A stretch of 25,147 nucleotides of DNA from positions 1 to 25,147 of the IMG/VR virus record IMGVR_UViG_3300038674_000629, one strand, 5' to 3'. This DNA is from a virus (Duplodnaviria; Caudoviricetes). Each line of letters opens with the position of its first letter. Position 1 is the stretch's first letter. Shown here piece after piece: positions 1 to 25,147 of this stretch. The notes below the pieces were generated by a model. That model was given only the letters and a program-made list of their open reading frames with translations. It had not been told where the DNA came from and searched no databases. The translations under genes were made by a program, and so were the position numbers.

Positions 1-1045
1 TAAGAGCGGAAATAAGTTTTTCTTTTTCTTCGGCGGTAAGTTCTTTTGCTTTTTCATCCTTATCGTCGTCTTTTTCTTCGTCGTCTTTTTCTTTATCGCC
101 CCCGTCGTTTTCTTCTTCATCATCTTCTTTATCAGAGCCAATATCGATAGCCTCACCGAGAGTATTAAGTTTTAATTCTTCAATATCAGCATTTTCGGAA
201 ATAAACATTTTAAAACCTTCTACAATTTGTTTATAATCGCTCTGCAATTTAGGAGAAGTCACAATTACTCTTGCCAAATTCTCTTTTATTTCGTTATTAG
301 ACAAAAAGAAAAGAGATGGATATTCTTCGTAAAGCGAATAAATAAGATTCCCACCTTCTTCTACATCTTCTTTAAAAACTGAACAAGCCCTTACTAAATC
401 TTTCTTAAATTTCTTGTTTTTGAAAAGCATTTTTGCTTTTTCTTTTCCTTTTGAATTCAAATATTTCTCTGGCTCAGTGCTCTCATAAAGAGAAAAAGCA
501 ACTGGGTCTTTCCAATTAAATACAAGAACGTCAGAAAGAGGATTAGTCAAAAGTCTGTTTTTATAATCCTTAAAAAATTCTGATTCTTGTAATTCTACAA
601 ATTCTTCATTTAAATAAGATAGTTCTTCAAAATCAGCAGTTATACTAAAATCTTTATCTGCGACAGCTTCTGATATCATTTTTTCAACAGAAGCAATTGG
701 TTTCTCCATTAATTCTGAATAACTATTAGCAAGAGTAGAAATACTTGCTTCCTCGTTTAAGAAATAATCTTTTGCAGCAAGTTTAAAATTAACTTTTTCA
801 TCTTCTCTTAATGAAATTTCCTCAAAATTCTCAATAACTACTTGCAATTTTTCCTTATTGAAAGAATAGTTTGCTGAGTAGAACTTTTCCTCGTTCACAT
901 CAAATAGAATCGCTCCGTCATCATAAGTAGATACTAATGCCGCATTAGCACTTTCGTTAATGTAAGCTCTTAGAACCTTCTCTATGTTTGCGTTTGAAAA
1001 ACTGTTGATGCTTTCAAATTCTCTAAAAGTAATATTTTTAGACAT
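1..1045 (-). CDS. Acidic head-associated protein (candidate prohead core/scaffold), truncated by the window edge
   Basis: Absent from the ORF track because it has no stop in the window. ATG at 1045 directly follows the TAA of the upstream gene, with GGAGGG SD just upstream. It reads MSKNITFREFESINSFSNANIEKVLRAYINESANAA... and stays open to position 1. It has a D/E-rich tract (SDKEDDEEENDGGDKEKDDEEKDDDKDE) and many I/L-x-E sites. Function is inferred from its position downstream of the portal. Confidence 0.6.
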   Translation of the reverse strand, partial: MSKNITFREFESINSFSNANIEKVLRAYINESANAALVSTYDDGAILFDVNEEKFYSANYSFNKEKLQVVIENFEEISLREDEKVNFKLAAKDYFLNEEASISTLANSYSELMEKPIASVEKMISEAVADKDFSITADFEELSYLNEEFVELQESEFFKDYKNRLLTNPLSDVLVFNWKDPVAFSLYESTEPEKYLNSKGKEKAKMLFKNKKFKKDLVRACSVFKEDVEEGGNLIYSLYEEYPSLFFLSNNEIKENLARVIVTSPKLQSDYKQIVEGFKMFISENADIEELKLNTLGEAIDIGSDKEDDEEENDGGDKEKDDEEKDDDKDEKAKELTAEEKEKLISAL

Positions 1046-1525
1046 TTATTTTTTTCCCTCCAAATGGTTTTTAAAACCACGATATACACGTTTAACATTT
1101 CCTTTTACGATATCTTCTTTTGAAATAACTACTTTTTTCATAGAAGGAGATTTATAATATTTCTTAAAAGTGTCCTCAGATATAGAAATATTTTTACAAA
1201 TAATCTTATCTCCTTTGACCTCTTCCACTAATAAATAATCTCCTTTTATTCCATCTTTAAAGATTTCATAAAGAGAACTTCCATTTTTCCTAAACTCTTT
1301 CTTTGCTCTACTGGATGAAGCAAGTGGCAACGTTAATTTAACATCATTTATAATAACATTTTTTTCAAAAGAAGAAACACTATCATCTGGATAGATACTA
1401 TTTAGTGTTTCATAGACTTGCCCTTTTTCTATCTCACTGATTTTTTCTTTTGCTTCTTCCAATAAATCTTGAAGAGTTATTTTCTTAATCATTATTAACT
1501 TTCCTGTTGTGTTTTTTTCACTCAT
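1046..1525 (-). CDS. Hypothetical protein in the head operon (true start probably ATG at 1492, MIKKITLQDLLEE)
   Basis: The ORF is coupled to the portal stop and to the next ATG. AGGA precedes the ATG at 1492, while 1525 has no clear SD. No motif recognised. Confidence 0.7.
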   Translation of the reverse strand: MSEKNTTGKLIMIKKITLQDLLEEAKEKISEIEKGQVYETLNSIYPDDSVSSFEKNVIINDVKLTLPLASSSRAKKEFRKNGSSLYEIFKDGIKGDYLLVEEVKGDKIICKNISISEDTFKKYYKSPSMKKVVISKEDIVKGNVKRVYRGFKNHLEGKK

Positions 1526-3539
1526 TAAGGAGTTCTTTTACTTCTTTTCTTTTAATACGGTTATCTTCAAATATTTTATAAGTTCTTCTGCTTGAATTTC
1601 TTACCTCATTCAAATCTAAACCTTTAAATTCATTAGTGGTTTCTAAGTATAAATAAGGATTAACTAGTTTTGGTTTATCTTTTCTTATATCTGCACCGTT
1701 TATAAAACTACCTATTTCTGTTATAAATTCACTAGATTTTTGCTTTTTCTTTTTTAATTTCTCTTGTTCTTTCAAGTATCTCAATAAAATAATTGCATCA
1801 TTTTTGTTTTCAACCAAATAATTTTGCCCAAGAACTTTCATAAATGCCATAACATGGTCTTGCTGCAATTCCTCTCCTTCCGGAGGAGTTAAACCACCTG
1901 ATAAAGAAGATTCTATATCTTCTGGGTTTGCTTCTGGGACTTCTGTTCCAGCATCTGGGTTTTCTGTACCTAATTCTGGTATTCCGCCTTCTGCTCCTAA
2001 ATCTGCTGGCATGCCACCAATTGGAGGAGCCGCCATTCCAGGAGCCATTCCGGGCATAACCTGCCCTCCTTGCTGCATAGTCTGAACTTGTTTTTCTTCT
2101 ATTGCTTTTAAGAACTGAATATCATTTATTTCCTTATCAGAAAGTTTTAGAACTTCTTTAAGCATCCAGTTAGTCGGGAAAATTCCTAATCCTTGCATAG
2201 ATTGAATAAGATTTATCTTTTGAGTGATAACATCGATATCAGAAATTTCCTTTATGGTAGAAGGAGGGGTTAAAGATAACGTAAAATTTTGAATATCTTC
2301 TTTCTCATAACCTAAGAAAAATAATTGTAATGTTGCTAGTTTATAACAACCTTTTAATATATGGTTTTGAACTCTTTCGATAAATCTACCGAACTTAACA
2401 TCTCTTTGAGCAAGCGATGTTGATTTATCTGCTTGCCCTCCTTCGCCTAAGTATTCTGGTGGTATATTAAGAGTTCTTAGCAAGTTATTCTTAAAATAGT
2501 CTATGAATGTCATGTTCTGACCCATATTCATACCATCTCCGCCTAACAAGTCTATTTGAGTTCCAGTAGAACCTTCCCTAACAGGGATAAATATATCACT
2601 TGTTATAGAGAACATAGAAGCAACCCTATTTAAATTCCCGTCTTCATCAATAACTTGTTGGCTTCTATATTTGTCTCTTAATTCCATTAATTGTCTTTGT
2701 GCTTCCAAAGGTGGCAAATTTCCAACGTCTATTTTAAATACACGTCTAGAAGGAGTTCTTGAAATAACGTAAGTCAAAAAGATATCTTCTGTTGACATTA
2801 ATCTTGTGAATGTTCTCACGCCAGAATACAAAAGAGACCTACCATACGGTTTATTCTCTTTATCTTCTATTTTAAAATGAATTATTTGCCAAGGAAATAA
2901 TTTCTGTTCACTTACTTTTGCATTTTTTGAATTAGTATATTTATAAATATAATAATCTACTTTTCCATCAGTTTCTCTTATTTCTATTTTCGCTGGGTCC
3001 AAATATTTTAATCTTTTTATTCCATAGGCTTTATTGTTTCCAATTTCCAAAACTACTTCATAAAAATTATCGCCCATTTTACAAGTTTCAAAAACAATAG
3101 ACCAAAGTTCTGTTTCAAACCCTAACTTAGAATAGAATAATTCTTCTAAATCTTCTTTAATTTTTTCATTATCACTAAATATTTGGATTACTTCGTCGTC
3201 GTCATTTTTTTGAGTCGCTTCATCAGAAATAACTTCAAGACCCCTATGCATAAATTCAGTGGCGTCCATTCTAATATACACTTCATAAAGTGCTTCCCTG
3301 GATAACGCAGTCCTCTTTTTTGTAGTAGAACCCATGTCTTCAAAAAGCCCAGGCGCGAATGTATGCCAATTATTAGAATTGGGAGATACTACATCTATAT
3401 CACCATTTTTTACAGTTATATTTTTAGGAGTTTTTAATTCGTCTTCTATTTCTGTAATTTTATTTATTTGCTTTTGAACATTATAAGCTTGCTGAACACT
3501 TATTGGCTTTTCAAAAACTTCTATTCCATTAACTAACAT
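1518..3539 (-). CDS. Portal protein, T4 gp20-like
   Basis: gp20-family segments: PYGRSLL..RTFTRLMSTEDIFLTYVISRTPSRRVFKIDVGNLP, DIFIPVREGSTGTQIDLLGG, IDYFKNNLLRTLNIP, LAQRDVKFGRFIERVQ. Lies just downstream of the terminase. Confidence 0.92.
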   Translation of the reverse strand: MLVNGIEVFEKPISVQQAYNVQKQINKITEIEDELKTPKNITVKNGDIDVVSPNSNNWHTFAPGLFEDMGSTTKKRTALSREALYEVYIRMDATEFMHRGLEVISDEATQKNDDDEVIQIFSDNEKIKEDLEELFYSKLGFETELWSIVFETCKMGDNFYEVVLEIGNNKAYGIKRLKYLDPAKIEIRETDGKVDYYIYKYTNSKNAKVSEQKLFPWQIIHFKIEDKENKPYGRSLLYSGVRTFTRLMSTEDIFLTYVISRTPSRRVFKIDVGNLPPLEAQRQLMELRDKYRSQQVIDEDGNLNRVASMFSITSDIFIPVREGSTGTQIDLLGGDGMNMGQNMTFIDYFKNNLLRTLNIPPEYLGEGGQADKSTSLAQRDVKFGRFIERVQNHILKGCYKLATLQLFFLGYEKEDIQNFTLSLTPPSTIKEISDIDVITQKINLIQSMQGLGIFPTNWMLKEVLKLSDKEINDIQFLKAIEEKQVQTMQQGGQVMPGMAPGMAAPPIGGMPADLGAEGGIPELGTENPDAGTEVPEANPEDIESSLSGGLTPPEGEELQQDHVMAFMKVLGQNYLVENKNDAIILLRYLKEQEKLKKKKQKSSEFITEIGSFINGADIRKDKPKLVNPYLYLETTNEFKGLDLNEVRNSSRRTYKIFEDNRIKRKEVKELLNE

Positions 3540-3540
3540 C

Positions 3541-3732
3541 CTATTCTCCTATCTCTAATCCCGAAGAGTTTATGCCCAAATTTAGATGTCTACCAACTCT
3601 ATTTTTATAACTTTTAGAAACCTTTCCATCTTTATTTTTTTTTCTAAAAACTTTCAAATTTTTATTTTTAGTTATAGTTTCAGAACCCAGCATCATCCTC
3701 TTTATTATTTCATCTTTATCATTTATTTTCAT
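3541..3732 (-). CDS. Small basic hypothetical protein between terminase and portal
   Basis: 63-aa K/R-rich ORF that exactly fills the gap, 2 nt after the terminase stop and 1 nt before the portal start. Confidence 0.65.
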   Translation of the reverse strand: MKINDKDEIIKRMMLGSETITKNKNLKVFRKKNKDGKVSKSYKNRVGRHLNLGINSSGLEIGE

Positions 3733-3734
3733 TT

Positions 3735-6700
3735 TTATCTACCTAATAACCAAGTTAATTCATCCAAAGAGTTTATGTTATATTCTTTTTTTAATTCTCT
3801 CTCTATACTAGAAGTTCCGAAATCTTCTGTTGTAGAAACTATTCCAGCAGGATTACTACCCTTAATAGATAATTTCTTTTTTCCAGTTCCATCTATGGAA
3901 GAAAAACTTTCATTTTCCGCCTTTGCACTTCTAATCATTTCATCTCTATCATATGTTATAACAGAACCATCTTCACTTAAAAACATGGCACTACTTTGTA
4001 TTTGAGCCTTGTCTCTTAAATACAAGCACAAACTCATAGCCATAATAGCATCGTCATGACAATTATGAACTATGTATCCATTTGCTACAAAGCTATGAAC
4101 ACCTTCAACATTTAAATCGTAAAGAGTTTCTTCTTTTGAATACTCTTTAATTTCCTTGATTTTCGAAGATAATTTATCACCAAAAAATTTTCTAGGATTC
4201 TTATATTTTTGAATCTTTTTAGATAATTCAGGAGATATCCTAAATACTTCTTCAAAAGGAATAGTTATTCTATTATTATCCATAGAAAAAGCAACTTTAT
4301 TTCTATAAAGAATATGAGCCATAAAATATAAACTATGATAATTTCTAGTCTTTAAAGAATAATAATGCCTACATTTTCTAAATTTACCTTTCCTAATCAT
4401 GTGTCTTACAAGTTCTAATTGAAGAATAGGGTAAGCGTATAATTGTTTCTCTGTTGGAATAAAACTACCATTTCTTATTTTCTTTTCTATTTCTATAATA
4501 GGTAAAGAATCTTTATTTGTTATTTCATTTGAAAATATACTATATACAAAATTACTCTTATTAAGTTCATATACCCTATTAAATTGGTATGCATTGTCTT
4601 TAAACGTCAATACTTTTTGTGAATCTGTTATTTTTAAATTAGGAAGCCCGCTAGCCTTAATATTTTTTATAACTTTTCTGTCGCTGTTTAAAACGAAAGT
4701 TTCCTCTACCGGTTTAAATTCTCCATTTTCTGTAAGAACTAAATCCCCTATATGTATATCTTTAATTTTTTTGAAACCTTCTTTACAAGTTATGATAGTA
4801 TCACCAGTTAAACAGTTGTCTGCGTGTATCGCTTTATCGCCAGTAGCCCATATCCAAGTTTCCATTTCTGCATATAATCTTTCTGAATTAATCTTAAATT
4901 TTTCTGCAAGTTCCGGAACAGAAATCCAGTCAATAAATTCAGAAGTCATTAATTTTCTTGTTTTAACATCGGTTAGCCAACCGGTATATCTCGTCACACC
5001 ATTTTTAGTTTTCTTCTGCTTAAAAACATTACCATATGGGTCGTTTTCAGAATAATAAACATTAGAGAATATAGTATCACCAATAGAGTTGCTTTCAATT
5101 ACTACAAAGCCATCATTATAAGCCCTTGCGACATCTTTTACTAATTTAGCAAACATTGGAGTAGAAATATAACCTTTAAATTCTGCTACTTGTTCGTATG
5201 TTTCTAAATCTAGAATTTGAATGGCAGAAGTATCAGAGCTTGTTCCCGATGCTACATCGCAATTATGAGTTGTTAAATAATTACACAAATAACTATGATT
5301 TTCAGTTTCAAAATTATATACTGTTCCAGAAAAATCACTTTTCTCTATTGAAGAAACTCTTAAATAGATATGTTTTAAATCATCACTTATAAAATTATGA
5401 CCTATTGATTTTCTTACTTTACTTTCTTTTGAGACATCATAATCAATACCAAGCATTTTCATAAAATTTATACTTTCATGGTGATGCATAGTTAACTGAT
5501 ACGCCTTTTGTGTTTTATTTTTCTCTTTTTTACCTTTAAGTAAAGTTTCTCCTTCTTCTCTTAACACATTTAACGAAGAAACAAAACCGATAGAGAATAA
5601 AATATCCTGAACATCTTCTAATAGTTTTTGACTTTTGCTAACAAAAGAAGTCGTATAATTCTCTCTCCTTTTGTCTGTAAAAATAGAACCATCTCCATTT
5701 AAATATCCAGTTATTAACTCTTTTTTAAATTCTTCTGGAGCATATTTTATCCATTCTGGAATATTTTTATTCCTAGCATATTTACCAAAATTCTTTTTTA
5801 TAAACGCAAATAGTTGCGAACTATTAAAGACAGTTTCTACAATATTAGAATCTGGCTTTTCTATAAAAGATACACTTCTTCCATATTTTTTAAATAATTC
5901 TCTTATTTTTTCTGCATAGTTATATTCTTTTGAAAAATTATGACAAGTATGAATTGATTTACTATCTCCTCTTTCTTGTATCCAACCTTCTGCCAACCAA
6001 ATTCCTAAAAACCACCAAAAGTCTTTATCTAATACAATATTTTCGTCAAGATTAAAATCGTATCTTCCGGAAGAAAATTTTCTCCACTCATTTAAGATAC
6101 TATCTTTATCCAAATCTTTTCCCCTATAAATATTAGGATATATCAACCAATCTCCACTGTTCAATTCTGAAACTTTATTATACTTAAAATCAAACTTCCA
6201 TTTTCTTGGTCTATATTTTTTACTGTCTCCCTTTCTTGAAATTTTTGTATCAATAGAGGACATAATAGGATGTTCTCCGGTAAAAGACGTTTCTCTTAAA
6301 ATTCCTTCTATTTTTATTTTATAAAGAGGTTCATTTACATTTTCATAAATTTGTTTATTTACTATTCTGGTTTCATTCCCGTCTTTATCAAATAAAATGT
6401 CATTTTGTTCTACTGTTTCTATATCCTTTAACCCTTCAGCGGTTAATACTTTTTCACCAGCTGGCAAACATCCTAAAATATATCTATGTCCAATTTCCGG
6501 AAGCCTCCAAATCCAAAGGCCCCTTTGTTCTCTTACTTTCTTTCCGTCTATCCATAATTCATCTTTATAAGTGGGGTCTTTTAAATTGATTCTAATTTTC
6601 TTCATTAAATCTTCGCTAAATACTCTGTCTCCATCGATTACGAATTCGTGGAGAATTTCTTGTTTAAATTTAATGTCCTTTAAGTCGGCAAAAGTCGCTT

Positions 6701-9395
6701 TCAACCAAGGGTTAGCGTCATGATTTAACGCTATTGGTTCAAAAAACTTTTTATATTCTGCTTTGATTTTTCTATTATGATAGTAATTTCTTTTGATTGC
6801 TTCTTGAAGAATATGATTATATCCTTTTTTAGGACCACCAATTCTTGGGTCGTCTGGCACTTCCCACCAGTCAATTTCCAAATATTTTGTATCTTGGTTT
6901 AATTCTTGCTTGGCATCTTGAACTTGTCCATAATAATAAGAACCAGCACCTACTGTTCCATTAGGTGTGTTTGAACCTATTACTCCATTTATATAAAAAC
7001 TTCTTGTTTCTGGAATAACAAAATCATACGTATGCGCTTCGCTAACTTCAATGTTTTTTACTTTAAGCAAAAACCAATCTTTGTCATAGAAATCTTTTAA
7101 TTTTTTAAACTCTTCTGTTTCTTCAAGATTTTCCTTTTTAGCAATATCAAGACATTCTTTTATATGATTTCTTGATAAATGCTTTTTCTCCGTAATTCTT
7201 ACTATTCTTGAAACAGTATTATTCCAAACATTATTCTTTTTAAATAGCATATTTGCTACCCAGATATTCATCATTGGGTAAAGTTGATTGTTTGGATGTT
7301 TTAAGTTTTTAACTAAATGATATTTTTCCTGTTTTCTGTTAATTGAAAATCCTATTTTTTCGTAAAACACTTTGGAAAAATACCTTGATAATGTAATTTG
7401 TCCAACAAAACTTTCTACATTTACTCGTGTAGATTTTTCAGGAGAAATAATATTCCATCTTTCATCAGAAATTTGTATTCCAAACATATCCAATAAAGCA
7501 CGCACTTGTTTTATGAGTTCTTTTGAAGTAGAAGTAAAACCAATAGAGCCGTCTCTTGTTCTTGAATACCCGTCCGAGTCGAACAAACCTCTTAATAAAG
7601 CAGAGATATTATTTCTACTCATTCTTAAAAGTTTTTTTGGAATAGTTTTCTCTTTTGCTTTTTTGCCAAACTCAAACCCAATTTTTTCAAGCAAATCTAT
7701 TAAGTATTTTCCCTGCAATCTAAAATGAATATTATCGTCTTTTCTATTTTCCATCTTGCAGTCAAAATGAGAATTATTTAAAAGAAAATTTTGAACTTCT
7801 TCGTCTACTGAAGTAATGACGCAATATTGCCCTTTTTTATCAATATAACCGTCTCCAATTAACAAACCAAAAAAATAAGCCATTTCTTCATCAATGTTTC
7901 CGTTCCAGTTTTTAATTTGGTATTTACAATTTTTAATAGGACTAATATCTACATCGTCATCTTTCCCAAACGTTTTTTCTCTGAGAGAAGCAAGTGCATA
8001 ATCACCAACCTCAATATCTTTTGTCTGTTTCCAATAAGGAAAGAAAGATGTTTTATCAACAACATAGAACGGATGAATTTCGGATATTTCGTTTTTAACA
8101 CCAGAACCAAATGTTATTTTTCTGGTTGGAGTTATCCCACTATCATAAAATGTATTTGTAGCCTGTTGATGATTAATTCCATCAATCTTGAAACTGCTTA
8201 TAAAATTAAACCCTAAAGAACATTTTTTTGGCTTATAATCAACAATTTGTTGCAAACCATTTTCTGTGTTTATATATGTATCTCCTACAACGCAAGAAAT
8301 ATAAATAGCCTTACCACCAGTTTTAGTAAGTGTAGGAGTTGCGGCCGAAACAATTTCTCTAACCATTCTATCACTTTGATAAAAAGCCAATTCGTCCATA
8401 ATTAACAACGAAAGAGAATCAGAACGGCCAGCATTATCTGACTGAGGTTCTGAGACAATATTAGATACCGAACCATTAGAGTGAGCAAATGAAATTTGTT
8501 GTTGGTTATTTACTTTTATTGGAGTCTTCATCCATTCTGGCAGATTATTTAAAGTGGATTTCATTTTGTTAATAAACTGTTGTGCTTTTTGTTGCCTCAA
8601 AGAAATAACATCTATATTTTCTGATGGAAAAAAATTAGCACGCCAAAGCGAGTATAGTGAAAATATCGTGGAAATTCCACAATTATGAACCATTAGCCCG
8701 TTAGCTAAAAAATCTCCTGTTGCTGTTGTAATATCATAAACTATATCGGTTTCTCTATTTCTTTCAATAACGCTAACTTTCTTATAACCATTTTCCGATA
8801 AAACTTCATCATTAAGTGTTAAATCCTGTGCTTCTTTCCATCCTTCTTTTGTAAGAATTTTATGGTCCGGAGTGCATTCAATAGATTGTCCAGAGTTTAC
8901 TAATATTCCCATAAACTCTTTTACGCCTTGATTATAAAAATTTTCTACCGGAACATATGTTGGCATACCATCTATAAGCGTTTCAATCATATCACCAGCA
9001 TTCACATCTCTTATAGAAATAAGACCCTTTCCTTTTATTCTAACATAAGAAGTGCTTCTTAAACATTGCCTGGTTTTATCTACTACAATCTTTCTGTATT
9101 TTTCTAATTCCTTAGCCATTTCAATTTGGAAATAATAAGGTTCCATTGGGAAAGTGCCTGAACCAGGAATATCTACAAGACAATAATTATCTAAAAAGTA
9201 AGCGAAAGAACTTCTAATTAAAAACAATTCAACACCAGAATCTACTAATTCTGTTGTTTTGTCATTATAGATAGTTTGAGTAAAAATATTCGAAGCATAG
9301 CCAAACGCTTCTTTCAATGATACAGGAATGTTATATTTTACAATTTTATTTTTTACAGATAAAATTAATTCTTTTTCTTTTTTATTTAATGCCAC
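3735..9395 (-). CDS. terL: Terminase large subunit, T4 gp17-like, containing four inteins (662-aa extein after splicing)
   Basis: GTG start with GGAG SD. The spliced extein restores the adenine-binding YYFQ, Walker A KTRQ|CGIST, Walker B LLIMDE, coupling motif IS|TPNG and the nuclease motifs ILG|CDVA, VIESN and HADN|CHDD. Confidence 0.95.
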   Translation of the reverse strand: MALNKKEKELILSVKNKIVKYNIPVSLKEAFGYASNIFTQTIYNDKTTELVDSGVELFLIRSSFAYFLDNYCLVDIPGSGTFPMEPYYFQIEMAKELEKYRKIVVDKTRQCLRSTSYVRIKGKGLISIRDVNAGDMIETLIDGMPTYVPVENFYNQGVKEFMGILVNSGQSIECTPDHKILTKEGWKEAQDLTLNDEVLSENGYKKVSVIERNRETDIVYDITTATGDFLANGLMVHNCGISTIFSLYSLWRANFFPSENIDVISLRQQKAQQFINKMKSTLNNLPEWMKTPIKVNNQQQISFAHSNGSVSNIVSEPQSDNAGRSDSLSLLIMDELAFYQSDRMVREIVSAATPTLTKTGGKAIYISCVVGDTYINTENGLQQIVDYKPKKCSLGFNFISSFKIDGINHQQATNTFYDSGITPTRKITFGSGVKNEISEIHPFYVVDKTSFFPYWKQTKDIEVGDYALASLREKTFGKDDDVDISPIKNCKYQIKNWNGNIDEEMAYFFGLLIGDGYIDKKGQYCVITSVDEEVQNFLLNNSHFDCKMENRKDDNIHFRLQGKYLIDLLEKIGFEFGKKAKEKTIPKKLLRMSRNNISALLRGLFDSDGYSRTRDGSIGFTSTSKELIKQVRALLDMFGIQISDERWNIISPEKSTRVNVESFVGQITLSRYFSKVFYEKIGFSINRKQEKYHLVKNLKHPNNQLYPMMNIWVANMLFKKNNVWNNTVSRIVRITEKKHLSRNHIKECLDIAKKENLEETEEFKKLKDFYDKDWFLLKVKNIEVSEAHTYDFVIPETRSFYINGVIGSNTPNGTVGAGSYYYGQVQDAKQELNQDTKYLEIDWWEVPDDPRIGGPKKGYNHILQEAIKRNYYHNRKIKAEYKKFFEPIALNHDANPWLKATFADLKDIKFKQEILHEFVIDGDRVFSEDLMKKIRINLKDPTYKDELWIDGKKVREQRGLWIWRLPEIGHRYILGCLPAGEKVLTAEGLKDIETVEQNDILFDKDGNETRIVNKQIYENVNEPLYKIKIEGILRETSFTGEHPIMSSIDTKISRKGDSKKYRPRKWKFDFKYNKVSELNSGDWLIYPNIYRGKDLDKDSILNEWRKFSSGRYDFNLDENIVLDKDFWWFLGIWLAEGWIQERGDSKSIHTCHNFSKEYNYAEKIRELFKKYGRSVSFIEKPDSNIVETVFNSSQLFAFIKKNFGKYARNKNIPEWIKYAPEEFKKELITGYLNGDGSIFTDKRRENYTTSFVSKSQKLLEDVQDILFSIGFVSSLNVLREEGETLLKGKKEKNKTQKAYQLTMHHHESINFMKMLGIDYDVSKESKVRKSIGHNFISDDLKHIYLRVSSIEKSDFSGTVYNFETENHSYLCNYLTTHNCDVASGTSSDTSAIQILDLETYEQVAEFKGYISTPMFAKLVKDVARAYNDGFVVIESNSIGDTIFSNVYYSENDPYGNVFKQKKTKNGVTRYTGWLTDVKTRKLMTSEFIDWISVPELAEKFKINSERLYAEMETWIWATGDKAIHADNCLTGDTIITCKEGFKKIKDIHIGDLVLTENGEFKPVEETFVLNSDRKVIKNIKASGLPNLKITDSQKVLTFKDNAYQFNRVYELNKSNFVYSIFSNEITNKDSLPIIEIEKKIRNGSFIPTEKQLYAYPILQLELVRHMIRKGKFRKCRHYYSLKTRNYHSLYFMAHILYRNKVAFSMDNNRITIPFEEVFRISPELSKKIQKYKNPRKFFGDKLSSKIKEIKEYSKEETLYDLNVEGVHSFVANGYIVHNCHDDAIMAMSLCLYLRDKAQIQSSAMFLSEDGSVITYDRDEMIRSAKAENESFSSIDGTGKKKLSIKGSNPAGIVSTTEDFGTSSIERELKKEYNINSLDELTWLLGR
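4062..4814 (-). mobile_element. Intein 4: 251 aa with a degenerate endonuclease remnant, before the nuclease HDD motif
   Basis: Starts CLTGDTII, block F LYDLNVEG, ends YIVHN followed by +1 Cys. No intact LAGLIDADG motif. Block B reads TDSQ. Confidence 0.9.
5262..6470 (-). mobile_element. Intein 3: 403 aa with LAGLIDADG homing endonuclease, next to the first nuclease Asp
   Basis: Starts CLPAGEKV, block B FTGEHPI, motifs LGIWLAEGW and ITGYLNGDGS, ends LTTHN followed by +1 Cys. Confidence 0.93.
6969..8294 (-). mobile_element. Intein 2: 442 aa with LAGLIDADG homing endonuclease, in the ATPase coupling motif
   Basis: Starts CVVGDTYI, block B SEIHPF, LAGLIDADG motifs FGLLIGDGY and LRGLFDSDGY, ends VIGSN followed by +1 Thr. 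Confidence 0.93.
8682..9065 (-). mobile_element. Intein 1: 128-aa mini-intein in terminase Walker A
   Basis: Starts CLRSTSYV, block B CTPDHKIL, block F VYDITT, ends LMVHN followed by +1 Cys. No endonuclease domain. Confidence 0.93.
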
Positions 9396-9418
9396 AAATA
9401 AACTCCATATTACTATTA

Positions 9419-9436
9419 TATCTTTTATTATATAAG
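9419..9436 (-). promoter_or_regulatory. Candidate terminase/portal operon promoter region (CTTATATA plus AAGATA motifs)
   Basis: The minus strand reads CTTATATAataaAAGATA between an upstream terminator and the terL SD. Both motifs recur upstream of other genes. Confidence 0.5.
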
Positions 9437-9450
9437 TTTTAATTATACAT

Positions 9451-9480
9451 AAATAAATAAAGGAGGCAAAAGCCTCCTTT
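9451..9480 (-). terminator. Intrinsic terminator after the nucleotidyltransferase gene
   Basis: Stem AAAGGAGGC (9459-9467) / GCCTCCTTT (9472-9480) with a 4-nt loop and a T-rich tail on the minus strand, right after the stop at 9483. Confidence 0.8.
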
Positions 9481-9482
9481 TA

Positions 9483-10370
9483 TCATTTTATTTCATTCTC
9501 TTTAATAAAATCATCTCCGCTTTTCGCTAATTCCCTAAGCTTTTGACGATATCCAAATCTCTCTAATATCTTTGCTACAATTTCATTTAAAGATTGGTGC
9601 GGGTTGCTGTCGCTTTTTGTTTTAAAATCAAGTGTTGTTCTGAAAGGTTCATCATTGTACGCTTCCTGCCTAAATGAAGATATTAAATGCGATATCATAT
9701 TTAACTGGTCTACATCCGCTTTTAAGTCCAAGAGTTTTCTACTCATTGCTTCTTTCTTTTCTTCTTCTGAAATATCTTGAAACTGTGTATCTAACGATTT
9801 ATAGATTTCAAACTCTCTTTTATCTCTTATGAATTGTGAAACTGCTAAATCTGCTCCGTTTATAAAAAAAGTAGCAACATGCAATCCATAAGAATAAGGT
9901 ATATTCATAGAATATGAATCTGTTTTCTTTATCCATTTATCAGATGCTAAATCATAAATATTATCCATATTCTTTTCTATTATGTCTTCACCTTTTGGTA
10001 AAAAATAAAAATCAATAGGATGTAAACTTTCTTCACCGTCTATTTTTAACTTTTGTCCACTTGGAGATATTTCTATTATTTTATCTACTTGTTCTTTTGT
10101 CATAGTAGTAAGAACGGAAACATCAATATCGCTTTCAGCAGTGTATTGGTAGCCCAAAGCACTTCCTTTTATTTTTATAGCCTCTATATCAAAGTTAAAA
10201 TTTATTTGCTTTTTCCATTTTCTAAGAATAGAATATATCTGCTCTTTTACTTCTTTTTTTATTTTATCATTTTCGTCGAAAAGCCAATCTGCTCTTTTAT
10301 TTTGTGGAGGGTCTAATATGCTTTCGTTAAGCCCTAATATCTTTATCAAATGTTTATCTGCTGTTGTCAT
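9483..10370 (-). CDS. Pol-beta superfamily nucleotidyltransferase
   Basis: hG[S]-x-DhDh signature IKGSALGYQYTAESDIDVSV, third acidic residue in HPIDFY, helical C-terminal part. Substrate unknown. Confidence 0.78.
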   Translation of the reverse strand: MTTADKHLIKILGLNESILDPPQNKRADWLFDENDKIKKEVKEQIYSILRKWKKQINFNFDIEAIKIKGSALGYQYTAESDIDVSVLTTMTKEQVDKIIEISPSGQKLKIDGEESLHPIDFYFLPKGEDIIEKNMDNIYDLASDKWIKKTDSYSMNIPYSYGLHVATFFINGADLAVSQFIRDKREFEIYKSLDTQFQDISEEEKKEAMSRKLLDLKADVDQLNMISHLISSFRQEAYNDEPFRTTLDFKTKSDSNPHQSLNEIVAKILERFGYRQKLRELAKSGDDFIKENEIK

Positions 10371-10807
10371 TATTCAAAATCCTCCAAATTGTCATTTATA
10401 TTTTTCATATCTATACCAACTTTCTTTGGCGAAATTTGAAAATTAACAAAATTATTATTGGCAAACTGTTTTCTTTTACTTCTGATATCTAATATTTTAA
10501 CTAAATTTGTAGTAGCATTAACTCTGGTTTCTATAATCGATGTAAGAGCCTCTTTGGAACTATCGCTTCTATCCTTACTTAATTCGACACTTGTCTTAAA
10601 AACATCATATAAATCATCTGCCTTTGCTTTATCATCAAGAGCCGATAATAATATCATGGCGGTTAATTCGTCATCATTTGTTGTATCAATAACTTTACCG
10701 CCAAAAGTTATTTCAGTGGATAAAGTACTTTCTACTTTTTTTTCTTCTAAATCTTTTGTGTCTTCTTCTACTAGTTGTTTAAAAATATCATCATATTCGT
10801 CGCTCAT
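10370..10807 (-). CDS. Hypothetical protein, candidate terminase small subunit (gp16-like)
   Basis: 145 aa, acidic N-terminus, two long helices followed by NNNFVNF, which resembles gp16 architecture. Two genes upstream of terL. The function call is weak. Confidence 0.4.
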   Translation of the reverse strand: MSDEYDDIFKQLVEEDTKDLEEKKVESTLSTEITFGGKVIDTTNDDELTAMILLSALDDKAKADDLYDVFKTSVELSKDRSDSSKEALTSIIETRVNATTNLVKILDIRSKRKQFANNNFVNFQISPKKVGIDMKNINDNLEDFE

Positions 10808-11538
10808 ACTTGCCCACTATTCTCTTCTAGGTTTTCTATTCCGTAGAGTTCATCATCTTCACCATCTTCTTCAAGCAGTTCACAAATATTTGGATAAAAT
10901 TTTTTCATTTCTCCAATAAATTCCCTCATATCCAAAGACCTCATTCCATACCCACCGGCAAATTTATATAAATCACTCTTACCTATATACTTTTTATTTT
11001 TCTTTAAATAATCGCATATTATAGCAACAATAATTACAAATTTCTTTCTTTTTTTGCCTAAAAAATTTTCATCTACAATTAGTGTTAAAGTTCTTTCCAT
11101 ATCATCGACAAAAAAATCTATATTGTCATTATATTTAGGAGAACGAATATTTATTTTATCTTCTATACTTTGAACTTCTCTATGTTTCTTTTTTCTTGTC
11201 GTATAATTTAATAAACTTCTTTTTGCTATTAGAGAAAAAAAATTAAACGCTGTTCCATTTTTTTCATCAAATTTAAGATAATTAGGAAAACAAGCAAGCA
11301 TCCCTGCTTGCATTAAATCATCTGGATGCTCGAATCTATGATAACCATAAATATATATAATCGCCTTAACTAGTTTCATTACTTCCACAGTGATTTTTTC
11401 TTCTAAATTTTTAAAATAAAAATCATTATTTTGAACTACAGGTTTACCTTTTTCGTTCGGTAAAGTTTTGGCTAGTCTTTGATATTCATATATCATGCTT
11501 TTAACATATTCTTCGTCAAAATAATTTTCACTAGCCAT
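10804..11538 (-). CDS. Phage sigma factor, T4 gp55-like (late transcription)
   Basis: Sigma region 2-like segment DDLMQAGMLACFPNYLKFDEKNGTAFNFFSLIAKRSLLNY matches the gp55 pattern (NFD...Y/F-x-T/S...F/L). Acidic C-terminal tail as in gp55. Confidence 0.8.
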   Translation of the reverse strand: MASENYFDEEYVKSMIYEYQRLAKTLPNEKGKPVVQNNDFYFKNLEEKITVEVMKLVKAIIYIYGYHRFEHPDDLMQAGMLACFPNYLKFDEKNGTAFNFFSLIAKRSLLNYTTRKKKHREVQSIEDKINIRSPKYNDNIDFFVDDMERTLTLIVDENFLGKKRKKFVIIVAIICDYLKKNKKYIGKSDLYKFAGGYGMRSLDMREFIGEMKKFYPNICELLEEDGEDDELYGIENLEENSGQV

Positions 11539-12048
11539 TTATTCCCCAGCCCTACTAAAATATTGTATTTGTTTATCAATAGTATCTCTATTAAATTTGG
11601 CATTCTGGGCATTACCATTATATCTCATTACAACGCTAAAGCTCGAGGAATTCTCTATTTTATTAACTAAGACACCAGCACTATCTTCTCTATCATTTCC
11701 ATAATCAAAAGAAAATAATATTTTGTCAGTTCTTGTAGCATAATCTTCCACATTTACTTTTTCGTCCATAAATGCTACTAGAATTTCTTTTAATAAATCT
11801 TTTCCTGAAATTCCATCTTGCGATTTAATAACATTTCTTGCCTCTTCTTGAATCAAATAAACAATTACATCTTCAACTGTTATAAGTCTTAAAGCATCTT
11901 CTTGCGGAACATTTATTATCCCATTTCCTTTTGCTTTAAATCTTGTATTATCCCCTGCAATATCTATATCTAATGTATAGAAAATCTTCTTATCTTTTTC
12001 CGATTTTTCTTCGGACAAAACAGACTTGAAGATTTCAGTTATTTTCAT
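11539..12048 (-). CDS. Hypothetical protein
   Basis: 169-aa ORF with GGAGG SD, coupled to both neighbours. N-terminus MKITEIFKSVLSEE. Confidence 0.75.
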   Translation of the reverse strand: MKITEIFKSVLSEEKSEKDKKIFYTLDIDIAGDNTRFKAKGNGIINVPQEDALRLITVEDVIVYLIQEEARNVIKSQDGISGKDLLKEILVAFMDEKVNVEDYATRTDKILFSFDYGNDREDSAGVLVNKIENSSSFSVVMRYNGNAQNAKFNRDTIDKQIQYFSRAGE

Positions 12049-12257
12049 AATTTTTGTTCCTCCATTATTGCTTCTGCGACATCTGCTAAATTGTTAACAA
12101 CAGAAACCATTTGTTTAAAGTCATCAAAAATAAATCCAGTTCTATAAGGGTCTCTATCTTCATAAACTTCTATAACATTATCTTTCAAAATTTCTACACT
12201 AATAGTTTTTGTGCCTGCATTAAATCTATAAATATTATCTGATATTTTTTTTAACAT
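12045..12257 (-). CDS. Hypothetical protein, 70 aa (start corrected from 12323 to 12257)
   Basis: ATG at 12257 (MLKKISDNIYRF) has a GAGGA SD. The longer start in the track lies inside a terminator stem. Confidence 0.7.
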   Translation of the reverse strand: MLKKISDNIYRFNAGTKTISVEILKDNVIEVYEDRDPYRTGFIFDDFKQMVSVVNNLADVAEAIMEEQKL

Positions 12258-12273
12258 ATTTTCCTCTTTAGTA

Positions 12274-12281
12274 TATATAAG
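12274..12281 (-). promoter_or_regulatory. CTTATATA motif, candidate promoter of the sigma-factor operon
   Basis: Exact copy 16 nt before the 12257 start and just downstream of a terminator. Confidence 0.5.
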
Positions 12282-12286
12282 ATACG

Positions 12287-12323
12287 AAAAACAAAAAATG
12301 CCTACGGGAATCTCCGTAGGCAT
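12287..12323 (-). terminator. Intrinsic terminator after the 861-aa gene
   Basis: 10-bp stem ATGCCTACGG (12298-12307) / CCGTAGGCAT (12314-12323) followed by TTTTTGTTTTT on the minus strand. Confidence 0.85.
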
Positions 12324-12339
12324 AATAATTTAACTATAC

Positions 12340-14925
12340 TTATTTTTGTATTTTAGTAGAAAATTCTGGTTCAAGCAATTTTGCTTTTAATGCTTTCCCA
12401 TCCAAATCAGCAAGAGCAGACTTAGCCAATTGCTTTATTTGCGAATCAGAGAATTTGTTTCCATTAAAATTTATGGCGACAGCAATTCTTCTCTCGAATC
12501 TTTCCGCCTGAGACATTTTTGCTATTTCTCTTTCAACTATCTTTCTCATTTCTTCGGTAGAAATAGAGTTTAATATATCTTCGTTGCTTGACAAAAATTC
12601 ATACAAATTTCCTTTTTTAACCGAAGAATCTATTTTTTTAGCAGTATCTTGACTAATTTTAGAGAAGTCAACAACTTTCTTTAAATTTTGAATTCTCTCT
12701 TTTTCTTCTTCATTAGAAACTTTTGACAATCCCTCGTCTATAATAGATTTTATATCTTCAACTTCATATGTGGCATTTTCGCCTTGTGATTCTCTTTCTT
12801 TAGACTTTTCAATATTTTGCTTCTTTTGAATAATCTTCTTTAATCTTTCTTTTCCTTCTTTTGAACCAGTTCCTATATTTTTAGCGGAAACAACAGTATT
12901 AATTCCGTCTAAGAAATCCAAATATATATTAGCAATTATTCTAAAAGCAGTTTTATCATTTCCACCTTGCCCGTCAGCAAATTTTTTTAAGTAAGAAATT
13001 TCTGGCGCATCTCTTTCTATTCCGGAATATTTATATTCTGGTTTTGTTCTCTCTTTTACTATAGAAAGAACATTTGGCCCAAATTTATGAGTCTTAGACA
13101 AAGAACCAGTATCTTCCATTTCCTCTGCTTCTTCTATTTCCTCGCTGTCAATATCAGATGGTTTTTTATAAGTATTTGTCAATTTGTTTCTGGCGGCATA
13201 AGAAGAAAAAGTTAGCATATCAACTATTTTTTTATAATTTCTTCTTACATAATCTGCCATTTTACCGCTAACATAAGCATCTTCTAAATCATCTAAATAT
13301 CTGTAGTAATCACTTACTAGAACTTGTGCTTCGCTACTGGCACTATCAGATGCTTCTGATACTTTTATAGCTTTAAATTCTATTTTTTTTGTTTCAGCAT
13401 CTTTTGGCCTTGTCTTAAAATGTTTTACAAGTTTATCATAATCTTCTCTAAAAACAGCACTTTTTTGCAATTCTTCTTCTTTTTCTGAATTACTCATTTC
13501 TCTGTCTTGAACAATATACTCATATTCGTCTATTGTTCTTTGAAGAAAATCATTATATTGTTTTAAGTACCATCTTACTTTTATGCTTTCTTCTTTTATT
13601 TTATCGCCAAATCCAGACCTTCTAAAATTTTTTTTATCAGTTAAAGATGGTTGTTTCTCTGCAATAAAAGAAGGCAAAAATTTATTCATTACCCAAGCCA
13701 AATCAGATTTATAACCACTCATTAAAGCTGAGACAATTGTTTCCTTATTTTCACTACCACCACCAGAAACGATATATTTATCTAAAAAGTTCTTGACAAT
13801 ATCAGCAATTCTCTTCTTTTCTTCTCTTGCTTTTACAATATTTTTTTCGTATTCTGGGAAATTTCCACTCAACCCTTTATTCTTTTCAAGTTCTTTTTGC
13901 TCTTTGGATTGTTTTTCTTTTTCTTCTTTTTCTAAGGCATCTTTTTCAAGTCTTTCCTTTGGAGGATTGCTAACAGCCAAATCTATTGCCTTCGCTACTT
14001 TATTTGCAAATTCTTGTGTTATCTGCCCTGCTCTGACAGCAGTATTAAGTGTCCTAACTATTCCTCTTCCACCAATTCCGTGAGCAGCATCTATCCAACT
14101 TGAATTGGCATATTTACCAGGATTCCCTTTCATTACTTTATCTATATAATAATATCCAGCATCTTTTAAATTTCCACTTTCTATCATTTCTACAAATTTA
14201 GGTTCTATTACATCTTTTACCGCCATTTCTATAAGAAAACCTTCTTCTATGTTATCCGGTTTTTTGGCGGTAATAGTTCTTATTTTTTTTGCTTGTTTTT
14301 CTGGAAGTTCTTTCTTTAATTGTTTAACTGCTTTAAGATTTTTTATATCATCATCCATAAAATAAACATAATCAAAGTATCTTCTTATTTTATTAATAAC
14401 ATTTTTTTTCTTTTCATAGTCAGTTTCGCCCCTATAAAATTTTTCTTCATCATTTACGGCGAAAACATATTTTCTATTAAGAGGAGCCGGTTTCAGACTT
14501 CCGTCTGGTGCTCTATATTTTAGAAAATCACTCAAAGCTGAAAAAACCACATCTTCCATACCACGTGCTGTAAGAATTCCTATCTTATAGCCTCCACTAA
14601 TAAAATTATCCATAGCTTTAAGATTATTTATGTAAGGCAACCCTTTTCTAATAGAATTTGCTACTTTGACCGGGTCCCTGAATTCTCTATAACTATAATA
14701 TTTCTTTTCTTCGGGAGTTGGATGTTCATCAGCATATTGTGCGGGAGTCAACTTAACTTCTTTTTTGTCGGTAGGAAGTTTTCTCCATATAAAAATATCT
14801 CTTGCTTGAAGTAAAGTATCATCTACATCTAGAAGTAAAATACCCTTTTTCTTTTTACCTGTATTTTTATTTACCGGAAGTGTTTCTTCATTGTATACTA
14901 TATCAAAAATTTCTAAAAGCGTCAT
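12340..14925 (-). CDS. HAD-family phosphatase domain fused to a long K/E-rich region of unknown function
   Basis: HAD motif I LLLDVDDTL, motif II ILTARG, motif III Lys (EKKKNV) and motif IV FMDDDIKNL within roughly the first 220 aa. GGAGG SD. Confidence 0.72.
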   Translation of the reverse strand: MTLLEIFDIVYNEETLPVNKNTGKKKKGILLLDVDDTLLQARDIFIWRKLPTDKKEVKLTPAQYADEHPTPEEKKYYSYREFRDPVKVANSIRKGLPYINNLKAMDNFISGGYKIGILTARGMEDVVFSALSDFLKYRAPDGSLKPAPLNRKYVFAVNDEEKFYRGETDYEKKKNVINKIRRYFDYVYFMDDDIKNLKAVKQLKKELPEKQAKKIRTITAKKPDNIEEGFLIEMAVKDVIEPKFVEMIESGNLKDAGYYYIDKVMKGNPGKYANSSWIDAAHGIGGRGIVRTLNTAVRAGQITQEFANKVAKAIDLAVSNPPKERLEKDALEKEEKEKQSKEQKELEKNKGLSGNFPEYEKNIVKAREEKKRIADIVKNFLDKYIVSGGGSENKETIVSALMSGYKSDLAWVMNKFLPSFIAEKQPSLTDKKNFRRSGFGDKIKEESIKVRWYLKQYNDFLQRTIDEYEYIVQDREMSNSEKEEELQKSAVFREDYDKLVKHFKTRPKDAETKKIEFKAIKVSEASDSASSEAQVLVSDYYRYLDDLEDAYVSGKMADYVRRNYKKIVDMLTFSSYAARNKLTNTYKKPSDIDSEEIEEAEEMEDTGSLSKTHKFGPNVLSIVKERTKPEYKYSGIERDAPEISYLKKFADGQGGNDKTAFRIIANIYLDFLDGINTVVSAKNIGTGSKEGKERLKKIIQKKQNIEKSKERESQGENATYEVEDIKSIIDEGLSKVSNEEEKERIQNLKKVVDFSKISQDTAKKIDSSVKKGNLYEFLSSNEDILNSISTEEMRKIVEREIAKMSQAERFERRIAVAINFNGNKFSDSQIKQLAKSALADLDGKALKAKLLEPEFSTKIQK

Positions 14926-14949
14926 TTTTTCCTCCGACTATTATTAATC

Positions 14950-15025
14950 TATCTTACAGTATTATCTTAACCAAAACAATTCTAATTTTACCTAAAATAG
15001 ATTACTAAACATGTCAAGATAAATA
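14950..15025. promoter_or_regulatory. Divergent promoter region with three AAGATA motifs
   Basis: TAAGATA on the minus strand at 14950-14956 and 14963-14969 faces the HAD gene. AAGATAAATA on the plus strand at 15016-15025 faces the plus-strand cassette. Confidence 0.45.
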
Positions 15026-15060
15026 AGAAGCGGATAATACAAATAGAAGGAAATGTGTGT

Positions 15061-15531
15061 ATGGCAGTCGAAAAAATTGATGGAGAATATATAAATAGGT
15101 CTAAATTATTCTATGACGACTTAAAAGAATTCCACGAAAAAACAACAGATATAGTTTCTCTTATGAAAAATTTTAGATTTGAAACAGAGAATAAAGTAAG
15201 ATTAAATTACAAATATGGTTCTGTAAGAATAAAGGATAATAAATTTGAAGAAAACGACTTTAATCTTCCTGAAGACTATAAAAAACCAATGGAAGAATGG
15301 TGCCGTGGGAAGACTAAGGACACAATAAAAATAAAAGATAAAATTTTAAAGTTAGAATTAGATGGAGGAAAAATTTTCCTTTTCAAAATATTCGATAACT
15401 TTGAATCAAGCGGAAGTTTTGTTATGGCAGGATATATAATAGATGCTTCCCCAGAATTTAGATTATTCTTAGCAAAAATAGCCGAAGAAGAGTTAATAAA
15501 ATCGGCAAGTCTATTACTATCTGCTCTATAA
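15061..15531 (+). CDS. Hypothetical protein (ATG at 15061 preferred over GTG at 15055)
   Basis: Plus-strand ORF with AAGGA SD. First gene of a two-gene inverted cassette. Confidence 0.7.
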   Translation: MAVEKIDGEYINRSKLFYDDLKEFHEKTTDIVSLMKNFRFETENKVRLNYKYGSVRIKDNKFEENDFNLPEDYKKPMEEWCRGKTKDTIKIKDKILKLELDGGKIFLFKIFDNFESSGSFVMAGYIIDASPEFRLFLAKIAEEELIKSASLLLSAL

Positions 15532-15546
15532 AAGGTACTTAATAAA

Positions 15547-16101
15547 ATGGACAATCAAAATAACGATATAATGACTCTCAGAGACTTACAAGAAATTAAG
15601 AGCACTTTAAAATCTTTCTCTGAAAATGCTATAACACAACTTCAACTATTAAGAGAAGCCATGTCTCAAAGCGTTTCTCAGAAAGCCACTATATCCAAAA
15701 ACGTAGACGAAATAGAATATTTGTTAAAAAGTTTCAAAAGAAATTTAGAAGATTATGAAAGAAAATTAACAGATATAATGGAATCAGTAGATAATTTAGA
15801 AAATAAAATAATAGACAGAAATAACCAAGAGGCATTGGCAGTATCAATAGATATACTAAAAAAATCATTATCAGAAATAAGTAATATAGTTAAAGGGTAT
15901 GATATTACTCATGCTTACTCAAAAGAAGAAAGAAAAACCTTAGATGACAAATTAATAGATATAGAAAAATCTATAAATGGATTTAGTCAAGAATTAAAAA
16001 ATATAAGAGATGTTAAAAAAAATTTATCATGGTGGGTAGACTGGATATATAAAGTATTACTCACAATCGGTGTTATATATGGACTTTTTAATTTACAATA
16101 A
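15547..16101 (+). CDS. Coiled-coil protein with a C-terminal membrane anchor
   Basis: Heptad-rich helical body with a hydrophobic terminus LSWWVDWIYKVLLTIGVIYGLFNLQ. AAGG SD. Confidence 0.7.
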   Translation: MDNQNNDIMTLRDLQEIKSTLKSFSENAITQLQLLREAMSQSVSQKATISKNVDEIEYLLKSFKRNLEDYERKLTDIMESVDNLENKIIDRNNQEALAVSIDILKKSLSEISNIVKGYDITHAYSKEERKTLDDKLIDIEKSINGFSQELKNIRDVKKNLSWWVDWIYKVLLTIGVIYGLFNLQ

Positions 16102-16131
16102 AAAAAGGAGGCTTAAAAGCCTCCTTCTTTT
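16100..16131. terminator. Bidirectional intrinsic terminator between convergent genes
   Basis: Stem AAGGAGGCTT (16105-16114) / AAGCCTCCTT (16117-16126), with an A-run on the left and a T-rich run on the right. Confidence 0.85.
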
Positions 16132-16327
16132 ATCTATCTTTTATTTTTTCTAACAAAGTCATAGATACCCAAAACCCAACTTTAAACAACTTTACAGAAT
16201 CGTCTACTACTTTTTCCACCTTATAAATTTTACCATTGCTTTTTTCTATGAAATTTTTCATGTCATCATTTAAAAAGGTTGAAGAGTAATTTTTTTTAAA
16301 TCTTACATATGAATTCTCTTTAATCAT
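16130..16327 (-). CDS. Small hypothetical protein (possibly SH3/KOW-like beta fold)
   Basis: 65 aa with AAGGAG SD, overlapping the upstream stop. Beta-strand pattern GKIYKVEKV..VKLFKVGFWV. Confidence 0.65.
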   Translation of the reverse strand: MIKENSYVRFKKNYSSTFLNDDMKNFIEKSNGKIYKVEKVVDDSVKLFKVGFWVSMTLLEKIKDR

Positions 16328-17147
16328 ATTTTACTCCTTTGTCTTTATTTATGATAGAAACTGGATATCCGCCCTGATATGTTCCTGGCATTGGAACCAT
16401 ACTGTTTTTATTATAAACTATTTCTCCAATTTCTCCAATTTCTCCAATTAATTTCTTGTTAGCAGACTCTATTCCAAAACTTATTATATCATTAGGATTG
16501 AACTTTATTTGATTTTTGTCTATTAATAAATGATAACCAGAATGTGTATCTACCCAAAAATATCTACTAATTCCTTTTACAATCAAAAAATCAGAGACTT
16601 CTTCGATATATTTTTCCGATTTGTTTTCTAAATCAAAATCAAAATCTATATAATGTTTAGTTCCTGTTGATTGTTGATACATAGTCATTAAATTATTATC
16701 TATCTTATTTAATCTATTGAAGAAATTACTACTATCTCCACCTCTAACCAGCAAAGAAGCAATTTCTGAATTGTATTCATTTATCAAACCTTGAAAAGCA
16801 TTTAATGCCCTAAAAGTATCAGAAGGGTTTATATTTATATAGCACACCATAGTTTTTGAAGGAATTGGAATATTACTTTTTGTGGTATATCCTCTTTCAT
16901 CACACTCTAATTTTCTTATAGTACGAATAAATCTATCCCAACTTCTTTCTCTAATTATTGTTTTGGCAAACATTTCTGTTCTGCCAAGACTATAAAACTC
17001 CCTTTCTTCTTCTGTTAAATATTTGTTTCTAGCCGATAAAGAAAGGAAGTAAACTTCTGTTTCTTTAAGAGGAGGCAAAACATTATCAAAAAACCATTTT
17101 AATTCAGATTCATCACTTACTATTTTTACAAATTTACTTTCTTCCAT
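16320..17147 (-). CDS. Hypothetical protein with archaeo-eukaryotic primase (AEP)-like catalytic motifs
   Basis: hhDhD motif (YIDFDFD), T/S-x-x-G-h-H motif (DTHSGYHLL) and downstream VPMPGT in the order expected for AEP/prim-pol folds. Confidence 0.5.
   Translation of the reverse strand: MEESKFVKIVSDESELKWFFDNVLPPLKETEVYFLSLSARNKYLTEEEREFYSLGRTEMFAKTIIRERSWDRFIRTIRKLECDERGYTTKSNIPIPSKTMVCYININPSDTFRALNAFQGLINEYNSEIASLLVRGGDSSNFFNRLNKIDNNLMTMYQQSTGTKHYIDFDFDLENKSEKYIEEVSDFLIVKGISRYFWVDTHSGYHLLIDKNQIKFNPNDIISFGIESANKKLIGEIGEIGEIVYNKNSMVPMPGTYQGGYPVSIINKDKGVKYD
16421..16447. repeat. In-frame 9-bp tandem repeat, three copies (TTTCTCCAA; encodes IGEIGEIGE)
   Basis: Three exact copies at 16421, 16430 and 16439. 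Confidence 0.9.
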
Positions 17148-17155
17148 TTCTTAAC

Positions 17156-17392
17156 CTAACTATTAAAATTATTAAATTCCTCTTCTACTAATTTCATTAT
17201 ATTACTAGCTACTTCATTATTAAATTCTTTATATTCTGGAATTTTGAAATAATATGAACCAGCAAATTGCCCAAACGAAAATATTATTTCGCCTTTAAAG
17301 ATACTACAAGAAGCATCCTCTCCAAACATTTCATTCATTTTTCTATTAAATCTATTTTTTAATAGATCAAAAAAATCTTTCTCAGTTTGCAT
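17156..17392 (-). CDS. Hypothetical protein
   Basis: 78-aa ORF coupled to the dUTPase stop (TAATG overlap). Confidence 0.65.
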   Translation of the reverse strand: MQTEKDFFDLLKNRFNRKMNEMFGEDASCSIFKGEIIFSFGQFAGSYYFKIPEYKEFNNEVASNIMKLVEEEFNNFNS

Positions 17393-17880
17393 TACTTAAC
17401 GCCAGTAGAACCAAATCCACCATCTCCTCTATCTGTTTCTTCAAGGGTATCAACTACTTCAAAACCTAGTAAACAAACAGGTGCAATAACTGCTTGAGCT
17501 ATTCTATCGCCTTTTGAAACAACAAAAGGCTCTTTACCGGCATTGTGCAGAATCACGCCAACTTCTCCGATATATCCACTATCAATAGTTCCTGGGCTAT
17601 TAAGGACAAACACACTGTTTTTTAGTGCTAATCCAGAGCGACTTCTTATTTGAATCTCAAATCCTTCTGGTATAGAAAAATAATTTCCAGTTCCGACAAC
17701 TTTCGTCTCTCCCGGGTAAATTATTACATCTTGATTCGAAAACAAATCTGCTCCAGCATCATTCTTATGCTTTCTAAGAGGCAACTTAGCACCTTCGTCA
17801 AGTTTAATTTTTATTAAATTATTTTTTTCTTTAATAGCATAAATTTCTAATTCTTTGTCCCATGTCAATTTATCTTTCAT
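17392..17880 (-). CDS. dut: Trimeric dUTPase
   Basis: All five motifs present: AGADL, RSG, GTIDSGYIG, GDRIAQ, RGDGGFGSTG. Confidence 0.97.
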   Translation of the reverse strand: MKDKLTWDKELEIYAIKEKNNLIKIKLDEGAKLPLRKHKNDAGADLFSNQDVIIYPGETKVVGTGNYFSIPEGFEIQIRSRSGLALKNSVFVLNSPGTIDSGYIGEVGVILHNAGKEPFVVSKGDRIAQAVIAPVCLLGFEVVDTLEETDRGDGGFGSTGVK

Positions 17881-18434
17881 ACTTCGTGAGTTCCTTCTAT
17901 TCCTCTTACTTCTCTTTTTAAAGTTCTAGAACGTAGCCACATAACTGCCTCTCTTAAACGTTCAAGAGCCTTTTCATTTTCATCGCATTTAAATTTACCC
18001 TCTTGAAATTTTTCAAGTCTAGTTATAATCATAAGCAATAAATCTTCATTCATTACTCCATTGACACCACACTCTTTAATAGGGCCTTGCTGAAAATGAA
18101 TTTCAGATAAAAGTTCATTGTCCGATACTCTTCTAACCTCAAAATCATGAAGAGCAGATACATCTGTTTCTGATTTATTTCCCCCATACACATTTGTGTA
18201 TTTATTAGTAAACAAATAATTATTTATTTTTTCCATAGTTCCTCTTTGTTTTTCGTCTTCCCAAACTATTCCTAGTTTTTCAATATTTTTTTCGAAATAA
18301 GTTAAAAGCATAATATTGCCTTTTTTATTTCTATCTTTATTAAAAGAAGTTATTTCCATATCTGGATTTAATTCGTTTAATACTTCAATTAAATCTTTAA
18401 CTGTCTTAAACATAGTTGTATTTTTATCCCTCAT
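17877..18434 (-). CDS. tad1: Tad1-like cyclic-nucleotide sponge domain (17877-18236) with an extra 66-aa N-terminal domain
   Basis: The C-terminal 119 aa (H-D-F..IHFQQGPIKE..NGVMNEDLL..RLEKFQEGKF..ENEKAL..EAVMWL..R..R..R.IEGT) follow the Tad1 pattern as I recall it (FQKG..GV.D.DLL..RL..FQ.G.F..EN..AL..EALMW...R...R..R.VLGT). Confidence 0.78.
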   Translation of the reverse strand: MRDKNTTMFKTVKDLIEVLNELNPDMEITSFNKDRNKKGNIMLLTYFEKNIEKLGIVWEDEKQRGTMEKINNYLFTNKYTNVYGGNKSETDVSALHDFEVRRVSDNELLSEIHFQQGPIKECGVNGVMNEDLLLMIITRLEKFQEGKFKCDENEKALERLREAVMWLRSRTLKREVRGIEGTHEV

Positions 18435-18448
18435 TTTACTCTCTAATT

Positions 18449-18456
18449 TATATAAG
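18449..18456 (-). promoter_or_regulatory. CTTATATA motif upstream of the Tad1-like/dUTPase genes
   Basis: Exact copy in a 24-nt intergenic gap, 14 nt before the ATG at 18434. Confidence 0.5.
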
Positions 18457-18458
18457 AA

Positions 18459-19010
18459 TTATTCGTATTCTTTCAATAGAAGATAAACTTCATCAAAATC
18501 AGGCAAAAACATTTCTATCATCTCCACAGTATCTTCGTGCAGTAGCATATCTCCTTTATTGCTATTATACCAATCAGATGGTAAATTTTTAAAATTCAAA
18601 CTCATAGCAGTCCAATCGCAAAGCATTTCAAGAATATCTACAACGGGCATATACAATGCTTTTGATTGCCTGTCCCTTTTAAACATCACATAATACTGCC
18701 AATGATGCGAATTCTTCTTTTGATGTTCATTCCAAGCCCTTTCAAATAAATCATGATTTTTTTCATTTTCATTATCTGGGAAAAACCATTGTCTATACCC
18801 TATGAATTCATTCCCAATATATTTTGAACTGTCATGATTTTTTATAGCCTTATCAACCATAGAAACTAATGTGTCTTCTTTACCTTCTGGGTAATTTAGT
18901 TCTTTCATCTTTTTCCATACATTTTGAACGTTTTGAATATGTTTATTAACATATTTCATGTACTCTTTTTCTTTTGGGTTCAAACTCTCTACAATTTCCC
19001 TGTAATCCAT
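18459..19010 (-). CDS. HD-superfamily-like metal-dependent hydrolase (DUF5662-like)
   Basis: Conserved H (NKHIQNV), HD (KNHDSSK), H..N.HH (EHQKKNSHHWQY) and EM.CDW motifs. AGGAG SD. Confidence 0.7.
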   Translation of the reverse strand: MDYREIVESLNPKEKEYMKYVNKHIQNVQNVWKKMKELNYPEGKEDTLVSMVDKAIKNHDSSKYIGNEFIGYRQWFFPDNENEKNHDLFERAWNEHQKKNSHHWQYYVMFKRDRQSKALYMPVVDILEMLCDWTAMSLNFKNLPSDWYNSNKGDMLLHEDTVEMIEMFLPDFDEVYLLLKEYE

Positions 19011-19019
19011 CTTATCTCC

Positions 19020-20369
19020 TTATACTTTTTCTACTATTTTCATTAATTCATAATTTATTTCTAAACTAACAGAAAAACCACTTTCTCCGTTTCTATTTTT
19101 ATCTATAAATATACCTATTTCATTTTTTTTCTTTTGATTAATTGTTTGATTTAGAGTCACAAAAAAATCTACTGTATCATAAATACCTCTTGATTCAGAC
19201 ATTTCTTTTGAAGTTGTTATCGCTTTTGAACCACCACCTTCTGCTTGCCCATCTCTTCCTATTTGAGATGCTGTCCAAATTGGTATTTTTAAATACTTTG
19301 CTAAATTTCTAACTTCTTCTGAAACTGTTTTATATTTCAAATAAGTATTTGAAGCATCTATTCCTTTTTTGTCGTTAGTTGTCATAATAAGAAGATAATC
19401 AAGAATTATTAAATCTGGAACAAACCCTTTAAATCTTTGTAAATCCAGCAAGAACGCCATTAAATCATTGGTGCTAATAACTTTTGCTGGATATTCTTTA
19501 ATTATCAAATCACCTTCTTGCGACATAATATCTCTTTCATGGATTTTTCGTAATTCTTCATCCGTGTCTGTGGAAATATTAGTTGTAATACTTTTAGTAG
19601 ACGCCTCTAAAAGATTTGACAAGAAACGAGAAGTCAAGCGCATATCAGAAGTTTCAAAAGAAACAACCAGCACCCTTTTTTTATTTAAAAAAGAGTTTAT
19701 CGCTAAATTTCCTAAAAACAACGTTTTACCTAAACCTGGAATTGCTGCAACACAACCAAGTTCACCACCTCTTAAACCACCATCAAGAATTTTAGGAGAA
19801 TCTAAAAAACTATAACCAGTAGCAACAACATTCTCGTTTGAGTTTGTATCTTTTATTAATTTTCTAATCTGATTCCAGTCTTTAATATCAACGCCTAAAT
19901 TAGTGTCAAAATTAATTTGAGTAGCCTTGGAAAGTCTTTCAATAGCAGATTCATAATTCTGACTTTGAATATCCTTCATAGAATTTGTAAAGGCTTCCGA
20001 AAATTTAACTTGTTTTATAAAAGTTGCTACTTCTTCTTCTATCAATTCAAAATCAACAATCTCAGTGCTTTTATAAACATCTCTCGCTAAATCAAATAAA
20101 TCTTTTTTCTTTTCTTCGTCGTCTTTAAAAATTCCATTAATAACAAATTCTATATCCGCTAATGACGGAAGTTTACTAATCTTATTCCTTATCATGCAAA
20201 TAAGATTAAATAATATTTGGTAGTTTAATTCTTCGAAGTATTTTTTAGGATTTTTTAAACTGTTTTTATTGCCACCAAAAGTAGACAAATATTGTTCTAT
20301 TTTTAGCAAGAATGTTTCGTTTCTTGAAGCATGTAATAATATATAAAATTCTAGTAAATTTTTATCCAT
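19020..20369 (-). CDS. Replicative SF4 helicase, T4 gp41/DnaB-like
   Basis: GGLRGGEL, Walker A AIPGLGKT, SFE, Walker B IILDYL, PIWTASQ, KNRNG. Confidence 0.93.
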   Translation of the reverse strand: MDKNLLEFYILLHASRNETFLLKIEQYLSTFGGNKNSLKNPKKYFEELNYQILFNLICMIRNKISKLPSLADIEFVINGIFKDDEEKKKDLFDLARDVYKSTEIVDFELIEEEVATFIKQVKFSEAFTNSMKDIQSQNYESAIERLSKATQINFDTNLGVDIKDWNQIRKLIKDTNSNENVVATGYSFLDSPKILDGGLRGGELGCVAAIPGLGKTLFLGNLAINSFLNKKRVLVVSFETSDMRLTSRFLSNLLEASTKSITTNISTDTDEELRKIHERDIMSQEGDLIIKEYPAKVISTNDLMAFLLDLQRFKGFVPDLIILDYLLIMTTNDKKGIDASNTYLKYKTVSEEVRNLAKYLKIPIWTASQIGRDGQAEGGGSKAITTSKEMSESRGIYDTVDFFVTLNQTINQKKKNEIGIFIDKNRNGESGFSVSLEINYELMKIVEKV

Positions 20370-20377
20370 ATATTCCT

Positions 20378-20406
20378 ATTATATAATTTTTATATTTTTT
20401 TGTCAA
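20378..20406 (-). promoter_or_regulatory. Perfect sigma70/sigmaA consensus promoter for the helicase
   Basis: TTGACA (20406-20401), 17-nt spacer, TATAAT (20383-20378). Confidence 0.85.
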
Positions 20407-20436
20407 AAAAAATAGCGAGTATTGAATACTCGCTAT
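20405..20436 (-). terminator. Intrinsic terminator overlapping the zincin stop codon and the -35 box
   Basis: 12-bp inverted repeat ATAGCGAGTATT (20412-20423) / AATACTCGCTAT (20425-20436) followed by a T-run on the minus strand. Confidence 0.85.
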
Positions 20437-20996
20437 CTCAATCTCTCTTGCCAAAACTTTGAGTCTATTTGGAAAATTTTGCTTCTCCTCAATAACTCTG
20501 CGAGTTCTTTATTACTTCCCTCATTCATATGTTCCCATCTTATTTTTTCATTCATAAGATAAGGCAAGACTTCATTTTTATTAACAAATTTATTTTTTAT
20601 GTCTTTTCTTCCTAACACTATCTCCGATACCTGAGAGTTTGGAAGTTTATTTCTATTTAGAAAATCCCATACTTGAACAGATAGATTTTTAATTTCCCTA
20701 TTTTTTTTAAATTGCAGAACATGTATAAATTCATGTAAAAGAATCGATATTTGTTCTGTTTTACTAAGAGAATAAAAAACAGGTTTATTTACAAAAATAG
20801 TTTCAAAGGAATTGGTGTAAGCAGCCAAATTTTTATTGCTATTAACTACCTCTTTTATTTCTAAATTAGGTATAGATTTGTTTATTTTGTTTAAAAATCC
20901 TTGGGAAAAAACCTGAGAGGCATAACTTTTAAAAAATGCCATTAAATCTGGACTCTTCCCCATCTTCTGCTCTATTAAATAATTTTCTAAATCCAT
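20433..20996 (-). CDS. Zincin-like metallopeptidase
   Basis: HExxH motif (LLHEFIHVLQ) preceded by AAYT..IFVN strands, with a candidate downstream Glu in NEVLPY. Confidence 0.7.
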   Translation of the reverse strand: MDLENYLIEQKMGKSPDLMAFFKSYASQVFSQGFLNKINKSIPNLEIKEVVNSNKNLAAYTNSFETIFVNKPVFYSLSKTEQISILLHEFIHVLQFKKNREIKNLSVQVWDFLNRNKLPNSQVSEIVLGRKDIKNKFVNKNEVLPYLMNEKIRWEHMNEGSNKELAELLRRSKIFQIDSKFWQERLR

Positions 20997-20997
20997 T

Positions 20998-21489
20998 TTA
21001 ATCCTTTATATTAAAGAAAATACTATCTTCTAATTTTAAAAAATCTTCAAACCAATAACAATACCATCCACAGTGTTCGAAAACATATCCATCAAACTTA
21101 TCTTTCACAAAACAAATTCTTTTTCTATTATTAAATTTTGCTATTACCATAGGTTTCCTGTTTGTAAAATTAGCATCGCCTTCTGCTTGTTTTAACCAAG
21201 AGTGTAAATCAGAAGAATCATTAAATAAATCCCAAAAAGATATTTCTTTATATGCTTTGTGTTCTAATGAATATTTAAAATTAGATGGAACTATGATATC
21301 ACCAGAAAGAGCAGTAGTTATTGTTTCTTCCACTCCTTCTGCATATTTCCTGTTCATACCACCGAACATAGCTCCCGAAGACACATTTCTCTTAAATTTA
21401 TGAGGAGTAAATCTTTCAGAAAGTATTTTTGCCAATTCATTTTCAGCTCTATTCCCTTTGTCTTTACTATTTATCTTTTTTTTAGCCAT
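20998..21489 (-). CDS. Holliday junction resolvase, Hjc-like PD-(D/E)xK nuclease
   Basis: SKDKGNRAENELAKIL, SSGA, GDII, SLEHK, W..QA..DA...KPM pattern. Confidence 0.82.
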   Translation of the reverse strand: MAKKKINSKDKGNRAENELAKILSERFTPHKFKRNVSSGAMFGGMNRKYAEGVEETITTALSGDIIVPSNFKYSLEHKAYKEISFWDLFNDSSDLHSWLKQAEGDANFTNRKPMVIAKFNNRKRICFVKDKFDGYVFEHCGWYCYWFEDFLKLEDSIFFNIKD

Positions 21490-22067
21490 TAAGACTCTTC
21501 GCTCTCTTTTATTAAAGAAGGTTTATTAACAATATTAGTCATGTCAATTCCCTCTGTATTTACAGTTTTACCAAATAAATGCCCTGTCTCATGCTGAAAT
21601 ACCCAAGACCTATCTCCAGATAATTGCCTGGAAAATTTTTTAAGTTTACCAGTTTTACCATCTATATTATAGAATACAGCAGTGATTTTTTTATACCTTT
21701 TAACTTTAAAGTATCTTCCTGGATAAGATAAGCATCTTTCTAAAAGGTCAACTGTCTTATTCTTATTGTCTGGGAAAAAAGTTGGATTAATAGCAAGTTG
21801 CCATTTATCAGTTCCATCTAACCAAACAAAGAATTTTTTATTAACTCCAATTTGTGGAGCAGCAAGTCCTATGCCACTTTTCTCATGACAAAATTTAACC
21901 ATTTCCCCTGCAATTTCAAAAATTTCCGCAATTTCTTCCTCTTTTACATCATCGCAAAAAATGCCTTCTATTTCCTCAGAAGGAACTAATCTCATTTTTT
22001 TAACAGCACCTTCGTCTGCCACAGTGTTGTAAACAGAATCTTCTGAAATTGCTTTTAATTCTTCCAT
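21489..22067 (-). CDS. def: Peptide deformylase
   Basis: Motif 1 GIGLAAPQIG, motif 2 ERCLSYP, motif 3 QHETGHLFG. Confidence 0.9.
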   Translation of the reverse strand: MEELKAISEDSVYNTVADEGAVKKMRLVPSEEIEGIFCDDVKEEEIAEIFEIAGEMVKFCHEKSGIGLAAPQIGVNKKFFVWLDGTDKWQLAINPTFFPDNKNKTVDLLERCLSYPGRYFKVKRYKKITAVFYNIDGKTGKLKKFSRQLSGDRSWVFQHETGHLFGKTVNTEGIDMTNIVNKPSLIKESEES

Positions 22068-22086
22068 ATTATCTCCCTAAGTAAAA

Positions 22087-22094
22087 TATATAAG
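22087..22094 (-). promoter_or_regulatory. CTTATATA motif upstream of the deformylase gene
   Basis: Exact copy in a 29-nt intergenic gap, 19 nt before the ATG at 22067. Confidence 0.5.
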
Positions 22095-22096
22095 AG

Positions 22097-23965
22097 TTAT
22101 TTGATTAATTTCCAAAACTCTTCTTCACTAATTATTGGAATGTTTAATTCTTTTGCTTTAATGTTCTTAGAACTACCGCTTGTTGTATCATTTGTTAATA
22201 AATAATTAACATTAGAAGTAATAGAACTAGCAACTTTGCCGCCGGCATCAATAACAATACGTTCTATTTCTTGTCTAGGAATAGATAATTTTCCAGTTAT
22301 ACAAAAAGTTTTTCCAGATAAAGAACTATTTTCTTCTGATACTTTTTTGGAACCTTCTAGTAAAACAATTCTATTCGTGTTTAATACAGCGTCCATAGTG
22401 TCTTGAAGTTCAACCATATATTCTATAAATATTTTTGCTCTTTCAGGACCTATACCATCTATTTCAATTAGACTATTATAATTAACTTTACGCAACTTTT
22501 CTAGTGTATCATAACCAGCATCAACCATGAGTTTAACCACTTTAGAACCTATGGTTGGGATATCAAATCCAGAAACAAAATCTTCAAGTTTAATTTTATT
22601 TCTAGCCCAAAGTTCAGCAAAAGCCTTTTGAATTACCTTCTTTTTATTTGTAGCAGATAAAGCAAGTTTAAGTTCATTTTCACAATATAACTGATGAATA
22701 TGATTTATTCCAACAGTATAATATAAGTAATCTATGATTGCCGGTCCAAATCCCATAGCCCCTGTCATTTCTAACCATTTAGAAAGTCTATGTTCAAGAA
22801 TAGTTGGACATTCTTTATTGGCACAATAAATCCTTGAATCAGTAGCAACTAATCCCTCTCCACAAAAAGCACACACTTCTGGCGGTTCAATTTCTTTGGC
22901 ATTATCACCTTCATTAAATACTTCCATAATCTTAGGAATTATTTCGCCTCTTTTTTCAATAACAACTTCGGAAGGAATTTTCAAATCAAGTCTTTTTATT
23001 TCTCCCATATTTGCCAAAGATGCCCTAGAAACCATTGTTCCAGACACTTCCACTGGTTTAAGTATTGCTACCGGAGTATAATTATTACCATTCCTGCTCC
23101 AGTCAACTCCTATAATAGTAGTTATAACTTGCTCTGATTGCCACTTAAATGCTCTTTGATGATTTGGGCGTGCTCTATCTTCAATAACATCTGGAATGAT
23201 ATTTTGCTTCAAAACAACACCGTCTATTTCATAAGGCAGATTTTCTTTCGCCTTTTCCCACCAATCTATTAATCCCATAATTTCTTCAATTTTTGAAGAA
23301 TTAACCAAATTATAAGGAGGAGTATCAAAACCAAATTCAATAAGAGCATTAATTTTTTGTTCTTCTGTTTTTAACTCAGGAAGATTTATGTCATAACAAA
23401 GAACATTTATTTTATCAATATTATCTGTTGTATTCCTTTGATATGCTATGCCCGAAGCCATGTTTCTAAGATTGTATACTCCTTCTGGCATATTCATTTC
23501 TTTAAACTTGCTCTCAAAAAGAACAATTTCTCCTCTAGCAGAAAATCTTCTTTTCTCAGAAACTTCCGGAACATTAATTATATTTTTAGTTAAATCACTT
23601 CCTATTTTACCATCACCTCTTGAAAGTGCCTTAATCATCTTACCATTTTCATATATTAATTCTACAGATATACCATCCAGTTTTGCTTGTATCAATATAT
23701 CCCCATGTATATTTTTAAGTCGTATCCAATCTTCTAATTCTTTTCTGGTTCTTATCTTAGATTGAGAACCCATACTAATTTCATGTGGATATTTATCGGC
23801 ATCTATTTCATCTTTCCCAACTTGTTCTAAAAGAAAACTATCTGGATAATTACTTTTTAAAGTATCCCATAAAATATCAAATTCTTCATCTGAAACTTCC
23901 GGAGTTCCATTGTAATATGATTTTTGAAGCCTTACTATCTCTTTTTCTAATTCTATCTTTGTCAT
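22097..23965 (-). CDS. ligA: NAD+-dependent DNA ligase
   Basis: YY..P.VSDEEFD Ia domain, KLDG adenylation motif, SRGDG..G, RGE, IDGVVLK, C4 zinc finger (CAFC..C..C), HhH repeats, C-terminal BRCT (GKTFCITG). Confidence 0.96.
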   Translation of the reverse strand: MTKIELEKEIVRLQKSYYNGTPEVSDEEFDILWDTLKSNYPDSFLLEQVGKDEIDADKYPHEISMGSQSKIRTRKELEDWIRLKNIHGDILIQAKLDGISVELIYENGKMIKALSRGDGKIGSDLTKNIINVPEVSEKRRFSARGEIVLFESKFKEMNMPEGVYNLRNMASGIAYQRNTTDNIDKINVLCYDINLPELKTEEQKINALIEFGFDTPPYNLVNSSKIEEIMGLIDWWEKAKENLPYEIDGVVLKQNIIPDVIEDRARPNHQRAFKWQSEQVITTIIGVDWSRNGNNYTPVAILKPVEVSGTMVSRASLANMGEIKRLDLKIPSEVVIEKRGEIIPKIMEVFNEGDNAKEIEPPEVCAFCGEGLVATDSRIYCANKECPTILEHRLSKWLEMTGAMGFGPAIIDYLYYTVGINHIHQLYCENELKLALSATNKKKVIQKAFAELWARNKIKLEDFVSGFDIPTIGSKVVKLMVDAGYDTLEKLRKVNYNSLIEIDGIGPERAKIFIEYMVELQDTMDAVLNTNRIVLLEGSKKVSEENSSLSGKTFCITGKLSIPRQEIERIVIDAGGKVASSITSNVNYLLTNDTTSGSSKNIKAKELNIPIISEEEFWKLIK

Positions 23966-23973
23966 TTTATCCT

Positions 23974-24984
23974 CTAATACTTTAAAGAAGCAATCTCCAT
24001 TAGAATTTCCATTTCATTAAATACTTCACATTCATGCAAATGAATAATTCCATTTCCTGTTTCTTTTTTATAATCATTAAAATCTTTATATCCTTCTGGA
24101 ATATTATATATAAAGAAATTAAAATTTTGTTTATATCGCTTATGCTCTAACAATTTATTTTTTGTCTTTATCAAATTTCCTAGTATAGTAGCCCTTGTTT
24201 TAGTTTTTTTATCTTTGTCTGGAACTAATATTATATTTCTAGGGTTTTTTTGAACTATTTTTTTAGCCTGTTCATCTTTTATAAAAGATGACAGCATAGC
24301 AGTTCCAACTTGTGGAAAATCTAAAGATAAAGCATCAAATACTCCTTCAAATATAAATACATCTTCTCTCAGGTTATCTATATTAAAAACATAATCGCCA
24401 GCGTTTATTTCTATTGGATTTTTATACCTCATCGGGTCGTCTGCGATAATACTTCTTGCTATAAAATATACAAGTTCTCCATTTTCATAAAAAGGAACAA
24501 ATATTCTCTTATAATATTCGGATTTTATATCAGAAAAATATCCTAACCCACTTAAACTTATTTTTCTATCTTCTAGATATCTTTTTGCTTGAAGTCCTAC
24601 AAAACCCAATTCATCAGAGTCAAAAAATTTAACTCCCTTTGGCATTTCCAATACTTGAGTCGTAGACTTTTTTTTCTCTTCAACTTTTTCATCCTGCTCC
24701 GGCTGAATATAATTATCGTCAGAATACTCTTGCAATAAAACTTTTATTGCTTCTCCTACCGGTATTTCTAAATACTCAGCGACAAAATATTCAAAATTAT
24801 TTCCTCCCCTCTGGGCTTTTTGATCAAACCATTTACCAGTATCGGTAGAGACATATAATCTCTTTTTTTTGTCCGTATCAAAAGGAGTGTTAAAATGCAA
24901 TTCTTCCTTACTACCAGAAACATATTCAGCCTCTGGGAAATTCCCAAAGACAAAATTTTCAACAGTAAGTCTATTAAATTTCAT
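23974..24984 (-). CDS. DNA primase, DnaG/T4 gp61-like TOPRIM (start corrected from TTG 25032 to ATG 24984)
   Basis: YL..R, RIFVPF, YFIAR, RYKNP, IFEGVFDALS, VPDKD and KDFND motifs. The TTG at 25032 is only 1 nt from the SD. Confidence 0.88.
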   Translation of the reverse strand: MKFNRLTVENFVFGNFPEAEYVSGSKEELHFNTPFDTDKKKRLYVSTDTGKWFDQKAQRGGNNFEYFVAEYLEIPVGEAIKVLLQEYSDDNYIQPEQDEKVEEKKKSTTQVLEMPKGVKFFDSDELGFVGLQAKRYLEDRKISLSGLGYFSDIKSEYYKRIFVPFYENGELVYFIARSIIADDPMRYKNPIEINAGDYVFNIDNLREDVFIFEGVFDALSLDFPQVGTAMLSSFIKDEQAKKIVQKNPRNIILVPDKDKKTKTRATILGNLIKTKNKLLEHKRYKQNFNFFIYNIPEGYKDFNDYKKETGNGIIHLHECEVFNEMEILMEIASLKY

Positions 24985-24990
24985 AATATT

Positions 24991-25033
24991 GTTGCGTGAA
25001 ACCCAACCCCTCGTGGGTTGGGAGGTAAGCAAC
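24991..25033. repeat. 43-nt GC-rich nested palindrome resembling an IS200/IS605-family end
   Basis: Outer inverted repeat GTTGC (24991-24995) / GCAAC (25029-25033). Inner inverted repeat CCCAACCC (25002-25009) / GGGTTGGG (25015-25022) with a 5-nt loop. The GAAACCC...GGGAGG layout recalls tnpB-element ends (recalled, not searched). Confidence 0.7.
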
Positions 25034-25056
25034 CCTCCTTGTATTTTTAATTTTTA

Positions 25057-25085
25057 ATTATACACTATTTTTTACATAGTGTAAA
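25057..25085 (-). promoter_or_regulatory. Sigma70-type promoter for the primase-ligase operon, overlapped by an 8-bp inverted repeat
   Basis: TTTACA (25085-25080), 17-nt spacer, TATAAT (25062-25057). Inverted repeat TACACTAT (25061-25068) / ATAGTGTA (25076-25083). Confidence 0.72.
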
Positions 25086-25098
25086 GATAAGCATAGAT

Positions 25099-25147
25099 AT
25101 GAAAACATATAACATACCATTACAATTCAATTCTCAACTTGAAGAAG
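25099..25147 (+). CDS. Start of a divergent ORF (MKTYNIPLQFNSQLEE...), possibly TnpB/Cas12f-like
   Basis: Open to the window edge. The N-terminal beta-strand pattern and the nearby IS605-like hairpin suggest tnpB, but only 16 codons are visible. Confidence 0.3.
   Translation, partial: MKTYNIPLQFNSQLEE

What the first reader, a model, noticed from the sequence alone, without database searches (positions are those of the whole stretch)
17877..18434. Tad1-like immune-signal sponge fused in frame to a second small phage domain, with an internal start
Seen: the C-terminal 119 aa match the Tad1 pattern. The N-terminal 66 aa contain KTVKDLIEVLNELNPDMEI, like a common stand-alone small phage protein motif. 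A GAGGA sequence precedes the internal ATG at 18236, so long and short isoforms are possible. Known: Tad1 sequesters Thoeris gcADPR and also CBASS cyclic di- and trinucleotides, and sponge fusions have pointed to new anti-defence domains. Inference: the N-terminal domain is a candidate uncharacterised anti-defence module, or the fusion arose by loss of a stop codon.
Basis: partly seen in the sequence, partly recalled or inferred. Interest (0 to 1): 0.72.

Follow-up and report, generated by a model that had tools for sequence, protein, structure and literature searches.

The report
Tad1 sponge with fused orphan gene
A large phage carries a Tad1-family gene, whose product likely soaks up the bacterial Thoeris alarm molecule, joined in frame to a small orphan gene, probably by a recent lost stop codon, and the Tad1 part is predicted to have lost its second pocket, the one for three-nucleotide alarms.

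Summary
Window 17877-18434 (-) is one 185-codon frame. Residues 67-185 are a whole Tad1 (CmTad1 match, E 3e-33). The junction is open in contigs from two independent studies, so it is not an assembly error.

The anti-defence reading of the N-terminal 66 aa gets no support. They are real coding sequence but have no homologue outside their own two-member cluster. All five nearest Tad1 relatives (85-87% identical) are stand-alone 119-aa proteins starting at the same Met, which here keeps a Shine-Dalgarno-like GAGGA. The best reading is a recent read-through fusion of a small upstream gene to tad1, likely made as long and short forms.

The gcADPR pocket is intact (F143, N153, R170, R174), but the cyclic-trinucleotide pocket is charge-reversed: CmTad1 R88/A91/M92/T95/Q98 are D151/E154/K155/E158/R161. 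Both R88 and T95 positions are acidic in only 1 of 102 homologues, the sister protein. So this Tad1 likely blocks Thoeris but not cA3/cAAG signalling, and might thereby avoid the cA3-decoy guard, type II Panoptes (untested). Verdict: variant of a known kind, modest interest.

The parts
17877..18434 (-). Whole open frame, 185 aa: orphan N part plus Tad1
   Evidence: exact protein in the collection, cluster of 2 members; junction open in two other studies
17877..18236 (-). Full-length Tad1 domain, 119 aa from M67, CmTad1-type
   Evidence: CmTad1 E 3e-33; phrog_2428 E 5e-41; Foldseek CmTad1 E 1e-11
18237..18434 (-). Orphan 66-codon N part, likely a formerly separate small gene
   Evidence: coding-like codon use; no homologue beyond own cluster; low model confidence, block means 40-64 for aa 1-60
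18240..18244 (-). Shine-Dalgarno-like GAGGA, 3 nt before the M67 ATG; likely the ancestral tad1 start
   Evidence: only 2 of 130 internal in-frame ATGs in the other window genes have such a 5-mer; use as a start not shown
17952..17984 (-). Charge-reversed central (cyclic trinucleotide) pocket: D151, E154, K155, E158, R161 in place of CmTad1 R88, A91, M92, T95, Q98
   Evidence: alignment; residue roles from PMC10680739 section 6; frequencies; coordinates
17913..18008 (-). Span holding the intact gcADPR/cyclic dinucleotide pocket residues F143, N153, R170, R174
   Evidence: equal to CbTad1 F82, N92, R109, R113; invariant in alignment A2 of 78 sequences
18459..19010 (-). Upstream neighbour, DUF5662 protein
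   Evidence: PF18907 E 2e-30; cluster of 7
17392..17880 (-). Downstream neighbour, dUTPase, overlapping the Tad1 stop by 4 nt
   Evidence: PF00692 E 3e-27; overlap

Best explanation
This is a full-length Tad1-family gene joined in frame to a 66-codon orphan coding segment, likely through recent loss of the upstream gene's stop codon; the Tad1 part is predicted to sequester Thoeris gcADPR and predicted not to bind cyclic trinucleotides. Shown: the open frame, its presence in two other studies, Tad1 sequence and fold, the intact peripheral pocket residues, the acidic central pocket residues, and stand-alone 119-aa sister proteins. Inferred: ribosomes start at both M1 (or M8) and M67, so infected cells hold mostly ordinary 119-aa Tad1 plus some long form with a loosely tethered N domain. 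Tad1 dimers would bind 1''-3' gcADPR at the dimer-interface pockets and blunt ThsA activation. The D151/R161 swap mirrors the family's R/E pair and may keep the hexamer while E154/E158 make the centre repel cA3/cAAG. The N domain most likely keeps whatever job it had as a free small protein, and the fusion is tolerated rather than selected.
For: Tad1 match begins at M67, where native CmTad1 begins. 5 of 5 members of the nearest cluster (85-87% identical) are 119 aa and start at the same Met; 3 of these 5 list the same longest-contig length as a member of the upstream DUF5662 cluster, which suggests the same locus (inference). The N part has 0 hits at E<=0.001 among 1.84 billion representatives, no candidate at 36-116 aa and only its own cluster at 117-2000 aa. 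SD-like 5-mer before M67: 2 of 130 other internal ATGs. Among 19 of 102 homologues longer than 165 aa, 17 could be anchored: the 4 with a Met at the domain start carry sporadic N parts (P0054, P0066/P0097, P0086), while 0 of 12 anchored members of the two recurrent partner groups keep that Met; this gene belongs to the first pattern. Pocket: R at the 88 position in 92 of 102 and T at 95 in 91 of 102 homologues, both acidic in 1 of 102; R90A or T97A in CbTad1 cut cA3 binding but spared gcADPR binding.
Against: I could not get DNA of the sister phages (searches gave nothing close), so a stop upstream of their tad1 was not seen; 119 aa is a gene caller's choice. The fusion is the same in three studies with no change in the N part, so it is not purged. 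One depth-2 contig in X3 diverges 17 nt before the M67 ATG, and its 30 visible letters read without a stop in the Tad1 frame with a Trp at the same distance from the Met (my hand translation); a diverged in-frame partner may therefore exist. SD spacing of 3 nt is shorter than the 4-11 nt at the 11 of 19 window starts that have an SD 4-mer. R161 or K155 could take over phosphate binding. 19 of 84 sponges tested by Hadary et al. inhibited none of seven systems.
Confidence: 0.6

Rival explanations
1. The fusion is selected: the N part is a second anti-defence module (for example a new sponge), carried on the Tad1 oligomer as in Acb4-Tad2 or Sequestin fusions.
For: Sponge fusions led to Sequestin (10.1101/2025.07.12.664507, passages). 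The N part is coding, small, and resembles unnamed small phage proteins at TM about 0.6. The frame is open in three studies.
Against: Sequestin was picked on 60 and 91 fusion instances; this partner occurs in one cluster of 2. Net charge of the N part is 0. No match to Pfam, PHROGs, NCBIfam or PDB sequences. The internal Met and SD are kept.
Confidence: 0.12
2. Only the 119-aa Tad1 is made in quantity; M1 is hardly used, and the N part is a decaying small gene whose open frame is incidental.
For: M1 has no SD 4-mer and a weak anti-SD duplex (-3.3 kcal/mol against -5.9 at M67). The N part folds with low confidence.
Against: Strong codon signal and no stop or indel in 66 codons (open by chance in 0.085% of shuffles). 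8 of 19 window starts also lack an SD 4-mer. Low confidence is expected without an alignment for that part.
Confidence: 0.15
3. The remodelled centre is not a dead pocket but a changed one: it binds a different, less anionic ligand, or it breaks the hexamer into gcADPR-binding dimers.
For: Five positions changed together and are kept in all 5 sister proteins; K106 is also changed to S, and these residues build the hexamer interface. The D-E-K-E-K/R pattern also appears in L001, the most distant of 111 sequences in a tree built with those columns masked.
Against: L001 was fetched with a pattern taken from this very motif, so its frequency is biased. No ligand data exist. M165, W166 and E162 of the interface are kept.
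Confidence: 0.12
4. The fusion is a sequencing or assembly error.
For: None beyond the rarity of the form.
Against: Two other studies bridge the junction with no stop or gap, and a second protein record with 2 substitutions has the same 185-aa form.
Confidence: 0.01

Closest known systems
CmTad1 (Thoeris anti-defence 1, PDB 8KBB/8KBC/8KBD; Li et al., PMC10680739)
   Same: About 50% identity over the whole 119-aa domain, same fold (TM by target about 0.8), same start position, gcADPR pocket residues and C-terminal lid motif kept.
   Different: Central cA3/cAAG pocket is charge-reversed (R88 to D, T95 to E, A91 to E, M92 to K, Q98 to R, K106 to S); a 66-aa orphan N extension is present.
CbTad1 (PDB 7UAV/7UAW/8KBE-H) and phiKZ gp184 (8Y6V chain I, 230 aa)
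   Same: Tad1 helical hairpin and pocket residues F82/N92/R109/R113 (E 2e-9; gp184 E 6e-8). gp184 also has its Tad1 match at the C end of a longer chain.
   Different: About 30% structural identity to CbTad1; the N part has no match to gp184's N region.
Sponge-sponge fusions (Acb4-Tad2, Sequestin/PF21825 fusions; Tal et al., 10.1101/2025.07.12.664507)
   Same: A small domain joined in frame to a known sponge.
   Different: Those partners recur tens of times and are families on their own; this partner is an orphan and keeps the downstream gene's own start signals.

Membership tests
Tad1 | Sequence homology to characterised Tad1 over the full domain | tested here: met
   CmTad1 E 3e-33, aa 64-185; phrog_2428 E 2e-41
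Tad1 | N-terminal antiparallel beta-sheet plus two C-terminal helices | tested here: met
   AF2 with 78-row alignment: strands 80-85, 97-102, 108-113, helices 128-145, 151-176; Foldseek CmTad1 E 1e-11
Tad1 | gcADPR/cyclic dinucleotide pocket residues (CbTad1 F82, N92, R109, R113) | tested here: met
   F143, N153, R170, R174; kept in 95 of 98 locus-derived homologues
Tad1 (anti-CBASS trinucleotide activity) | Central CTN pocket residues (CmTad1 R88, T95, with C87, A91, M92) | tested here: not met
   D151, E158, E154, K155; only C150 kept. Li et al. report 6% of Tad1s with substitutions at this site, so this is a variable feature, not a bar to membership
Tad1 | Hexamer interface residues (R88, K96, T95, Q98, E99, M102, W103, K106) | tested here: inconclusive
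   E162, M165, W166 kept, K96 to R; R88/Q98 swapped to D/R, T95 to E, K106 to S. No oligomer model was obtained
Pfam PF24729 Acb2/Tad1 hairpin | Profile match | tested here: inconclusive
   No hit at E<=0.05 in the local Pfam copy, while 11 of 11 long homologues hit; the collection's precomputed annotation lists PF24729.3. The changed helix may explain the miss (inference)
Tad1 | Binds gcADPR and inhibits Thoeris in vivo | not testable with these tools
   needs binding and plaque assays
Recurrent sponge-partner fusion (Sequestin-type evidence) | Partner recurs in many fusions and exists as a stand-alone family | tested here: not met
   none of 19 long homologues shares this N part at E<=1e-3
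Known sponge families in the N part (Acb2, Acb4, Tad2, Sequestin, Lockin) | Profile or PDB sequence match | tested here: not met
   no such hit in Pfam, PHROGs, NCBIfam or PDB sequences; a remote fold match could not be tested because the N part is modelled poorly

The most novel reading that the evidence does not exclude
A stealth sponge: this Tad1 lineage sealed its cA3 pocket by a coordinated charge swap, so it neutralises Thoeris without draining the cA3 decoy that keeps type II Panoptes silent, and the same swap arose independently in a distant Tad1 (L001). This would be a natural example of the narrow-specificity escape route that the type II Panoptes paper raises as a possibility. Separately, about 0.1 chance that the orphan N part is a new anti-defence domain.
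Probability: 0.2. Interest if true: 0.62.

Novelty: new variant of a known kind. Interest (0 to 1): 0.32.

Why it matters
The fusion itself is a caution: an in-frame partner on a sponge is informative only when it recurs, and a kept Met plus SD at the domain boundary marks a likely read-through accident. The pocket change matters more. Tad1 is described as a 2+6 site, dual Thoeris/CBASS sponge, and type II Panoptes is triggered by cA3 depletion. A natural Tad1 that keeps the six peripheral sites and acidifies the two central ones gives a direct test of whether guard systems push sponges towards narrower specificity, and could serve as a gcADPR-selective reagent.

Tried and rejected
Assembly error: rejected. 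Alternative genetic code: not needed, since neighbouring genes read as long frames with family hits under table 11. N part against the 132 fetched loci: best phmmer E 0.35 among 8209 frames, not significant. Single-sequence fold was unusable (pLDDT 36). Atlas rows DUF6225 and DapH_N scored under 0.9 and were dropped. No RNA holder listed, which says nothing on expression. No Rfam match, tRNA, terminator, excess of promoter-like sites or telling repeat near the gene. Naming the ex-stop codon: Q63 (CAA) sits directly before AGAGGA and is one change from a stop, but so are 41% of the N-part codons, so this is not evidence. A search of the Hadary et al. supplements (4 files) for two short motifs found one distant Tad1 with part of the acidic motif and no copy of the N motif.

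Full report
Setting. The window is part of a large T4-like phage record: portal (PF07230), an intein-rich terminase, late sigma factor, primase, DnaB helicase, NAD ligase, peptide deformylase and dUTPase. The closest portal among GenBank phages is about 31% identical, so the phage is uncultured and its host unknown. Runs that hold the locus are bioreactor and activated-sludge metagenomes. The gene lies in a tightly packed minus-strand run, 24 nt after a DUF5662 gene and overlapping dUTPase by 4 nt.

Observation. The frame 17877-18434 (-) is 185 codons without a stop. M67 (ATG at 18236) leaves 119 aa and is preceded by GAGGA and 3 nt. Residues 64-185 match CmTad1 at E 3e-33, and M67 aligns with the native first Met of CmTad1 behind its tag. 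PHROG 2428 matches at E 2e-41. An AlphaFold2 model from a 78-row alignment has the Tad1 sheet and two helices at high confidence and the N part at block means of 40-64 for residues 1-60; Foldseek ranks CmTad1 first (E 1e-11). The local Pfam copy gave no PF24729 hit, although 11 of 11 long homologues hit and the collection lists it for this protein.

The fusion is real DNA. Of 4 runs laid, X1 may be the source. X4 (one contig, 18153-18483) and X5 (18162-18356, then 18356-18605), from two other studies, bridge the junction with no stop or gap; their 2 differences are in the Tad1 part. Depth is only 2-4. A second protein record, P0001, has the same 185-aa form with 2 substitutions. The N part is true coding sequence: 0 of 500 stop-free shuffles reach its codon score.

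The fusion is not conserved. Of 102 homologues, 78 are 140 aa or shorter and 19 exceed 165 aa. The nearest cluster (5 members, 85-87% identical) is all 119 aa, starting at the same Met. The N part found 0 proteins at E<=0.001 among 1.84 billion representatives, no candidate among 36-116 aa proteins, and only its own cluster among 117-2000 aa proteins. Short queries have limited power in such libraries, so a remote family is not excluded; the Atlas offers only unnamed small phage proteins below its reliability bar.

How it arose. The 19 long homologues fall into two patterns. Two partner modules recur (10 and 3 proteins; representatives match phrog_419 and phrog_11049), and 0 of their 12 anchorable members has a Met at the Tad1 start. 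Four proteins with sporadic N parts (P0054, P0066, P0097, P0086) keep that Met. P0012 is single and lacks the Met; P0027 and P0089 could not be anchored. Our gene keeps the Met and an SD-like 5-mer that only 2 of 130 other internal in-frame ATGs in the window have. I infer a small upstream gene that lost its stop and now reads through the old ribosome-binding site (as Arg-Gly-Thr) into tad1. Against a pure accident: the form persists unchanged in three studies, and one depth-2 contig in X3 shows a diverged sequence that appears to stay in frame for at least nine codons with a Trp at the same spacing (hand translation, a lead only).

The pockets. From Li et al. (PMC10680739; sections 6, 7, 8 and passages read), gcADPR and cyclic dinucleotides bind through CbTad1 F82, N92, R109, R113, and cyclic trinucleotides bind at the trimer interface through CmTad1 R88 and T95, with C87, A91, M92; the two sites are independent. 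Mapping by the alignment, the first set is intact (F143, N153, R170, R174; invariant). The second reads D151, E158, C150, E154, K155, with Q98 as R161 and K106 as S169. R is at the 88 position in 92 of 102 homologues and T at 95 in 91 of 102; both are acidic in 1 of 102, the sister P0002, and in 1 of 98 scorable domains from fetched loci. All five sister proteins share the change, so it predates the fusion or is independent of it. The family has E at the 98 position in 92 of 102, so R88/E98 became D/R, a reciprocal swap that may hold the interface together (inference). In a FastTree of 111 sequences with these columns masked, our clade nests inside canonical R/T/E proteins (supports 0.95-0.98 at the 18- and 19-tip nodes, 0.70-0.86 nearer the tips), and L001, with D-E-K-E-K, is the most distant tip. 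That suggests convergence, but L001 was fetched with the motif itself. Li et al. already note that 6% of Tad1s have substitutions at this site, so pocket loss as such is known.

Mechanism. Most likely (0.6), infection yields the ordinary 119-aa Tad1 and some 185-aa form. Both would bind gcADPR in the dimer pockets and damp type I Thoeris, and neither would bind cA3/cAAG. The N domain is a passenger. Sequence features are shown; expression, starts, binding and phenotype are inferred.

A possible reason for the pocket change. Type II Panoptes makes cA3 as a decoy and fires when a sponge removes it; the authors note that a more specific sponge could avoid it (PMC13577387, passages; no occurrence of Tad1 in its main text). 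A Tad1 without the cA3 site would fit that route. This is a hypothesis (0.2). Type I Panoptes is reported to respond to Tad1 homologues, probably via a cyclic dinucleotide (review PMC13712596, passages), and the intact peripheral pocket would not protect from that.

Literature and novelty. Six searches (listings seen) showed no paper on a Tad1 with an acidic central pocket or on this fusion; most subscription papers are outside the library, and bioRxiv supplements are closed. Tal et al. (10.1101/2025.07.12.664507; abstract and passages) used recurrent fusions. Hadary et al. (10.1101/2025.08.24.671296; passages; PMC12393519 supplements searched for two motifs) list 1,587 Tad1 homologues. One passage of 10.64898/2026.10.05.756390 notes Tad1-like genes paired with a separate small upstream-or-adjacent ORF in mycobacteriophages. 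Earlier notes of this scan list several other Tad1 fusions (unchecked by me), which makes one more fusion unsurprising. Verdict: a real Tad1 variant; fusion probably incidental; the pocket swap is the part worth an experiment. Interest 0.32.

Noticed in passing
P0013, P0017, P0020, P0058, P0059, P0076, P0082, P0083, P0090, P0099: A phrog_419-like module of unknown function is fused to Tad1 in 10 of 19 long homologues without an internal Met; no Pfam or PDB sequence hit for that part of P0017. A much better sponge-partner candidate than the N part studied here.
   Followed up: partly
P0022, P0026, P0027: A second recurrent Tad1 partner (phrog_11049/phrog_872-like, unknown function), with no Pfam or PDB sequence hit for that part of P0026.
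   Followed up: partly
L001 2986-3387 and 3353-3985: A distant Tad1 (41%) with the same acidic central-pocket signature; the next gene holds a stretch that by eye resembles the phrog_419-like module (not tested).
   Followed up: partly
window 3735-9395 (-): 1886-aa large terminase interrupted by several inteins (5 intein-splicing stretches, 2 LAGLIDADG stretches).
   Followed up: no
window 12340-14925 (-): 861-aa protein with a weak polynucleotide-kinase/HAD-like N region (phrog_415, E 5e-6) and a long unannotated remainder.
   Followed up: no
window 16130-17392 (-): Three unannotated ORFs (78, 275, 65 aa) directly downstream of dUTPase with no significant Pfam, PHROG or NCBIfam hit.
   Followed up: no
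window 18219-18253, run X3 record 6: A depth-2 contig matches the junction with 5 differences and then diverges; it may come from a sister phage with a diverged upstream ORF.
   Followed up: partly
window 9483-10370 and 20433-20996 (-): A weak nucleotidyltransferase-like ORF (PF22600, E 4e-4) and a SprT-like metallopeptidase ORF (PF10263, E 1e-4), both below the curated cut-offs.
   Followed up: no
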